From NCBI GenBank assembly GCA_964583105.1, contig CAZOUV010000003.1, forward strand, positions 14,946 through 78,945: a stretch of DNA of 64,000 nucleotides, written 5' to 3'. The position numbers were made by a program, and so were the translations under genes. Positions within the stretch are counted from its first letter, which is position 1, and each line of letters begins with the position of its first letter. The DNA comes from an uncultured Gammaproteobacteria bacterium. GTDB lineage: Bacteria; Patescibacteriota; Microgenomatia; UBA8517. Below the pieces are notes generated by a model. The model was not told the DNA's origin, did not search any database, and worked only from the letters and a program-made list of their open reading frames with translations. Below are positions 1 to 64,000 of the stretch, piece after piece.

Positions 1-89
1 CAAAATGTCACCTTTCGTAACATCAAAGATTCTTGTAAGCATGGGGATATGGGTTCCCGGCCTTACTTTTTTATTAACCTTATCAATAT

Positions 90-641
90 TCATTGTTTTA
101 CCCACCAATATGTTGGCGGCTCAAACATACCCCGGTCCCTAATGCCGTATGGTCTTGGATCAATAATATTGGGAGTAATTTTATGGGCTTTGGTATAAGC
201 ATCCACCGCATCGGGGACTTGAACTCTGAAAGTTGAATAGTAATCATCTCCGGAGACAATTCCCCCAGTTTTTACTTTTTTGCTCCAGATAATGAGGTCC
301 TGGATAACATAATCAAACGAATGGTTCGCGTCGATGAATACAAAATCCAGGCTGTTATCGGGAATATCGTTGGCCGCATCCAAACTCATTTTATTTATAA
401 TAACAGCGTTATATTTGGAGAGTTTCTGAGAGGCAATAGCTTTAAAATTTTTATTCCTTTCCCAACTCCCCGAAAGACGGTTCCCGTGGTAGGGTCTCCA
501 GATGTCAATGCAGTAAAGTTTAAGGTTAGGAATTGCCTTAAACATACTTTCGGAAAACTCTCCCTGGGCAACGCCGATTTCTGCCCCAATGGTAAATTTA
601 AGTTCGGCAAAATATTCTAAAAGTTCATATTTAGATTTCAT
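90..641 (-). CDS. class I SAM-dependent methyltransferase
   Basis: 183 aa with a Gly-rich SAM-binding region (IGAEIGVAQGEFS) and the acidic motif DFVFIDANH, typical of Methyltransf_24-type O-methyltransferases in glycan clusters. Confidence 0.55.
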   Translation of the reverse strand: MKSKYELLEYFAELKFTIGAEIGVAQGEFSESMFKAIPNLKLYCIDIWRPYHGNRLSGSWERNKNFKAIASQKLSKYNAVIINKMSLDAANDIPDNSLDFVFIDANHSFDYVIQDLIIWSKKVKTGGIVSGDDYYSTFRVQVPDAVDAYTKAHKITPNIIDPRPYGIRDRGMFEPPTYWWVKQ

Positions 642-1366
642 TTTGGTTTAAAGTATAATTTTAAAATATCTTCGGCACGGCCCCAATATGGAATCTCATA
701 GGCGCGGATGTCGCCAAGCCTTTTTCTTTCTCCCCGGCTTAAATAGCCAAACGCTTCCGGATGACTAAAAACAATATTTGTTCCGACGGTATAAAATTCT
801 TCCGACGGCCGAACTGTTACCCCCAATTTTTCTTCATAGCGGCCGGGGTCTCCCCAATAATGAAGCGGAACTTTTTCATCGGGAACCCCCTTAAATTTAT
901 TAAAACGTTCTTCAAGGGCTTCCACGAGCATATTGCGCGGCGCAATCAAACTATTTACGACTTTTCTTTTATTTCTGAATGAAAAAATAGGAGGATCGCT
1001 CCAGGTAAAAAGTGACCACTTGGCCATGTTAAACGAAAAAATATCGGATTGGGGGAGGTGATAATGAAAATGCTCATACGAATATAGAATGTCATCTTCA
1101 GCCATAGCTACATATTTTGTTTTGGCTTCTTTGCATCCAATTAAAATTTGCCGATAAAGATTTAAATGAGATCGGCCGATTTCGCCTACGCAAATATTTT
1201 TACCAAAAACAATCGGTTTTTGGGAAACCGAAATTAAGGGAAGATCTCCAATCGCCTTAAGAAGTTGTTTTTTGGTATTTTCCAAGAAGTAAGGATTATG
1301 AGCATCAAGCCAATTACTAGTATAATAAACAACTGTCAAGTCGTCTTTTGTTACTTTCACTCCCAT
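638..1366 (-). CDS. hypothetical protein, possible nucleotide-sugar transferase-like
   Basis: 242 aa ORF; its stop overlaps the upstream methyltransferase start. It has an acidic EDD motif and sits in a GT cluster. No confident family assignment. Confidence 0.3.
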   Translation of the reverse strand: MGVKVTKDDLTVVYYTSNWLDAHNPYFLENTKKQLLKAIGDLPLISVSQKPIVFGKNICVGEIGRSHLNLYRQILIGCKEAKTKYVAMAEDDILYSYEHFHYHLPQSDIFSFNMAKWSLFTWSDPPIFSFRNKRKVVNSLIAPRNMLVEALEERFNKFKGVPDEKVPLHYWGDPGRYEEKLGVTVRPSEEFYTVGTNIVFSHPEAFGYLSRGERKRLGDIRAYEIPYWGRAEDILKLYFKPK

Positions 1367-1435
1367 ATTACGCCGCCCTTTTTTTAATTCGAATATACAT
1401 CACACTGTGCCAGTAGTCTTGTTGAGCGAAGTTGT

Positions 1436-2152
1436 TCACAACAGTTTAATAAAACCGCCCTTTTTGATCGTTAAGACCCCGTATTCGTAACGGTCCAAGG
1501 CAATCCTTAAGTTTTTGATTAACATGGGATCATGGCCCTGGGGCGGATGATAAAGCAGTCGTTTTAGGTTTGATTCGAGGGAAAGATAGCGATAATTAAG
1601 AAGAAGTATTTTAGCCCTGACCCACCCTACGCCTTTAGGTAAGAAGGTTTCGTAGCGGCCGCGTCCAAATTTGATGTTGATGGTCGGATTAAAAACAATG
1701 GTTTTGTCAAAAAGACGGGTTCTGGCTCCAAATTTACATTCATCATAAATTTGACCTTTAGTGGTCGGAAATTTTTCCGAGTACATGGTGTAGCCGCAGG
1801 TTTTAATTGCTTTCGTACCACGTTTTTTTTGTTCATGTAAAACTTTTATGAGATACCGATTATAAATAAATTCGTCTGCATCGACGCACATCACCCAGTC
1901 AGCTTCCCTGCGGCTGTATTTTTTATAGAGTTTTTCGAAACAGGCATTGTATTCCGCTTCAACCGGCCAACCGGGGGAAAATTTGTAATTTAATAATCGG
2001 ACTTTTCTATTAGCTTTGGCAATTTTGACGGTGTTGTCGGTGCTTCCGTTATCAATGATGAAGATTTTATCGGCGAAAGTGGAATAGTGTTTTAAAAAAT
2101 AAGGCAGTAGATCTTCTTCGTTCCTCATGATGCTGTAAATATGAGTTTTCAT
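1436..2152 (-). CDS. family 2 glycosyltransferase
   Basis: The N-terminus (IYSIMRNEEDLLPYFLKHY ... IFIIDNGSTDNT) matches the GT2 (GT-A fold) signature, and a DAD acidic motif is present. Confidence 0.6.
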   Translation of the reverse strand: MKTHIYSIMRNEEDLLPYFLKHYSTFADKIFIIDNGSTDNTVKIAKANRKVRLLNYKFSPGWPVEAEYNACFEKLYKKYSRREADWVMCVDADEFIYNRYLIKVLHEQKKRGTKAIKTCGYTMYSEKFPTTKGQIYDECKFGARTRLFDKTIVFNPTINIKFGRGRYETFLPKGVGWVRAKILLLNYRYLSLESNLKRLLYHPPQGHDPMLIKNLRIALDRYEYGVLTIKKGGFIKLL

Positions 2153-2389
2153 TTCGTCTAAATATTATCACATTTTTTCCAAAGTAGAATCTTCTTTATG
2201 GCTGACATACTACCACAACCAGGCCTTTTCTGCCAGTTGAAGGGGAATGTTCGATGGTTTCGAAAGAAACAATAATGTCTATCGGTTCTAGGGTGGGGGG
2301 GGAGATTGCCGGCATCGGAAAAAGTCACTGTTTGACCGTTACCATGGACTTTGCACAGGGGTCAAGACGATATCTGTTGAGAATAAAAT

Positions 2390-3244
2390 TTAGGGTGTCC
2401 ATTTGTTTCTGTCCTCCGGCCAGCCCGGAACCGGCCAAAATCTTTCTATGAGCCAAGTAAAAGGAAGAGTTTGTTTATGCCAGGCGGTATTTGTCAGCCA
2501 CCTATTGGTATAATTTGCTCCTTTTTCAGATTCTCCTTTCTCCAAGGAATAGCCTCTTCCTTGGGTCTTGTGAAGATGGGCGTACCAGGTCTTTTTGTTG
2601 GTGACCACTCTTCCTCCCGATAGCCAGCATTTTAAACCAATTTCCTGAAATTCATTACTGAATGTCCCGTAATTTTCTTCGTCTTCAAGTTCAAGTTCGT
2701 AAAAATAATCTTTATTCATAAACCAACAAGATCCTTGAGCAGACATATTGTCATCAATCATTATTTTAGCTCTTTTTTTAGCTCTTTCCTCCCATATTCT
2801 TCCGTGCAGGCCATCTTGCCAATTACCACTTGCATTTGGATATGTTAGATATTCGTAATCAACATCCGGCTTTCCTACGTCCAGAATTTTCCATTTTTCC
2901 GCATCAAGTCTTTTTCTGCGGGGAATAACAACCCAATTGTCATTACAGTAGGACATGAGTTCTTTATCAAATCCCTCGGCAAACATGCAGTGGGCATCAC
3001 ATTTTAAGATATATTTACCCTTTGCTATGGCAACTGCGGAATTAATTGCTGCTCTCATTCCCTGAGGCTTTCCTCTATGAATAGTTACAATTCTATCATT
3101 CTTATCAAGTGGGGGATTGGGCCAGTATCCGTCAAGAACTACAACCACCTCTATTTCATCTTTCGCTTTTGACAAAATATCATTAACGGTTTTTCCTAAA
3201 TACTGCTCGTTTCTTGAAGGAATGATTATTGATAATTTCGGCAT
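2390..3244 (-). CDS. family 2 glycosyltransferase
   Basis: LSIIIPSRNE ... VVVVLDG ... CDAHC is a classic GT2 N-terminal pattern; 284 aa. Confidence 0.65.
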   Translation of the reverse strand: MPKLSIIIPSRNEQYLGKTVNDILSKAKDEIEVVVVLDGYWPNPPLDKNDRIVTIHRGKPQGMRAAINSAVAIAKGKYILKCDAHCMFAEGFDKELMSYCNDNWVVIPRRKRLDAEKWKILDVGKPDVDYEYLTYPNASGNWQDGLHGRIWEERAKKRAKIMIDDNMSAQGSCWFMNKDYFYELELEDEENYGTFSNEFQEIGLKCWLSGGRVVTNKKTWYAHLHKTQGRGYSLEKGESEKGANYTNRWLTNTAWHKQTLPFTWLIERFWPVPGWPEDRNKWTP

Positions 3245-3322
3245 ATAAATTTGAAAAACAATTACAACTTTCTCTTAGCGGTATTAAACCAGAAATTAAT
3301 GCGGTAATCAATCAACTCTTTA

Positions 3323-3943
3323 TTAATGGAATATGTTATGGAAGTAGTCGTAGGAAAGAGTTTGGCGATTTTTCCAACTAATAGGAAAGTTTGAATCCCC
3401 TTTGGTGTAACGGAAAGAACCCGACATAGTATCTTCTTTCATTATGTACCAACCCCCGTATTTATCTACAAATCCGTAAAAAGAAACCTCTCCATAATTA
3501 TCAATTTCGCTTATTTTATAACTGTCAGTTGGTTTTAGCGATGAATTTTGGTTTGATGGTCCACTATCAAGTAGCGTTGCACCTTGATTAACAGATCTTC
3601 CTAGGAGCAAACTTTCAACCTTTTTGGTAAACAAGGAAAAAAGGAAAAAAGAAAATCCGGCCGCTCCGACAAGTTTCAGAAATGCTCTTTTGTCTATATC
3701 CACAATATCAACAGCTTTTCTCTCTGCACCATTATCCTGTTCAACGGCAACGACAAATTTCTCGGGGTTTGGGTTTTCACTTTTACGCCCGATGAATTTA
3801 AAAGCAAAATAAATAAGTGGGGGATAAAGCAAACTTGCAATTGCAAGTTGTGTGTAGTTTGATGCTGTTATAAAGGATATAACAATCATGGTTGCAACTA
3901 AAGCTACACAGATATAGGAGATAATTTTATTTGTTATTGTCAT
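3323..3943 (-). CDS. hypothetical membrane protein
   Basis: 206 aa with two or three hydrophobic helices near the N-terminus; its stop overlaps the downstream gene start (ATGA-type coupling). Confidence 0.35.
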   Translation of the reverse strand: MTITNKIISYICVALVATMIVISFITASNYTQLAIASLLYPPLIYFAFKFIGRKSENPNPEKFVVAVEQDNGAERKAVDIVDIDKRAFLKLVGAAGFSFFLFSLFTKKVESLLLGRSVNQGATLLDSGPSNQNSSLKPTDSYKISEIDNYGEVSFYGFVDKYGGWYIMKEDTMSGSFRYTKGDSNFPISWKNRQTLSYDYFHNIFH

Positions 3944-5172
3944 ATGTTTTCGTTTTCTACAACTTCCACCAGATCTGAAAAAATATACCCTAGACCATCC
4001 TCAAGTTTTATTTGATACCAGCTGTTGGTAAGAGAAACATATTCAAATATCTCTCCGTCTTTGGCACTAGCAACTATTTTGGAGTCGAAAGAGGGGTTCT
4101 CACGAACATTAACGGATGAAAGCTCTTTATCATTAATTTTGACCGTTACTAATTTTGTATCTTTTTCTGTTTCAGTTCTTATCCCCGCAACAGATTCTTT
4201 AGGTATTGCTAGAGAAGTGTCTATATTTTGAGTTTCGATTTCGGGTGTTACCGGGGTTTGTCTATTTTTAAATGCAGTTTGAGCTATTCTTAGATACTTT
4301 GATACTATATCTGTATTGTTTGATCCTACAGTACTGCGTACATTGTTAAAACCGAACGAAAAAAGCAAAATATAGATAGATGTAGCCAGAGAAAACTTAA
4401 AAAAAGAATATCCAAACGACCCGTTTGACTTATTTTTTCTGTTTGAATAAGGATTATCCTTTTTATTTGGAGGCTGTCTCCTCACAAGATGAGCGTATTC
4501 TTTATCTAAAAATATACACTCGCAGAGTTTGAGATCTTTTTCATCCAAATCGTAATTTTCAACAAATTTTTGATAATTTTCGATACTTTTTATTTTGGAG
4601 TGTTGACTGTTGTTAAAAATTGTCAAAACCAAATTGCTATTTAGCCACGGAAGCTTGTTTTTTCCTGTATATACATCATAAGAAGAATATTTACTACTTT
4701 CTAAAGCCTCACGGTGTAAATAGTTGCTTAAATAAAGAAGAGAAGATTCATTTTCGATAAGGGCGGACTTATAGGGCCCCGCAAATAGGGGGCCTTGATG
4801 GTTGTATTTTTTATTGTAATACATAGAGTATCTTGTAGAAAGAGATCTCATAAATTTTTCCAAAAAACCACCAGCCAATTGACACAAAACAAGATGAAAA
4901 TGATTGGGGAAAAGTGTATATACTATAAGATCAATTTTATTATGGTAATTCTGGGGTTGATATGATATACCCCGGTATTTTTTACCACGGATCTCAAACT
5001 CTTTTTGAAAGAAATTCGGATCAGTAATGGGACTAAGATATTCCTTTAAAAAACCCAGGAAAATTTCGTAGTCTTGCTTGTCGTTAAAGATATTATTTCC
5101 GGAAATACTCTTGTTTGATATATGAAAGAATCCATTTTCTTTATCAATACGTTTGATATACTTGGCAGGCAT
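3940..5172 (-). CDS. HUH (IS200/Y1-transposase-like) domain protein with TM segment and C-terminal SH3b domain
   Basis: The N-terminal approximately 160 aa has an HUH-like motif (NHFHLVL) and a downstream Tyr-containing helix (GPYKSALIENESSLLYLSNYLH) reminiscent of IS200/RAYT transposases. A central hydrophobic helix (FSLATSIYILLFSFGF) follows. The C-terminus (SVNVRENPSFDSKIVASAKDGEIFEYVSLTNSWYQIKLEDGLGYIFSDLVEVV) is SH3b-like. Confidence 0.4.
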   Translation of the reverse strand: MPAKYIKRIDKENGFFHISNKSISGNNIFNDKQDYEIFLGFLKEYLSPITDPNFFQKEFEIRGKKYRGISYQPQNYHNKIDLIVYTLFPNHFHLVLCQLAGGFLEKFMRSLSTRYSMYYNKKYNHQGPLFAGPYKSALIENESSLLYLSNYLHREALESSKYSSYDVYTGKNKLPWLNSNLVLTIFNNSQHSKIKSIENYQKFVENYDLDEKDLKLCECIFLDKEYAHLVRRQPPNKKDNPYSNRKNKSNGSFGYSFFKFSLATSIYILLFSFGFNNVRSTVGSNNTDIVSKYLRIAQTAFKNRQTPVTPEIETQNIDTSLAIPKESVAGIRTETEKDTKLVTVKINDKELSSVNVRENPSFDSKIVASAKDGEIFEYVSLTNSWYQIKLEDGLGYIFSDLVEVVENENI

Positions 5173-5628
5173 ATTTTCACAATACCTTTAAAGGATATAG
5201 ATTTCAAGTACCTTTTTGTGCCTAAAAAATGTACTTTAAAGCAGATAGCCTGTGTAAAAATTATTATAAGGTGTCTAAATAATAAGTTACCTAAGCGTTT
5301 TCTTGATATTCGATACAGAATTGTGTTCGGTTTCAAATTATTTAAAATTTAGCCTTGAAGTATAAGCTCCTTGGTGTATAAAATATGCAACATCAAAAGT
5401 GTTAAAAGAGTTTTTAATTACATTTGAATTATCTACATTTTTCTTTTAAAAACGGACACTTCCTTACTTATAAAAAATATAAATATACAAAATTTTTGTT
5501 AACCGTTTTTAAATAAACGTAGCGTTTAAATATTAATTTATATATTAAATCTATAGGTCTTTAAACAACCACCTTATGGTGTATTTTCTTAAAAACATGT
5601 TATATTTGTTGTAAGAGTATTTAAGGAG

Positions 5629-6147
5629 GTGAGTATATTGATAAAAAAGAATTCAAAAATAATACTGATAATCATAGGTGTTATAGTTCTTTCATTGATT
5701 GCGTTTTTCCTACTTAAATCAAAAAACTCGGGCTCAGATAATACATCTCAAGGGACTGTTTTTGGTTCGATCAAGGATGCAATTTCCAAATCATTAAGTA
5801 TTAAATGCGAATATAAAGTAGGGGAGAGCACAACCATTGCCTATGTTAGGGGCAAGGAAATGAGAATTGATGGAAATTGGCAGGGACAAAGTAACTCCTC
5901 CGTAATTATCAAGGAAGACAAAATCTGGTCTTGGGATAATCTAAAGAAAGAGGGGGCCATTATTCCTATTAACAAAGACGAACAGGATCAAACCATATCG
6001 GAAGATTTCATAGATAGTCTTGAAGAACAGAGAGATTTCTGTAAAGTTTCCGTTTATTCCGATTCCGTATTCACACCCCCGGAAGACGTTAGCTTTCAGG
6101 ATTTGGGAGACTTAAATAATCTCATGGTTCCAGGGATTTCCGAATAA
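5629..6147 (+). CDS. hypothetical membrane-anchored protein
   Basis: N-terminal signal-anchor (ILIIIGVIVLSLIAFFLL). AAGGAGG RBS at 5623-5629; the likelier start is TTG at 5638. It follows a roughly 290 bp AT-rich promoter region. Confidence 0.35.
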   Translation: MSILIKKNSKIILIIIGVIVLSLIAFFLLKSKNSGSDNTSQGTVFGSIKDAISKSLSIKCEYKVGESTTIAYVRGKEMRIDGNWQGQSNSSVIIKEDKIWSWDNLKKEGAIIPINKDEQDQTISEDFIDSLEEQRDFCKVSVYSDSVFTPPEDVSFQDLGDLNNLMVPGISE

Positions 6148-6169
6148 TTGGTTGTGATACTATAAAATA

Positions 6170-7630
6170 ATGTTGGTTTTAGTAGCGGTTTTTCCGCTTT
6201 TGCTGTTTGTAGTTCTTCTTTTGCTGGGGAAGCTTAAGGTTCTTTGGGCTTCAGTAATTTCTTTATTGGCCACGTCTGTCCTTACGTTTTATGTCTGGAA
6301 AATAGATTTAAAACTGTTTTTATCCAGTATATTAAAAGGTGGTTTTATATCTTTTGATATACTTTTAATCGTTTTCGGAGCGATCCTTTTTATAGGACTT
6401 CTAAAAAAGATAAATATTATAGAAAATCTTTGCTACTATCTCGGTACTTTTTCCCAGGATTTAAGAATTCAGGTAATACTTCTTGCATGGTTTTTGGAAA
6501 ATTTTCTGGAAGGAACGGCAGGGTTTGGAACTCCTTCTGCGGTTGTTGCCCCTATCCTTATAGGACTTGGAATAACTCCGATTTGGGCAGTTGCCATAGC
6601 GATGTTGGGGAACAGTGCAAGTGTTGTCTTTGGCGCGGCAGGAACTCCCATAAGGGTGGGATTTTCAGGACTTGATATTTCCCGGGTTCCATATTATTCG
6701 GGACTTTTTAATTTAGTCGGAATTTTAGTTCCCGTCTTTATGCTTTTTGCGGTGACTTATAAAAAGGAAAACTGGAAAAAGTATTTTTGGGAAGGACTTC
6801 CTTTTTCTGTTTTTTCGGGAGTTGCCTACAGTATTCCCGCTTTTTTGATAACTTATTTGGGACAGGAATTTCCCGCTATTTTAGGGTCTATAGTAGGAAT
6901 ATTATTTGTCATTCTTGCCATTAAATTTAAGTTTCTTCTTCCAAAAAATATAATGAAATCTAATAAACAAGAATTTACGGGTGAAAAAATTCCCTTGAAA
7001 AAAGTTATCTTTCCATATCTTCTTCTGGTTTCACTTTTGATTTTAGGAAAATTCCTTTTGGAAAAAGTAGGCTACAGTTTCTATTTCGGCCTTAACCATA
7101 GATTTAGTCTTTTTAATCCGGGAATTATATTTTTACTTACTTCTTTTATAGTTTTTCTTATTTGGAGGAAACACCTAAATGCCACAAAAATATTGATAAC
7201 AAATTCCATCAAAAAATCCATAGAACCCTTTTTGGTTGTTTTTTCCATGTCTGCCCTTGCCCAAATAATGATTAACTCTGGACAAACCGAGGTCATTGCT
7301 CAAAACCTGAAGACAAACCTGCTTCCTGTTATCTCTCCCTTTCTTGGAGCATTTGGTAGCTTCATGACAGGTTCCGCAACGGTATCTAACATAATGTTTG
7401 GTGGACTTCTTGCTAAAGCAGCAGTTGATCTGGGAATGATTCCTTCAATTATTCTTTCTTTGGGGGTTGTGGGTGCCGCCGCGGGAAATATGATTGCCCT
7501 AGCCGATATAATGCCGGCTCTGGCAGTTGTAAACTTAAAAGGCAAGGAAAGGAGTATTTTAAAAAGGGTGTTCGTTCCCTGTCTTATATATATTGCCTTG
7601 GTAGGTATTATTGGCCTTGCAGTAGTATAA
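6170..7630 (+). CDS. L-lactate permease (LctP) family transporter
   Basis: 486 aa polytopic membrane protein carrying EGTAGFGTPSAVVAPILIGLG, which resembles the LctP family signature. Confidence 0.55.
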   Translation: MLVLVAVFPLLLFVVLLLLGKLKVLWASVISLLATSVLTFYVWKIDLKLFLSSILKGGFISFDILLIVFGAILFIGLLKKINIIENLCYYLGTFSQDLRIQVILLAWFLENFLEGTAGFGTPSAVVAPILIGLGITPIWAVAIAMLGNSASVVFGAAGTPIRVGFSGLDISRVPYYSGLFNLVGILVPVFMLFAVTYKKENWKKYFWEGLPFSVFSGVAYSIPAFLITYLGQEFPAILGSIVGILFVILAIKFKFLLPKNIMKSNKQEFTGEKIPLKKVIFPYLLLVSLLILGKFLLEKVGYSFYFGLNHRFSLFNPGIIFLLTSFIVFLIWRKHLNATKILITNSIKKSIEPFLVVFSMSALAQIMINSGQTEVIAQNLKTNLLPVISPFLGAFGSFMTGSATVSNIMFGGLLAKAAVDLGMIPSIILSLGVVGAAAGNMIALADIMPALAVVNLKGKERSILKRVFVPCLIYIALVGIIGLAVV

Positions 7631-7641
7631 TTCCCCAAAGA

Positions 7642-8604
7642 ATGAAAACCTGGCAAAAGATAAAAAGAAATCCTGAATTAATATCCAAATATTTAATCAG
7701 GGAAGAAGTAATTGATAAAATTCGAAGTTTTTTTAAAGCCCACGGTTTTCGTGAGGTTTTTACTCCGATTTTAGTACCAGTTCCCTCAATAGAGCCAAAT
7801 TTGGAAGTTTTTGAAACGCAGTTAAAAACTTTAAGAGGATTAAAAAGAAAAGGATTTTTAATTATGAGTCCTGAGTATTCTATAAAGAAACTTTTAGCTG
7901 CAGGGATAGGGAACTGTTTTGAAATAACCAAATGTTTCAGAAATGAAGAAGAAATTTCCCCACTTCATAATCCGGAATTTACAATGCTTGAGTGGTACAG
8001 AGTAGGGGTGGACTACAAAAAAATAATGCAGGATTTTGAAAATTTGTTTTTACAAATAATCGGCAAAGACAAACTTACATATCAGGATGTAACTTATGAC
8101 TTGAGTTTGCCTTGGCCAAGAATAAGTTTTAAGGAAGCTTTCAAAAAATATGCAAATAAAGATATTGAAAAGATAAAAGACGAGGATTTCTATAAAATAT
8201 TTTTTAATGAGGTGGAACCGAATATTAAAAAACTTAAAAAACCTGTAATTTTATACGATTATCCGGTTTCTCAGGCATCTCTTGCAAGAAAATGTAAAGA
8301 GAATCCTAAATTTGCCGAAAGGTTTGAAATATTTTTGGCCGGTATTGAACTCGGAAACTGTTTTTCGGAACTAACGGATTACAAAGAACAAAGAAAAAGG
8401 TTCGAAAAAGATCTTCTGAAAAGAAGAAAAAAGGGAAAAACTAATTACCCAATTGATAATGATTTGATCGAAGCGTTGAGAGAGGGCATACCTGAAGTTT
8501 CCGGTATTGCAGTAGGAGTTGACAGGCTTATCATGCTTGCAACAGATGTACCTAGTATTTCCGAGACATTATTTTTCTCCGACAAGGAGTTGTTTGATTT
8601 GTAG
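7642..8604 (+). CDS. epmA: EF-P lysine aminoacylase EpmA (GenX/PoxA; truncated class II LysRS paralog)
   Basis: 320 aa with class II aaRS core motifs (FREVFTPIL, FEITKCFRNEE, final GIAVGVDRL) and the size of EpmA. It lies immediately upstream of efp. Confidence 0.7.
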   Translation: MKTWQKIKRNPELISKYLIREEVIDKIRSFFKAHGFREVFTPILVPVPSIEPNLEVFETQLKTLRGLKRKGFLIMSPEYSIKKLLAAGIGNCFEITKCFRNEEEISPLHNPEFTMLEWYRVGVDYKKIMQDFENLFLQIIGKDKLTYQDVTYDLSLPWPRISFKEAFKKYANKDIEKIKDEDFYKIFFNEVEPNIKKLKKPVILYDYPVSQASLARKCKENPKFAERFEIFLAGIELGNCFSELTDYKEQRKRFEKDLLKRRKKGKTNYPIDNDLIEALREGIPEVSGIAVGVDRLIMLATDVPSISETLFFSDKELFDL

Positions 8605-8664
8605 GTCAAAATTAGGGTAAAATACACTAATCGACCTTTTTGCGGGTCGATATATTTTTTAAAT

Positions 8665-9228
8665 ATGGAAACGGTTAATGCGGGCAATATCACCAAAGGA
8701 AGCTATATTATTTTTAAGAGTGCTCCCGTAATGGTTACTAAAGCAGAGTTTATGTCTCCGGGAAAAGGCTCTCCCGTAATGAGAGTTAAATTTAAAAATG
8801 TACAAACAGGTTCTGCGGGGGAATATACCTATAAAACCAGCGAACAGGTTGAAGTTGCTGATATCTCCAAAAAAGAGATGCAGTTTCTTTACAGGGACGG
8901 AGGCGAACTTGTTTTTATGGATCCAAAATCTTACGACCAAGTATCAATCCCGGTTGGGCTTGTTGAAAAAGTCGGATATCTAATACCCAACCTTAAATGC
9001 TGGATTGTTTGGTACAAGGAAAAAGCAATAGGGGTAAATCTTCCTTCCCACGTAACCTTAAAAGTAGTCGAAAGTCCAAATGATGTTGCGGGAAACCGAG
9101 TAAATGCCCCCAAAAAGACGGTAAAATTAGAAACTGGAGTCGAAGCCCAAGTTCCACTTTTTATCAAAGTAGGAGAAAGTATTACACTAGACACTGAGAC
9201 AGATTCCTATCTTTCAAGAATACAGTGA
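8665..9228 (+). CDS. efp: translation elongation factor P
   Basis: 187 aa three-domain EF-P with the conserved loop SPGKGS carrying the modifiable Lys. Confidence 0.9.
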   Translation: METVNAGNITKGSYIIFKSAPVMVTKAEFMSPGKGSPVMRVKFKNVQTGSAGEYTYKTSEQVEVADISKKEMQFLYRDGGELVFMDPKSYDQVSIPVGLVEKVGYLIPNLKCWIVWYKEKAIGVNLPSHVTLKVVESPNDVAGNRVNAPKKTVKLETGVEAQVPLFIKVGESITLDTETDSYLSRIQ

Positions 9229-9232
9229 TTCC

Positions 9233-9616
9233 TTATACGTGATCTTCTTCGTCAGCCATTGCTTCAGCCTTTGTTGCATGAATTTTCCCGTCCGGATGAT
9301 TTGGAGGGGAGTAGATCGTGTAAAGTTTTAACTCCTCGGTTTCGGATGTATTAATCAAATTATGTTCTGTTCCTGCTGGAACAACAATTGAAATCCCATC
9401 TGAAAGAGCATTTTCTTCACCGTTCATAATAATTTTTCCCTGACCTTTCTCAACTCTAAAAAATTGATCGACTGTGTTATGTACTTCAACTCCGATATCT
9501 TCCTTCGGAAGAAGATTCATTACAACCAGCTGACAATATTTTCCTGTAAAAATAACCTGTCTGAAATTTTTGTTAGCTAAAGTAAGTTCTTCGATATTTC
9601 CTACGTATCCCGTCAT
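9233..9616 (-). CDS. cupin domain protein
   Basis: 127 aa with two cupin motifs (G..E.H..D..E...I..G ; VPAGTEHNLIN). Confidence 0.5.
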   Translation of the reverse strand: MTGYVGNIEELTLANKNFRQVIFTGKYCQLVVMNLLPKEDIGVEVHNTVDQFFRVEKGQGKIIMNGEENALSDGISIVVPAGTEHNLINTSETEELKLYTIYSPPNHPDGKIHATKAEAMADEEDHV

Positions 9617-9620
9617 ATAA

Positions 9621-10154
9621 TCACCCCCTTACTAATTTATATTTATAGTACCATGAATTAGTCAGCCTGTAGCTTGCAAAGATGATACCCGTATAGAAAA
9701 GATCTCCCAACAAAGTATTTCGGAAAAATGGAAGAGCCATAATAAAACACTCAATAAGCCCGTTAATGTTTTTAAGATAAAGAGGAGTAAAAGCCCAAAC
9801 CGCGAAATTGGTAACAACAAAAAAAACTACCGATGAGGCAAATGAAGCAAGAATAATGTTTTTGTAGTTTAGATTCTTTTTGACAAATCTTCCTATAAAA
9901 ACCGTAATTAAAAAGCTTGCATATACAAAAATTCTCATTTGAATACTGTCAAAACCTATAAACATATCCGAAAGAAACATGATTAAAAGGGGAACGATAA
10001 ATGCCTGCCTTTTACTTAAGTAGGTTCCTCCAAATAAAGCCATGGCTCCCACGGGAGTAAAGTTGGGAACGTGGGGAATAAGTCTTGCCAAAGCTCCCAA
10101 TAATATAAAACTTACAGGGTTTATTAGTTTTTTTAAAATGTGTTTATTTGCCAT
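9621..10154 (-). CDS. small polytopic membrane protein (ECF-transporter S-component-like)
   Basis: 177 aa with about 5-6 TM helices, the size and topology of ECF substrate-capture components. It overlaps the upstream DUF4430 gene by 22 nt. Confidence 0.3.
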   Translation of the reverse strand: MANKHILKKLINPVSFILLGALARLIPHVPNFTPVGAMALFGGTYLSKRQAFIVPLLIMFLSDMFIGFDSIQMRIFVYASFLITVFIGRFVKKNLNYKNIILASFASSVVFFVVTNFAVWAFTPLYLKNINGLIECFIMALPFFRNTLLGDLFYTGIIFASYRLTNSWYYKYKLVRG

Positions 10155-10540
10155 ACAATTTTATCTCCCGCCTTAATAATATAGCTTCCGGCACCTACTT
10201 CAGATGGTTTGTCATTGATAATAAGTTCCCAAAATTCGTTCTTTTTGGTATCCGCCATCCTTCCTTCAATAGATACGACATATGCATTTATTCCAGATCC
10301 TTCTGTTTTAATTTCTTTTACGGAAGTTTCGGTTGCATCAAGTGCGGTTTTTCCGATAAAGCCAGATATGTCAACAAGGGAGTATTCCGAAGAAGTTTTA
10401 ATAGTAAGAGTAGTTTCCTGATTTTGAACTTGATTCGTATTATCTTGATTTTTTTCAGATTTTGAAAAAGTTAAGAAGCTAATTACTGCAAATAGCAGAA
10501 TAACCGACAGGATTTTTAGAAGTTTTGTATGGTTTTTCAT
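10133..10540 (-). CDS. secreted DUF4430-like (transcobalamin beta-domain-like) protein
   Basis: Signal peptide. The C-terminal pattern EFWELIINDKPSEVGAGSYIIKAGDKIVWQ matches the DUF4430 beta-grasp motif (WxhxxNg...hGa..y.lkdGD.I.w). Confidence 0.45.
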   Translation of the reverse strand: MKNHTKLLKILSVILLFAVISFLTFSKSEKNQDNTNQVQNQETTLTIKTSSEYSLVDISGFIGKTALDATETSVKEIKTEGSGINAYVVSIEGRMADTKKNEFWELIINDKPSEVGAGSYIIKAGDKIVWQINTF

Positions 10541-10707
10541 ATATTCTGTGCTCGCAGTTTATCCTTTGGGTTCTGGGTATACAGTAGCGGCACTCCTGCA
10601 GATTTACGCTGCAATTCACCAAGTTACCCAATTTATCTTAGTTAAGTATCTAAAGTCAAGCGGTAATATTGCGGTAAATATGCGGTAATAGCTGAAGCTA
10701 AAAATGC
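10541..10707 (-). promoter_or_regulatory. leader region with cobalamin-riboswitch-like elements and three direct repeats
   Basis: The minus-strand leader contains GGUGAAUUGC ... AAAUCU ... GCCGCUACUGUAUA, resembling the GGUG..AAAUCC...CCCGC.ACUGUAA core of AdoCbl riboswitches. There are also three GCGGTAA(A)TA repeats at 11-bp spacing (10661-10692). Confidence 0.2.
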
Positions 10708-11985
10708 TTAATCAAATAATGTTATTGTTTCGGGAGTAGGTTTAAAAACAATAGTTTCAAGAATAGATTTAACTTCTTGAAGCGTAGTCTCCGATTCAGT
10801 CTTAATATTTATCCAACCAATTTCTGTAGTATCGATATATCTCTCTTTGGTCTTTCCACAGACAATATATGATTTATCACTAGAATCTTTTGGTTCGCTT
10901 ATTCTCCAAAAATTGGGTTTACTAAGTTGAATATAAGATGAAAAAAATTTGCCAGCACCCATAAAAGTTGTGTAATCAACATCGTCATAATAAATGCAAT
11001 TTCCACCACCACCGACACCTTGAGTAATTGTAATTGTTTCACCATTCTGGTTTGTGAGAATGAGGGTTAAAGATTTTGTGGGTTCGGCTGAAACTAATTG
11101 TTCTTTAGCAGTCCATGAGGAAGGGTAATTTATTTGAAAAGGAGAAATATAATTTCCAGTTTCTGGAGAATTATATATTTTCCAATTTGAAACATCTTCT
11201 GTTTGGATAGAGAACTTAAATGTGGAGAGTATTTGGTCAAAAATATCAAAAATTGTATTTGCTCTGCTCGTTGCAGTTGAAATATGTATATTGTAGGCAT
11301 TTTCCTGATAAACAAAATAAATATATTTCCATGTTTGTGAATATAGATTCGTTGTTTTTTGATAAGTAAATTCTATTGCTGGTTGACCCAAAAATGTAGT
11401 TGCCACCTTTTCAATTTTAGTATCTGCCAATAACCAACTGAAAGTTTTGGAAAAACATTCGTCTAATGTTGTACATTTTTTATTGATGCTTGTAGGATCG
11501 AGCTCGTTTATTAGTATGTTGAAACCAGTTCCCGGATCTTCTCCCGGGAGATTTGGGTCAAAAAAATCGGCAACATTTTGTTCAGATATTTGTTCATCTG
11601 TTAAGTTACCGGGACCTCTATTAGGCTCCCAACCGTTGGGATATTTTATTGAATATCCATATTTAGTATTTGAATAGGTTTTCCAGTTTGCGGTTGGATC
11701 TGTGGTGGCAATAGGGATTGGGGTGGATTCTATGATTGGTCTTCTAGATGTCAAATAATTTTTGTATACCCAATAACCCACTAAGCCAAGTCCTAAAATC
11801 GCAAATAAAATAATTAAGACAGGTAATAGTTTACTTTTTGTTTTGGGTACTTCCGGTACAATAGGTTGTTCTGGCGGTGGGGGAGGAATCGGTTGTTGTT
11901 CGGTTTTCATCCCGGTTTGAAGAATATCGGGAGTTTGCGGTACCGACGTGCTTTGTTGTAAAGGTTGATTCTCGTTCATACTCAA
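10708..11985 (-). CDS. secreted/membrane-anchored Pro-rich protein with C-terminal FDQILSTF domain
   Basis: 425 aa: Pro-rich N-terminus, one TM helix (LLPVLIILFAILGLGLVGYWV), a large extracytoplasmic domain, and a C-terminal motif shared with ORF 19330-19983. Confidence 0.4.
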   Translation of the reverse strand: MSMNENQPLQQSTSVPQTPDILQTGMKTEQQPIPPPPPEQPIVPEVPKTKSKLLPVLIILFAILGLGLVGYWVYKNYLTSRRPIIESTPIPIATTDPTANWKTYSNTKYGYSIKYPNGWEPNRGPGNLTDEQISEQNVADFFDPNLPGEDPGTGFNILINELDPTSINKKCTTLDECFSKTFSWLLADTKIEKVATTFLGQPAIEFTYQKTTNLYSQTWKYIYFVYQENAYNIHISTATSRANTIFDIFDQILSTFKFSIQTEDVSNWKIYNSPETGNYISPFQINYPSSWTAKEQLVSAEPTKSLTLILTNQNGETITITQGVGGGGNCIYYDDVDYTTFMGAGKFFSSYIQLSKPNFWRISEPKDSSDKSYIVCGKTKERYIDTTEIGWINIKTESETTLQEVKSILETIVFKPTPETITLFD

Positions 11986-12035
11986 ATAATATCACAGATC
12001 TAAAATTTTTAATTAACAAAGAGTGTTTTATAAGT

Positions 12036-12533
12036 ATGTTGACTTTTGTGAACCAAGGTGTTAGCCTACGGCTAATGAAAAGAGGACAGGTTCTTTTAGG
12101 CATATTTATAGTACTAGTTGTATTGGGAATTTTCTTTGGAACTAAAAAAGCCAGAGAACCTAAATTAAAAGTTACCGATACTGATACTGTTGAAACTCAG
12201 GAATTTGAAAACAGATTTAATATTACAATTCCTGATGATGTAGAAAAAATTGATCTTCAAGCCTCTTCCGGCTTTGAAGGTGCTGGAGTAGCTACAAGAA
12301 AGTTTGATAGAGGAAATTTTTCCCATGTAGTAATTGCTGATCTACCTGATCCCTCCTCTGGGAATTATCAAGCATGGCTTGTAAAAGACGATACTACAAA
12401 TATTTTTACCGGTTTGTTAAGGCTTGCTAAGGGGGGATATATTTTGGAATTTAATTCAAAGATAGATTATTCGGATTATAATAAAGTTGAGATAAGACTT
12501 CAGGATAAAATTGTGCTTTCGGGTTCATTCTGA
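12036..12533 (+). CDS. hypothetical membrane-anchored protein
   Basis: The ORF track starts at 11877, but that overlaps the opposite gene. The likely start is MLTFVNQ (12036) or MKRGQVLL (12075), followed by a signal-anchor. Confidence 0.35.
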   Translation: MLTFVNQGVSLRLMKRGQVLLGIFIVLVVLGIFFGTKKAREPKLKVTDTDTVETQEFENRFNITIPDDVEKIDLQASSGFEGAGVATRKFDRGNFSHVVIADLPDPSSGNYQAWLVKDDTTNIFTGLLRLAKGGYILEFNSKIDYSDYNKVEIRLQDKIVLSGSF

Positions 12534-12556
12534 TCAAAAAATGATAGAATGAAGTA

Positions 12557-13216
12557 ATGCTTTTTGTAAACTTCAAAACTTATCAAGAGGGAACGGGAAA
12601 AAACGCACTGGAACTTATCAAAGTATTGGAGGAAGTTGCGGAGAGCTCTCAGATAAAAATAATACCGGTAGTTCAGGCAACGGATATCAAAGAAGCGGTA
12701 GGAATATGCAAGCTTGAGATATGGGCCCAAAACGTAGATCCCGTAACATTCGGATCCCATACGGGATCTATTCTTGCTGAATCTGTCCTTGAGGATGGAG
12801 CTTTCGGAACATTTCTTAACCATTCAGAAAAGAAATTTACGGATTTAAATCTGCTTCAGGAAACGGTAAATAAATGTACAGAACTTGGCTTAAAAACTTT
12901 AGTATTTGCTTCAAGCCTTGAGGAACTGGGAAGTGTTTCTTCATTTAGTCCCACCTTTGTTGCATATGAGCCTCCGGAATTTATTGGAAGTACAACTTTA
13001 TCGGTTACATCTGCACAACCGGATGTGATTTTAAAAGCAGTCGAAATTGCTAAAACTCATAATTTACCATTAATAGTAGGTGCTGGAATTCATTCAAGAA
13101 ACGATGTTCAAAAAAGTTTGGAACTCGGGGCAACCGGAATTGCGGTTGCCAGGGATATTTTAAAAGCCGAAGATCCTAAAGCCGAACTTTTGGATCTAAT
13201 TGAAGGCTTTAAATAA
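12557..13216 (+). CDS. tpiA: triosephosphate isomerase, short archaeal-type
   Basis: 219 aa. N-terminal VNFKTY, and the overall length and layout (approximately 220 aa, IVGAGI near the C-terminus) fit archaeal-type TIM. Confidence 0.65.
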   Translation: MLFVNFKTYQEGTGKNALELIKVLEEVAESSQIKIIPVVQATDIKEAVGICKLEIWAQNVDPVTFGSHTGSILAESVLEDGAFGTFLNHSEKKFTDLNLLQETVNKCTELGLKTLVFASSLEELGSVSSFSPTFVAYEPPEFIGSTTLSVTSAQPDVILKAVEIAKTHNLPLIVGAGIHSRNDVQKSLELGATGIAVARDILKAEDPKAELLDLIEGFK

Positions 13217-13241
13217 GGAAAACTTGTTAGGATATCAAAAA

Positions 13242-13691
13242 ATGAAAGTATTTTTGGGAGCCGATCACAGAGGTTACTACCTTAAAGAGAAAATTTCCAA
13301 ATGGTTATTTGAGTGGAAATATGATTATTTTGATGTGGGAGCTCAAAGCCTGGAATTGGGAGATGACTATACCAAATATGCTTCCGAAGTTGCTTCTTTG
13401 GTTGCAGATAACAAGGGGTCAAGGGGAATTGTTCTTTGCGGCTCGGGTGTCGGGGTTGATATTGTTACCAATAAATTTGACGGCATAAGAGCGTCTATGG
13501 GTAAAACCAAGGAGCAGATAAAAGAGGGAAGGGAAGATGATGATATGAATATTCTGGTTATTGCGGCAGATTACACAGACGAGTATGAAGCGAAGGATAT
13601 GCTTAAGGCGTTTTTGGAAACGAAATTTCTGGGAAAAGAAAGACATAGAAAAAGATTAAAGGAAATTGAGAAAATAGAGGTAAACAATTAA
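13242..13691 (+). CDS. rpiB: ribose-5-phosphate isomerase B (RpiB/LacAB family)
   Basis: MKVFLGADHRG ... GIVLCGSGVGV are RpiB signatures. The start was moved to the internal Met at 13242. Confidence 0.7.
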   Translation: MKVFLGADHRGYYLKEKISKWLFEWKYDYFDVGAQSLELGDDYTKYASEVASLVADNKGSRGIVLCGSGVGVDIVTNKFDGIRASMGKTKEQIKEGREDDDMNILVIAADYTDEYEAKDMLKAFLETKFLGKERHRKRLKEIEKIEVNN

Positions 13692-13871
13692 TTAAACACC
13701 ATACTTCTCACTTATTTGTATACAATTGTCCCAAAAAGTGTCTACTGTGTCTTGGAAAACCCTGTTGACGTTTGGTCTACATTTACCTCCCTGTTGTCTT
13801 AGAATTTCAATTACCCTAATTCGTGCATCCAAAATAGCTTCAGGATTTCGGCCTCTTATGTATCTTTCCAT
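13692..13871 (-). CDS. small ORF (59 aa), unknown
   Basis: Read by hand: ATG GAA AGA TAC ... GGT GTT TAA. It is below the 60-aa cutoff of the ORF track and lies in the 235 bp gap between rpiB and pgk. Confidence 0.15.
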   Translation of the reverse strand: MERYIRGRNPEAILDARIRVIEILRQQGGKCRPNVNRVFQDTVDTFWDNCIQISEKYGV

Positions 13872-13925
13872 ACTAACATTATAGGATTATTTACCTAAAA
13901 GTCAAACTTCTGCTAAACTAAACTG

Positions 13926-14897
13926 ATGATTGACCTGCCTCAAGTTGGTGATTTAGACGTATTAAATAAAAAAGTTATTGTTCGTGCAGACTTAGACATA
14001 GACATTGGAGAAAACTACCGTCTTGAAGCTCTTCTTCCTACACTTAATTATTTATCTTCCAAATCTGCAAAAATAATTATTATCGGACATCTTGGAAGAC
14101 CTCGGGGTAAAGTTGTTGAAGAACTTAAAATGAAGCCAGTTGAAGAGAGTTTAAGAAAAATTGCCGTGGGAATTGAATTTGAAGTATTAGAAAATCTTAG
14201 GTTTGATATTGGAGAAGAAGAAAGTAATTTAGATTATGCCAAAAAACTTGCATCTTTGGGGGATGTCTATGTTAATGAAGCTTTTGCCTCTTCCCATAGA
14301 AATTCCGCTTCAATAACTGTTCTTCCCACGCTTCTTCCGCATGCTGCGGGAGTAAGGTTTGTTGAGGAAGTAAATAATTTATCTAAAGTTTTTGAAAATC
14401 CCCAAAGACCAGTGCTTTTAATAGTCGGAGGAAGTAAAAAAGATAAACTTGATTATATTGAGGCCCTTAAAAGTGTTACCGATAAAATCTTGGTTGGAGG
14501 AAGACTTCCGGAATATTATGGCGATAAAGCTTTGGAAAGCGTAAGAATGACAATTAACGAAAAACTGGTTATAGCCAACCTTATTATGGATAAGGAAGAC
14601 ATAACTCTTCACTCAGTCGAAAGATTTGAAAAAGAAATAAAAAGTGCTGGAACAATTATTCTTGCTGGTCCCATGGGTAGATATGAAGACGAAGGACACA
14701 GACAGGGAACCGAAAGAATATTTAGGGCAGTTGCAAATTCCAATACTTTTAAGATTGTAGGCGGGGGAGACAGTTTATCTGTTCTTTCAATGTTTAATCT
14801 TAAAGATAAATTTGATTGGATATCGGTTGGGGGAGGATCTATGCTTGAATTTTTGGCAAAAGGTACTTTGCCCGGAATAGAGGCACTACTTTCTTAA
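13926..14897 (+). CDS. pgk: phosphoglycerate kinase (short form)
   Basis: 323 aa. N-domain ...VIVRADLD...; NEAFASSHR corresponds to the PGK xAHRAHAS motif, and GGGDS to the PGK GGGDT hinge motif. Confidence 0.7.
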   Translation: MIDLPQVGDLDVLNKKVIVRADLDIDIGENYRLEALLPTLNYLSSKSAKIIIIGHLGRPRGKVVEELKMKPVEESLRKIAVGIEFEVLENLRFDIGEEESNLDYAKKLASLGDVYVNEAFASSHRNSASITVLPTLLPHAAGVRFVEEVNNLSKVFENPQRPVLLIVGGSKKDKLDYIEALKSVTDKILVGGRLPEYYGDKALESVRMTINEKLVIANLIMDKEDITLHSVERFEKEIKSAGTIILAGPMGRYEDEGHRQGTERIFRAVANSNTFKIVGGGDSLSVLSMFNLKDKFDWISVGGGSMLEFLAKGTLPGIEALLS

Positions 14898-14929
14898 TAC
14901 ATAAGTATGTTATTCTTAATTGGAAGGGG

Positions 14930-15139
14930 GTGAGAATAATGAAGTTGAAAAATATTTCAAAATGGTTGGTGGTTATAGGGGCAGCTAATTGGGGATTGGT
15001 AGGACTTTTAAATTTTAATTTAGTTACGTTTTTATTCGGTGGCTGGCCAGTGATTGAGAGGATTATCTATATACTTGTTGGTATTGCAGGTTTTTGGGCC
15101 ATATACAACAAACTAACCAAACCCTCAAAGAAAAAATAG
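14930..15139 (+). CDS. DUF378 small membrane protein
   Basis: VIGAANWGLVGLL is the DUF378 signature; 69 aa. Confidence 0.5.
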   Translation: MRIMKLKNISKWLVVIGAANWGLVGLLNFNLVTFLFGGWPVIERIIYILVGIAGFWAIYNKLTKPSKKK

Positions 15140-15183
15140 CTATAGATACAAAATCGGAGCGAAATTGATGATATCATGAATAT

Positions 15184-16290
15184 ATGATTAAAGTTGGTAT
15201 TAACGGATTTGGACGTATCGGAAGAATTGCTTTTAGGATCGGAATAGTAAAACATTCAGACGAAGTTATTTTTTCTGCAATAAATACTTCTGGAAGTATG
15301 GATACGGCCGGATGGGCGCATTTGGTAAATTATGATTCGACTTACAGGAAGTTTGACTATGAAGTTAGGGGAGAGGAGGCAAAAACCCCAGATAAAGTAA
15401 CAGATGAGGACCCTCTGATTGGTTATCTTTCAGTTCAAGAAAGGGGAATAAAAGTTCCCTTGTTGGCACAAAAAGATCCCGAAAAAATTCCCTGGGGAAA
15501 ATATGGAGTAGATGTTGTTATTGAATCAACCGGAAAATTTGTGACAGAGGAAGATGCTAAGAAGCATGCAAGGGGGGGGGCTAAAAGAGTTGTAATTTCG
15601 GCGCCAACTAAAGGTGAAAATGTAGGGACATATGTCATAGGTGTTAATGAAGTTAAAGGTTCTCCGGAGGTTATTTCAAATTCTTCATGCACCACAAATT
15701 GTGTAGCACCTGTTATGGCTGTTCTTCATTCAAAATTTGGGGTTGAAAAAGCGGCCATGACAACAATTCATGCCTATACTGATGATCAGAATCTTCAGGA
15801 CGGATCTCACAAAGATTTAAGGAGGGCCCGTTCTGCTGCTCAAAATATAGTTCCCACAACAACTGGTGCCGCAATTTCAACAACGGAAACAATTCCTGAA
15901 TTAAAAAACATCTTTGATGGACGTGCCCTAAGAGTTCCGGTTATTTGTGGTTCCATTACCGACTTTGCAATTGTTACAAAAAGAAATACTACGGTTGAAG
16001 AGGTAAATAAAGCCTTTATTGATGCTTCTAATAATGTCTTGTATAAGGGAATATTAACTATTTCCGATCAACCTTTGGTATCAACAGACATTATAGGTAG
16101 GAGTGAATCTTCTATCGTTGATTTGTCATTAACTCAAGTAATTGGGGGAAATTTAATTAAGGTTTTTTCCTGGTACGACAATGAATGGGGTTATGCAAAT
16201 CGTTTGGTAGAGCAGGTAATAAGAATTGGTAGAAACATGACGGGAGGAAAAGTTCCAACCGACCCTTTAACATTATCCTTTAATTCTTAA
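15184..16290 (+). CDS. gap: glyceraldehyde-3-phosphate dehydrogenase (type I)
   Basis: INGFGRIGR NAD-binding motif and SCTTNC catalytic Cys motif. A G9 homopolymer lies inside the CDS (15582-15590). Confidence 0.9.
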   Translation: MIKVGINGFGRIGRIAFRIGIVKHSDEVIFSAINTSGSMDTAGWAHLVNYDSTYRKFDYEVRGEEAKTPDKVTDEDPLIGYLSVQERGIKVPLLAQKDPEKIPWGKYGVDVVIESTGKFVTEEDAKKHARGGAKRVVISAPTKGENVGTYVIGVNEVKGSPEVISNSSCTTNCVAPVMAVLHSKFGVEKAAMTTIHAYTDDQNLQDGSHKDLRRARSAAQNIVPTTTGAAISTTETIPELKNIFDGRALRVPVICGSITDFAIVTKRNTTVEEVNKAFIDASNNVLYKGILTISDQPLVSTDIIGRSESSIVDLSLTQVIGGNLIKVFSWYDNEWGYANRLVEQVIRIGRNMTGGKVPTDPLTLSFNS

Positions 16291-16884
16291 ATGGAAGAAA
16301 AATATCAAAGACACCTAATGAGAAACGTAGCGTTTTTTGGTGATGCCGATGTTTCCGAAAAAGACCCCGTTTTTAAATCTGCATTTGGGACGGCCAAAAT
16401 TCTTGCGGAGAATGGTTATACGATTGTTGATGGTGGAGGCCCCGGTGTAATGCATGCCGCAACCGCAGGGGCCCAAGAAGCCGACGGTCCTACATTAACC
16501 ATTACCTTCGATCCTGTTAATGCTCCCGGATATGAAGGAAGGTATCTAAAAAATGTTCCGGATAAAGAGATTGTAACAACCAATTACATAGACAGAATGT
16601 TTAAACTCATGGAATACGGAGATATATTCGTAATATTTAGGGGAGGGAGTGGAACAATTAGCGAATTTGGTGCCGCTTGGGCATTGGCAAAACTTTATTA
16701 CGGACACCACAAACCCTTTATCTTATATGGTAATTTTTGGGCGGAAATAATTGATTGTTTAAGGCATAATATGAATTTAAGCAGTAAGGAACTTTCGGTT
16801 TTTGAAATTGTAAATTCTCCCAAAGAGGTACTTGCCGCAATTGAAAAATTTGAAAGGAAAATATCCGATGGTAAAAAACTCTAA
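16291..16884 (+). CDS. LOG family (TIGR00730) Rossmann-fold nucleotide phosphoribohydrolase-like protein
   Basis: GGGPGVM and the G..GSGTISE pattern typical of LOG/YvdD proteins. Confidence 0.55.
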   Translation: MEEKYQRHLMRNVAFFGDADVSEKDPVFKSAFGTAKILAENGYTIVDGGGPGVMHAATAGAQEADGPTLTITFDPVNAPGYEGRYLKNVPDKEIVTTNYIDRMFKLMEYGDIFVIFRGGSGTISEFGAAWALAKLYYGHHKPFILYGNFWAEIIDCLRHNMNLSSKELSVFEIVNSPKEVLAAIEKFERKISDGKKL

Positions 16885-17680
16885 TGATTTATCTAAAACC
16901 GCAAAGGAGATAAGACAGGATATTATCAGAATGCTTCATCAATCGGGTTCAGGACATCCTGCAGGTTCTTTAAGTATGGTTGAAATACTGGTTGCCTTGT
17001 ATTTTAAAATTATGCACCATGATCCAAAAAATCCAGATTGGGAAGATAGGGACAGGTTGGTTGTATCGAACGGACACACATGCCCCACCCTTTATTCAGT
17101 TCTTGCACATTGCGGCTATTTCCCTTTACAGAAACTAAAAACTTATGCCAAGTTAGGTTCTTCACTACAAGGACATCCCGAGCGAGAAAAACTTCTTGGA
17201 CTTGAAACAACATCTGGTCCTTTAGGTTGCGGTTTGGCTCAAGCCGCCGGAATTGCCTGGGTAGGAAAATCAGACAATTTGCACTACAGAGTTTTTTGTA
17301 CGGTATCAGATGCGGAACATGACGAGGGAAATCATTGGGAGGCAGTCCTTTTTGCAGCCAAATACAAACTTTCAAATCTGACCCTAATAGTTGACAGAAA
17401 CAATATTCAGATAGAAGGAAATATTGAAGATACGCTACCCCTGGAACCATTAAAAGAAAAATATTTGGCTTTTAATTGGAATGTTTTAGAAATTGATGGC
17501 CATGATGTTTCTGCAATTATTACTGCCGTTGAAGAAGCAAGAAGGGTGGATGATAGGCCCACGGTAATTATTGCCCGTACGGTTGCGGGAAAAGGAATTT
17601 CTTTTATGGAAGGGAAATCCGAGTGGCACGCAAGAGCTCCCAATAAAGAGGAAACTATGCTAGCACTAAAAGAATTATGA
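16868..17680 (+). CDS. transketolase, N-terminal (TPP-binding) subunit
   Basis: GHPAGSLSMVEILVALYF and the Mg-TPP motif region; split-transketolase architecture. The start was moved to MVKNSN (16868). Confidence 0.85.
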   Translation: MVKNSNDLSKTAKEIRQDIIRMLHQSGSGHPAGSLSMVEILVALYFKIMHHDPKNPDWEDRDRLVVSNGHTCPTLYSVLAHCGYFPLQKLKTYAKLGSSLQGHPEREKLLGLETTSGPLGCGLAQAAGIAWVGKSDNLHYRVFCTVSDAEHDEGNHWEAVLFAAKYKLSNLTLIVDRNNIQIEGNIEDTLPLEPLKEKYLAFNWNVLEIDGHDVSAIITAVEEARRVDDRPTVIIARTVAGKGISFMEGKSEWHARAPNKEETMLALKEL

Positions 17681-17708
17681 AAGATATAAATATTATTAGA
17701 ATGTATTA

Positions 17709-18662
17709 ATGATTAACGGTTTTAAATCTATTAGAGATGGATTTGGGGAAGCCTTGGTTGAGTTGGGAGAGAAAAACAAAAACATTGTCGTTCTTACAGC
17801 CGATCTAAAAGAATCAACAAGGGTTCATTTGTTTGCGGAAAAATTTCCCGAACGTTTTATCCAAGTTGGAGTTGCGGAGCAGGCTCTTGTTACGATTGCA
17901 TCCGGTATGGCAAAAGAAGGTAAAATTCCCTTTACCACAAGCTATGCCGCCTTTTCTCCCGGAAGAACACTTGATCAAATAAGAACAACGGTTGCATTAA
18001 ATAACCTCCCCGTAAAAATAGTTGGAGCACATGCGGGTCTGGGGGCCGGACCCTATGGTTCTACCCATCAGGCACTGGAAGACATTGCCATTATGAGAAC
18101 TGTTCCCAATATGGTCGTTGAAGTGCCTTGCGACTATGAGGAAGCAAAAAAGGCAACTTTTGAAATATCCAAAAACAAACTTCCTTCCTATTTAAGATTG
18201 GCAAGACAGGAATCTGGAATTGTTACCAAACCAAATTCTCCTTTTAAAATTGGACGGGCGGAGATTTTAAGAGATTTCAAAAATCCCCAAGCCACAATTA
18301 TTGCTTGCGGAACTTTGGTTTATGAAGCTTTGCTTGCGGCAGAAGAATTGGAGAAGAAGGGAATAGAGGTAATTGTAATTAATAATCGTACGATTAAACC
18401 CATGGATGAAAGAACAATAATAAGAGCGGCAAAAACTACGGGGGCGATTGTTACAGCAGAGGAACATCAGATAGACGGGGGAATGGGATCGGCAGTTTCG
18501 GAAATATTATCGAGAAATTTCCCTGTTCCCATTGAATTTATAGGAGTTCCGAACATTTTTGGAGAATCGGGAAAACCTAAGGAGCTTTTTAAAAAGTTCA
18601 AACTTACTTCAAAAGATATTGCTGAAGCCGTAAAAAGGGTTATTTCGCGCAAAAATTCTTGA
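17709..18662 (+). CDS. transketolase, C-terminal (pyrimidine-binding) subunit
   Basis: FIQVGVAEQALV ... pattern of the Tkt central and C-terminal domains; 317 aa. Confidence 0.85.
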   Translation: MINGFKSIRDGFGEALVELGEKNKNIVVLTADLKESTRVHLFAEKFPERFIQVGVAEQALVTIASGMAKEGKIPFTTSYAAFSPGRTLDQIRTTVALNNLPVKIVGAHAGLGAGPYGSTHQALEDIAIMRTVPNMVVEVPCDYEEAKKATFEISKNKLPSYLRLARQESGIVTKPNSPFKIGRAEILRDFKNPQATIIACGTLVYEALLAAEELEKKGIEVIVINNRTIKPMDERTIIRAAKTTGAIVTAEEHQIDGGMGSAVSEILSRNFPVPIEFIGVPNIFGESGKPKELFKKFKLTSKDIAEAVKRVISRKNS

Positions 18663-18676
18663 CACAGGACCCGTGT

Positions 18677-18698
18677 TGTACTAACATTGTACTAACAT
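18677..18698 (+). promoter_or_regulatory. tandem direct repeat operator (TGTACTAACAT x2) overlapping the antitoxin start codon
   Basis: Two perfect 11-bp tandem repeats; the second ends in the AT of the ATG at 18697. An imperfect palindrome ACACAGGACCCGTGT lies just upstream. Confidence 0.45.
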
Positions 18699-18936
18699 GC
18701 AAACACAGACTGTTTTTAGGGCCGGCAACAGCAAAGTAATGTCTCTTCCAGATGAATTAGGATTTAATTTTGGTGACAAAATTGTGGTAAATAGGGGACT
18801 TAAAAGGGGAACGGCGTTTATTAGTAAGGTTGGAACTGGTGTCTCCGTTTCTTCTGTAACTCCCGAATTTATCAGCATTCTTAATGGTATCAACAAAAGG
18901 TATGGCAAAGTACTTTCTGAACTTGCCAAAAGATAA
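18697..18936 (+). CDS. AbrB/MazE-fold antitoxin (Doc partner)
   Basis: 79 aa; VFRAGNSKVMSLPDEL is a swapped-hairpin AbrB/MazE/SpoVT signature. It lies 4 bp upstream of the doc toxin gene. Confidence 0.6.
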   Translation: MQTQTVFRAGNSKVMSLPDELGFNFGDKIVVNRGLKRGTAFISKVGTGVSVSSVTPEFISILNGINKRYGKVLSELAKR

Positions 18937-18940
18937 ATAA

Positions 18941-19333
18941 GTGATTAATACAGTTTTTCTAACCTTCGAACAAATTTTGGCAATTCATGATAGTCAGATC
19001 GAAATGTATGGTGGCAGTCATGGTATAAGAGAACTTTCCCTTCTTGAATCAGCAGTTATGCGTCCCCAAACAACTTTTGCGGGACGAGATCTTTATTCTT
19101 CCTTATTTGAAAAAACGGCCGTTTTGACATACTCATTGATTATAAATCATCCCTTTGTTGACGGAAACAAAAGAACGGGGATAGTTGCTGCACTTATATT
19201 TACTGAGATCAATGGTTTCAAAATAGTCTGCAGTGACAAAGAATTGTTATCATTATCTTTACGCGTAGTATCAAAAAAGATTAATTTACAGAATTTGGCG
19301 GATTGGTTTAAAAAACATTCAAAAAAAATCTAA
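18941..19333 (+). CDS. doc: Doc (death-on-curing) Fic-fold toxin
   Basis: HPFVDGNKRTG is the Doc variant of the Fic motif HxFx(D/E)GN(G/K)R; 130 aa. Confidence 0.8.
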   Translation: MINTVFLTFEQILAIHDSQIEMYGGSHGIRELSLLESAVMRPQTTFAGRDLYSSLFEKTAVLTYSLIINHPFVDGNKRTGIVAALIFTEINGFKIVCSDKELLSLSLRVVSKKINLQNLADWFKKHSKKI

Positions 19334-19983
19334 TCAGTTGTGGGTGTTGCTACATCTTTTGTTTCTACAAAATTAAAAGTCGAAAGGATTTGATCAAAAA
19401 TTTGCAGTTCTGAAGATTCAGTCACTGTTGTTTCCATTTTGATTGCAGCTTCGTTATATTTAAAAAGTGCAGTTGTAACTTGCTGTCCTTGACCATATCC
19501 CGGCCCCAGTTCTCCCGATATTTTAATTCCGTTTTCAAATTCTTCCTTTTTAACTTTTATGAGATTTTCTTCTGTTATTTCAATAGCTTGATCATAATTT
19601 TTGTAGCTTCCTGCAAGCCTCGCGTCTATTGAGACAAAAACACTTGAAGGGTTTTCAAAATCCGTCAGTAAAACAAAATAATCTTTTTCTCTTTCATCTA
19701 AAAAAAGGTTTGGAGGATAACTGAAACTGAATAGTTTTGAGTTAGATATCTTCCAGTCAGAAATTGGGTTTGTGGATGGGGAAGGAATTGGGGTTAATTG
19801 TGTTTGGTTTTGCGAAATTTGTTTGGAAAGTTTCTGAATCTGGACGTAAAAAAGACTGGCAATGGCAACCGAAACCATAAGAAGGATGGACATAATAATT
19901 ATCAAAGAACCTTTAGAATATCTGTTTGACGTAGTAATAGACGCAATTTTTATTTTCGATTGCTCTCCGATTTGAGATTCCAT
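19330..19983 (-). CDS. secreted protein with C-terminal FDQILSTF domain (paralog of 10708-11985 C-terminus)
   Basis: Signal-anchor. C-terminal ELQIFDQILSTFNFVETKDV compares with DIFDQILSTFKFSIQTEDV in the other protein. Confidence 0.4.
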   Translation of the reverse strand: MESQIGEQSKIKIASITTSNRYSKGSLIIIMSILLMVSVAIASLFYVQIQKLSKQISQNQTQLTPIPSPSTNPISDWKISNSKLFSFSYPPNLFLDEREKDYFVLLTDFENPSSVFVSIDARLAGSYKNYDQAIEITEENLIKVKKEEFENGIKISGELGPGYGQGQQVTTALFKYNEAAIKMETTVTESSELQIFDQILSTFNFVETKDVATPTTD

Positions 19984-20013
19984 AAGCCTATTGTATCATG
20001 ATAGAATTTATGT

Positions 20014-20985
20014 ATGAAAGAAACTGCCCAAAATTTAGCGACTTCACCAAAGGGTATTTTGGCTGCCGATGAGAGCACCAAAACAATAACAAAAAGATTC
20101 GAATCAATAGGTTTAATTTCAAACCCCGATCTTAATAAAAAATACAGAGAAATGCTTTTTACTACTCCCAAGATAGAGCAATTTATAAGTGGAGTAATTT
20201 TATATGATGAGACAATAAAACAAGGACTTGGAAAGATATTACAAAATAAAGGAATTGTTGTGGGAATTAAAGTTGACGAGGGTTTGGAACCTTTTAATGA
20301 AAGTGAAGAACAAACAACAAAAGGCTTAACGGGTTTAGAAGAAAGACTAGAAAAGTATTTGGGTATGGGAGCAAAATTTACCAAATGGAGGGGAGTATTT
20401 AAGATTTCAGATATTTATCCTTCTGATATCTTTTTAGAAGAAAATCTTAAAAGAATGGTTGAATATGCAAAAGTTTCTCAATCTGCGGGTCTTGTTCCAA
20501 TAGTTGAACCAGAAATACTTCTTGATGGAAACCACACAACAACAAGATGTGAGGAAATTGAAACAAAGGTGTTAAAACTTCTCTTTAATAGACTAATTTC
20601 CGAAAAAGTTGATTTAACCTCACTTTTGTTAAAAACAAGCATGATACTTCCCGGAAAAAATAGTGGTGTTAAGGCCGAACCTCTTGAAGTTGCCAAAGCT
20701 ACAGTAAGGACTCTTAAAAACTCTGTTCCCTCCGAAATTGCGGGAATTGTTTTTCTTTCCGGTGGACAATCTCCAGATGATGCAACTAATAATTTAAATG
20801 AAATTGAAAATAATTTGGACGGAATTACTTTCCCTGCTTCTTTCTCTTTTGCTAGAGCTCTTCAGGAAGAAGCATTAAATATTTGGAAGGGTAAAGATGA
20901 AAATATTAAAGAAGCACAGCAAGTATTTTACGATAGGGCAAGACTTGTTTCTCTTGCCAGGGAAGGAAAATTAAAAAATGGATGA
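20014..20985 (+). CDS. fructose-bisphosphate aldolase, class I
   Basis: GILAADES substrate-binding motif and overall class I (Schiff-base) aldolase layout; 323 aa. Confidence 0.8.
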   Translation: MKETAQNLATSPKGILAADESTKTITKRFESIGLISNPDLNKKYREMLFTTPKIEQFISGVILYDETIKQGLGKILQNKGIVVGIKVDEGLEPFNESEEQTTKGLTGLEERLEKYLGMGAKFTKWRGVFKISDIYPSDIFLEENLKRMVEYAKVSQSAGLVPIVEPEILLDGNHTTTRCEEIETKVLKLLFNRLISEKVDLTSLLLKTSMILPGKNSGVKAEPLEVAKATVRTLKNSVPSEIAGIVFLSGGQSPDDATNNLNEIENNLDGITFPASFSFARALQEEALNIWKGKDENIKEAQQVFYDRARLVSLAREGKLKNG

Positions 20986-21979
20986 AAATATAAATACATT
21001 TGATTTGCTAACTATTGGGGATGCAACCGTAGATGTATTTATGACTCCCTTAGAGACGGAAACGGTTTGTACGCTTGATAAAAAGGAATGTAAAATTTGT
21101 TTTTCCTACGGAGATAAAATTCCGGTAAGGGATTTGGAATTTACAATAGGGGGAAATGCCGCCAATAATGCGGTAGGAACATCAAGATTAGGACTTAAAG
21201 ACGCAATCGTTTTGACTTTGGGTGGAGATACTGTGGGAGATCTGATAATCGAAAGACTTATCAAAGAAAAAGTTGATACAGCATATGTTTCCAGACAACT
21301 CGCAACATCATCAAATTATTCAACAATTGTTAATTATTCCGGAGAAAGAACAATTTTTACATACCATGCCCCTAGAAGTTATGAGTTTCCCGTTTCTCTT
21401 CCCAAAACCCCATGGATATATTTAACCAGTATGGGTGAGACCTTTAAGCCTTTTTACAATCATTTTTTGGACTGGTTCAGGAAAAACCCCGGTATAAAAC
21501 TGGCTTTCAATCCTGGTACCTGGCAGATGAAAGGTGGTCTTGAGAGCATAAAAGACGTTCTTTCATTAAGTTATATTTTATATGTCAATAGAGAAGAAGC
21601 CGAAAAGTTAACTAATTTTCCAGATTCTCACGGAAAGGAAAGAGAGCTATTAACCATGGTCTCAAAACTCGGACCTAAAATATCGATTGTAACCGACGGA
21701 CCCGAAGGATCCTTGGCATATGATGGACAAAAGTTTATCAAATGCGGAATATATCCACAGGAAGTAACCGAAAGAACCGGAGCTGGAGACTCTTTTGGAA
21801 GCGGAATGGTTGCAGCACTTATTAAAGGAAAAACTCTAGATGAGGCACTTATTTGGGGAACAATAAATTCAGCGTCCGTCGTTTCTTTTGTCGGGGCACA
21901 AAAAGGACTTTTGAAAGAAACTGAAATGCGGGAGTGGCTTGAAAGAGGTAAAGATCAGGTTAAAGTTTCAGAATTTTAA
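20978..21979 (+). CDS. PfkB-family carbohydrate kinase (ribokinase/phosphofructokinase-like)
   Basis: GAGDSFGSGMVAAL anion-hole motif and N-terminal GG dipeptide region. It sits between the aldolase and a dehydrogenase. Confidence 0.7.
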   Translation: MDENINTFDLLTIGDATVDVFMTPLETETVCTLDKKECKICFSYGDKIPVRDLEFTIGGNAANNAVGTSRLGLKDAIVLTLGGDTVGDLIIERLIKEKVDTAYVSRQLATSSNYSTIVNYSGERTIFTYHAPRSYEFPVSLPKTPWIYLTSMGETFKPFYNHFLDWFRKNPGIKLAFNPGTWQMKGGLESIKDVLSLSYILYVNREEAEKLTNFPDSHGKERELLTMVSKLGPKISIVTDGPEGSLAYDGQKFIKCGIYPQEVTERTGAGDSFGSGMVAALIKGKTLDEALIWGTINSASVVSFVGAQKGLLKETEMREWLERGKDQVKVSEF

Positions 21980-21983
21980 CATT

Positions 21984-22970
21984 ATGAAAGTATTTGTAAC
22001 CAGAAAAATTCCAGGGGATCATTTAGACAAATTTATTGCTGCGGGGTATGACTGCGATATTTCAATATTTGCCAGACCACTTCTACCTGAAGAATTGATA
22101 CAAAAAGTAAAAGGAGTTGATGCAATAATTTCTCTCCTTAATGACAAAATTGATGGAGAAATTATGGATATTGCAGGATCAAATTTAAAAATTATTTCCA
22201 ACTATGCGGTGGGGTTTGATAATATCGAAGTTAGAGAAGCAACCGATCGAGGCATTGTTGTCACCAATACTTCCAATACTCAGGTTGATGAATCCGTGGC
22301 GGAACATACGTGGGCTTTAATATTATGCCTTGCAAGAAGAATAATTGAGGCAGATGAAGCTACCCGCAGGGGAACTTTTAAGGGTTGGGAACCGGATATT
22401 TTTTTGGGGGTAAACTTGGTGGGTAAAACTCTCGGAATAATAGGTTTGGGGAAGATCGGATCTTTTGTTGCTAAAAGGGCCAGGGGGTATGGCATGAATG
22501 TTTTATATAACAAACACAGTCCCGATATGGAAGCCGAGAAAGAACTTGGTATTAAATTTGCTTCTCTTGATGAATTATTAAGTAGCAGCGATTTCGTAAC
22601 CCTCCACGTTCCTTTAACGGAAGAGACGAGACATATGATTAATACGGCGACAATTTCCAAAATGAAAAAAGGATCCTACCTTATTAATACCGCAAGAGGC
22701 GCAATTGTTGAAGAAAGAGCCTTAGTTGACCTTCTAAGAAGCGGACACTTAGGGGGAGCGGCACTTGACGTCTTTGAAAATGAACCCGATATTCATCCGG
22801 AACTAATTAATATGCAAAATGTAATTACCACCCCCCATATAGCATCCGCAACCTATGAGGCTAGAGACATGATGAGTAAGCAAGCAGTGGAAGCTATTTT
22901 AGACTCTCTTTCCGGCAAAAAACCTCAAAATATAATTAATCCCGAGGTTTGGGAGAAAAGAAGAACATGA
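21984..22970 (+). CDS. D-isomer-specific 2-hydroxyacid dehydrogenase (glycerate/phosphoglycerate DH-like)
   Basis: GIIGLGKIGSFVAKRA NAD-binding motif and the catalytic R...E...H pattern. The start was moved to MKVFVT. Confidence 0.8.
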   Translation: MKVFVTRKIPGDHLDKFIAAGYDCDISIFARPLLPEELIQKVKGVDAIISLLNDKIDGEIMDIAGSNLKIISNYAVGFDNIEVREATDRGIVVTNTSNTQVDESVAEHTWALILCLARRIIEADEATRRGTFKGWEPDIFLGVNLVGKTLGIIGLGKIGSFVAKRARGYGMNVLYNKHSPDMEAEKELGIKFASLDELLSSSDFVTLHVPLTEETRHMINTATISKMKKGSYLINTARGAIVEERALVDLLRSGHLGGAALDVFENEPDIHPELINMQNVITTPHIASATYEARDMMSKQAVEAILDSLSGKKPQNIINPEVWEKRRT

Positions 22971-23899
22971 GAATATTTGGCAGAAAAAAAGAGGAAGAAG
23001 AACCCGTCTCCAATAAAGACACGAAATCTAAACTTAAAGATTTGAAGCCGGAAAACAAAAAAAAGAGAAAAGAACCTGAAAAACCCTGGGGAAAAAAGGA
23101 AAGATTACTTATTCTTTTTCTGCTTCTAATTTCAGTTTTAATTTCCATTCTTTTTTCTTTCTCATCCGGAAATTTTAAAATTCCAAAATTCCCGGATTTT
23201 AGTTTGGATAATATTTTTAAAGGAGAAACCGTAGTTATCGGAAACAAAGAGGCGGCCGAAAGGATATTAAGTGAAAACAAGGCAAATGAAATAATTAAGG
23301 AATTTGAAGATCTGACAGATGACCTAGAAGGAATATATGCTTTTGAAGTGATCGATCTATCAAGTGGATTCAAATTTGGAATAAATCAAAACGAAATAAT
23401 GCAGGCAGCTTCTTTAATAAAACTTCCACTAATGCTTTATTCTCAAGGAAAAATTGATAATTCCAAGATAGAGCTGATGGGTAAAAGAAGTGATAACACT
23501 GTTTTTAATGAGCTTGTAACCAAGTTTGGTAAAACTGTGATTCAGGATTACATTGCTAGCTTGGATATGAAAGAAACATCCTTGGAAGAAAACACAACAA
23601 CAGCCAACGAGATAGCAGATTTGTTTCTAAAAATTTACAAAGAAGATAATCAAAAAATTCTGGATTATCTTACTGATACAATTTTCGAAAAATGGATCAG
23701 AGCAGGAATCCCCCAAGATATTAAAGTTTCCCATAAATACGGTAGGGAAACGGGGGTTGTAAACGATGCGGGAATTGTCTATTCCCAAAAACCTTTTGTT
23801 TTGGTTATTTTGAGTCAGAATGCTGATGTTATCGAGGCAGATAAAATTATACCCGAGCTTACGGAAATGATATACTTAAAACATGAGGATCTTTTTTAA
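22967..23899 (+). CDS. class A beta-lactamase-like serine hydrolase with N-terminal Lys-rich tail and TM anchor
   Basis: SxxK (ASLIK), SDN (RSDNTV) and a degenerate KTG-like (HKYG) triad. The Lys/Glu-rich N-terminus is followed by a TM helix. Confidence 0.45.
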   Translation: MRIFGRKKEEEEPVSNKDTKSKLKDLKPENKKKRKEPEKPWGKKERLLILFLLLISVLISILFSFSSGNFKIPKFPDFSLDNIFKGETVVIGNKEAAERILSENKANEIIKEFEDLTDDLEGIYAFEVIDLSSGFKFGINQNEIMQAASLIKLPLMLYSQGKIDNSKIELMGKRSDNTVFNELVTKFGKTVIQDYIASLDMKETSLEENTTTANEIADLFLKIYKEDNQKILDYLTDTIFEKWIRAGIPQDIKVSHKYGRETGVVNDAGIVYSQKPFVLVILSQNADVIEADKIIPELTEMIYLKHEDLF

Positions 23900-24791
23900 G
23901 GCAATTTTAAGAAAACCAAAAACATTTGCAAGAACTTATTGGAAAAGCTTAACCAATCCTTCTTACTACAAAGACATTAAAGAAGCAAAGCTTTCTTTTT
24001 CAATAAAATATCTCTTTTTCCTATTTTTAATCGTCTCGTTTATTGTCGGACTTGGAATATCGTTAAGAATATTAGGTTTTATTTCCCAATCTCCGAAATT
24101 TGTTGGAGACACGAAAAATTTTGTTATTGAAACATATCCGGATGAACTCAAATTAACCCTGAAAGAAAATAAGATTACAACCAATGTTAAAGAACCTTAT
24201 TTTATAGACTTGAAGGAAGATAAAAAAACTTCAATTCAACCATTTGATCATCTAATAACTATTAATACCAAAGGTAAAGCGGAAGATATAAAAGAATATG
24301 ATTCTTTGTTTCTTATAACTGCAGATAATTTAATTGTCTCTGAAGGAAGTCCAAGCGCAAGTTATAGGGTTGTCCCGCTTAATGAAGCTCTCTCAAAAAT
24401 TCCCAATGGTATAAGTATGGATAAAACTCTTTTTACATCGGTTTTAGAAAGTTTTACCCCCTACCTTATAAAGTTTTTACCCAGAATAATCGTTGCAATA
24501 TCACTGCTAGTTCTTATCCTCTATCCTTTTTTGAGAGGAACTTTCGGTTTTATCTTTCAGGTTATTTTCCTCCTTCCAATATCGCTGCTTTTGTTTATTC
24601 TGGTTAAGATATTAAAGAAAAATCTTTCCTTTGCTAAAACCTATCAGATGTCCCTGCATGGGGCTACAATTCCGGTTACTTTATCTTTCATTTTTACTTT
24701 TCCTTCGCTTTATCCGCTTATAACAATTGTTTCCTGGTTGGTATTTTTTGTCTTTATGTTTTTGGTTATATCCAAACTCGACAAATCTTAA
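23883..24791 (+). CDS. hypothetical polytopic membrane protein
   Basis: 302 aa with several TM helices; it lies between the beta-lactamase-like gene and PBP1A. Confidence 0.35.
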   Translation: MRIFFKAILRKPKTFARTYWKSLTNPSYYKDIKEAKLSFSIKYLFFLFLIVSFIVGLGISLRILGFISQSPKFVGDTKNFVIETYPDELKLTLKENKITTNVKEPYFIDLKEDKKTSIQPFDHLITINTKGKAEDIKEYDSLFLITADNLIVSEGSPSASYRVVPLNEALSKIPNGISMDKTLFTSVLESFTPYLIKFLPRIIVAISLLVLILYPFLRGTFGFIFQVIFLLPISLLLFILVKILKKNLSFAKTYQMSLHGATIPVTLSFIFTFPSLYPLITIVSWLVFFVFMFLVISKLDKS

Positions 24792-24795
24792 AAGT

Positions 24796-27144
24796 TTAAG
24801 GGAGATTTACTTCAATCATTGCTCCAGTATCAAGTATTTGGGATTGACCATCTGGATGTGGAGTTGGGGAAGGAATCGGCAAACATGCAGGAACATTTTC
24901 TTTTAAGAAGTATTCGGTTTTTCCATAGCAATTTTTAACAACAAGTCCGTTAGGAATTTCCCAATTTTGGCTTGGAGTATTTCCGAGAAGATTGGTCATT
25001 ATTTTGTTCCAAATAGGGGAAGCTCCGGTTACCCCGGAGGCAATCCTGGACATTGGAGACGAGTCGTTATTTCCAACCCAGACCGCAACCAAATAATTCT
25101 GATTGAAGCCGATTGTAAGATTGTCTTTAAGATCATTACTGGTTCCGGTTTTTACGGCAACTTCAGGATGATTTGTTATAACCAAATAAGATCTGGTTCC
25201 AAATTCGGGAGATCTTGCATTATTGTCTTTAAGGATGTCTATCAGCTGATATGCAACCTCTGGGTTTATGACTTCCTCAAAATCATGATTTTTGTTTTTT
25301 TCTAATATTTTCCCTCTGTAATTTTTAATTTCGGAAATTGCAGACAGCTCCGGTTTCTTACCCATATTGGCAAGAGTTGCAAAGGTTTGGGCAAGTTCGA
25401 TAAGTTTGACATCTCCACCTCCAAGCGTAAGAGAAAGGCCATATTTCGATGGATCCTGCCATGAAGTAATTCCCATCAGCCTTCCCTGTTCAAGCATTTT
25501 AGTAACACCGTAGGAGGCCAAAACTTTAACTGCAGGAACATTTCGCGATTGGGCCAAAGCGTTTCTTAAGGTTATTTTTCCATGGTACTCTCCGTCATAA
25601 TTTTTAGGTATGTAGGCGGGAAGCCCTGCTACTTTAAATACCGTAGGTGAGTCGTCAAGAATTGATGCCGGGGTAAATCCATGCGATAGAGCGTAGGAAT
25701 AATTTACAATTTTTATGGATGATCCGGGTTGTCTTAACCTTAAAGTTACATTTACATTTCCTCCTTGACTGTCGAAATAATCTTTGGACCCGACCATTCC
25801 CAGAATCTCTCCTGTTTGAGGGTTAATTATTAATGCCGCACCATTTCCTACTTTAAGGTTTTTGAGCCTATCTACTTCTTCCTTGACTATTTGCTGAGCC
25901 ATTTCCTGAATTTCATAGTCGAGGGTAGTTGTTACTTCCAAGCCCCCCTTTTCAACTAGATCCTCACCATATTTATCTACCAGAATTTGTCTGACGAACA
26001 TAACGAAATGTGGAGCTTTAATGTTTTTATTTCCGGGAACAATTTTAATTTCCTCGTTTTTTGCTTCTTCTTCCTGCTCAACTGTTATAAATTTATTTAT
26101 TCTCATAAGATTTAAGACATCATCCCTTCTTTGGATCGCAAGTTCAGGACTACCCCCAAAAGGAGAATATTTGGAAGGACTTTTGGTAAGTCCGGCAAGA
26201 TATGCGGCTTCAGATAAAGTTAAATTATGAAGATTTTTGTTAAAATACTCTTCTGCTCCTTCCTTGATGCCATATGCGGTTCCTCCGTAGGAAACTTCAT
26301 TTAGATACATTTCAAGAATCTGATCTTTTGTATACATTCGTTCAGTTTGCATAGCAAGAATAATTTCTTTTACTTTTCTTATTATGGTTTTTTCGGAAGA
26401 TAATAGTGCGTTTTTAACAAGCTGTTGGGTTATGGTAGAGCCACCCGATAATTCATCGGTTTTAATATTCCTGACAACTGCCCTGACAATGCCTCTAATG
26501 GAATAGCCTGAATGTGAATAAAATTCCGCATCTTCGGCAGCCAGGGTTGCAAGTCTGACATGAAGTGGGATTTCGTTTAAAGTTGCGGGAGTTCTATTTT
26601 GGTCCTTAAATATTTTATATAAAAGTACTCCATTTCTATCGTAAATTTTTGTAGATACCTCCAGTGGTCTTGAAACAAGATTCTTGGGGGAGGGAAGGCC
26701 CTTAAATATTGTTATGTAGAAAAAAAAGAAGATACAAATCAGGCAAAATAATCCAATTATTATTTTAGGTTTAAGTTTTAAGGTAGGAAATTTGATTCTA
26801 AAAGAGGGTAATTTAAATTTTGGAAATTTGAATTTGGGCAATCTAATTTTTGGAAATTTGATTTTACCTTTGGGAGCTTTGTAAACAACCTTTTTAAATT
26901 TTCGAAGTTTGAATTTGGGAAAGGTTATTTTTTTAATTTTTATTTTAAATTTTGAAAGACTAAAAAGTATATTTACAACAAAAGAAAAAAGACCCAAAAC
27001 AGAAATAGCCACAAAAGAAAGACTCCAATATAACGGGCGGCCAATTAAAAAAAGCACTTTTTTTACTGCCTTGAGCATGTGGCGGTATTGTAGCACTTTA
27101 CGGCTAATAAAAAAGAAATTAATCAAGTGAATCTTGACATGCAA
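24796..27144 (-). CDS. PBP1A-family bifunctional peptidoglycan glycosyltransferase/transpeptidase
   Basis: GT51 motifs (EDAEFYSHSGYS, GGSTITQQLVKN), transpeptidase SxxK/SxN/KTG pattern (KTGTSND). The N-terminus has KFP(K/L) repeats. Confidence 0.85.
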   Translation of the reverse strand: MHVKIHLINFFFISRKVLQYRHMLKAVKKVLFLIGRPLYWSLSFVAISVLGLFSFVVNILFSLSKFKIKIKKITFPKFKLRKFKKVVYKAPKGKIKFPKIRLPKFKFPKFKLPSFRIKFPTLKLKPKIIIGLFCLICIFFFFYITIFKGLPSPKNLVSRPLEVSTKIYDRNGVLLYKIFKDQNRTPATLNEIPLHVRLATLAAEDAEFYSHSGYSIRGIVRAVVRNIKTDELSGGSTITQQLVKNALLSSEKTIIRKVKEIILAMQTERMYTKDQILEMYLNEVSYGGTAYGIKEGAEEYFNKNLHNLTLSEAAYLAGLTKSPSKYSPFGGSPELAIQRRDDVLNLMRINKFITVEQEEEAKNEEIKIVPGNKNIKAPHFVMFVRQILVDKYGEDLVEKGGLEVTTTLDYEIQEMAQQIVKEEVDRLKNLKVGNGAALIINPQTGEILGMVGSKDYFDSQGGNVNVTLRLRQPGSSIKIVNYSYALSHGFTPASILDDSPTVFKVAGLPAYIPKNYDGEYHGKITLRNALAQSRNVPAVKVLASYGVTKMLEQGRLMGITSWQDPSKYGLSLTLGGGDVKLIELAQTFATLANMGKKPELSAISEIKNYRGKILEKNKNHDFEEVINPEVAYQLIDILKDNNARSPEFGTRSYLVITNHPEVAVKTGTSNDLKDNLTIGFNQNYLVAVWVGNNDSSPMSRIASGVTGASPIWNKIMTNLLGNTPSQNWEIPNGLVVKNCYGKTEYFLKENVPACLPIPSPTPHPDGQSQILDTGAMIEVNLP
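26760..26950 (-). repeat. imperfect tandem repeats (about 15 bp, AATTTGAATTTGGG-like) encoding KFKFPKFKLP repeats in the PBP1A N-terminus
   Basis: The repeating aatttg(g)a(a)tttggg units are visible directly in the sequence. The corresponding protein segment is ITFPKFKLRKFKK...KFPKIRLPKFKFPKFKLPSFRIKFPTLKLKPK. Confidence 0.6.
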
Positions 27145-27169
27145 ACGATGTACATATAAGATATGTACA
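27134..27169 (+). promoter_or_regulatory. promoter plus palindromic operator of brnTA (TTGACA; TGTACATAT-AAG-ATATGTACA)
   Basis: TTGACA at 27134-27139. A perfect 9-bp inverted repeat at 27149-27169 ends 1 bp before the ATG at 27170. Confidence 0.45.
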
Positions 27170-27475
27170 ATGAAGATCAGGGGTAAGATAGTTGGCTTTG
27201 AATGGGATAAGGGAAATTTAGATAAAAGTTACAAGAAACATGGAATTGAGCCAAAGCAGACAGAAGAAGTATTTATTGACAGCGAATCGATTGTTTTACC
27301 GGATGTTAGACACTCTCAAAAAGAGGATAGATTTATTATTATTGGCAGGACATTGGAAAAAAAACATCTTTTCATAATCTTTACGTTCAGGGGAAGCAAT
27401 GTCCGAGTAATTTCAGCAAGAAGAATGCACAAAAAGGAGGTGGAAAGATATGAAAAACTTAAAAAGAATACCTAA
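27170..27475 (+). CDS. brnT: BrnT-family (DUF497) ribonuclease toxin
   Basis: GFEWDKGN hallmark motif. The 12-aa N-terminal extension in the ORF track is encoded by the palindrome and is probably not translated. Confidence 0.7.
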   Translation: MKIRGKIVGFEWDKGNLDKSYKKHGIEPKQTEEVFIDSESIVLPDVRHSQKEDRFIIIGRTLEKKHLFIIFTFRGSNVRVISARRMHKKEVERYEKLKKNT

Positions 27476-27710
27476 ATTTAAAACCGAAGAGGAAGAAAGG
27501 AAATTCTGGCAAAAAGCCGACTCTACTGAATATGTAGATTGGTCAAAAGCGGAGAAATGGGTATTTCCTGACCTAAAACTAACATCCACACCGATAACCA
27601 TAAGAATTCCAGAATCTCTGCTTAGCAGAGTAAAAACTAAAGCCCACCAGAGAGATATTCCGTACCAATCTTTGATAAAACAATATATTTATAGGGGTTT
27701 GGAGGTTTAA
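27450..27710 (+). CDS. brnA: BrnA-family antitoxin (CopG/RHH-like)
   Basis: KTEEEERKFWQKADSTEYVDW resembles the BrnA EEAEFWDTHD motif. The C-terminal RHH-like region overlaps brnT by 26 nt. Confidence 0.6.
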   Translation: MKNLKRIPKFKTEEEERKFWQKADSTEYVDWSKAEKWVFPDLKLTSTPITIRIPESLLSRVKTKAHQRDIPYQSLIKQYIYRGLEV

Positions 27711-27946
27711 TTAATCTTTTCAAATTCGAGTTTTGAGATGCACTTGTCGTAGTCCGAGCTGGTCTGGGTTCCATTTCCTTTATTACAGCCTCTAGTTAAA
27801 ATTTCCTGTTTCGGTGCACATTCCCTGCTGTAGATTTCATTAACAACTGAGCCATTTTCCGAAATCTGTGTAACAGAAATCTTAATAATAGGAGGTTCGG
27901 CTAATCTTCCTGCTTTTCTGCAATTTGAACACTTTTTTTCTTGCAT
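27707..27946 (-). CDS. small Cys-containing protein, unknown
   Basis: 79 aa with CxxC at the N-terminus and further Cys residues, suggesting a possible zinc ribbon. Confidence 0.2.
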   Translation of the reverse strand: MQEKKCSNCRKAGRLAEPPIIKISVTQISENGSVVNEIYSRECAPKQEILTRGCNKGNGTQTSSDYDKCISKLEFEKIN

Positions 27947-27986
27947 ACCCCGTAGTCTAGGCAGTGTGTGTGTGTGAATGTCAAGA

Positions 27987-30194
27987 TTAGAGGGGGTATC
28001 TAATTACTGCCGAGGTTGAAGCGATGGGGCATTCCATGCAGTAAATAGTCCCTAAAGGATCTATATAAACGGCTTTGTTTTGCGTAGATATTTGATCCGG
28101 GGGGGTATCCTGAGTTGCCTGTTGTTGTGTTGAATTAAGAATTGTAATATCCATTCGTTGTCCTGTTGTTTTTTCGGGGATAGATCCTTCCATAAAGTAT
28201 TCAAATCTGGTAGGACAACCCGCAGCTTCTCCTTCACCCAGAGGTAAAAGTCCATCAACCGCGCAAACCGTTTTTCCAATAATTGAGTCCGGTTGGCCCG
28301 GCCATGAATGACCTTCCTCTTCTTTGTTATATATTCCTTTCTCGGATTTATCTAGAACAGCTTTCATAATTTTATTCCAAATAGGTGAAGCTCCTGAAAC
28401 TCCCGAAACAGCTCCTCCCATGGGGGCGTTATCGTTGTTCCCGACCCAGGTTACAACCACCGCTTGGGGAGTAAATCCAATTGTCCAATTATCACGTCTG
28501 TCGTTAGTTGTTCCGGTTTTGACCGATACTTCGGGATGGCCCTTGACATTTAAGTATGAGGATTCTCCAAAAGCCTGCATTCTAGCATTATTATCAAGTA
28601 GTGCATGAGATATTAAAAAAGTTACGTCTGGAGGAAGCACTCTTTCACCATTAAGTTCAATATCTGCGATTTTTGTTTCCTGGTAAACTTTTCCCTTCCA
28701 GTCAGTGACCTTGGTTATAGCGATTAAATCCTCTTTGATTCCACTGTTTGCAAAAACTCCGAAGGCAACTGCCATGTCGTAGGGTCTAACTTCTCCTCCC
28801 CCTAAAGTCAAAGAAAGTCCGTATTGATCAGGATCCGTTAAGGTGGTTAAACCCATTTGATTGGCAAAATAAACAAGATTGTCAACACCGTTTAAAGCAA
28901 GAATTCTGACGGCAGGAATATTGTATGAATTTCCCAATGCAAATCTTGCCTGTACAAGCCCATGGAATGTTCCGTCATAATTTACGGGACAATAATCGGG
29001 TTGGCCGGCAACCTTAAAACAAGTTGGTACATCCGCAAGAGCTGTTGCCAAATTTATTTTGTTGTCCTTTAGGGCCAAAGCGTAGTTAATAGGTTTTATT
29101 GACGAACCGGGTTGTCTTTTGGCTAAGATAACATTTACTTTCCCATCTTCGTCTTCAGCAAAGTAGTCATAAGAACCCACCATCGCCAAAATCTCTCCAG
29201 TTGCCGGTTTTGTAACAATTGCCGCACCGTTTCCAACCTTTTGTTTTTTAAGTTTTGCAACTTCAGTAGCAACTGTAGCTTGGGCCAGATCTTGTAAATC
29301 AAGATCGAGGGTGGTATTAACTCTTAATCCACCTTGTTCTACAAGCCTTTCTCCGTATTTTTCAGTTAAAAGTTCTTTTACCCAAAGGGCAAAATGCGGC
29401 GATTTTGGAGGGGTGATGTTTGCATACTTAAGTTCTTCGGCCAAAGTTTTATCAGCTTCTTCTTGGGTTATTTTTTTGTTTTCAACCATATTTTTAAGTA
29501 CTGTTTTTTGTCTCTCTTTTGCATATTCGGGATGTGCACCAAAGGGGGAATATCTTGTCGGGGATTGGGGAAGGCCCGCTAAAAGAGCCGCTTCGGCAAG
29601 ACTTAAGTCTTTGGCGGATTTATCAAAATAAAGTTCGCTGGCTGTTTCAATTCCGTATGCTGTTGAGCCATAGGGGATTTGATTTAAATACATCTCAAGT
29701 ATCTTATCTTTGGTATAGATGGTTTCAACAACTAAAGTTAATGCGAACTCCCGGATTTTTCTTCTGATAGTTCTTTCCTGAGTTAAAAGCGAATTTTTGA
29801 CAAGTTGTTGGGTCAAGGTGGAGCCTCCTTGAAGTTTTCTTTTAAAAACAATATTAAAAACACTTCTTATTATCCCTGTCGTCGAAAATCCAGAATGTTT
29901 ATAAAAGTCCTTGTCTTCAATAGATATTGTTGCATCTATTACATGTTTGGGAATATCTTTTAGGTCGATAGGACTTCTTCTTTGCTGGGTGTAAATTTCG
30001 TAAATTAATTTTCCATTTCTGTCAAATAATTTTGTTGAAACAGGAATTGCGTCCGATGAAAGTTTGGTGGGAAGCGGTATTCCCCAGAACAACCAGAGAA
30101 ATAGAGAAATTGTAACGGTAAAAAAAATTAACTTTTTTCGGTTTTTCTCTACCTTTAAAAATAATTTTACTTTTTCGAAAAAACTAACTCTCAT
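27987..30194 (-). CDS. PBP1A-family bifunctional peptidoglycan glycosyltransferase/transpeptidase (second paralog)
   Basis: EDKDFYKHSGFS, GGSTLTQQLVKN, KTGTTNDRRDNW. 735 aa, with an Asp/Gln-rich C-terminal tail. Confidence 0.85.
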   Translation of the reverse strand: MRVSFFEKVKLFLKVEKNRKKLIFFTVTISLFLWLFWGIPLPTKLSSDAIPVSTKLFDRNGKLIYEIYTQQRRSPIDLKDIPKHVIDATISIEDKDFYKHSGFSTTGIIRSVFNIVFKRKLQGGSTLTQQLVKNSLLTQERTIRRKIREFALTLVVETIYTKDKILEMYLNQIPYGSTAYGIETASELYFDKSAKDLSLAEAALLAGLPQSPTRYSPFGAHPEYAKERQKTVLKNMVENKKITQEEADKTLAEELKYANITPPKSPHFALWVKELLTEKYGERLVEQGGLRVNTTLDLDLQDLAQATVATEVAKLKKQKVGNGAAIVTKPATGEILAMVGSYDYFAEDEDGKVNVILAKRQPGSSIKPINYALALKDNKINLATALADVPTCFKVAGQPDYCPVNYDGTFHGLVQARFALGNSYNIPAVRILALNGVDNLVYFANQMGLTTLTDPDQYGLSLTLGGGEVRPYDMAVAFGVFANSGIKEDLIAITKVTDWKGKVYQETKIADIELNGERVLPPDVTFLISHALLDNNARMQAFGESSYLNVKGHPEVSVKTGTTNDRRDNWTIGFTPQAVVVTWVGNNDNAPMGGAVSGVSGASPIWNKIMKAVLDKSEKGIYNKEEEGHSWPGQPDSIIGKTVCAVDGLLPLGEGEAAGCPTRFEYFMEGSIPEKTTGQRMDITILNSTQQQATQDTPPDQISTQNKAVYIDPLGTIYCMECPIASTSAVIRYPL

Positions 30195-30200
30195 GATATA

Positions 30201-30698
30201 TTGATATTATATATGGACGAGAGCCTTAAAAAGAAGTCTTGGTGGCTAAATTTGGAAACAGATATCCAAGAACTTCTAGAAGAGTCTTTTTTACTCCTCG
30301 AACTTTTTGAAAAAGAACCGGGAAAATTTAAAGATTATTCCTTCGTGGTTTTCCCTGCGGCCAAAGCATATGAGGGATTCCTTAAAAAATTGTTTTTGGA
30401 TAAAGGTTTCATTACAAAAGAGGATTACTTCGGAAAAAAATTTAGAATAGGTAAATCCCTAAATCCTTATTTGGATAAAGAACTAAGAGACGAAAGTGTA
30501 TATGACAAGATAGTAGCTCATTGCGGCGGTAAATTTCTGGCAGATCTTTTCTGGGAAACTTGGAAAAGTTGTCGAAATATTGTTTTTCATTGGTTTCCCG
30601 ATGAAAAAAATATAGTTACACTACCTGAGGCTGGGCAAAAACTGGAAATGATAGTTACTGCAATTGATGAAGCAAATAAAGCGTGCCATACTAAATAA
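30201..30698 (+). CDS. hypothetical protein with HEPN-like Rx4H motif
   Basis: 165 aa, predicted helical. CRNIVFHWF near the C-terminus fits R-N-x3-H. No other family was recognised. Confidence 0.3.
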   Translation: MILYMDESLKKKSWWLNLETDIQELLEESFLLLELFEKEPGKFKDYSFVVFPAAKAYEGFLKKLFLDKGFITKEDYFGKKFRIGKSLNPYLDKELRDESVYDKIVAHCGGKFLADLFWETWKSCRNIVFHWFPDEKNIVTLPEAGQKLEMIVTAIDEANKACHTK

Positions 30699-31346
30699 AT
30701 GCTTAAAAAAGAGAAAATAATCAAAAACATTACCGTATACGCGATTTATATACTGATTATCTGGGGTTTTTATAGAGTTTTATTTAAACTTCCCGATAAT
30801 TTAGAAGAACTGATATTAAAACCGATCATCTGGCTTACTCCACTTATATTTCTTCTTAAAAAGGAAAAACTAGGGATCGGTTCTTTGGGAGTAACCCTAA
30901 AGAACTTATTCCCTGCAGTTTATTTAAGTTTGGGTCTGGGTGCAATTTTTGCAATTGAAGCAATATTTTTAAATTTCTTAAAATATAAAACTTTTAATTT
31001 TGGATCAAACATTGGGGAGGGGGGATTGGTGCTATCGCTGATTATTTCTTTCGCAACAGCCTTTTCAGAGGAAATTTCTTTTAGGGGTTATATCTTTAAC
31101 AGATTATGGAGTGTTTTGAATAACGAATGGCTTGCCAATTTTGTTACTAGTACTATCTGGTCACTGGTTCATGTGCCGATAACCATATTTGTTTGGAAGT
31201 TAAGTTTATCTGCAGCAATTTTATACCTATTTCTGACATTTCTTTTTGGGCTTGGATCGGCCTTTGTCTTTGCTAAAACCAAAAACGTATTTTCCTCAGT
31301 TTTTCTCCATGTCCTCTGGCAGTGGCCGATTATTCTTTTTAGATAA
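30699..31346 (+). CDS. CPBP-family (CAAX/Abi) intramembrane metalloprotease
   Basis: Motif 1 EExxxR (FSEEISFRGY), motif 2 (SLVHV) and motif 3 (FLHVLWQ); about 6 TM helices. The start codon abuts the stop of the preceding ORF. Confidence 0.65.
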   Translation: MLKKEKIIKNITVYAIYILIIWGFYRVLFKLPDNLEELILKPIIWLTPLIFLLKKEKLGIGSLGVTLKNLFPAVYLSLGLGAIFAIEAIFLNFLKYKTFNFGSNIGEGGLVLSLIISFATAFSEEISFRGYIFNRLWSVLNNEWLANFVTSTIWSLVHVPITIFVWKLSLSAAILYLFLTFLFGLGSAFVFAKTKNVFSSVFLHVLWQWPIILFR

Positions 31347-31406
31347 CAACTTTTCTTAATTTTGTTTGACTTAGATTGAGTAAAGAAGTAGTATTGTTAC
31401 TACCTG

Positions 31407-32048
31407 ATGTTAAAAAGGATTGCGTTAATTTTGTCCACAGTTATTTTTGCATTCTTTATTCTTTCAATTTCTGTTTTAAGATCTTCAGCAATAAGACCCA
31501 ACATTAGAGTTTATTCCGCAACCCCAAGACCCGAGTTAAACAAAGAAGGCGTAGATAATAATATTGAAGTGCTTTATATCATGCCTTATTGTGGAAGAAT
31601 CCTTCCCGATAGTCCAATTTGGCCATTAAAGGCGTTAAGGGACAGGCTTTGGATGCTTGTAACAACAAATAACATGAGGAAGGCCGAACTTTCTTTGTTA
31701 TTTGCAGATAAAAGATTAATGTCATCATATGAACTTTTCAAATTAAACAAACCCCAAATAGCTTTAACGACACTGACAAAAGCAGAAAAATACTTAGAGG
31801 AAGCAAGTATTATTGAGAAGGAAGAAAGGGCAAGGGGGGTGGATACAAAATCATTTTTAATTACTTTAGCAACTGCCTCCTTGAAACACCGTGAAGTTAT
31901 TGAAGAGATGTTAGCCTTTGTTCCTGATGACATAAAACCGAGTGTTATAAAAACAGAAGATTATGCCAAGATTATATTTAAGGAGACCCATGAAGTTCTA
32001 CAATCCTTTGGAATATCTACGCCCGAAAGCCCCTTCGATATCAACTAA
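31407..32048 (+). CDS. hypothetical signal-anchored protein
   Basis: N-terminal TM helix followed by a soluble, probably alpha-helical domain. Confidence 0.3.
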   Translation: MLKRIALILSTVIFAFFILSISVLRSSAIRPNIRVYSATPRPELNKEGVDNNIEVLYIMPYCGRILPDSPIWPLKALRDRLWMLVTTNNMRKAELSLLFADKRLMSSYELFKLNKPQIALTTLTKAEKYLEEASIIEKEERARGVDTKSFLITLATASLKHREVIEEMLAFVPDDIKPSVIKTEDYAKIIFKETHEVLQSFGISTPESPFDIN

Positions 32049-32212
32049 ATTTCTCTTTTGGTATTAATTATTTCTCCATGTATTTTTTGTTAAGTTTTGT
32101 TTTTTGATAATTACCGAAAAATTATTGCGGTAATATCAACTTTTTCAGGCATAACCTGAATTTGAAGTGATCTTTTTTGACACAATTATTGCTAGTTGAC
32201 TGTCCATAAGTG

Positions 32213-32250
32213 GTGTTGATATATGTGTACTGTAACTATAGATAGTGTTT
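32213..32250 (+). promoter_or_regulatory. candidate NrdR box(es) upstream of nrdR-nrdJ
   Basis: AACTATAGATAGTGT (32234-32248) matches 13 of 16 positions of the acacwAtATaTwgtgt consensus. An adjacent partial half-site GATATATGTGT lies at 32218-32228. Confidence 0.3.
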
Positions 32251-32282
32251 TTTGTTTTCATTAGTGAAACCGGAAAATCAAT

Positions 32283-32741
32283 ATGAAGTGTCCTTTTTGT
32301 AAATTTAACGATTCTGAAGTTTTGGAGTCAAGGGTTACCGAAAACGGAAGTTGCATAAGAAGAAGGAGGTCTTGCCCTAAATGCAAAAAAAGATTTACAA
32401 CACAGGAAAAGATTAAAGATTCGGTTATTTGGGTGATTAAAAAAGACGGAAGACGGGAACTTTTTGATAGAGAAAAAGTAAAAAGGGGGATTGTAAGGGC
32501 TTTGGAAAAAAGACCGGTGGGAATGAACGTTGTTGACGAGATAGTTAACGAAATCGAAAGAGAGATGCTTGGAGAGGAAAAGGAAGAAATTCCCACAACG
32601 GTAATTGGAAAAGCGGTTTTAAGAAAACTTAAGAAAATCGACAAAGTAGCGTGGTTGAGGTTTGCAAGTGTCTATTTTGAATTTGAAAATTTGGATGATT
32701 TCGAAAAGATAATTGATAAAAAACAAATGGGCAAAAAATAA
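32283..32741 (+). CDS. nrdR: transcriptional repressor NrdR
   Basis: MKCPFCKF...CPKCKKRF zinc ribbon plus ATP-cone; 152 aa. Confidence 0.9.
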   Translation: MKCPFCKFNDSEVLESRVTENGSCIRRRRSCPKCKKRFTTQEKIKDSVIWVIKKDGRRELFDREKVKRGIVRALEKRPVGMNVVDEIVNEIEREMLGEEKEEIPTTVIGKAVLRKLKKIDKVAWLRFASVYFEFENLDDFEKIIDKKQMGKK

Positions 32742-32742
32742 A

Positions 32743-35307
32743 ATGTTGCAAAAAATTACAAAAGAAAAAAATAAACAAAGAAAAACCGCTATTAAAAAAA
32801 GTTATACAAACGGTACAAACGGTCACTCAAAAAATTTTCATCTTTCTCTAGATTCATTGGTTTTTTTACCCTACGAAAAGATAAAAGAAGAGATACATAA
32901 AAAAATAGGTTACATGCCAGATAAACCCAAAGATTTGAAAAAGGGTTTTTGGACAGAACAAGCTGTTAAGGTATTAAGTGAGAGATATTTAATGAAAGAC
33001 GCTAAAGGGAAGATTATTGAAACACCTGAAGATTTGTGCTGGAGAGTTGCCTGGGAAGTTGCTTCCGCTGAAGCAAGATGGGGAAAAACCAAAAAGGAAG
33101 TATTAGATATTGCTAAAACATTTTACAACCTTTTGATTGGCCATGAATTTCTTCCTAACTCTCCGACACTAATGAATGCTGGAACGGAAAACCATTTACA
33201 ATATTCTGCCTGTTTCGTGATTCCAGTTGAAGATTCAATTGAAGGGATTTTTGATGCACTGAAATATCAAGCACTGATTCATAAAACCGGAGGAGGAACA
33301 GGATTTTCTTTTTCAAGACTTAGGCCCAACGGGTCGATGGTTAAAACTTCTTCAGGTACAGCATCGGGCCCAGTTTCTTTTATGAGGATTTTTGATGCTG
33401 CCACCAATGAAGTGAAACAGGGCGGTAAAAGAAGGGGTGCAAACATGGGCATTTTAAGAGTTGACCATCCTGATATTTTGGAATTTATTCATTGCAAGGA
33501 AAATGGAGGAATAACGAATTTTAATATTTCAGTGGGGATTACAGATAAATTTATGCATGCTTACAAAGAAGGAAAGGAATATGAACTTGTTAATCCCAAA
33601 ACAAAAGAAGTTTCAGGAAAACTTTCGGCAAAAAAGGTTTTCGATGAAATTGTCAAACTTGCTTGGAAAACGGGAGACCCGGGAATAATATTTATAGACA
33701 GAATTAATACGGGTTCTGCAAATCCAATTCCTTCATTGGGACCAATAGAATCAACAAACCCTTGCGGAGAACAGCCTTTATACCCCTTTGATTCATGTAA
33801 TTTGGGAAGTATTTTTTTAAATTATTTTGTTAAAAAAGAAGAAAATAAAAGCACTATTGATTGGGATAAGTTGGAGCAGGTAACCAAAAAAGCTGTAAGG
33901 TTTTTAGATAATGTAATCGAAGTCAATCCATATACTCTTCCCCAAATAAGACAAACAACGCTTGCCATAAGAAGAATTGGGCTTGGGGTAGCCGGTTGGG
34001 CGGACCTTTTGATTGAATTAGGAATTTCCTATGGTAGTCAGGAGGCCTTAGATCTTGCTAAAAAGTTAATGAGTTTTGTTAACCAAAAAGCAAAAGAAGA
34101 GTCGTATCAGCTTGCTAAAGAAAGAGGACCGTTTCCTCTTTGGCAGGAAAGTATTTACAAAGATGATTTTCCCAGAAGAAATTCGACACTTACAACAATT
34201 GCTCCGACCGGGACAATATCAATAATTGCAGGTTCTTCTAGTGGGATTGAACCCCTTTTTGCAATTGCATATGAACATATAGTTAGGGATAAACACCTGG
34301 ATAGAAAACTTGCTTTTGTTAACCCGAAATTTGAAGAAGTATTAAGAGAAAAGGAAATTTGGTCTGATGAAATTAAGAATAAGCTGGCAAAAACAGGAGT
34401 AGTTGGGCAAATAGCAGAAATTCCTGAAGAGATAAGAAAAGTTTTTTCAACTGCCCATGAAATTGAACCCGTTTGGCATATCAAAATGCAGGCCGTGTTT
34501 CAAGAAAATACCGAGAATGCGGTTTCAAAAACAATTAATCTAAGACATGATTCTAGGGAAGAAGATGTTAAAAATGCGTATCTTCTTGCCTGGGATATGG
34601 GATGTAAGGGAATAACCATATTTAGGGACGGCAGTAAGGGAGAACAAGTTTTAAACCTTGGTTTAAACGATAAAAAAGAAACAAACGGAGTTGTCAAAGA
34701 ATCTCACAATGAGCCCTTAGTAACAAGACCATATAAAGTTTCCGGTTCAACCTACAGAATTACAACTCCGGTAGGAACAGCGTTTATTACAATTAATGAA
34801 AACGAAAGTAAAGAACCGATTGAACTTTTTATAAATATTGGGAAAGCGGGAAGTGATCTTGCCGCAATGGCTGAGGCTTTAGGAAGAACAATTTCGACCG
34901 CCTTTAGGTTTCGAGGAGAACTTTCCCCCAAAGAAAGGGCTAAAGAAATTGCCTTTCAACTTTCGGGAATTGGAGGAAGAAGGTCGATAGGTTTCGGACC
35001 CGCAAAAATTCTTTCTCTTCCGGATGCGGTGAGCATTGCTCTTTCCAGTCATTACAATTTTAAAATCAACGGAAATTTAATGGTCGGAAGTATTTTAGGA
35101 GGAAACGGGGTCTTAGCAAGCGGAACCGTACCTACTGTGAGGGCTACCCAGCATCAGGAAACTGATGCAACCTTAGACCCCGCAGCAGTTGCGATTTCGC
35201 TTAGTGAGACTCATGTAGGAGATATCTGCCCGTCCTGCGGGGCATCGGCTCTTGTCAACGAAGAAGGCTGTTCCAAGTGTCATGCTTGCGGACATTCGGA
35301 GTGTTAG
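32743..35307 (+). CDS. nrdJ: class II (adenosylcobalamin-dependent) ribonucleotide reductase NrdJ
   Basis: NPCGEQPL active-site motif, class II layout, C-terminal Cys-rich zinc ribbon (CPSCGAS...CSKCHACGHSEC). The start was set at MLQKIT, 1 nt after the nrdR stop. Confidence 0.9.
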   Translation: MLQKITKEKNKQRKTAIKKSYTNGTNGHSKNFHLSLDSLVFLPYEKIKEEIHKKIGYMPDKPKDLKKGFWTEQAVKVLSERYLMKDAKGKIIETPEDLCWRVAWEVASAEARWGKTKKEVLDIAKTFYNLLIGHEFLPNSPTLMNAGTENHLQYSACFVIPVEDSIEGIFDALKYQALIHKTGGGTGFSFSRLRPNGSMVKTSSGTASGPVSFMRIFDAATNEVKQGGKRRGANMGILRVDHPDILEFIHCKENGGITNFNISVGITDKFMHAYKEGKEYELVNPKTKEVSGKLSAKKVFDEIVKLAWKTGDPGIIFIDRINTGSANPIPSLGPIESTNPCGEQPLYPFDSCNLGSIFLNYFVKKEENKSTIDWDKLEQVTKKAVRFLDNVIEVNPYTLPQIRQTTLAIRRIGLGVAGWADLLIELGISYGSQEALDLAKKLMSFVNQKAKEESYQLAKERGPFPLWQESIYKDDFPRRNSTLTTIAPTGTISIIAGSSSGIEPLFAIAYEHIVRDKHLDRKLAFVNPKFEEVLREKEIWSDEIKNKLAKTGVVGQIAEIPEEIRKVFSTAHEIEPVWHIKMQAVFQENTENAVSKTINLRHDSREEDVKNAYLLAWDMGCKGITIFRDGSKGEQVLNLGLNDKKETNGVVKESHNEPLVTRPYKVSGSTYRITTPVGTAFITINENESKEPIELFINIGKAGSDLAAMAEALGRTISTAFRFRGELSPKERAKEIAFQLSGIGGRRSIGFGPAKILSLPDAVSIALSSHYNFKINGNLMVGSILGGNGVLASGTVPTVRATQHQETDATLDPAAVAISLSETHVGDICPSCGASALVNEEGCSKCHACGHSEC

Positions 35308-35319
35308 TAAAAACTTCTA

Positions 35320-35865
35320 ATGACAATCTATACCAAAAAAGGGGATAGGGGAAAAACAGGATTATATTCAACACATAAATCCAAAAATATTAGAGTTGGT
35401 AAGGATTCTTTGATAATCGAAGCAATTGGTTGTATTGATGAGACAAACACTTTTTTGGGTCTTGCAACCTCTTTTATTAAATTCGGTAAACTCAAAAACA
35501 AAGTAATTGAAATACAAAAACATCTTTTTGAAGTGGGGGCAATTCTGGCCGGAGCAAACTTAAATTTAGATGACAGAATTGTTTTACAGATGGAAAAAGA
35601 AATTGATGAAATGGATAAAACGCTCCCAACATTAAAACATTTTATTCTTCCAGGAGGGGGATATGCGGGGAGTCTTTTATTTATGGCCAGAACTTTTGTG
35701 AGACGTGCTGAAAGACGAGTGGTGACAATTTCTAAAAAAAGTAAATTAAATCCCGATTTACTAATTTATCTCAATAGGCTTTCAGATTATGTATTTACCT
35801 TAGCAAGATACTCAAATTTTAAAGAGGGCGGGAAAGAAGAGATTTGGAAGAGCTTTGGGAAATGA
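35320..35865 (+). CDS. PduO-type ATP:cob(I)alamin adenosyltransferase
   Basis: IYTKKGDRGKTGL N-terminal signature of the PduO family; 181 aa. Confidence 0.8.
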   Translation: MTIYTKKGDRGKTGLYSTHKSKNIRVGKDSLIIEAIGCIDETNTFLGLATSFIKFGKLKNKVIEIQKHLFEVGAILAGANLNLDDRIVLQMEKEIDEMDKTLPTLKHFILPGGGYAGSLLFMARTFVRRAERRVVTISKKSKLNPDLLIYLNRLSDYVFTLARYSNFKEGGKEEIWKSFGK

Positions 35866-35880
35866 TACAATTGATGTGCC

Positions 35881-36201
35881 ATGCCCATATTTCCCGAAAG
35901 AGAAAAAAATGTAATTGAAACACCCGAAGAGGCCTCGGCCTTAACTATTGAAAGAAAAGAAGTTGTAACTCCAATTCCAGTTTCTTTTTCCAAACAAGTA
36001 AAAACCGATTCCGGAAAGCCCCTCATGGAAATTCCGGGTCAAGGGGGGAAGATTAAAATAACAATACCCAAGTCTCAGGTTGAATTAGAAACTCTTTCAA
36101 AAGGATCTGTATCAGATTCCATTACCTGGTTTGCTGCGTTTTGGATTAGAATGATTAAGAAAGCTCTGCATTTCGGATGGGAGCTTTTGGGTGGTCACTA
36201 G
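35881..36201 (+). CDS. hypothetical small protein
   Basis: 106 aa; it overlaps the start of the downstream ATPase by 11 nt, suggesting translational coupling. Confidence 0.3.
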   Translation: MPIFPEREKNVIETPEEASALTIERKEVVTPIPVSFSKQVKTDSGKPLMEIPGQGGKIKITIPKSQVELETLSKGSVSDSITWFAAFWIRMIKKALHFGWELLGGH

Positions 36202-38539
36202 TATGGTTACAGAAACGTTATTTGATTACAATTTAATTATTAATATTCTCCTTTTTTCGGGAGTAGCAGCTACTTTATTTGTCGCATTGTGGCAAATTGC
36301 TTTAACCTTTTTTAAACACAGGGGTAGAGAAGAAAGAAGTGTTGACTCGGTTCTTCTTCAGATTGCACTGCCAAGAAATAACGAAACCAAGATTGATGCC
36401 ATGGAACAAGTATTTTCTTCTCTATATTCGATTAAAAAAGGTGGATGGAAACAAAGATTTTCGGTTCAACCTACCGTCTCTTTTGAAATTGTGGCCATGC
36501 AGGAAGACATAAGATTCTTTGTCTGGTGCCCCAAAAAACTTCAAGATCTTTTGGAAAAGCAGATTAACGGAGGTTTTCCGGAAGCGGAAATTAAGGAAGT
36601 TCCCGAAGTTGATATTTTTAAAGAAAAAGGTAAGGTTGCCTATAAATCCCTTCAGCTTTCCAAGGCAAATTTCTATCCCCTTAAAACCTTTAAAGATTTG
36701 GCAACTGATCCACTAAGTTCGGTTACATCTACCTTGGCTAAAATGGGACCCGATGAAGCCGCATCCGTTCAGATACTTGTATCTCCTGCTGAAAGTGCTT
36801 GGCAAAAATCGGGAAGTAAATTTATTTCTGATACCAAAAAACAGGAATCCGATCCTGAGAAAGCAAAATTTTCAACCTCAGCAAAAACTTTGGAAGCGGT
36901 TGAAAGTAAAATTGCAAAACCCGGATTTGAGACATCAATAAGAATTGTTGTTGTCTCCGAAACATCGGAAATTGCAAAATCACATCTTGATAATATTGCA
37001 TCCTCCTTTAGCCAATTTGCATCAGATACAAATCTTTTAAAGAAGAGAAAAATTGTCAATAAAGGTGCTTTCATGGAAGATTTTCTTTACAGGTATCAGC
37101 CGATGTTTAATATGCCCGGCAATAGAATGTCTGTTTTAAATTCTGAGGAACTTGCAACAATATATCATTTTCCCAATAAACAAGTCACAACCCCGCATAT
37201 TTTTTGGCTTAACGCAAAAACAGCCCCGGCCCCTTCTCAAATACCCATGGAGGGAATGTTTTTAGGCAATAGTATTTATAGGGGAATTAAAAGACCAGTC
37301 TTTATTTCCAACGAGGACAGGATGAGACACGTTTATATTATTGGTAAAACCGGAACCGGAAAATCCGAACTACAAAAAGAAATGATAATTCAGGATATTA
37401 AAGATGGTAACGGCCTTTGTTTTATAGATCCTCACGGAGATGCTCTTCAGGAGATATTAAAACAGGTGCCTCCTGAAAGAGCAGAGGATGTAATTTACTT
37501 TAATCCTGCAGATACCGAGCGTCCCATGGGACTTAACCTTCTAGAGGCAAAAACAGAAGATGAAAAACACTTCGCCGCAACATCAATTATCAATATGATG
37601 TATAAACTTTTCGATCCTTATAAAACAGGTATTGTGGGTCCCCGTTTTGAACACGGAGTCAGAAACGCAATGCTCACGGCAATGAGTGAAGAAGGTAACA
37701 CCTTTGTTGAAGTAATGCGCATAATGACCGACTCGCGCTATGTCCAAGAGCTTCTTCCCAAGGTTCAGGACCCCATTGTTAGAAGATACTGGACCGATCA
37801 GATTGCCCAAACCGCGGACTTTCATAAATCCGAAGTTTTAGATTATACGGTTTCCAAATTCGGAAGGTTTGTTACAAATAGACTCATAAGAAACATTATC
37901 GGTCAATCAAAATCGGCATTTGATTTCAGGCAAATTATGGATCAGGGTAAAATTCTCCTTATCAGTCTTGCCAAGGGAGAGCTGGGAGAGGAAAACTCAA
38001 ACTTTTTGGGACTTATTTTAATTCCCAGGATTTTGATGGCGGCCATGAGTAGGGCCGATATGCCTAAGGAGCAAAGACGAGACTTTTTCCTTTACGTAGA
38101 TGAGTTTCAGAATTTTGCCACCCCCGATTTTGCAACCATTCTTTCTGAGGCAAGAAAATACAGCTTGGGTCTTTGTGTAGCAAATCAGTTTATAGGTCAG
38201 GTGGAAGAGGAAGTTAAAAATGCGGTATTTGGTAATGTCGGAACAATAGTTGCATTCAGAGTGGGAGTGACGGATGCAAACTATTTACAGCATGAATTTA
38301 CTCCGACGTTTGCGGAAGATGATTTATTAAACATTGAAAGATATCATGCTTATATAAAAACCACGGTTCATAATGAACCAGTTCCTCCTTTTTCCATGGA
38401 TTTGACCAAAGACATGGCTCAACAAAAAGCTTCCGAAAATGAAAGAGTTGCAGAAATAATAAAAGAAATGAGTAGGATAAAGTACGGTAGGGATGGGAGA
38501 ATAGTTGAGGCGGAGATTGCAAGACGTTCTAACCTATGA
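36191..38539 (+). CDS. membrane-anchored FtsK/HerA-superfamily ATPase, type IV coupling protein-like (VirD4/TraD/TraG-like)
   Basis: N-terminal TM helix. Walker A is IIGKTGTGKS, followed by FIDPHGD. Walker B is FFLYVDEFQNF. The C-terminal ANQ region is present. The unique N-terminal domain of about 330 aa is unassigned. Confidence 0.55.
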   Translation: MVTSMVTETLFDYNLIINILLFSGVAATLFVALWQIALTFFKHRGREERSVDSVLLQIALPRNNETKIDAMEQVFSSLYSIKKGGWKQRFSVQPTVSFEIVAMQEDIRFFVWCPKKLQDLLEKQINGGFPEAEIKEVPEVDIFKEKGKVAYKSLQLSKANFYPLKTFKDLATDPLSSVTSTLAKMGPDEAASVQILVSPAESAWQKSGSKFISDTKKQESDPEKAKFSTSAKTLEAVESKIAKPGFETSIRIVVVSETSEIAKSHLDNIASSFSQFASDTNLLKKRKIVNKGAFMEDFLYRYQPMFNMPGNRMSVLNSEELATIYHFPNKQVTTPHIFWLNAKTAPAPSQIPMEGMFLGNSIYRGIKRPVFISNEDRMRHVYIIGKTGTGKSELQKEMIIQDIKDGNGLCFIDPHGDALQEILKQVPPERAEDVIYFNPADTERPMGLNLLEAKTEDEKHFAATSIINMMYKLFDPYKTGIVGPRFEHGVRNAMLTAMSEEGNTFVEVMRIMTDSRYVQELLPKVQDPIVRRYWTDQIAQTADFHKSEVLDYTVSKFGRFVTNRLIRNIIGQSKSAFDFRQIMDQGKILLISLAKGELGEENSNFLGLILIPRILMAAMSRADMPKEQRRDFFLYVDEFQNFATPDFATILSEARKYSLGLCVANQFIGQVEEEVKNAVFGNVGTIVAFRVGVTDANYLQHEFTPTFAEDDLLNIERYHAYIKTTVHNEPVPPFSMDLTKDMAQQKASENERVAEIIKEMSRIKYGRDGRIVEAEIARRSNL

Positions 38540-38552
38540 TAATCTTTCCGTT

Positions 38553-39398
38553 ATGAATATTGGAGTAATTGGCTGGGGTTTTGTGGGTCAGGCAACCGGA
38601 AAAGGACTTGCCACAAACAAAAAAAACAAAATCTTTGTTTATGATAAACAAAGAACAAGCCCATTAACCTTAGAGGAAGTTGTAGAAAAATCGGAATTTA
38701 TCTTTATTTGTGTGCCTACCCCGATGTATTCAGACTACTCCGGAATGAGTATGGCTATTGTAGAAGAAGTTGCGGGACAGATTGCAAAAGTAGCCAAGGG
38801 AACGGATAAAATAGCGATTGTTAAATCTACGGTTCTTCCGGGCCTTACTCAAAGTTTCATTAAAAAATACCCCAAAGTTAATTGGGCAATGAATCCGGAA
38901 TTTCTTACACAGAACAATGCAAACTATGATTTTATGCACCCCGCAAGAACGGTTATTGGAGCCTCATCCAAGAAAGTGGGGGAAAGGATAAAAGCTCTTT
39001 ATCAAACAATTTACCCCAATGATCAAACATATTTCATAATGGACGTAACCAGCGCAGAACTTACAAAGTATATGAGCAATAACATGCTTGCCTCACAGAT
39101 AATTGTTGCAAACGAGTTTTACTTCTTAGCTAAAAAAGTAGGAGCTGATTATGAAAAAGTAAAGGAAGCCGTTGGGGCTGATAAAAGAATAGGGAGATTT
39201 TTACAAGTGCCAGGTTGGGATGGAGATTTTGGTTTTGGACAAGCTTGTTTCCCAAAGGACATGATTGGTATTTTGGGTCACGCCAAAAAATTAAAAGTAG
39301 ATATGTCAGCCTTATCTGCAATATGGCAAAAGAATTTAAAAATAAGAAAAAACAGAGACTGGGAACACATGACTTCTGCCTTCAGAAAGAAAAATTAA
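38553..39398 (+). CDS. UDP-glucose/GDP-mannose dehydrogenase family protein, apparently lacking the C-terminal UDP-binding domain
   Basis: IGWGFVG Rossmann motif and the catalytic GFGQACFPKD Cys motif. It has only about 281 aa, against about 390-440 for full-length enzymes. The 280 bp downstream is noncoding. Confidence 0.45.
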   Translation: MNIGVIGWGFVGQATGKGLATNKKNKIFVYDKQRTSPLTLEEVVEKSEFIFICVPTPMYSDYSGMSMAIVEEVAGQIAKVAKGTDKIAIVKSTVLPGLTQSFIKKYPKVNWAMNPEFLTQNNANYDFMHPARTVIGASSKKVGERIKALYQTIYPNDQTYFIMDVTSAELTKYMSNNMLASQIIVANEFYFLAKKVGADYEKVKEAVGADKRIGRFLQVPGWDGDFGFGQACFPKDMIGILGHAKKLKVDMSALSAIWQKNLKIRKNRDWEHMTSAFRKKN

Positions 39399-39678
39399 TT
39401 TTTTGTTAAGGGGATGGAAAGAAGGTCATCAAATCTTATTAAACCCAACATCGTACCTCGTTCTGTGACTGAGTTACAATGGAGGGAATCCATGCTTTCT
39501 CCAGTTGTTGGGGACATCAGGTCTGGGGGAAAAATTCTTTCAGTTTGCATAAACAATGGCATGGTTTATTATAATGTTTGTATGAGTTATCGTTATTGTC
39601 GCCAATGTAGCGATCAGGATTATTGTTCGGAAAGATCAATTGGAACTTCAAATCTGCTATAATTTCATCGTAGTTTTC

Positions 39679-39749
39679 GGATCCGTCGTTTAACGGCAAG
39701 ACGGGTCTCTTATAAAGACCAAACGATAGTTCGACTCTATCCGGATCCA
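39679..39749 (+). tRNA. tRNA with UAU anticodon (tRNA-Ile, AUA-decoding type)
   Basis: Folded by hand. Acceptor is GGATCCG/CGGATCC. D-stem is GTTT/AGAC with loop AACGGCA. Anticodon stem is GGTCT/AGACC with loop CTTATAA. Variable loop is AAAC. T-arm is GATAG-TTCGACT-CTATC. Discriminator is A. U8, U33, A37 and G18G19 are present. Confidence 0.7.
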
Positions 39750-40002
39750 CTCAAAAAAGTTTTATTTTGATTACTTTTTAGTATTTAATTTTGATCCAGG
39801 AAGGTGTAGTTCCAATAAACCAAATACACCTCGAAAGGTCATCTCACCCTCAACCACTGGATTAATTGCTCGACCCGGAATTGGGAGAGTTACTACTCCA
39901 GCCACAAAACCCGCTATACCTATCGCAAGATTATCTCTTGTAAAGCCTAAAAAGTTCCGTGGTTTATTTTCAAGTAATTTTTCTCTTTCAGACACTTTAT
40001 AT

Positions 40003-40866
40003 TTATAATTCAATTAGGACCTGCCTCTTTCCTGATTCAGTTACTCCTGCAAGTTCAAGGTAACGTTCTGTTGTTGAAAGCCTTCTGTGTCCCGAAACTT
40101 GTGAAAGAAGAACAAGATCAACACCTCCTTTGATGTTTTCAATCATGAATGTTGTTCTTAAATCATTTACTGAATAATTTGGGATTTCCGCTCTTTGCAT
40201 GTACCTGTCAATTGCTGCCCTTATGTTTCTTACGGCAATGGGTTTTCCGGACTTACTTATAAATACATATTCAGATTGAACTTTTGGTCTATTTGTAAGA
40301 TATAAATCAAGCGCGTCTTTGGCGGGTTTGTTTAAAGGAATTGTCCTTTCTGCTTGTGTTGCATATGCTTCTATTTTTACGGTTCCGTCCTTGACGTCTT
40401 CGGTTTTAAGATTGGCTACTTCCGAAATTCTTATTCCGGTTTGCAATATGAGTTCAACCATGGCTGCAATTCTGGTATCGCCCCTTACAACATCTCTCAA
40501 GGCTCTGTATTCCAGTTGTGACAGAAATTTGGGAAGAGAGCTTTCAACTTTTGGGTGAGAAACCGTATTTGAGGTATCACTTGTAAGGAGTCCCTCAGAA
40601 ACAAGCCATCTGAAAAATGTTTTAACGGCATTTAGTTTTCTTGAAACCGACTTAGGAGTATATTTTTGGGTCAAAAGGGTATCTCTAAAACTTTCCAAAT
40701 CAGATGAAACAACCTGGTCTATTAAAGGTTTGTTTTTGTTTAGAAGAAATGCAACTAATTGATCAAGATCTGCTCTATAGGCAATAACCGTTGAGGGAGA
40801 TCTTCCTTTTACCTTTAAACTCTCGATAAATTTCGGAACAAGGTTTTTAACCGTTTCTTGTGTCAT
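40003..40866 (-). CDS. tyrosine site-specific recombinase (XerC/XerD/phage integrase family)
   Basis: N-terminal SAM-like core-binding domain. The C-terminus has GHRRLSTTERYLEL (conserved His and catalytic Tyr); the box II His residues are replaced (NDLRTTF). Confidence 0.75.
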   Translation of the reverse strand: MTQETVKNLVPKFIESLKVKGRSPSTVIAYRADLDQLVAFLLNKNKPLIDQVVSSDLESFRDTLLTQKYTPKSVSRKLNAVKTFFRWLVSEGLLTSDTSNTVSHPKVESSLPKFLSQLEYRALRDVVRGDTRIAAMVELILQTGIRISEVANLKTEDVKDGTVKIEAYATQAERTIPLNKPAKDALDLYLTNRPKVQSEYVFISKSGKPIAVRNIRAAIDRYMQRAEIPNYSVNDLRTTFMIENIKGGVDLVLLSQVSGHRRLSTTERYLELAGVTESGKRQVLIEL

Positions 40867-40929
40867 AATACTATTTAAACGTGGGTAGTGATCCTATATT
40901 ATAGTTACAATTTTCTTTAAGTCAACACT

Positions 40930-41316
40930 ATGGGAGAAAAACTAAAACAAAAATTTGTAAAAGCAAGAATTTACTTACTCATTCTTTTTATCATTCTTTT
41001 TACCCTTTCCCTTTTTAGAAATATTTTGAAAATCAATCGTGCTAAAGAAAGAATTGAAAACGAAAAAGAAAAAGTTGTTGAGTTGGAGAGTCAGGGCAGA
41101 ATTCTGGAAGAGGAATTAAGAAAAATGCAAGGAAACAAATATTTAGAGGATCAATTAAGGGATAAACTGGGACTTGCCAAAGAAGGAGAAAGCATAGTTA
41201 TTTTGCCGGATCCGGAAATTCTTAAAAGTCTGGTTCCTAATATCCCCGATGAAAAAGATTACTTGCCCGATCCGACTTATGTAAAATGGCTAAAGTTGTT
41301 TGATATGAAAATATGA
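40930..41316 (+). CDS. FtsB/DivIC-like septum formation initiator (TM + coiled coil)
   Basis: TM helix, a coiled coil, then YLEDQLRDKLGLAKEGESIV matching the FtsB/DivIC C-terminal motif. Confidence 0.45.
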   Translation: MGEKLKQKFVKARIYLLILFIILFTLSLFRNILKINRAKERIENEKEKVVELESQGRILEEELRKMQGNKYLEDQLRDKLGLAKEGESIVILPDPEILKSLVPNIPDEKDYLPDPTYVKWLKLFDMKI

Positions 41317-41600
41317 CATTTATTAAAAAGGAAGAAGATTTTGTCTGCAAAGTTTGCGGAACAAAAGTAAAAGGAACGGGATATACCAACCATTGTCCGA
41401 ATTGTCTTTGGAGTTTACATGTAGATGAAGTTATCCCGGGGGATAGACTATCTGAGTGTAAAGGACTTATGGAACCAATTAATGCGGAAATGAAAAACGG
41501 AGAATACATAATTATCCACAGATGCCAGAAATGTAAAAAAACAATTAAAAACAAGGCTTCGGAAAACGACAATATTGAAGAGATAATTAAACTTCTATAA
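41313..41600 (+). CDS. RNHCP-domain zinc-ribbon protein
   Basis: YTNHCPNCLWSLHVD is the RNHCP signature. CKVCG and a C-terminal CQKCKK are also present. Confidence 0.6.
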   Translation: MTFIKKEEDFVCKVCGTKVKGTGYTNHCPNCLWSLHVDEVIPGDRLSECKGLMEPINAEMKNGEYIIIHRCQKCKKTIKNKASENDNIEEIIKLL

Positions 41601-41608
41601 AACTTCTG

Positions 41609-41678
41609 TTGCGGAGCCAGGAGTTGAACCTGGCCTGCGAGATTATGAGCCTCGCGTGCAGCCGTACACTACCCCGCA
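41609..41678 (-). tRNA. tRNA with CAU anticodon (Met or Ile2/lysidine type)
   Basis: Minus-strand fold. Acceptor is TGCGGGG/CTCCGCA, anticodon stem CGAGG/TCTCG with loop CTCATAA, T-arm CCAGG-TTCAACT-CCTGG, discriminator A. The D-loop is short. Confidence 0.65.
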
Positions 41679-41750
41679 TATAACTAACATGGCTATTATA
41701 ACATACGGGTTTGTGAGTAGCTTTCCTTTAAGGTAAAATACTTAATTAAG

Positions 41751-41822
41751 CCAACGTAGCTCAGTGGTAGAGCGGAGCCCTCATAAAGCTTAGGCCGAAG
41801 GTTCAATCCCTTCCGTTGGCAC
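41751..41822 (+). tRNA. tRNA with CAU anticodon (elongator Met or Ile2 type)
   Basis: GCCAACG acceptor, TAGCTCAGTGGTAGAGC D-arm, anticodon loop CTCATAA, T-arm GAAGG-TTCAATC-CCTTC, G1-C72 pair. Confidence 0.8.
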
Positions 41823-41856
41823 TCTTCTAGTTTTTAGTTATTGACTTATTGGCATA

Positions 41857-41871
41857 CATTGTATTACAATG
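41857..41871 (+). promoter_or_regulatory. palindromic operator CATTGTA-T-TACAATG overlapping the start codon of the second brnT
   Basis: Perfect 7-bp inverted repeat; its final ATG is the ORF start. A TTGACT box lies at 41841-41846. Confidence 0.4.
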
Positions 41872-42153
41872 AAATCTGGTAAGAGTATGAAACTGGTTTG
41901 GGACGAGTGGAACAAGGAACATATTAAAAAACATAAAGTTTCCGTTTCTGAAGTCAAACAGGCCTGTAAGAACGAGATTGTTACTAAACAATCATATCTA
42001 AACAGGCAAATGATTTTAGGAGTAACGAAAAACAAGAGACTTTTGACAGTATTTCTCTCTTTTGAGAAACAGAAAGAAGGATATGTTGTGTCAGCAAGAG
42101 ATATGAGTTTAAAAGAAAGGAAAGTTTATTATGAAAAGACCAAAACCAATTAA
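41869..42153 (+). CDS. BrnT-family (DUF497) toxin, second copy
   Basis: LVWDEWNKEHIKKHKVSVSEV matches the BrnT FEWDxxK...KHGV pattern; 94 aa. Confidence 0.65.
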   Translation: MKSGKSMKLVWDEWNKEHIKKHKVSVSEVKQACKNEIVTKQSYLNRQMILGVTKNKRLLTVFLSFEKQKEGYVVSARDMSLKERKVYYEKTKTN

Positions 42154-42412
42154 ACCATTTAAATCTTTGAAAGAAGAAGCCAATTTTTGGGATACTCACG
42201 ATGTAAGTAAAGTATTTAAAAATCCAAAAATTTCTCTTTCCGAATTATTATCCCTTGAACCTAAAAAGGAAGTAATAATGACCTTAAGGGTTCAGAAAGT
42301 GGTTAAAGAAAAAATAGACAAAGTAGCAAAAATAAAAGGGATTAACCCCGCAACTCTTTCCAGAATGTGGCTTGTGGAAAGATTGACAAGGGAAGAAGGT
42401 TTGGTATACTAA
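42131..42412 (+). CDS. BrnA-family antitoxin, second copy
   Basis: EEANFWDTHD motif and a C-terminal RHH-like region. It overlaps the toxin gene by 23 nt. Confidence 0.65.
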   Translation: MKRPKPIKPFKSLKEEANFWDTHDVSKVFKNPKISLSELLSLEPKKEVIMTLRVQKVVKEKIDKVAKIKGINPATLSRMWLVERLTREEGLVY

Positions 42413-42570
42413 CGCTAGTTTTATAAATGCTTTGAGAAGATCGGTTGGGATCTTTGAATAGCTGGCAAAGCTACTCGAAAGAGATGTCGAGCCCAGAGGC
42501 GAAACTGTAAAAGTCAGCAACGAGTGTCGGAAACGGAGCTCGTCAAGAATAAGGTTTTCTTATCTTAACG

Positions 42571-42597
42571 ATCTCGCTTTGGCGAGATTTTTGATTT
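42571..42597 (+). terminator. rho-independent terminator-like hairpin
   Basis: ATCTCGC-TTTG-GCGAGAT followed by TTTTGATTT, downstream of brnA. Confidence 0.5.
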
Positions 42598-42683
42598 AAG
42601 ACAACAAAAATAGGGTGGTACCCCCGAGAGGGCCCTTGTAAATTAACGATTTGTTTCGTTGGTTTGCAAGGGCTTTTTTGTTT

Positions 42684-42755
42684 GGGAATGTAGCTCAAGG
42701 GCAGAGTATCCGTCTCCAAAACGGAAGATTGAGGGTTCAAGTCCCTCCATTCCCA
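42684..42755 (+). tRNA. tRNA-Trp (CCA)
   Basis: GGGAATG/CATTCCC acceptor, anticodon stem TCCGT/ACGGA with loop CTCCAAA, T-arm GAGGG-TTCAAGT-CCCTC. Confidence 0.85.
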
Positions 42756-42831
42756 CATATGGAAAGAATTAAATTTATAACACCGGCTATGTTAATTAGA
42801 AAGGAAACCTCGCAAGAGGGGTATCTCTGGC

Positions 42832-44238
42832 ATGACTATGTTTGGAATAAATATATTACTTAAACATATAAATAATAACTCTTTTATTGATAGGGAAGTT
42901 TCAGGTGCCCTAAAAAGAAGAGGGGAGAAAGAAATCTTTAATAGATTTTTGGTATCAGAACTTTCTTCGGGAGATAAAGTCATCGATTTTATGCTCAAAG
43001 AAGTTAAACAAAATACTAAAAACCTTTTAAAAGAAGGAATAATTATACCTGATCAGGTTTTACTTGATTTTACTATCTCAATTTTGAAGGCGGGTGGGAG
43101 TGAGAAACTGAATACCTACGACACAATTGTCAGGAAAATTATTGAACAAGAAAGCCCAAGATTTAAAAAACTTCACAACGATATAGATAAAGGCAGGTTT
43201 GACGGCAGATTACCCTTTGGGTATCCGGATGCAAGCAAAAGGGCGGCAGGGATGTTAACTGCCAAGATAAAAGATACTGCTCAAGATGTTAGAGAAGATT
43301 ATTTGGAGCAAAAATTTGTTGGAGATAAGATTAGAGAATTTTCCAAAGAAATGTTTTACGGAATTAATAAATTGGACCTATCGGGTAATGAACTGGTTAG
43401 ATATTTGAACATTCTCTATGGACTATCTCTTGTGCAAGTTGCACCTACGGAAAACCCCATACTTTTAAAAAGTAGAATATGTGAGGCCATAAGACAAAAA
43501 GAGCCAATTGATCTTGTGTATATAAAAAGCTTACGTTATTCCTATCCAGGGGGAAAAGGCATGAAATTAGTTAACCACCTTAATGAAGAAGAGACATTAA
43601 ATTTAGACGGGACAAAAAGGAAGTATTTCAGCGAGCATTTAATATTAGAAAGATTAGGTAAATTTGTTCAAATTTTTAATAATGCAGATGTAAAAGTTCA
43701 CTTAAATATAATAATTGCAGATAATGATCTTGATATTCTTTTCCCTATCGGTAGCGGTTTTGTGCCCGACAGCGATATTTATACAGCAAAAGAAGATATT
43801 AATTATTATCTGGAAAATTTTTGTCGTACCTGTGAGAATATGCACGCTGATGTTTATCTTTTAACAGATTTTATTAAACAAAAACATCTTGAGGGTAGTT
43901 ATACAAAGATGGTTAAATTTATTTATTCGGATGTTAAAAATCAAAGAAACATCATATCTGAAAGAGAAATCGAAGAAAGAGTAAATTTCAGATATGAATT
44001 TTTTGGACAGATCTATGGAAAAAAGTATTCAAGGGAATGTGCAAGAGAGGCAATGTATAACCAAATTGCAAATGTTATGGCCCTGTCAGAAGTTTTTAAT
44101 TCTTTTAAAAAACCTCCGGTTGTGGTGATTGATTACAGGGGACTGGAGAATAAAATGATTGGTGGACTAGAACCAAATTCCAGAAGCGTGTTCTTGACCA
44201 AACTTAAAGAGCCAACGATAATAGAGAAAGTGAAATGA
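42832..44238 (+). CDS. hypothetical 468-aa protein, no recognisable family
   Basis: Long ORF between tRNA-Trp and trpS. Its stop overlaps the trpS start (ATGA). No P-loop, HIGH or KMSKS motifs were seen. Confidence 0.4.
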   Translation: MTMFGINILLKHINNNSFIDREVSGALKRRGEKEIFNRFLVSELSSGDKVIDFMLKEVKQNTKNLLKEGIIIPDQVLLDFTISILKAGGSEKLNTYDTIVRKIIEQESPRFKKLHNDIDKGRFDGRLPFGYPDASKRAAGMLTAKIKDTAQDVREDYLEQKFVGDKIREFSKEMFYGINKLDLSGNELVRYLNILYGLSLVQVAPTENPILLKSRICEAIRQKEPIDLVYIKSLRYSYPGGKGMKLVNHLNEEETLNLDGTKRKYFSEHLILERLGKFVQIFNNADVKVHLNIIIADNDLDILFPIGSGFVPDSDIYTAKEDINYYLENFCRTCENMHADVYLLTDFIKQKHLEGSYTKMVKFIYSDVKNQRNIISEREIEERVNFRYEFFGQIYGKKYSRECAREAMYNQIANVMALSEVFNSFKKPPVVVIDYRGLENKMIGGLEPNSRSVFLTKLKEPTIIEKVK

Positions 44239-45218
44239 AAAAAAGAGTATTTTCAGGTACAAGAGCAACCGGAAGGTTGCATTTGGGTAATTATCTTGGA
44301 GCCGTAAAAGGTTACCTTGAACTTCAGGATAATTCCAATTATGAAACCATTTATATGGTTATGGATTTGCATGCCATAACGACACCGTTTGACAAAGAAA
44401 AACTATCCAATAATACAAAAAACGTAATTATGGATTATCTGGCCTGTGGTCTTGATCCTGAAAAATCTATAATTACTGTTCAATCTTTGGTTCCGGAACA
44501 CACTTATTTGGCCCAAATTCTTTCCTCCGAAATAACGGTTGCCAGAATGCAGCACTTGCCTACATTTAAGGACAAGGTAAAACAATACCCCAAAAATGTT
44601 TCCATGGCCCTTCTTAATTATTCGGTTCTCATGGCTGCCGATATTCTTCTTTATAAGGCATCTTTGGTTCCCGTGGGGATTGATCAGGAACCGCATTTGG
44701 AAGTTGCCCGAGAAATTGCACGAAAAATGAACGAAAAATACGGTACGGATTTTCCTGAACCAACTAGGTTTTCAACAAAAGGAGAATATGTACCCTCATT
44801 GGTTGGAGAAGGCAAGATGAGTAAGGGCGTTGAGGGAAGCTATATAAACATTACCGATGACTTAGAAACCATCAAAAGTAGATTGGCACAGGCTCCAACC
44901 GATAGCGGGAAGGGAGATAAAATTCCCAAAGAAGGGGGAGTTGCAAACCTACTTACCTTTGTTGAGCTTTTTGAAGGAGAAGATAAAAGAAAGAAATATG
45001 AGAAAGATTATATTGGAAATGGTATTAGATACGGAGAATTAAAGGAAGAACTTGCGAAAGCCATATATAAAGAACTTAAGCCAATACAGGAAAAAAGAAA
45101 AGAATTTGAAAACAATCCTTTTTTAGTAGATGAAATAATTAAAGAAGGAGCCCAGAAAGCAAGTAGAATTGCTAAAGAAACCATTAAAGAAGTAAAAAAG
45201 AAAATTGGTCTTATTTAA
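44235..45218 (+). CDS. trpS: tryptophan--tRNA ligase
   Basis: Class Ic aaRS. The HIGH region is degenerate (GRLHLGNYLGA) and KMSKG is present; 327 aa. Confidence 0.9.
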   Translation: MKKRVFSGTRATGRLHLGNYLGAVKGYLELQDNSNYETIYMVMDLHAITTPFDKEKLSNNTKNVIMDYLACGLDPEKSIITVQSLVPEHTYLAQILSSEITVARMQHLPTFKDKVKQYPKNVSMALLNYSVLMAADILLYKASLVPVGIDQEPHLEVAREIARKMNEKYGTDFPEPTRFSTKGEYVPSLVGEGKMSKGVEGSYINITDDLETIKSRLAQAPTDSGKGDKIPKEGGVANLLTFVELFEGEDKRKKYEKDYIGNGIRYGELKEELAKAIYKELKPIQEKRKEFENNPFLVDEIIKEGAQKASRIAKETIKEVKKKIGLI

Positions 45219-45573
45219 TATGGATACTATTTCATTTGACGATTTTCAAAAGGTTGATATAAGGGTTGGAACCGTTATTAAGGCGGAAGTTCCTTCTTGG
45301 AGCCATTGGGTGATGAAAATTACTGCCGATTTGGGTCCCGAAATTGGCGAAAAAGTTTGTTTTTCAGGAATAATGAAGTTTTTTAAGCCCGTTAGTTTTG
45401 TAGGTAAACAGTTTCCTTTTGTTGTTAATTTAGAGCCTAAAAAGATTGGACCGGAGAAGGATTTTTCTGAGGTTATGATGATTATGGCCTGCCCCGGAGG
45501 AGATGACAACGACATTGCTCCTGTTTTATTTAAACTTCAGAAAAAGGTTCCAAATGGAACAAAAGTCTTTTAG
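45205..45573 (+). CDS. tRNA-binding domain protein (CsaA/Trbp111-like OB fold)
   Basis: FQKVDIRVGTVIKAE ... pattern of the MetRS C-terminal/EMAP tRNA-binding domain; 122 aa. Confidence 0.6.
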   Translation: MVLFNMDTISFDDFQKVDIRVGTVIKAEVPSWSHWVMKITADLGPEIGEKVCFSGIMKFFKPVSFVGKQFPFVVNLEPKKIGPEKDFSEVMMIMACPGGDDNDIAPVLFKLQKKVPNGTKVF

Positions 45574-47448
45574 ATGCTACAATTCCTCCGTATGAAGAAA
45601 AAGAAAGAACTCTCAAAAAGAAAGGGGGTCCAGGTTAAGATTAGAATTAATTTAAGAAGTATTCTTTTAGGCATATTTTTGCTTTTATTTATTCTTCCTG
45701 CAATTTTTTCCTTTCTTGATTTAAAAGGTGGTAGTTCCAAGGTGGAACTTTCTCAGGCCCTTTTGGATTTGAAAGAAGGAAAAATAGAAAAAGTAACCAT
45801 TCAGGAAAACAAACTTCTTTTGGGTTACAAAGATGGAAATTTAAAATATACAACCAAGGAAGAAAGCGATAGTTTTGTGTCCCTTTTAGAAAAGGTGGAT
45901 ATGGATCCTACTAAAGTAAACTACACAATTGCAGACTCAACCTTGACAAAAGCTTTTGGCGGGGTTTTGGGGACACTTCTGCCTATTCTTTTAATGATAG
46001 GGGCCTTTTATTTTATTTTTAAGCTTCAGAGTCGAGGTGCCCAGGACATTTTCTCATTTGGAAGAAGCAAAGCAAAACTTTTTGCCAAAGGAAAACAGGA
46101 TATAACTTTTAAAGACGTTGCGGGAGTAGATGATGCCAAAAAGGAACTTGAGGAAGTTGTAGATTTTCTTAAAAACCCAGCAAAGTACAGAAAGATAGGA
46201 GCAAGAACACCCAAAGGGGTGCTTCTTTTTGGTCCATCCGGAGTTGGTAAAACACTTCTTGCAAAGGCGGTTGCTGGAGAGGCCAATGTGCCGTTTTTTA
46301 GTATGGCAGGCTCTGAATTTATGGAAATGCTCGTAGGTGTGGGCGCTAGCAGAGTTCGTGATTTATTCCAAAATGCCAAAGCTTCTGCTCCATCCATTAT
46401 TTTTATAGACGAAATAGATGCAATAGGAAGGCAGCGTGGAAGAGGGCTTATGGGGGGGCACGACGAAAGAGAACAAACCTTAAATCAAATACTTGTTGAG
46501 ATGGACGGTTTTACCCCCAATGACAATGTTTTGGTAATGGCAGCAACCAACAGGGGAGATTTATTGGATCCAGCACTTCTTCGACCAGGAAGATTTGATA
46601 GAAGAGTTACTTTGGATATGCCGGACAAAGAAGGAAGACTGGCAATTCTTACGATTCACGCCAAAGGAAAGAAATTTACAAAAGGAATTAATTGGCTAAA
46701 GATTGCAGACAGAACCGTAGGTTTTTCAGGAGCAGATCTTGAAAACATGCTTAATGAAGCTGCAATTACGGCAGCAAGAAACGGCAAGGATGCAATTGAT
46801 ATGCTTGATCTGGAGGAATCTGCCACAAAGGTAAAATTAGGCCCCGCTAAGAAAAAGATTCAAACCCAAGAGGATAGAAACTTGACAGCATATCATGAAG
46901 CGGGACATGCTCTTGTTTCCCATAAACTTACTAAAACAGATCCCGTGCAAAGAATTTCCATTGTTGCCCGGGGAATGAGCTTGGGACATACGGAAATTTC
47001 TCCAGAAACGGGTGATAGAACTCACGAAACTAAAACAAGACTTACTCAGGCCATAACAGCAATGCTTGGAGGCAGGGCTGCAGAACAGATAGTATTCAAT
47101 GAACTTACCGCTGGAGCTTCTAATGACATAAAAGTTGCTACAAAATATGCAAAGGCAATGGTGGTTGATTTTGGAATGAGCCCCTTGGGACCGGTTAATT
47201 TGGGAGGAAACAGTGAAATGGGTGACTTTGGCAATTTGGAGTGGTACGAGGGCTCACAGATCTCCCCAGCCTTTGCTGAGAAGGTAGACAACGAAATATC
47301 AAAGATATTAGACAAATCCTATAAAGAAGCAGAAACGATTATTAAAAAGAACAGAAAGACTTTGGATGCAATTGTTAAAAAACTAATGGAGAAAGAAACA
47401 TTAGATAAAGATGAATTTGAGAAGATAGTTGGGAAGAAAATAGTATAA
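45574..47448 (+). CDS. ftsH: ATP-dependent zinc metalloprotease FtsH
   Basis: N-terminal TMs, AAA+ module ([24 protein letters not shown]), HEAGH zinc motif. Confidence 0.9.
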
Positions 47449-47459
47449 TCGAGAAAATT

Positions 47460-47678
47460 ATGGTGGAATCTGAACTTAAACCAAAACAAAAAAGGAGTGA
47501 AGAAGGTAAAAAAAATGAGAAAGCACCTGTTGATTTAACTAATCTTCGTGCAGAAGTCAGAAAAGTTATTGATTTCATTAATCCAAATCCTCTATCACAA
47601 GGATGCTGTGAACCAGTTGGTTATTCACAATATGGGTCAGTGATAGACGAAGACGGCCACGATCCAGATAATGATTGA
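47460..47678 (+). CDS. small acidic hypothetical protein
   Basis: 72 aa with a Lys-rich N-terminus and an acidic C-terminus; coding status uncertain. Confidence 0.2.
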   Translation: MVESELKPKQKRSEEGKKNEKAPVDLTNLRAEVRKVIDFINPNPLSQGCCEPVGYSQYGSVIDEDGHDPDND

Positions 47679-47717
47679 TTTTGTGCTTCGCTGAATTTAA
47701 GTTAAAATAACCTCATA

Positions 47718-48611
47718 ATGAGCAAGCTTGTATTAATTGATGCCTTTGCAATTCTTCACAGAGCCTTCCATGCAATTCCTCCCTTAACCAATAAAAAAGG
47801 AGAGCCTACTAATGCCATATACGGCTTTGTTTCTATGATTTTAAGAGTGATTACGGATTTAAAGCCCGATTCTTTAGCTGTTTGTTTTGATGTTAAAGTT
47901 CCCACATTCAGACATAAAGAATTTAAAAAATATCAATCCCAAAGGCCTCCAATGGCAGATGAACTTACTGGTCAAATTCAAAAAGCAAAAGATTTTTTGA
48001 TAGCTGCAAATATCCCCATTTACCTTAAAGAAGGTTATGAAGCGGATGATCTCTTGGGAACTATTGCGAAAAAGGCAAAGGTAGACGAAGTAGTTATTGC
48101 AACAGGGGATAAAGATATACTTCAGCTTGTTGACGAAAAAATAAAAATCTATATGCCGATTGTGGGACTTTCTTCTGCCAAGCTTTTCGGAAGGGAAGAG
48201 GCCAAAGAAAGAATGGGGGTAGACCCCATACAGATTCCCGACTATAAAGCTTTAGTTGGAGACCCTTCCGATAACTATCCGGGAGTAGCAGGAATTGGTC
48301 CTAAGACAGCGATAGGACTTTTAGAGAAGTATTTAAATATTGATAAAATATATGCACATTTAAAGGATATAGAACCGAAATTAAGGGAAAAACTTGAAAG
48401 GGGTAAAAAGGATGTTATTCTCTTTCATAGGCTTGCAACTATAGTTAAAGATGTTGATATTAAAATAGACTTTGAGGAAATGAAGAAGTGGAATATTAAG
48501 TCTTCCAATGTATTAAAATTGTTTGAGGAGTTTGGTTTTAAAACTTTAACCAAAAGAATTAAGGAAGTAGGAGAAAAAATAGATCAGGAGAAACAAGGAA
48601 GTTTATTTTAA
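47718..48611 (+). CDS. 5'-3' exonuclease (Pol I N-terminal domain-like FEN)
   Basis: LVLIDAFAILHRAFHA N-terminus, acidic metal-binding clusters, and an H3TH region GIGPKTA. Confidence 0.8.
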   Translation: MSKLVLIDAFAILHRAFHAIPPLTNKKGEPTNAIYGFVSMILRVITDLKPDSLAVCFDVKVPTFRHKEFKKYQSQRPPMADELTGQIQKAKDFLIAANIPIYLKEGYEADDLLGTIAKKAKVDEVVIATGDKDILQLVDEKIKIYMPIVGLSSAKLFGREEAKERMGVDPIQIPDYKALVGDPSDNYPGVAGIGPKTAIGLLEKYLNIDKIYAHLKDIEPKLREKLERGKKDVILFHRLATIVKDVDIKIDFEEMKKWNIKSSNVLKLFEEFGFKTLTKRIKEVGEKIDQEKQGSLF

Positions 48612-48615
48612 ATAT

Positions 48616-49728
48616 ATGAAAATTGCTTTAGTTCATGATTATATAAAAGAGTTTGGGGGAGCAGAGAGGGTATTAAAAACCCTCTCCGAAATGTATCCCG
48701 ATGCTCCTATTTACACTGCATTTTGTCTAAAAGGATCCACCGCAGAAAAGGAGTTTAGAGGAAAGAAAATAATCGAAAGCAAGTTCGCTCCGATATTAAA
48801 AATCTGGAAATTATATTCTCCTTTAAGGTTTTTGATTCCTCAGATTTGGGGAAGTTTTGATTTAAGTAAGTATGACTTAGTAGTTACTTCCTCAAGTTGG
48901 TATGTTACAAGGGGTTTTAAGGTAGGGAAAAATACAAAGGTAATAGATTATTGCCACACACCCCCAAGATGGCTTTACGGATATGAAACCTCCATCGGAT
49001 TTACAAAGTACTGGCCGGTAAAGGTTTATGCCGCAATTGTTGGACATTTTATAAGAATGTTTGATTTTAAAACAGCCCAAGAAGTTAACTATTTTATAGC
49101 CAATTCAAAAAACGTTGCCGAAAGAATCAAGAAATTTTACAGGAGGGATTCAACCGTAATTTATCCTCCCTGCGATGTAGAAAAAATAATCAATTTAACC
49201 AAGGGTGTCAAAAAAGAAGATTTCTATCTTTTTGCAGGAAGAATAACGGGCGCAAAAGGAATCGAGGAAGTAATAAAGGTTTCCCAAAAAATAGGTTTTA
49301 AGGTAAAGATTGCAGGTGAAGCTTCTGGCTACTCAAAAATATTTAAGGAAAATAAAAACAAAGTTGAATTTCTGGGAAGGCTTAGTGATGAAGAACTATT
49401 TGAAACCTATGCCAAGGCAAAAGCATTTTTCGCATTGGCCCGTGATGAAGATTTCGGAATGACAGTAATTGAAGCACAAGCTGCGGGAACTCCTGTTATT
49501 GCATTTAATGGTGGAGGTTTTAAGGAAACGGTGACTAATGGGCTAACGGGTGTATTTGTAGATGAAACGAACGAAGAAGAATTAAGGAAGGCGATGGAAA
49601 GGATATCTAAAACGAAATGGAATAAGGAAAAATTAATACAAAACGCAAAAAGATTTTCCAAAGAGAACTTTATCAAAAAGATGACAAATTTTGTTAGTTC
49701 TTCTTATTATATAGCCAAGACACCTTAA
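48616..49728 (+). CDS. family 4 glycosyltransferase (GT-B)
   Basis: EDFGMTVIEAQAAGTPVIA matches the GT4 E-x7-E motif region. Confidence 0.75.
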   Translation: MKIALVHDYIKEFGGAERVLKTLSEMYPDAPIYTAFCLKGSTAEKEFRGKKIIESKFAPILKIWKLYSPLRFLIPQIWGSFDLSKYDLVVTSSSWYVTRGFKVGKNTKVIDYCHTPPRWLYGYETSIGFTKYWPVKVYAAIVGHFIRMFDFKTAQEVNYFIANSKNVAERIKKFYRRDSTVIYPPCDVEKIINLTKGVKKEDFYLFAGRITGAKGIEEVIKVSQKIGFKVKIAGEASGYSKIFKENKNKVEFLGRLSDEELFETYAKAKAFFALARDEDFGMTVIEAQAAGTPVIAFNGGGFKETVTNGLTGVFVDETNEEELRKAMERISKTKWNKEKLIQNAKRFSKENFIKKMTNFVSSSYYIAKTP

Positions 49729-49778
49729 AAATCACAGTTACCCTTCATATTTTAAAAAAATGGGTTATGAGGAGAAAT

Positions 49779-50288
49779 TTATTTATGAGTAATTGTTCTT
49801 TGACCAAATATCCACAACCAATTTTTAATATGATCCAGTTGTTTAATATCATCCAACAGATCGAATATTAAATGAGTTAAGATACCTCCCGAAGAAAGAA
49901 GCAGAAAACGGTTTTGCGTAGAAGTTGAGTAAATAAAAACGATGACGGTTAAAGTTAACCCTGCCAGATTATGAAAGATCAAACGGTTAAATTTTTTGTG
50001 ATGTATTGTGGCAAGCTCTGCGGCCTCTTTATATTTTCCTTCTTTAATTGTTTTAAAAATGAGTTTAGCTTCCGGAATACCTTTGCATGTTGTGGAGAGT
50101 GATACTAACGAGTCAAGATCAACCAAGTATGTTCCAAAAATGAATATCAAAACATTCTTTAAAAGAAGGGGGATATTAAATACAAGACTTAAAAAAAAGA
50201 ATCCCAATATTGCTATGAAGAAATGTTGGCTATAATGCCTCAAAGCCTTGTCTTTGGCAAAGTATTTGGTGTATAAAGTAGTAAACAT
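49779..50288 (-). CDS. YdjM/DUF457-family membrane-bound metal-dependent hydrolase-like protein
   Basis: 169 aa polytopic protein with His-containing motifs (HNLAGLT, THLIFDLLDD). Confidence 0.45.
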   Translation of the reverse strand: MFTTLYTKYFAKDKALRHYSQHFFIAILGFFFLSLVFNIPLLLKNVLIFIFGTYLVDLDSLVSLSTTCKGIPEAKLIFKTIKEGKYKEAAELATIHHKKFNRLIFHNLAGLTLTVIVFIYSTSTQNRFLLLSSGGILTHLIFDLLDDIKQLDHIKNWLWIFGQRTITHK

Positions 50289-51042
50289 GTCCGTAACCAG
50301 TTCAATTATAGATTCTAAGGATGATCTTGTAAAACCGAGTAAAAAGAGTTATTGGGGTTATGATTTGTCGGTTGAGATTGTTGACAGCAATAAAATATCC
50401 CAAAAAGTCAGACTCCTACCATCCGAAGAAAGGGCCGTCGCTCACGAACTTTCCGGAAAAGAACCTGTAGAGGAGGTAATTATTCTTAAAAACATCAAAA
50501 AGTCCTTAGGAAGGCTTACCACAAACCAAATAAAAGAAATCTTGGATGATATGGGTTTTAATGTGGACCCCACATTTTCGGGTAAACATTTTGCCGATTT
50601 CGAAGCGGTTATGAACATAGGCGGATATTCCGTTCCCGGGTGGGTAAAGTTTGCAAGAGCGGTTGCCAAAATTTTTCCTTCACAGGAGAAGGATTTACTT
50701 TTAAAACTTGCACCAGGTAAGGACAGACTTCATTTAAGAGTTTTTGAAATGAACGATGGAAGTTGGATGATAATTTCCCACACCGATTTTAATTGGATTA
50801 ATTTGAACATACCTAGAATATATAAAGCTCATATAAATTCCGGAGGACCGGTGGGGAGTGGAGATTATATAACAGGAACCATCATGCTCTTTGTACTTTT
50901 TAAAAAATTTGTGGAGTTTCTTAAAAGAGATAAAAACCTTCCCTATGCCGAAATAGAAATGCTCACCAGATGGGCATATAACCGAAGCCTTTCTCAAAAA
51001 CTGGGAAGAATTTTAAACATTTCTCCTGCCCTAAGTCTATAA
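50248..51042 (+). CDS. hypothetical protein
   Basis: 264 aa ORF with no recognisable motifs; the start may be an internal Met at 50284. Confidence 0.3.
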   Translation: MSLAKYLVYKVVNMSVTSSIIDSKDDLVKPSKKSYWGYDLSVEIVDSNKISQKVRLLPSEERAVAHELSGKEPVEEVIILKNIKKSLGRLTTNQIKEILDDMGFNVDPTFSGKHFADFEAVMNIGGYSVPGWVKFARAVAKIFPSQEKDLLLKLAPGKDRLHLRVFEMNDGSWMIISHTDFNWINLNIPRIYKAHINSGGPVGSGDYITGTIMLFVLFKKFVEFLKRDKNLPYAEIEMLTRWAYNRSLSQKLGRILNISPALSL

Positions 51043-51049
51043 TATTTGT

Positions 51050-51892
51050 ATGCCTGAACTTCCAGAGGTAGAAACAATAAAACTACAGCTTGAAAAATAC
51101 CTTAAAGGAAAGAAAATTATATCGGTTGATGTAAAAAACAGAAAACTATTTCGGGGGGATGAAAGTAATTTAGTTGGTGGAGAGGTTTCCACTGTTAGGA
51201 GATTTGGAAAGGTTACTTCAATTGATTTATCAAACGGTTATTCGATTCTTACACATGTTAAATTAACAGGACAATATATTTATCGTGGCCCTGAACTTAA
51301 AAACACAATTCTTTCTAAAAAAGTTATCGGCGGTATTCCGGGATTCCACACGCATGTAATTTTTAAATTTAATAAAGGCGTTCTTTACTATAATGACGTC
51401 AGACGTTTCGGTTGGGTAAGGGTAGTCAAAACACTTGATGTGGAGACAGAGCCTTTTATTAAAAAACTCGGTCCGGAACCCTTTAAGGATTTAACTCTTG
51501 ATATGTTTTCCGAAATTCTTTCCAAAACAGGACGTGCCATAAAACTTGTTCTGATGGATCAGGAAAAAATCGGGGGGGTGGGCAATATCTATGCCAATGA
51601 TGCCCTTTGGTTTGCAAAGATTAATCCTAAAAGGAAATCAAATACATTGAATCAGAAAGAAAAAGGAGACCTTTATGATGCAATACTTGAAGTTTTAAAA
51701 AACGGGCTTAAATATGGAGGAGCCAGTGAACTTGCCTTTGTTACTCCTGACGGAAAAGAAGGGGAATATCAAAAACATACGCTTGCATATGGAAACGAAG
51801 GAAGTCTGTGTCAAAGGTGTAAAAAGGAAAAAATAGAGAAATTCTTTTTGTCGGCTAGGGGAACTTACTTTTGTCCCTCGTGTCAAAAATAG
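51050..51892 (+). CDS. mutM: formamidopyrimidine-DNA glycosylase (Fpg/MutM family)
   Basis: MPELPEVE N-terminus with catalytic Pro2 and Glu3, H2TH region, C-terminal zinc finger C..C...C..C. Confidence 0.85.
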   Translation: MPELPEVETIKLQLEKYLKGKKIISVDVKNRKLFRGDESNLVGGEVSTVRRFGKVTSIDLSNGYSILTHVKLTGQYIYRGPELKNTILSKKVIGGIPGFHTHVIFKFNKGVLYYNDVRRFGWVRVVKTLDVETEPFIKKLGPEPFKDLTLDMFSEILSKTGRAIKLVLMDQEKIGGVGNIYANDALWFAKINPKRKSNTLNQKEKGDLYDAILEVLKNGLKYGGASELAFVTPDGKEGEYQKHTLAYGNEGSLCQRCKKEKIEKFFLSARGTYFCPSCQK

Positions 51893-53000
51893 TATATTTC
51901 TTAAATGTGGTGTATAAATCAAGAAGTTTTTGAGCTGTTGCCTTAGCTGAAAAACTTAAAGAATATTCATAAGTTTTTTGTGAAAGGTTGTAATAGTATT
52001 CCCTGTTTTTTAACATTTCACTTATTTTTTCGGCGATTTCTCTTGAATTCTTTTCGCAAATAAATCCCGATTTATTATCAATTACTATTTCCTCAAGACC
52101 TGAATTTTTTAAGGCTAAGGTTGGAATTCCCGATGCCATAGCTTCCAGAATGGAAAGCGGCATGACTTCGGAAAGTGAAGGTGTCACAAAAAGATGAACC
52201 GATTTGTATATTTCCGGAATAAGCTTCCTGTCGACGGTTCCCGTAAAAGTTATATTTTCTTCAAGACCCATTTTTAAAGTTTGATCCTGCATTTTTTGAA
52301 AGAGAAGTCCTGAACCCAAAATCCAGAATTTAAAATTCGGAGTTGTCTTTTTAAGATCTCTGGCAATTTTAATAAGTTCAAAAGGATTCTTTTCTCTTTC
52401 AAGCCTTCCCGTAAAAGCTAGAGTCGGGGGATTAAGAGGTTTTTCTTTAGGTTTAGCAAAAAAGTAATCTTCAACACCGTTATTTATGACAATAGTGTTT
52501 TTAATTCCGTGTTTAAGTAATCTTTTTTCGGTATTAACGGAAGGACAAATTACTCTCTTTGATTTTTGAGACATCTTAATAAGATCTTTAATTAACATCT
52601 TTGAAGTTAGGTCATAACCTCTGGGGAAATAGTAATTAAGATATTGTTCGTATTGGGTATGGGCGGTAAAAAAAAGAGGTTTATCCAGTTTTTCTGCCAT
52701 CTGCGAAGCTGCTTGCCCGATTACCAAAGGGTGATGTGTATGAATAACGTCTATTTTTAATCTTTTTAATTTTCTTAAGGATAAAAAGGGAATTCCAACA
52801 GGGTAGTTTTTGATGAATGGATTGGGCAAAGACGGATAACGGATTACGTCTTTATCTAAATCTCGATATCCAGGAAAAGACGGGGCAAGAATATATACCT
52901 TGTGACCCATTTTTCTTAAAGCCTGAGCCGTCGACGAAATATGAAAGGTTACGCCGTTTGCGGTTGGTAGATAAGACGCTGTAACAAACAAAATACGCAT
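51855..53000 (-). CDS. family 4 glycosyltransferase (GT-B)
   Basis: EVMPLSILEAMASGIPTLA GT4 motif; 381 aa. The 3' end overlaps the convergent mutM. Confidence 0.75.
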   Translation of the reverse strand: MRILFVTASYLPTANGVTFHISSTAQALRKMGHKVYILAPSFPGYRDLDKDVIRYPSLPNPFIKNYPVGIPFLSLRKLKRLKIDVIHTHHPLVIGQAASQMAEKLDKPLFFTAHTQYEQYLNYYFPRGYDLTSKMLIKDLIKMSQKSKRVICPSVNTEKRLLKHGIKNTIVINNGVEDYFFAKPKEKPLNPPTLAFTGRLEREKNPFELIKIARDLKKTTPNFKFWILGSGLLFQKMQDQTLKMGLEENITFTGTVDRKLIPEIYKSVHLFVTPSLSEVMPLSILEAMASGIPTLALKNSGLEEIVIDNKSGFICEKNSREIAEKISEMLKNREYYYNLSQKTYEYSLSFSAKATAQKLLDLYTTFKKYTIFDTRDKSKFP

Positions 53001-53023
53001 AAGGTGTATTATACTTCTTAAGT

Positions 53024-54079
53024 ATGATTAAAAGCATAAATTTGGTCAATTTTAGAAATTTTAAGAAAAAATCAATTGATTTTTCCAATGAGTTGACTGT
53101 TATTGTTGGTCCTAATGCCAGCGGTAAAACAAATATTTTGGAATCTCTATTTCTTCTTTCGTCAGGTAAAAGTTTTAAGGCACAAATTGAAGAGGAGGTG
53201 GTTAATTATTCCGCAGATATAGCAAGAGTAAAAGGGAAAACCGAAAAGGAAATATTGGAATCTGTTGTAACCAGAGGTTTTTTGGATCCGGGAAACGGAA
53301 ATCCCGAGAAAATTGCCAGAAAGAAACTGTTGGTTTCGGGAGTTCCCAAACGTTTAATTGATTTTGCTGGAAATTTCAAAGTTGTTCTATTCGGCCCCTG
53401 GGATTTGGATTTGGTTACCGAAAGCCCTTCCTTAAGAAGAAAATTTTTGGATATGGTTTTGTCTCAAGTGGATAGAGAGTATAGAAGAGCCATTCTTTCC
53501 TACGAAAAGGGCTTAAGACAGAGAAACAGACTTCTTTTTAGGATTAGAGAAGAAGGACTTTCCAGAAGCCAGCTATTATTCTGGAATCAACTTTTAATCA
53601 AAAATGGAGACTACATATCAGAAAAAAGAGAAGGCTTAATTAGTTTTATCAATTCCGAAAAGGATTTAAACAACACCAAGTTTGAAATATCTTACGATAA
53701 AAGTTCAATATCAGAAGGAAGATTAAATGAATATGCGGAAGAAGAAATTGCTGCGGCGACAACTTTAGTAGGGCCCCATAGAGATGATTTTTCTTTTAGG
53801 ATTCAAACAAATAAAAAAGAAACAAGAGACCTTGCAACTTACGGGTCACGCGGAGAGCAGAGAATGGGGATTCTCTGGTTAAAATTGAGAGAACTGGCAT
53901 ATGTTGAAGAAAAAACAAACGAAAAACCAACTCTTCTTTTAGACGATATTTTCTCAGAACTTGACCACCAGCACCGCGAAGTAGTACTATCGTTAGTAGA
54001 TAACCAACAAACCATAATAACAACAGCCGATGAACATTTTATCAAGGGTTTTGGAAAGAAAAATGTTATAAAATTATGA
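53024..54079 (+). CDS. recF: DNA replication and repair protein RecF
   Basis: Walker A GPNASGKTN, signature region and Walker B LLLDDIFSELD. Confidence 0.85.
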   Translation: MIKSINLVNFRNFKKKSIDFSNELTVIVGPNASGKTNILESLFLLSSGKSFKAQIEEEVVNYSADIARVKGKTEKEILESVVTRGFLDPGNGNPEKIARKKLLVSGVPKRLIDFAGNFKVVLFGPWDLDLVTESPSLRRKFLDMVLSQVDREYRRAILSYEKGLRQRNRLLFRIREEGLSRSQLLFWNQLLIKNGDYISEKREGLISFINSEKDLNNTKFEISYDKSSISEGRLNEYAEEEIAAATTLVGPHRDDFSFRIQTNKKETRDLATYGSRGEQRMGILWLKLRELAYVEEKTNEKPTLLLDDIFSELDHQHREVVLSLVDNQQTIITTADEHFIKGFGKKNVIKL

Positions 54080-54336
54080 TGTCAGGAGAAAGACCTCTTT
54101 ATAAAAGAAATTGGTGGAATGGTAAAAAGATAAGGATTGGGTCTTATGGAAGTGGACATAATGATCCAATAGACGAAAATCCTCCACCCGGTTTAAGTAA
54201 GGATCAACTTACTACCCAGCCTCCACGCACATTGGCTGGCGTAACTTCAGAACAACTGGAACGTTCGGTGCAAAAAGGGGGTCCTTCTACTTCAGCAGCC
54301 CACATAGAGGAAGCTCTAGAGAAAAAAGAGGACTGA
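54076..54336 (+). CDS. small hypothetical protein (GC-rich ORF)
   Basis: 86 aa; the local GC content is visibly higher than in the flanks. It lies upstream of fic. Confidence 0.2.
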   Translation: MMSGERPLYKRNWWNGKKIRIGSYGSGHNDPIDENPPPGLSKDQLTTQPPRTLAGVTSEQLERSVQKGGPSTSAAHIEEALEKKED

Positions 54337-54376
54337 TCTATTGTATTTCCCGCATTATTTGCGGTATATTTAAAGC

Positions 54377-55438
54377 ATGTATTCTCCAAAGTATGTGATT
54401 TCGAATAAAATTCTTAAAAATATCGGTGCTATTGAGGCCTCTAAGGAAGTTATTGAATCTGCTCCTTTGGTTCCTACATTTCAAAAACAGTTTCAAACAG
54501 ACGCTGTTATTAAAACAGTTCATCACGGAACACATATTGAAGGAAACGACCTAACCCTACTTCAAACTAAAAAAATTCTTGAGGGAGGAGAAGTTTACGG
54601 CAGACCCAGAGATATTCAGGAAGTTATCAATTACAGAAATGTTGTTACCCTTCTTGACGAACTTGCTTTTAAAAGGGGAGGCTATGAATCCGAAATGCTC
54701 AAGGAAATACATAAATTAACTGTGGAAAAAATAGTTGCTTCCGAGAAAGTTGGAGTTTTTAGGACTTCTCAGGTAGTAATTAAAGATGAAGTAACTGGAG
54801 AAGTTGTTTTTTCCCCACCCCCATTTGTGGAAGTTCCTTACCTGTTGGACGATTTCTTTGCCTGGCTTAATTCGACAGAAGCCTTGGAGGTACACCCCAT
54901 CTTAAAAGCCGGAATTACGCACTATATCTTAGTTGCAATCCATCCTTTTGTGGAAGGAAACGGAAGAGTCTCAAGAGCATTCACCACATTAATTCTTATT
55001 AGAGACGGATATGATATCAAAAAATTCTTTTCGATCGAGGAACACTTTGATAATGACCCGGCTTCTTACTATCAGGCATTTTCCCAGGTTGACAAACAAT
55101 CAAGTAATATTGGAGCCAGGGATTTAACGGCTTGGCTCGAATACTTCACACAAGCTGTTGCTTCCGAACTTTCAAAAATAAAAGAAAAGGTTAAAAAACT
55201 CTCAATCGATACAAGACTTAAGGTAAAAATGGGGGAGCAGGTGTCACTTAGCGAAAGACAGGTTAGGCTTTTTGAGTATGTTTCAGACCAGGGATCAGCC
55301 GGAATGCTTGATCTTAAGAAGGTTTTACCTATGGTTTCAGATGACACAATTTTAAGGGACGTAAGAGATTTATTGGAAAAGGGTATTATCAAAAAAACAG
55401 GAAGCACGAAAGCGTCGCGTTATGTAATTGCAAAATAA
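54377..55438 (+). CDS. Fic-family protein (AMPylase-like) with C-terminal wHTH
   Basis: HPFVEGNGRVSRAF is the canonical Fic motif. An N-terminal HGTHIEGND resembles the intramolecular inhibitory helix motif (S/T)xxxE(G/N). Confidence 0.8.
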   Translation: MYSPKYVISNKILKNIGAIEASKEVIESAPLVPTFQKQFQTDAVIKTVHHGTHIEGNDLTLLQTKKILEGGEVYGRPRDIQEVINYRNVVTLLDELAFKRGGYESEMLKEIHKLTVEKIVASEKVGVFRTSQVVIKDEVTGEVVFSPPPFVEVPYLLDDFFAWLNSTEALEVHPILKAGITHYILVAIHPFVEGNGRVSRAFTTLILIRDGYDIKKFFSIEEHFDNDPASYYQAFSQVDKQSSNIGARDLTAWLEYFTQAVASELSKIKEKVKKLSIDTRLKVKMGEQVSLSERQVRLFEYVSDQGSAGMLDLKKVLPMVSDDTILRDVRDLLEKGIIKKTGSTKASRYVIAK

Positions 55439-55646
55439 TATGTCAGCACTTGATCCGCAGTTTATGTACATGATTCTTATTTTACCCTCTATTTTTGGTC
55501 TTACTTTAATCGGGGAGGGAATAAACAAGCTTATTCATGAAGAATGGGGAGGAATAATATCGGTCATCTTCGGTGTTGTTTTTGTAGGAATGGTTGTTTT
55601 TGCATACCTCTTCTTTTCAAGCTATTTAGCCAGCAAAATGGTCTAA
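55428..55646 (+). CDS. small membrane protein
   Basis: 72 aa with two hydrophobic helices. Confidence 0.25.
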   Translation: MQNNMSALDPQFMYMILILPSIFGLTLIGEGINKLIHEEWGGIISVIFGVVFVGMVVFAYLFFSSYLASKMV

Positions 55647-55942
55647 TAACTTTTCATACCAAGAGTGACACAATGATAGCACTTACTATAATAACATGAA
55701 GCAGTACCTTTTGTTTCATCAACTTCGTCTAAAGGTATCGACTCGAAAGGCATACCAGAAAGAGTCGGATCTTTCCACATTTTGCACAAAACTTTATCGC
55801 CGGATCTTTCCATGGCTGGTAGAGGTACTCTCATACAACCATGAATTTGTGTGAGGTTTATAGGATTTTCTGTAGCCACGCGGTGATTATACATAATTAT
55901 AATCATAATAATCAAATTTTGGGTTTCTGGTGTTTTAAACAA
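55643..55942 (-). CDS. hypothetical Cys-containing protein
   Basis: 99 aa with a CYYSKCYHC cluster; unknown function. Confidence 0.2.
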   Translation of the reverse strand: MFKTPETQNLIIMIIIMYNHRVATENPINLTQIHGCMRVPLPAMERSGDKVLCKMWKDPTLSGMPFESIPLDEVDETKGTASCYYSKCYHCVTLGMKSY

Positions 55943-55994
55943 ACGTGTCGACTGTTTTTTGACATGTACTTAAAATCAATAAATAATCGTTTAA

Positions 55995-57725
55995 GTGTTT
56001 TCGAAGGGGTATAATAGGCATATGCTTATTAAGGAACTTTCGGAATATCTTGAAAGACTTGAAAAAACGTCTTCCCGTATTGAAATAACCGAGATCCTTT
56101 CAAAACTTTTTAAAAAGACTCCGGTTGATGAAATAGATAAAGTCTGTTATTTGGTCTTAGGGGGTCTTGCTCCAAGCTATGAAAGTGTAATTTTAAATAT
56201 TGCCGAAAAAATGATGTTTAGGGTTATTGCCATGGCATATGGTAAAGATATTTCAGAAATAATAAAAACTTATAAAGAAAAAGGAGATTTGGGAAACACC
56301 GCCTTTAGTTTAGCCAAGAAAAATGCAGACAAATTAAGCGTTTTACGGGTTCATGAAGAGCTTGTGAAGGTTGCAAAAGAAGGTGGAGAGGGAAGTCAGG
56401 AAAGAAAAGTGGACCTTTTAGCAAATCTTCTTAAAAATCTTGATCCACTCTCGTCTAAATATGTCTCCAGAATTCCTGTAGGCCGTCTTAGACTGGGCTT
56501 TTCTGATAAAACGGTACTTGATGCTCTTTCGTGGATGCAGACGGGAAATAAAAGCCTAAAACCATTATTGGAAAAGGCATATCAGGTTCTTCCGGATGTT
56601 GGACTTTTAGCTCGTAGTGTAAAAGAAAAGGGAGTAGAGAAAGCTTGTAAGGGAATTGTACCTGTCGTCGGAATTCCGGTTTTACCCATGCTTGCCCAAA
56701 GAATTAAATCACCCTCCGAAATGATTGAAAAAATGGGAGAGGTTGATGTAGAACCCAAACTGGATGGCCTTAGAATACTGATCCATTTTGTCAGAGGTAA
56801 ATTTATTAAAGCTTTTACTAGAAACTTAAATGAGACTTCCCATATGTTTCCTGAACTGACAAGGATGGAAAAATTTGTTGACTGCGATTCGGCTATTTTT
56901 GACTGTGAGGCTGTTGGACTTGATGAAAAAACTAAACTTATGGCCAACTTTCAGACAACCATGACAAGAAGAAGAAAGCACGATATAGGAGAAACCTCAA
57001 AAAAAGTTGCAATTGAATTTTTTATTTTTGACATCATTTCCAAAGACGGGGAGAGCTTGATGGATAAGAACTATCCTGAAAGAAGGAAGTTTATGGAAGA
57101 AACCATAAAGTTTGGGGGACCTTTCAAATTGGTTCCCTATGAATTAACCAAAAGCCCAGAAAGAATTGGAGAGCTTTATCTACAAAGAATAAAAGAAGGA
57201 TATGAAGGAATTATGGTCAAGAAAGTTACCTCAGGCTATATTCCGGGACGTACAGGTTGGAGATGGGTAAAAATGAAGCAGGGGGAAGAAGCTAAGGGAA
57301 AACTTGCAGATACCATGGACGTTGTTGTCATGGGCTATACCGTTGGTCGGGGAAAAAGAGTAGGTTTCGGGGTAGGACAGTTTTTGATAGGAGTAAGAGA
57401 CGGAGAAAGAATAAAAACCGCTTCAAAAATAGGAACGGGACTAACAGATGAACAGTTTAGGGAAATGAAGAGAAGACTTACAAAATTGGAAGTAAAAAAT
57501 AAACCCAAAGAATATGAAGTACATAAAAACTACACTCCGGACTACTGGGTAACCCCATCTTTGGTTGTAGAGATTGCAGCCGATGAAATAACCAAAAGCC
57601 CAACCCATACCGCAGGAATTGCCTTAAGATTTCCAAGACTTGTAAGGTTCAGAGATGACAGAAGCCCAAATGATGTAACAACCCTAAAAGAACTTAAAAG
57701 GCTTTTTGATTTGCAAAAGTCATAA
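55995..57725 (+). CDS. ATP-dependent DNA ligase
   Basis: Motif I KLDGLR (adenylation Lys). Motif-IV-like EGIMVK and motif-V-like DVVVMG fit an ATP-dependent ligase. The start is possibly the internal Met at 56022, after a TATAAT-like box. Confidence 0.85.
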   Translation: MFSKGYNRHMLIKELSEYLERLEKTSSRIEITEILSKLFKKTPVDEIDKVCYLVLGGLAPSYESVILNIAEKMMFRVIAMAYGKDISEIIKTYKEKGDLGNTAFSLAKKNADKLSVLRVHEELVKVAKEGGEGSQERKVDLLANLLKNLDPLSSKYVSRIPVGRLRLGFSDKTVLDALSWMQTGNKSLKPLLEKAYQVLPDVGLLARSVKEKGVEKACKGIVPVVGIPVLPMLAQRIKSPSEMIEKMGEVDVEPKLDGLRILIHFVRGKFIKAFTRNLNETSHMFPELTRMEKFVDCDSAIFDCEAVGLDEKTKLMANFQTTMTRRRKHDIGETSKKVAIEFFIFDIISKDGESLMDKNYPERRKFMEETIKFGGPFKLVPYELTKSPERIGELYLQRIKEGYEGIMVKKVTSGYIPGRTGWRWVKMKQGEEAKGKLADTMDVVVMGYTVGRGKRVGFGVGQFLIGVRDGERIKTASKIGTGLTDEQFREMKRRLTKLEVKNKPKEYEVHKNYTPDYWVTPSLVVEIAADEITKSPTHTAGIALRFPRLVRFRDDRSPNDVTTLKELKRLFDLQKS

Positions 57726-59214
57726 CTCGAATTCCGTCGAAGCTCTTTTCTTCCAGTAATTTTCCTGTTTTATTTATATTTTTAATTGCATTATCTTTGT
57801 ATAAAGAAGGAATTCTTGGTGTTTCGTCTACTATCAAAAACATGTATTTTTCTTTCCCTGTGGTTTTTTTGAGTGTGTTATAGGGTGTAAGTTGATCTCC
57901 TCCCAACCATGAGGGCTTATAACCCCATTTATTTCCATACCAGTCATAGTTCCATGCCCAAACGGCATTTATATAAAGAGGATTTGTGACAGTATCTATT
58001 GCAAAAAGTTCACCTTCCGATTTTTCATAAGTGTATTTCATTGCCTCAATTTGTCTTGAAAGAATAGCTGCTTTATCTGGTTCCAATAAAGGTTGTCCCG
58101 ATCCATATGAGTTTTTAATTGCGGAAAGATTCATATAAATAAAAAATAAAATAACGGGAATAAATATAAGCTTTGGTTTTATCTTGGAAATTAAGTATAC
58201 CCCCATGATAATTCCTGCCCCCTGCCTTCCTATTAAAAACCATGGTGCATTGTGAGATCCTAATATCAGCATGATGATGGGGGAGAAGAGCCAGACAAGA
58301 AGAAAAAGATTTCTTTTTCTTATCTTTTTATCTTTTTTTTCTTTAATAATCTCATAAATAAAAAACAAAACTACAATTAAACCAAAAGCAAGACCAAACC
58401 CTTTATTTTGAGGCCAGAAGTTTAAATAAAAAGTTTCCCATTTGGTAAGCAGGAATTCTTTTAAAAGTGGGATAAACCCCGCATGGGTTTCTCCTACAAG
58501 TTTCCCTGCCCCTAATAAGCTTAATATTCCTGTAAATCGAAATTTAATTTCGGTTGCGATCATTGTCGAAAGTGATGCAAGAAGAATAAACACGGAAATA
58601 AATATTGTTTTTATGTTTGGAAACCTAGGTTTAAGAACGAACCATAAAATAAAAAATACTGGAATTAAATAAATAAAGAAAAGTTCAAGTTGAATCGAAA
58701 GTCCCAAAGAAACCATTGAAAGAAAAAGTCCCCATTTTTTCTTTTCGTAATATTCCCAAATTCCAAAAAAGAATAGAGGAACGGAAAGAAGAGTAAGAGT
58801 TGGGTTTGAAAGCCAGCCCGCAAAGGAAACATAGTAATATGAAACTGCAGTTAGGATACCTGCAGTTATTCCTACTTTTTTACTCTTAAATAAATCCTTG
58901 GCAAGTAAAAAAATTACAACTGCAGAGAAGGCATTAAAAAGAGAGTTCCATAAAACAATGTATATGGGATTATGGGAGAAAATAAGGGGAATTGCCGTAA
59001 AATACAGCCAGAAAACTCCATGATGTAGATTTGGGTTATTACCTGCAGTAGGACCTATTATTTTCAAATCTCCCTGAAGAATTTTTAAAGAATCAAACAA
59101 ATCTCTTGCCTGATCGAAACCTATTATTGTATTTGCGGGCCAGACGGAAATAAACCTGACCGCAAATGCAAAAAGAAATATTAAAAGTGAAATGGTTAAT
59201 ACTTTTTTATTCAT
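57694..59214 (-). CDS. ArnT/PMT-like (GT39/GT83) membrane glycosyltransferase
   Basis: 506 aa polytopic protein; the N-terminal FAVRFISVWPANTIIGFDQARDL resembles the GT-C first loop with a DxD/D..R motif. Confidence 0.55.
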   Translation of the reverse strand: MNKKVLTISLLIFLFAFAVRFISVWPANTIIGFDQARDLFDSLKILQGDLKIIGPTAGNNPNLHHGVFWLYFTAIPLIFSHNPIYIVLWNSLFNAFSAVVIFLLAKDLFKSKKVGITAGILTAVSYYYVSFAGWLSNPTLTLLSVPLFFFGIWEYYEKKKWGLFLSMVSLGLSIQLELFFIYLIPVFFILWFVLKPRFPNIKTIFISVFILLASLSTMIATEIKFRFTGILSLLGAGKLVGETHAGFIPLLKEFLLTKWETFYLNFWPQNKGFGLAFGLIVVLFFIYEIIKEKKDKKIRKRNLFLLVWLFSPIIMLILGSHNAPWFLIGRQGAGIIMGVYLISKIKPKLIFIPVILFFIYMNLSAIKNSYGSGQPLLEPDKAAILSRQIEAMKYTYEKSEGELFAIDTVTNPLYINAVWAWNYDWYGNKWGYKPSWLGGDQLTPYNTLKKTTGKEKYMFLIVDETPRIPSLYKDNAIKNINKTGKLLEEKSFDGIRVMTFANQKAF

Positions 59215-59299
59215 TCGAACTTAAAAAGATTGTAACATGTTCTTGACTAGTATAAGCATCTTGTGAAAAGATGAAAACAGAATTGGGGGTGAGAAGAAA

Positions 59300-59620
59300 A
59301 TGAAGGGAACAGGTCTTAAAAAAGAAACAGCAGCCGCTCTTTCCTATGTATTGGGTCCTATTACGGGTATTATCTTTCTTGTTTTAGAGAAAGATCCATT
59401 TGTTAGATTCCACGCAATGCAGTCGATAGTTGTTTTTGTAATAATGTTTGGCTTGCAGTGGGTTTTAACACTTACAATAATTTTGGTATTTCTAGTTCCT
59501 CTTATTGGAATTGTTACATTCATTCTTTGGTTACTACTTATTTACAAAGCTTGGATGGGAGAAAGCTGGGAAGTGCCAATACTTGGAAAATTAGCAAAAA
59601 AACTACTAAAGAAAGCTTAA
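59300..59620 (+). CDS. DUF4870-like small membrane protein
   Basis: ALSYVLGPITGIIFLVLEKDPFVRFHAMQS matches the DUF4870 pattern. Confidence 0.45.
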   Translation: MKGTGLKKETAAALSYVLGPITGIIFLVLEKDPFVRFHAMQSIVVFVIMFGLQWVLTLTIILVFLVPLIGIVTFILWLLLIYKAWMGESWEVPILGKLAKKLLKKA

Positions 59621-59989
59621 GGAGTAGGATGTTTGGTTCTTGGGTGTATTTTTTTTCTAAAGTTATTGTGTCTGTATAGTTGTCTAACACAAGTCTTATT
59701 TTTTGTTGCAGTATTGGTTCGTTTAGTTGTGGGGTGCGGGGGTTTTGCGAAGAGAACACATTTTACAACAGGCTTCATTATTTATTCCCCTGCAGTGGAA
59801 ACTGATTCCCCCCCTTTCATTAAGTTTATATTCAATAAGTCCAGAAGTTATTGCTTTACGCCGACCCCTAAGGGGACATATTGTAGGTGTCCAGTATTTT
59901 GCAAGCAATAAATATATTTCTTGGCGACCCATATTTTTCAGATTCTATTTCCCCTTCTACTTGTTGTCAAGTTCGGTTAAAATTGAAAC

Positions 59990-60463
59990 ATGAAACTAAT
60001 TATCGGTCTTGGAAACCCGGGGGAGAAGTACAAAAATAACCGTCACAATGTTGGTTATATGGTTGTTGATAGAATAAAAGAAAGGGGTTTGAGAATTAAG
60101 GATGCAGTTATAGTCAAAACCAATACGTTCATGAACGATTCGGGGACTTCAGTTGGGGAAATTATAAGTAAAAATAAAGTGGATTTAGGGAATTTATATA
60201 TTATTCACGACGATCTTGATTTACCCTTAGGAACTTGGAAAATCCAGTATGCAAAAGGGCCCAAAGATAACGGAGGAATTAACTCAATTGAGCAAATTTT
60301 GAGTACGGAAAACTTCTGGAGAATAAGAGTGGGAATTGATAACAGAAATCCCGAAAAAAGAATTTCAGGGGAGGAATATGTTTTGCAGGATTTTACCACT
60401 GAAGAGAAAATTATTTTAGATGGGGTACTTAATGAAATATGCAGCAAATTGGAGACATTATAA
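59990..60463 (+). CDS. pth: peptidyl-tRNA hydrolase
   Basis: LIIGLGNPGEKYKNNRHNVG N-terminal Pth signature with the catalytic His; 157 aa. Confidence 0.9.
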   Translation: MKLIIGLGNPGEKYKNNRHNVGYMVVDRIKERGLRIKDAVIVKTNTFMNDSGTSVGEIISKNKVDLGNLYIIHDDLDLPLGTWKIQYAKGPKDNGGINSIEQILSTENFWRIRVGIDNRNPEKRISGEEYVLQDFTTEEKIILDGVLNEICSKLETL

Positions 60464-60714
60464 AAAAGTTTGAGAGCAACAAAGACAAATATATATCTCA
60501 GGAGTTTCAGAAATATGGATACGATTTGGCACAAGAGTTGGGAGATCCCAAAAACGTTTCGATGTATATAAAACTTGCCAAAATTTCTCCGAGGGCATAC
60601 CTTGAAATTGCCCGTAATTTTGTCAAGGATGCCTATAAAGTAAAAAGCAGGCCCGCCTTGTTTCTTTGGAAACTGAAAGAATTAAATAAAGAAGCTTATG
60701 GGAAATTACATTGA
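60439..60714 (+). CDS. hypothetical protein
   Basis: 91 aa helical protein with no motifs; it overlaps both the pth end and the cvpA-like start. Confidence 0.3.
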   Translation: MQQIGDIIKKFESNKDKYISQEFQKYGYDLAQELGDPKNVSMYIKLAKISPRAYLEIARNFVKDAYKVKSRPALFLWKLKELNKEAYGKLH

Positions 60715-61657
60715 TTTAATTATTATTTTGGTTTTAATCTATTTTGCAACGGAAGCGTGGCGTCACGGCTTCTGGGTCATAATAGTTGATTTCATTTCTT
60801 TTTTAAGTTCAATACTAATATCTTTAAGTCTATATAAATACGTATCCGTTTTTTTAAGAAGCAATTTTTCCCTTTCAAGTTCAATTTCCAATGCGGTGGG
60901 TTTTTTAGTAGCAGCAATTATTATTGAAGGGATACTGGGGTTTATTCTGGCAAGAATTCTTCATAGATTTCCGGAGAAAATTAAGGAAGGGTTTTTACTT
61001 AGAGTTATGGCAACAATCCCCGCAATAGGCGAGGGTTTTATTTTAATTGCTTTTTTCTTAACTCTTGCAGTTGCTTTTCCTTTAAAACCCTCAATTAAAG
61101 CAGATATTATCGGATCAAAAATTGGCAGCATAATTCTTAACAAAACGGTTATTGTCGAAAAGTCCGTTAATGAAATATTTGGGGGAGTAATTGAGGATTC
61201 CTTAACCTATCTTACAGTGAAGCCCGGAAGCAACGAACGGGTACAATTAGATTCACCCAATAATGTTCTTAGTAGGGATGAAAAAAGCGCAAAAGAAATG
61301 TTTAATCTAATTAATAACGAGAGAGATAGGTTGGGAATTTCAAAACTTTCATGGGATGAAAAATTGGCGGTATTATCATCAAACTACGCTTTATATATGT
61401 GGGAGAATTACTATTTTGGTCATACGGATTCATTCGGAAACGATGTTGGTGATAGACTTGAGGATTCCAAAATACAATACTCCATTGCAGGAGAAAATCT
61501 TGCCCTTGCTCCAACCTTAGTTTTTGCCCATAACGGACTTATGAATTCAGAGGGCCACAGGGAAAATATTTTGAATGAGAAGTTCGATAAAATTGGTATA
61601 GGGGTTGTTGATAATGGTGTATACGGAAAAATTTTTGTCCAAGTCTTTACCAACTGA
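60698..61657 (+). CDS. CvpA-family membrane domain fused to CAP (SCP/PR-1-like) domain
   Basis: N-terminal about 4 TM helices resembling CvpA. C-terminal GHTDSFGNDVGDRLE...GENLALA...HNGLMNSEGHRENILNEKFDKIGIGV matches CAP-domain motifs (HY/GH...GEN...H..N). Confidence 0.6.
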   Translation: MGNYIDLIIILVLIYFATEAWRHGFWVIIVDFISFLSSILISLSLYKYVSVFLRSNFSLSSSISNAVGFLVAAIIIEGILGFILARILHRFPEKIKEGFLLRVMATIPAIGEGFILIAFFLTLAVAFPLKPSIKADIIGSKIGSIILNKTVIVEKSVNEIFGGVIEDSLTYLTVKPGSNERVQLDSPNNVLSRDEKSAKEMFNLINNERDRLGISKLSWDEKLAVLSSNYALYMWENYYFGHTDSFGNDVGDRLEDSKIQYSIAGENLALAPTLVFAHNGLMNSEGHRENILNEKFDKIGIGVVDNGVYGKIFVQVFTN

Positions 61658-61672
61658 TGCTAGAATAAATTA

Positions 61673-62149
61673 ATGAAACGTATTTTCTTTATTCATGTTT
61701 CCTTTCTTGTTTCTTTTTTTATTATTCTTTCTCTTATTAATTCCTGGTTTAATTTATCTTTTTGGCCTCTTTGGCTGGGGGCTTTAATCGGAAGTTTTCT
61801 TCCTGAGCTTGACAGCCTTATTTACATATTTTTTGTTAATTCTCAGGAATTAACATCCCAAAGAGTAATCTTTTATTTTAAAAAGGGGAGTTTTTTAACT
61901 GCGTTGAAACTTTTGTTTGACACAAGCGCAGAAAGAGTTAATCTGGTGTTTCATTCTCTTTCATTTATTACTGTTTTATATATTCTTCTTTTCTGGCTTG
62001 TAACATCATCTGGAAGCATATTCGGAAAAGGGGTTGTTTTTGCCATGCTTTTACACCTGATTGTTTCCGAACTGATAAAAAGGAAATATCCTTTCTGGTA
62101 TCCGCTAATTGGCCTGGGAATACTTCTTGTGTTGGGGGTAATGGCTTAG
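61673..62149 (+). CDS. hypothetical polytopic membrane protein
   Basis: 158 aa with about 4 TM helices. Confidence 0.3.
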   Translation: MKRIFFIHVSFLVSFFIILSLINSWFNLSFWPLWLGALIGSFLPELDSLIYIFFVNSQELTSQRVIFYFKKGSFLTALKLLFDTSAERVNLVFHSLSFITVLYILLFWLVTSSGSIFGKGVVFAMLLHLIVSELIKRKYPFWYPLIGLGILLVLGVMA

Positions 62150-62165
62150 TATCATAGGACCTTGT

Positions 62166-63410
62166 ATGATTTCGGCTTATGTCAACTCTCAAAAACAACT
62201 TTCTCAGGTAGTTTCTTTTTTGGAAAAAGAATATTCGGATAAAAAAAGATTTCAAAAAGCTGTTTTACTTCTTAAAAAACCCCAAAGATTGTTATCGAAA
62301 AATTTATCAATAAAATTAGATAGTGGAAAAACAAAGTTGTTTAAGGCATATAGAAGTCAATTTAACGACGCCAGAGGCCCATTTAAAGGTGGAATAAGAT
62401 ATCACCCCAATGTTTCTGAAGATGAAGTAAAAGCCCTTTCTTTTTGGATGGCAGTTAAATGTGCCGTAGTGGGGATTCCCTATGGAGGAGCCAAAGGGGG
62501 AATTGTCGTTGACACTTCAACCTTAAGCCAAAATGAATTAAAGAGATTGTCATATGCTTATGCGGAGTTTCTTACTCCTTATATTGGCCCTTGGATTGAC
62601 GTTCCTGCTCCTGATGTAAATACAGATGGACAAATAATGGCTTGGCTACTTGAGGCCTACGAGAATAAGATCGGACACCAATCTCCCGCTACATTTACCG
62701 GAAAGCCTCTTGAACTTGGCGGTTCTCAGGGAAGAACTGAAGCAACAGGATTAGGGGGGGTGGTTGTTCTAAAAGAATACCTCAAGAAAAAAGGACTAAA
62801 TCCCAAAAAAACCACAATTGCCGTACAGGGCATAGGCAATGTAGGCTATTTTTTTGCGAAGATAGCTCAGGAAGAGGGATTGAAAGTAGTTGCCATATCG
62901 GATTCAAAAGGTGGAATTTACAATCCTAAAGGACTAAATATTGAAAAAATTAAAGAAGAGAAAGAAAAAACTGGAAAGATTAAAGCAAATATTACAAATG
63001 AGGAACTTTTAACCTTACCTGTAGATATCTTAGTTCCCGCAGCTTTGGAAAATACAATAACAAAGGAGAATGCAAATAGGATAAAAGCAAAAGTTGTATT
63101 TGAAATGGCCAATGGTCCCACAACTTCGGGGGCAGACGAAATTTTAGAAAAAAGGAAAATAGACGTAATTCCCGATGTTTTGACAAATGCAGGAGGAGTA
63201 ACTGTATCCTATTTCGAATGGGCCCAAAACCTAAACGGATATTATTGGGAGAAGGAAGATGTGCTGACAAAAGAAAGAAAAATAATGATTGAAGCATTTA
63301 ACGATATCTATGATGAGGCAAAAGAAAGAAAGATAACATACAGGAAAGCAGCTTTTATACTTGCTGTTAAAAGAATAATTGACGCAATGATACTTCGGGG
63401 GAGGGTTTAA
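62166..63410 (+). CDS. gdhA: glutamate dehydrogenase (Glu/Leu/Phe/Val dehydrogenase family)
   Basis: GGAKGG catalytic-region motif and GIGNVG NAD(P)-binding motif; 414 aa. Confidence 0.9.
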   Translation: MISAYVNSQKQLSQVVSFLEKEYSDKKRFQKAVLLLKKPQRLLSKNLSIKLDSGKTKLFKAYRSQFNDARGPFKGGIRYHPNVSEDEVKALSFWMAVKCAVVGIPYGGAKGGIVVDTSTLSQNELKRLSYAYAEFLTPYIGPWIDVPAPDVNTDGQIMAWLLEAYENKIGHQSPATFTGKPLELGGSQGRTEATGLGGVVVLKEYLKKKGLNPKKTTIAVQGIGNVGYFFAKIAQEEGLKVVAISDSKGGIYNPKGLNIEKIKEEKEKTGKIKANITNEELLTLPVDILVPAALENTITKENANRIKAKVVFEMANGPTTSGADEILEKRKIDVIPDVLTNAGGVTVSYFEWAQNLNGYYWEKEDVLTKERKIMIEAFNDIYDEAKERKITYRKAAFILAVKRIIDAMILRGRV

Positions 63411-63667
63411 TAGATATTTCCTCTAAAATCAATCTCTCTTATATAAATTACATTCTCTTTTTGATCAATTTGATAGATGATTCTGAATTTTCTATATCTT
63501 AGTCTGTAACTCGAACGGGTATTTAATAATTTTTTAATATCCATATTACCGGTTTTGAAGGGATCTCGAGCTATTCTTTCGATTTTTGAAACAAGAACCA
63601 GAAGATCCTTTTTAGCTATTTTTTTAAAAAATTTAAAAACTGCAGGATGGTAGAGTAATTTATACAT
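63407..63667 (-). CDS. RelE/ParE-family toxin
   Basis: 86 aa basic protein with the RelE-like C-terminus YRLRYRKFRIIYQID...IYIREIDFRG. It overlaps the antitoxin gene by 8 nt. Confidence 0.7.
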   Translation of the reverse strand: MYKLLYHPAVFKFFKKIAKKDLLVLVSKIERIARDPFKTGNMDIKKLLNTRSSYRLRYRKFRIIYQIDQKENVIYIREIDFRGNIY

Positions 63668-63926
63668 GACCTAGGAGCTTTTTGACATCTTCGTGTTTTA
63701 CCCAACCTACTTTTGAAGCATCCTCTTTCTCATATTCCTCTGCCCTGAGAGATAAATAGTAATCTTCAAGCTGCTCTGAGATTTTATTGAACTCTTCGAC
63801 AGAAAGAATTACAGCGCGGGGAGTACTTCTGTTAAATAAGAAAAGAGGGGATAGGTCGGCTTTAGCCAATACTTCTTCTGTCTTAAATCTTAAGTCGGAT
63901 ATTGTACTTATGTTTGTAGATAACAT
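63660..63926 (-). CDS. Phd/YefM-family antitoxin
   Basis: ISDLRFKTEEVL ... RAVILSVEEF N-terminal YefM-like motif; 88 aa. Confidence 0.6.
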   Translation of the reverse strand: MLSTNISTISDLRFKTEEVLAKADLSPLFLFNRSTPRAVILSVEEFNKISEQLEDYYLSLRAEEYEKEDASKVGWVKHEDVKKLLGHV

Positions 63927-64000
63927 ATTTATAACACAATTATAATCTTTTATGATAGAATGTCAAGAGTAGATAAATTTATTCCCTGCAGCAGTCAAGG

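Follow-up and report, generated by a model that had tools for sequence, protein, structure and literature searches.

The DNA analysed here is a single stretch of 64,000 nucleotides (hereafter the window), with a GC content of about 36% throughout and open reading frames (ORFs) that include FtsH, TrpRS, EF-P with EpmA, Pth, a class II RNR with NrdR, a split transketolase, a class I aldolase, GAPDH, PGK, two class A PBPs, an ATP-dependent DNA ligase and DivIC. It is chromosomal DNA of a small-genome cellular organism, and its gene content is typical of CPR. A phage origin of the window was rejected, as the gene content is cellular and a megablast comparison of the 36-44 kb segment with phage genomes gave no match. 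ARAGORN found four tRNA genes in the window: a tRNA-Ile with the anticodon tat, two tRNAs with the anticodon cat, and a tRNA-Trp(cca) at 42684-42756 on the plus strand. Two further features flank the last of these on the same strand. A BrnT-like toxin/CopG-type antitoxin pair (41869-42412) lies between the tRNA-Met pair and tRNA-Trp, and a 468-aa ORF (42832-44238) between tRNA-Trp and TrpRS overlaps the TrpRS start by 4 nt and has no Pfam or NCBIfam match, no PP-loop and no homologue at the related loci described below.

The tRNA-Ile(UAU) gene occupies positions 39679 to 39749 of the plus strand, spans 71 nt through the discriminator A73, and reads GGATCCGTCGTTTAACGGCAAGACGGGTCTCTTATAAAGACCAAACGATAGTTCGACTCTATCCGGATCCA. 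An earlier note had folded this segment by hand into a UAU-anticodon cloverleaf and named a tRNA scanner as the check; ARAGORN called tRNA-Ile with the anticodon tat at 39679-39750 (+). The Rfam tRNA model RF00005, whose gathering score is 29, aligned to 39679-39749 over its full length with 58.1 bits (E 6e-10) and zero non-canonical pairs flagged, the only credible RNA family match in 39300-40100. Every element of the hand-drawn fold is present in the Rfam alignment, including a perfect 7-bp acceptor stem (GGAUCCG/CGGAUCC), anticodon stem (GGUCU/AGACC) and T stem (GAUAG/CUAUC), the T loop UUCGACU, U8, G18G19, U33 and A37, which is the t6A site. The G53-C61 pair and T-loop motif of the tRNA model are likewise in place, and U34-A35-U36 occurs together with A37 and A73, the combination that characterises an AUA decoder. 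The D stem contains one U-G pair, the variable loop has 4 nt, and CCA is not encoded, the bases directly 3' of the gene being CTC.

The tRNA had also been described as hidden under two spurious ORFs, which holds for one of them. The only ORF of at least 20 aa that overlaps it runs from 39517 to 39750 on the minus strand (77 aa, GTG start, no Pfam match); the second, at 39414-39662 on the plus strand (82 aa), stops 17 nt 5' of the tRNA and has neither a Pfam match nor a homologue at the related loci. Upstream of the tRNA, we read from the sequence a putative extended -10 promoter, TGCTATAAT, at 39655..39663 (+), ending 16 nt before the tRNA 5' end, which a two-hexamer promoter scan leaves unreported because it has no -35 element. 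A similar TGnTAnAAT-like element lies 6-24 nt 5' of the orthologous tRNA at seven related loci (L004, L012, L013, L019, L022, L024 and L026), which suggests that it may serve as the extended -10 promoter of tRNA-Ile(UAU).

These orthologs were collected by scanning a GTDB set, one genome per species, with a pattern that joins the anticodon arm to a generic T loop (GTCTCTTATAAAGAC-N8-11-GTTCRANNC). The scan returned 31 loci, at all of which (31/31) ARAGORN called tRNA-Ile(tat). Twenty-three carry CPR lineage names, four are labelled 'bacterium' and four are labelled otherwise, three of the last group (L004, L024 and L031) having Microgenomates gene order; the closest syntenic loci come from Microgenomates, Amesbacteria, Shapirobacteria and 'Patescibacteria group' MAGs. 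The four contigs labelled otherwise bear the names Gammaproteobacteria, Pseudomonadales or Pacearchaeota. One of them (L030) has a CPR-like tRNA array and the other three show the Microgenomates-type synteny T4CP-tRNA-Ile(UAU)-Xer, and all four are probably mis-binned or mislabelled.

Two tRNA bodies could be distinguished among the orthologs. Type A, found at CPR loci, resembles tRNA-Ile(GAU), whereas the type B body of the window is a derived, Microgenomates-specific form. Type B combines the D arm GTCGTTyAACGG with the T loop TTCGACT and a variable loop of 4 nt, and recurs at nine loci (L004, L012, L013, L016, L019, L022, L024, L026 and L028). In an alignment of ten type B sequences, standard pairs fill 98.6% of 210 pair cells and 11 of the 21 stem pairs (35 cells) have changed on both sides, a degree of covariation matched by none of 500 shuffles; controls slid along the alignment were at most 60% paired. 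The anticodon arm is invariant among the pattern matches, but this is imposed by the search pattern and is not independent evidence of constraint. The tRNA-Ile(UAU) gene is under purifying selection. A pseudogene or chance cloverleaf devoid of function, a reading to which the 4-nt variable loop and the U-G pair in the D stem might lend some colour, is scarcely credible when set against a score of 58 bits with every universal nucleotide present, the compensatory evolution of the orthologs and the conservation of the promoter-like element; together, these in effect refute it. The scanner call, the Rfam score and the covariation of its orthologs agree that the UAU-anticodon tRNA is genuine.

Several observations concern the setting and the variants of such genes elsewhere. 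In 16 CPR loci (L002, L005-L008, L010, L011, L014, L015, L017, L018, L020, L021, L023, L025 and L027) a type A tRNA-Ile(UAU) lies directly 3' of ftsH, in most cases with tRNA-Val(GAC) next to it, giving the order S1-FtsH-tRNA-Ile(UAU)-tRNA-Val(GAC); at L011 and L029 the gene also adjoins tRNA-Ala(UGC). In the window, tRNA-Ile(UAU) is 6 kb upstream of ftsH. The genes tilS, hpt and ftsH are kept together in many bacteria, and the parallel between that arrangement and the adjacency of tRNA-Ile(UAU) to ftsH in CPR may be a coincidence. Metagenomes were also searched for a CAU sibling with the same arm and C34; the nine matches come either from contigs of high GC or from phage-like tRNA arrays, and the tRNA body of the window recurs in none of them. 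On a low-GC metagenome contig (L037, 8678-8771, minus strand), a tRNA-Ile(tat) of 94 nt with a long insert or extra arm was called in an array of 11 tRNAs that includes two CAU tRNAs and may be a phage tRNA array.

In L022 (about 282-466, minus strand) and L026 (about 3862-4037, plus strand), which are the closest relatives, the genes are nested: an outer, window-like tRNA-Ile(UAU) gene encloses an intact one. An insert of about 125 nt separates positions 35 and 36 of the outer gene; in it, a short linker and AAAATTT stand before the tRNA, and CC, AAATTTT and a small hairpin after it. In the outer gene, the acceptor stem still pairs, with compensatory differences between the two relatives (GGACCCG/CGGGTCC versus GGATCAT/ATGATCC), and the T arm is intact. 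The anticodon stem of the outer gene has a degenerate 3' strand, and a promoter-like TGnTATAAT lies upstream of the outer gene. When the outer halves were joined, ARAGORN called tRNA-Ile(tat) for L026 and not for L022. The orthologous locus has thus suffered an insertion in the anticodon loop in some lineages; the window has no comparable insertion.

On the opposite strand, 253 nt downstream of tRNA-Ile(UAU), lies a gene for a 287-aa tyrosine recombinase (40003..40866, minus strand; Pfam Phage_integrase, 2.9e-28, and Phage_int_SAM_1), and upstream lie a VirD4/TraD-like coupling protein of 782 aa and then a UDP-glucose dehydrogenase (UGDH)-like ORF of 297 aa (36191-39398, plus strand). The UGDH-like ORF corresponds to about profile positions 70-297 of 413 and shares about 61% identity with its relatives. 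The earlier note had read the recombinase as an integrase and its neighbour as a candidate att site, and under this reading tRNA-Ile(UAU) would be the past or present attachment site of an element carrying the adjacent recombinase, with which the tRNA itself may have arrived. Beyond the proximity of a tyrosine recombinase and a coupling protein, it can draw on the anticodon arm, an imperfect palindrome of the kind that integrases use as core sites, and on the interruption of the orthologs in L022 and L026 within the anticodon loop by a cassette that carries an intact copy, which implies that the locus can recombine. The recombinase, however, is Xer-like, its best full-length NCBIfam matches being XerC (1.5e-46), XerD and XerA, all below the equivalog cut-offs, and it belongs to an order of genes, traced by tblastn, that recurs in seven to eight related species (L001, L004, L012, L022, L024, L026, L031 and also L028): (RNR-CobAT)-T4CP-(UGDH)-tRNA-Ile(UAU)-Xer-DivIC-(tRNA-Met pair)-TrpRS. 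Xer shares 42-77% protein identity with its counterparts in these relatives, and the coupling protein 58-76%. Xer is a conserved neighbour that has no part in decoding, and because the coupling protein and the UGDH-like ORF are conserved in relatives, they are not island cargo. We found no second copy of the 3' 21 nt of the tRNA in the window at up to three mismatches, no partial copy of the gene there by blastn-short (it is single-copy), no relevant direct repeat in the roughly 10 kb to each side, no GC shift at the locus (0.38, within a window range of 0.32-0.41) and no match to the tRNA arm among IMG/VR viral contigs. With no duplicate of the tRNA in the window and no viral match, the att-site idea is left unsupported and we regard it as very improbable; the locus belongs to the ancestral chromosome and not to an integrated element, and it illustrates that a tRNA beside a tyrosine recombinase is not automatically an att site.

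We then considered which AUA-decoding strategy the organism uses, a question that had been raised with the tRNA itself. In 44 Pfam-supported ORFs of the window (14,816 codons), AUA occurs 25.9 times per 1000 codons, more often than AUG (18.6 per 1000), and accounts for 31.7% of Ile codons. At positions where the window has AUA, relatives carry I in 46%, L in 20%, V in 15% and M in 8% of cases, a profile that resembles AUU positions (I 55%) and not AUG positions (M 34%), in a comparison that is partly circular, as the relatives were translated with the same code.

For the supply side, we parsed the tRNA counts of 95 complete Patescibacteria genomes from supplementary Table 2 of 'Group I introns in tRNA genes of Patescibacteria' (PMC13011429). 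These counts are given per amino acid and not per anticodon; as ARAGORN names tRNAs by their anticodon, its 'Ile' column combines GAT and TAT and its 'Met' column holds every CAT. Two Ile and two CAT tRNAs (2, 2) are found in 32 of the 95 genomes, one Ile and three CAT (1, 3) in 42, two Ile and three CAT (2, 3) in 10, and other pairs in the remaining 11. The split follows class: all 12 Microgenomatia have at least two Ile and at most two CAT tRNAs and all seven Dojkabacteria are at (2, 2), whereas 27 of 36 Saccharimonadia are at (1, 3) and JAEDAM01 are all at one Ile and three or more CAT; Paceibacteria are mixed. The tRNAscan-SE columns of the same table agree, showing two Ile and one Met where ARAGORN has two and two, and one Ile and one Met where ARAGORN has one and three, a pattern which indicates that tRNAscan-SE keeps separate counts for fMet and Ile2. 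No third CAU tRNA is concealed by an intron, since Ile2(CAT) is missing from the list of intron-containing tRNAs for Patescibacteria and both Met(CAT) genes with introns in Microgenomatia are of the initiator-like type (PMC13011429). In a (2, 2) genome that uses AUA heavily, AUA must therefore be read by the second 'Ile' tRNA, which, by elimination and from the 31 pattern-matched loci, we infer to be UAU. The authors of the table make no mention of UAU, AUA, TilS or lysidine (PMC13011429), and we found no literature that links CPR/Patescibacteria groups, Saccharibacteria and Parcubacteria included, with lysidine or TilS.

The two CAU tRNAs that had been noticed in the window are both genuine by ARAGORN and Rfam. 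The one at 41608..41678 on the minus strand (46.6 bits) is initiator-like, with the acceptor UGCGGGG/CUCCGCA, A72, A73 and U1 opposite A72; bacterial initiators follow the rules of an nGCGGGG acceptor, A72/A73 and a weak or absent 1:72 pair. Further initiator rules are three G-C pairs in the anticodon stem and A11-U24; the window tRNA has A29-U41, G30-C40 and G31-U39 in this stem and U-A at 11:24. Orthologs are present at L001 (5558-5628), L012 (7410-7480), L024 (5492-5562) and L026 (6026-6096), and the exons of the intron-containing Met(CAT) of the Microgenomatia genome GCA_001029755.1 are about 94% identical to the window gene. On this similarity, together with the gene content and the closest syntenic loci, we assign the window to Microgenomatia (Patescibacteria/CPR). 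Among the Microgenomates initiator-like tRNAs, U1 stands opposite A72 throughout save for C1 in L024, the three consecutive G-C pairs of the anticodon stem are missing, and the T loop is CGCGACU in L001 and L012 and UGCGAUU in L024, instead of UUCRAnU. A group I intron interrupts the initiator-like Met(CAT) at 33/34 in two complete genomes of Microgenomatia (PMC13011429).

The second CAU tRNA, at 41750..41822 on the plus strand (68.7 bits), is of the elongator type. Rfam flags a C31-A39 mismatch in it, which closes the anticodon stem; by eye, the L026 and L001 orthologs have A31-C39 at this place. We take its A4-U69 and A5-U68 pairs to resemble those of E. coli tRNA-Met and not those of tRNA-Ile2, and because identity determinants vary between species, we based its assignment on the class-level census. 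As Microgenomatia have at most two CAT tRNAs, the two in the window are most likely initiator and elongator tRNA-Met, encoded on the minus and the plus strand, respectively. If both are tRNA-Met, there is no tRNA-Ile2(CAU) for TilS to act upon and the UAU tRNA is likely the sole AUA decoder, which is where the evidence on the decoding strategy points.

We also searched for TilS itself. No ORF of at least 150 aa in the window matched PF01171, tblastn with E. coli TilS gave no match in the 64-kb window or the 31 related 8-kb loci, and the SGGxDS PP-loop motif is absent from every reading frame of the same DNA, a span too small to decide the matter. The ORFs 5' of ftsH at CPR loci encode ribosomal protein S1, an MBL-fold protein and L19, not tilS-hpt. 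The tRNA census suggests that tilS is absent from this organism.

The competing reading is that TilS and a tRNA-Ile2(CAU) are also encoded and that the UAU tRNA only supplements AUA decoding, as was proposed for Lactobacillus casei and L. plantarum, where a UAU tRNA stands beside the TilS system (PMC3575796). Bacteria with both systems are listed in that study, the ten Patescibacteria genomes with two Ile and three CAT tRNAs indicate that both can coexist within the phylum, and the visible part of the present genome is 64 kb. The 12 complete Microgenomatia nevertheless all lack a third CAT tRNA, the list of intron-containing tRNAs for the phylum has no Ile2(CAT), and neither tblastn nor the PP-loop motif revealed TilS in the window or the 31 related loci; we therefore hold a redundant decoder to be unlikely. 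We conclude, with good though not complete confidence, that the gene encodes a functional tRNA-Ile(UAU) that is the dedicated and most likely the only AUA decoder here, the lineage apparently having replaced TilS and tRNA-Ile2(CAU).

The enzyme that would charge such a tRNA is IleRS. The window has no IleRS gene, and at one CPR relative (L020) we found an N-terminal IleRS fragment that shares 31% identity with the E. coli enzyme and 53% with a full-length protein of 1053 aa, the C-terminus of which contains Anticodon_1 and DUF5915 and no Zn-finger; the same architecture occurs on a 663-kb contig. DUF5915 is a mark of archaeal/eukaryote-like IleRS. None of the best 120 homologues of the L020 fragment is full-length, even on contigs of 0.5-0.8 Mb, and on another contig (L034, 10001-13154) IleRS is called as three pieces of 650, 136 and 240 aa. 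Because a 1053-aa member exists in one 90% identity cluster, the pieces are probably artefacts of long-read frameshifts.

Taken together, these data would be consistent with the following pathway. An extended -10 promoter of its own probably drives the tRNA-Ile(UAU) gene, whose transcript is probably matured by RNase P, RNase Z and a CCA-adding enzyme, the last being invoked because CCA is not encoded. Isoleucine would be attached to the tRNA by IleRS, and AUA would be read by pairing with the anticodon U34-A35-U36. The usual system of TilS and tRNA-Ile2, in which CAU is converted to lysidine-containing form, appears to have been replaced in the lineage by tRNA-Ile(UAU), which would make the two CAU tRNAs 2 kb away an initiator and an elongator tRNA-Met. 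How the misreading of AUG is avoided had been asked in the earlier note; by analogy with Mycoplasma mobile and a B. subtilis suppressor, weak recognition of G by U34, a co-adapted ribosome and competition from tRNA-Met could together account for it.

The closest known parallel is the tRNA-Ile2(UAU) of M. mobile (Taniguchi et al. 2013, PMC3575796), in which U34 is unmodified, IleRS recognises UAU via Arg865 and the organism's own ribosome rejects AUG. In both cases, an encoded UAU anticodon reads AUA in a low-GC, reduced genome that apparently has no lysidine-dependent tRNA, and A37 and A73 are present. M. mobile belongs to another phylum, however, and its IleRS is of the bacterial type, with Arg865 lying in the Zn-binding domain; the CPR relative L020, by contrast, has a DUF5915-type IleRS without the Zn-finger. 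Moreover, it is for M. mobile that an unmodified U34 and ribosomal discrimination were demonstrated. Bifidobacterium and Neorickettsia, which lack tilS and have a eukaryote-type IleRS (PMC3575796), share with the present case a UAU tRNA and an archaeal/eukaryote-like IleRS, the latter seen here in the CPR relative; they are unrelated lineages, and a few species there contrast with whole classes of a phylum here. U34 is likewise unmodified in tRNA-Ile1(UAU), the product of G34U in a B. subtilis tilS-deletion suppressor, and the binding of this tRNA to AUA is far stronger than to AUG (Kohrer et al. 2014, PMC3919564), so that a UAU tRNA was enough for AUA decoding there too. The type A CPR genes have the tRNA-Ile(GAU)-like body expected from a G34U or C34U origin; the suppressor is a laboratory case, whereas the window gene is natural, ancient and conserved. 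Canonical tRNA-Ile2(CAU) with TilS does the same job, reading AUA without AUG, but the anticodon of the window gene is encoded as TAT and not CAT, leaving no C34 to be lysidinylated. Saccharimonadia and JAEDAM01, with one Ile and three CAT tRNAs, show the pattern expected of the TilS system.

The window gene is most likely a case of TilS-independent decoding by tRNA-Ile(UAU), a known kind of system that is ordinary for its lineage. TilS and lysidine have been described as essential and as present in about 98% of bacteria (PMC6063277, PMC11947777), and UAU-type decoding has been treated as a rarity of nine species (PMC3575796). The description of UAU as a minority strategy thus stands for bacteria at large (PMC3575796), but not within Patescibacteria, where it is common (31/31 loci; 32 of 95 genomes at two Ile and two CAT). 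In this very large radiation, most of it uncultured, UAU decoding is a routine solution whose spread is under-described; the notable part is the lineage-level, bimodal swap of tRNA-Ile2(CAU) for tRNA-Ile(UAU) across Patescibacteria classes that emerges from the tRNA censuses.

TilS serves as a marker gene for completeness estimates. In these lineages, care is needed both with such estimates and with the automatic annotation of CAU tRNAs as Met or Ile2.

We lean towards a broader view, held less firmly than the assignment of the window gene, that whole classes of Patescibacteria gave up TilS and lysidine and read AUA solely by tRNA-Ile(UAU), namely all sampled Microgenomatia and Dojkabacteria and most Paceibacteria, ABY1, WWE3 and UBA1384, and that sister classes, namely Saccharimonadia and JAEDAM01, keep the canonical TilS system. 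Discrimination without lysidine may involve the specific anticodon arm (G28UCU31/A39GAC42, C32 and A38) and a eukaryote-like IleRS. The clean phylogenetic split could be used to find the changes in ribosome, IleRS or tRNA modification that let U34 read A and not G. If the broader view is true, the phylum would constitute a bimodal natural experiment, two Ile and two CAU tRNAs against one Ile and three CAU tRNAs, in how AUA is told from AUG without lysidine.
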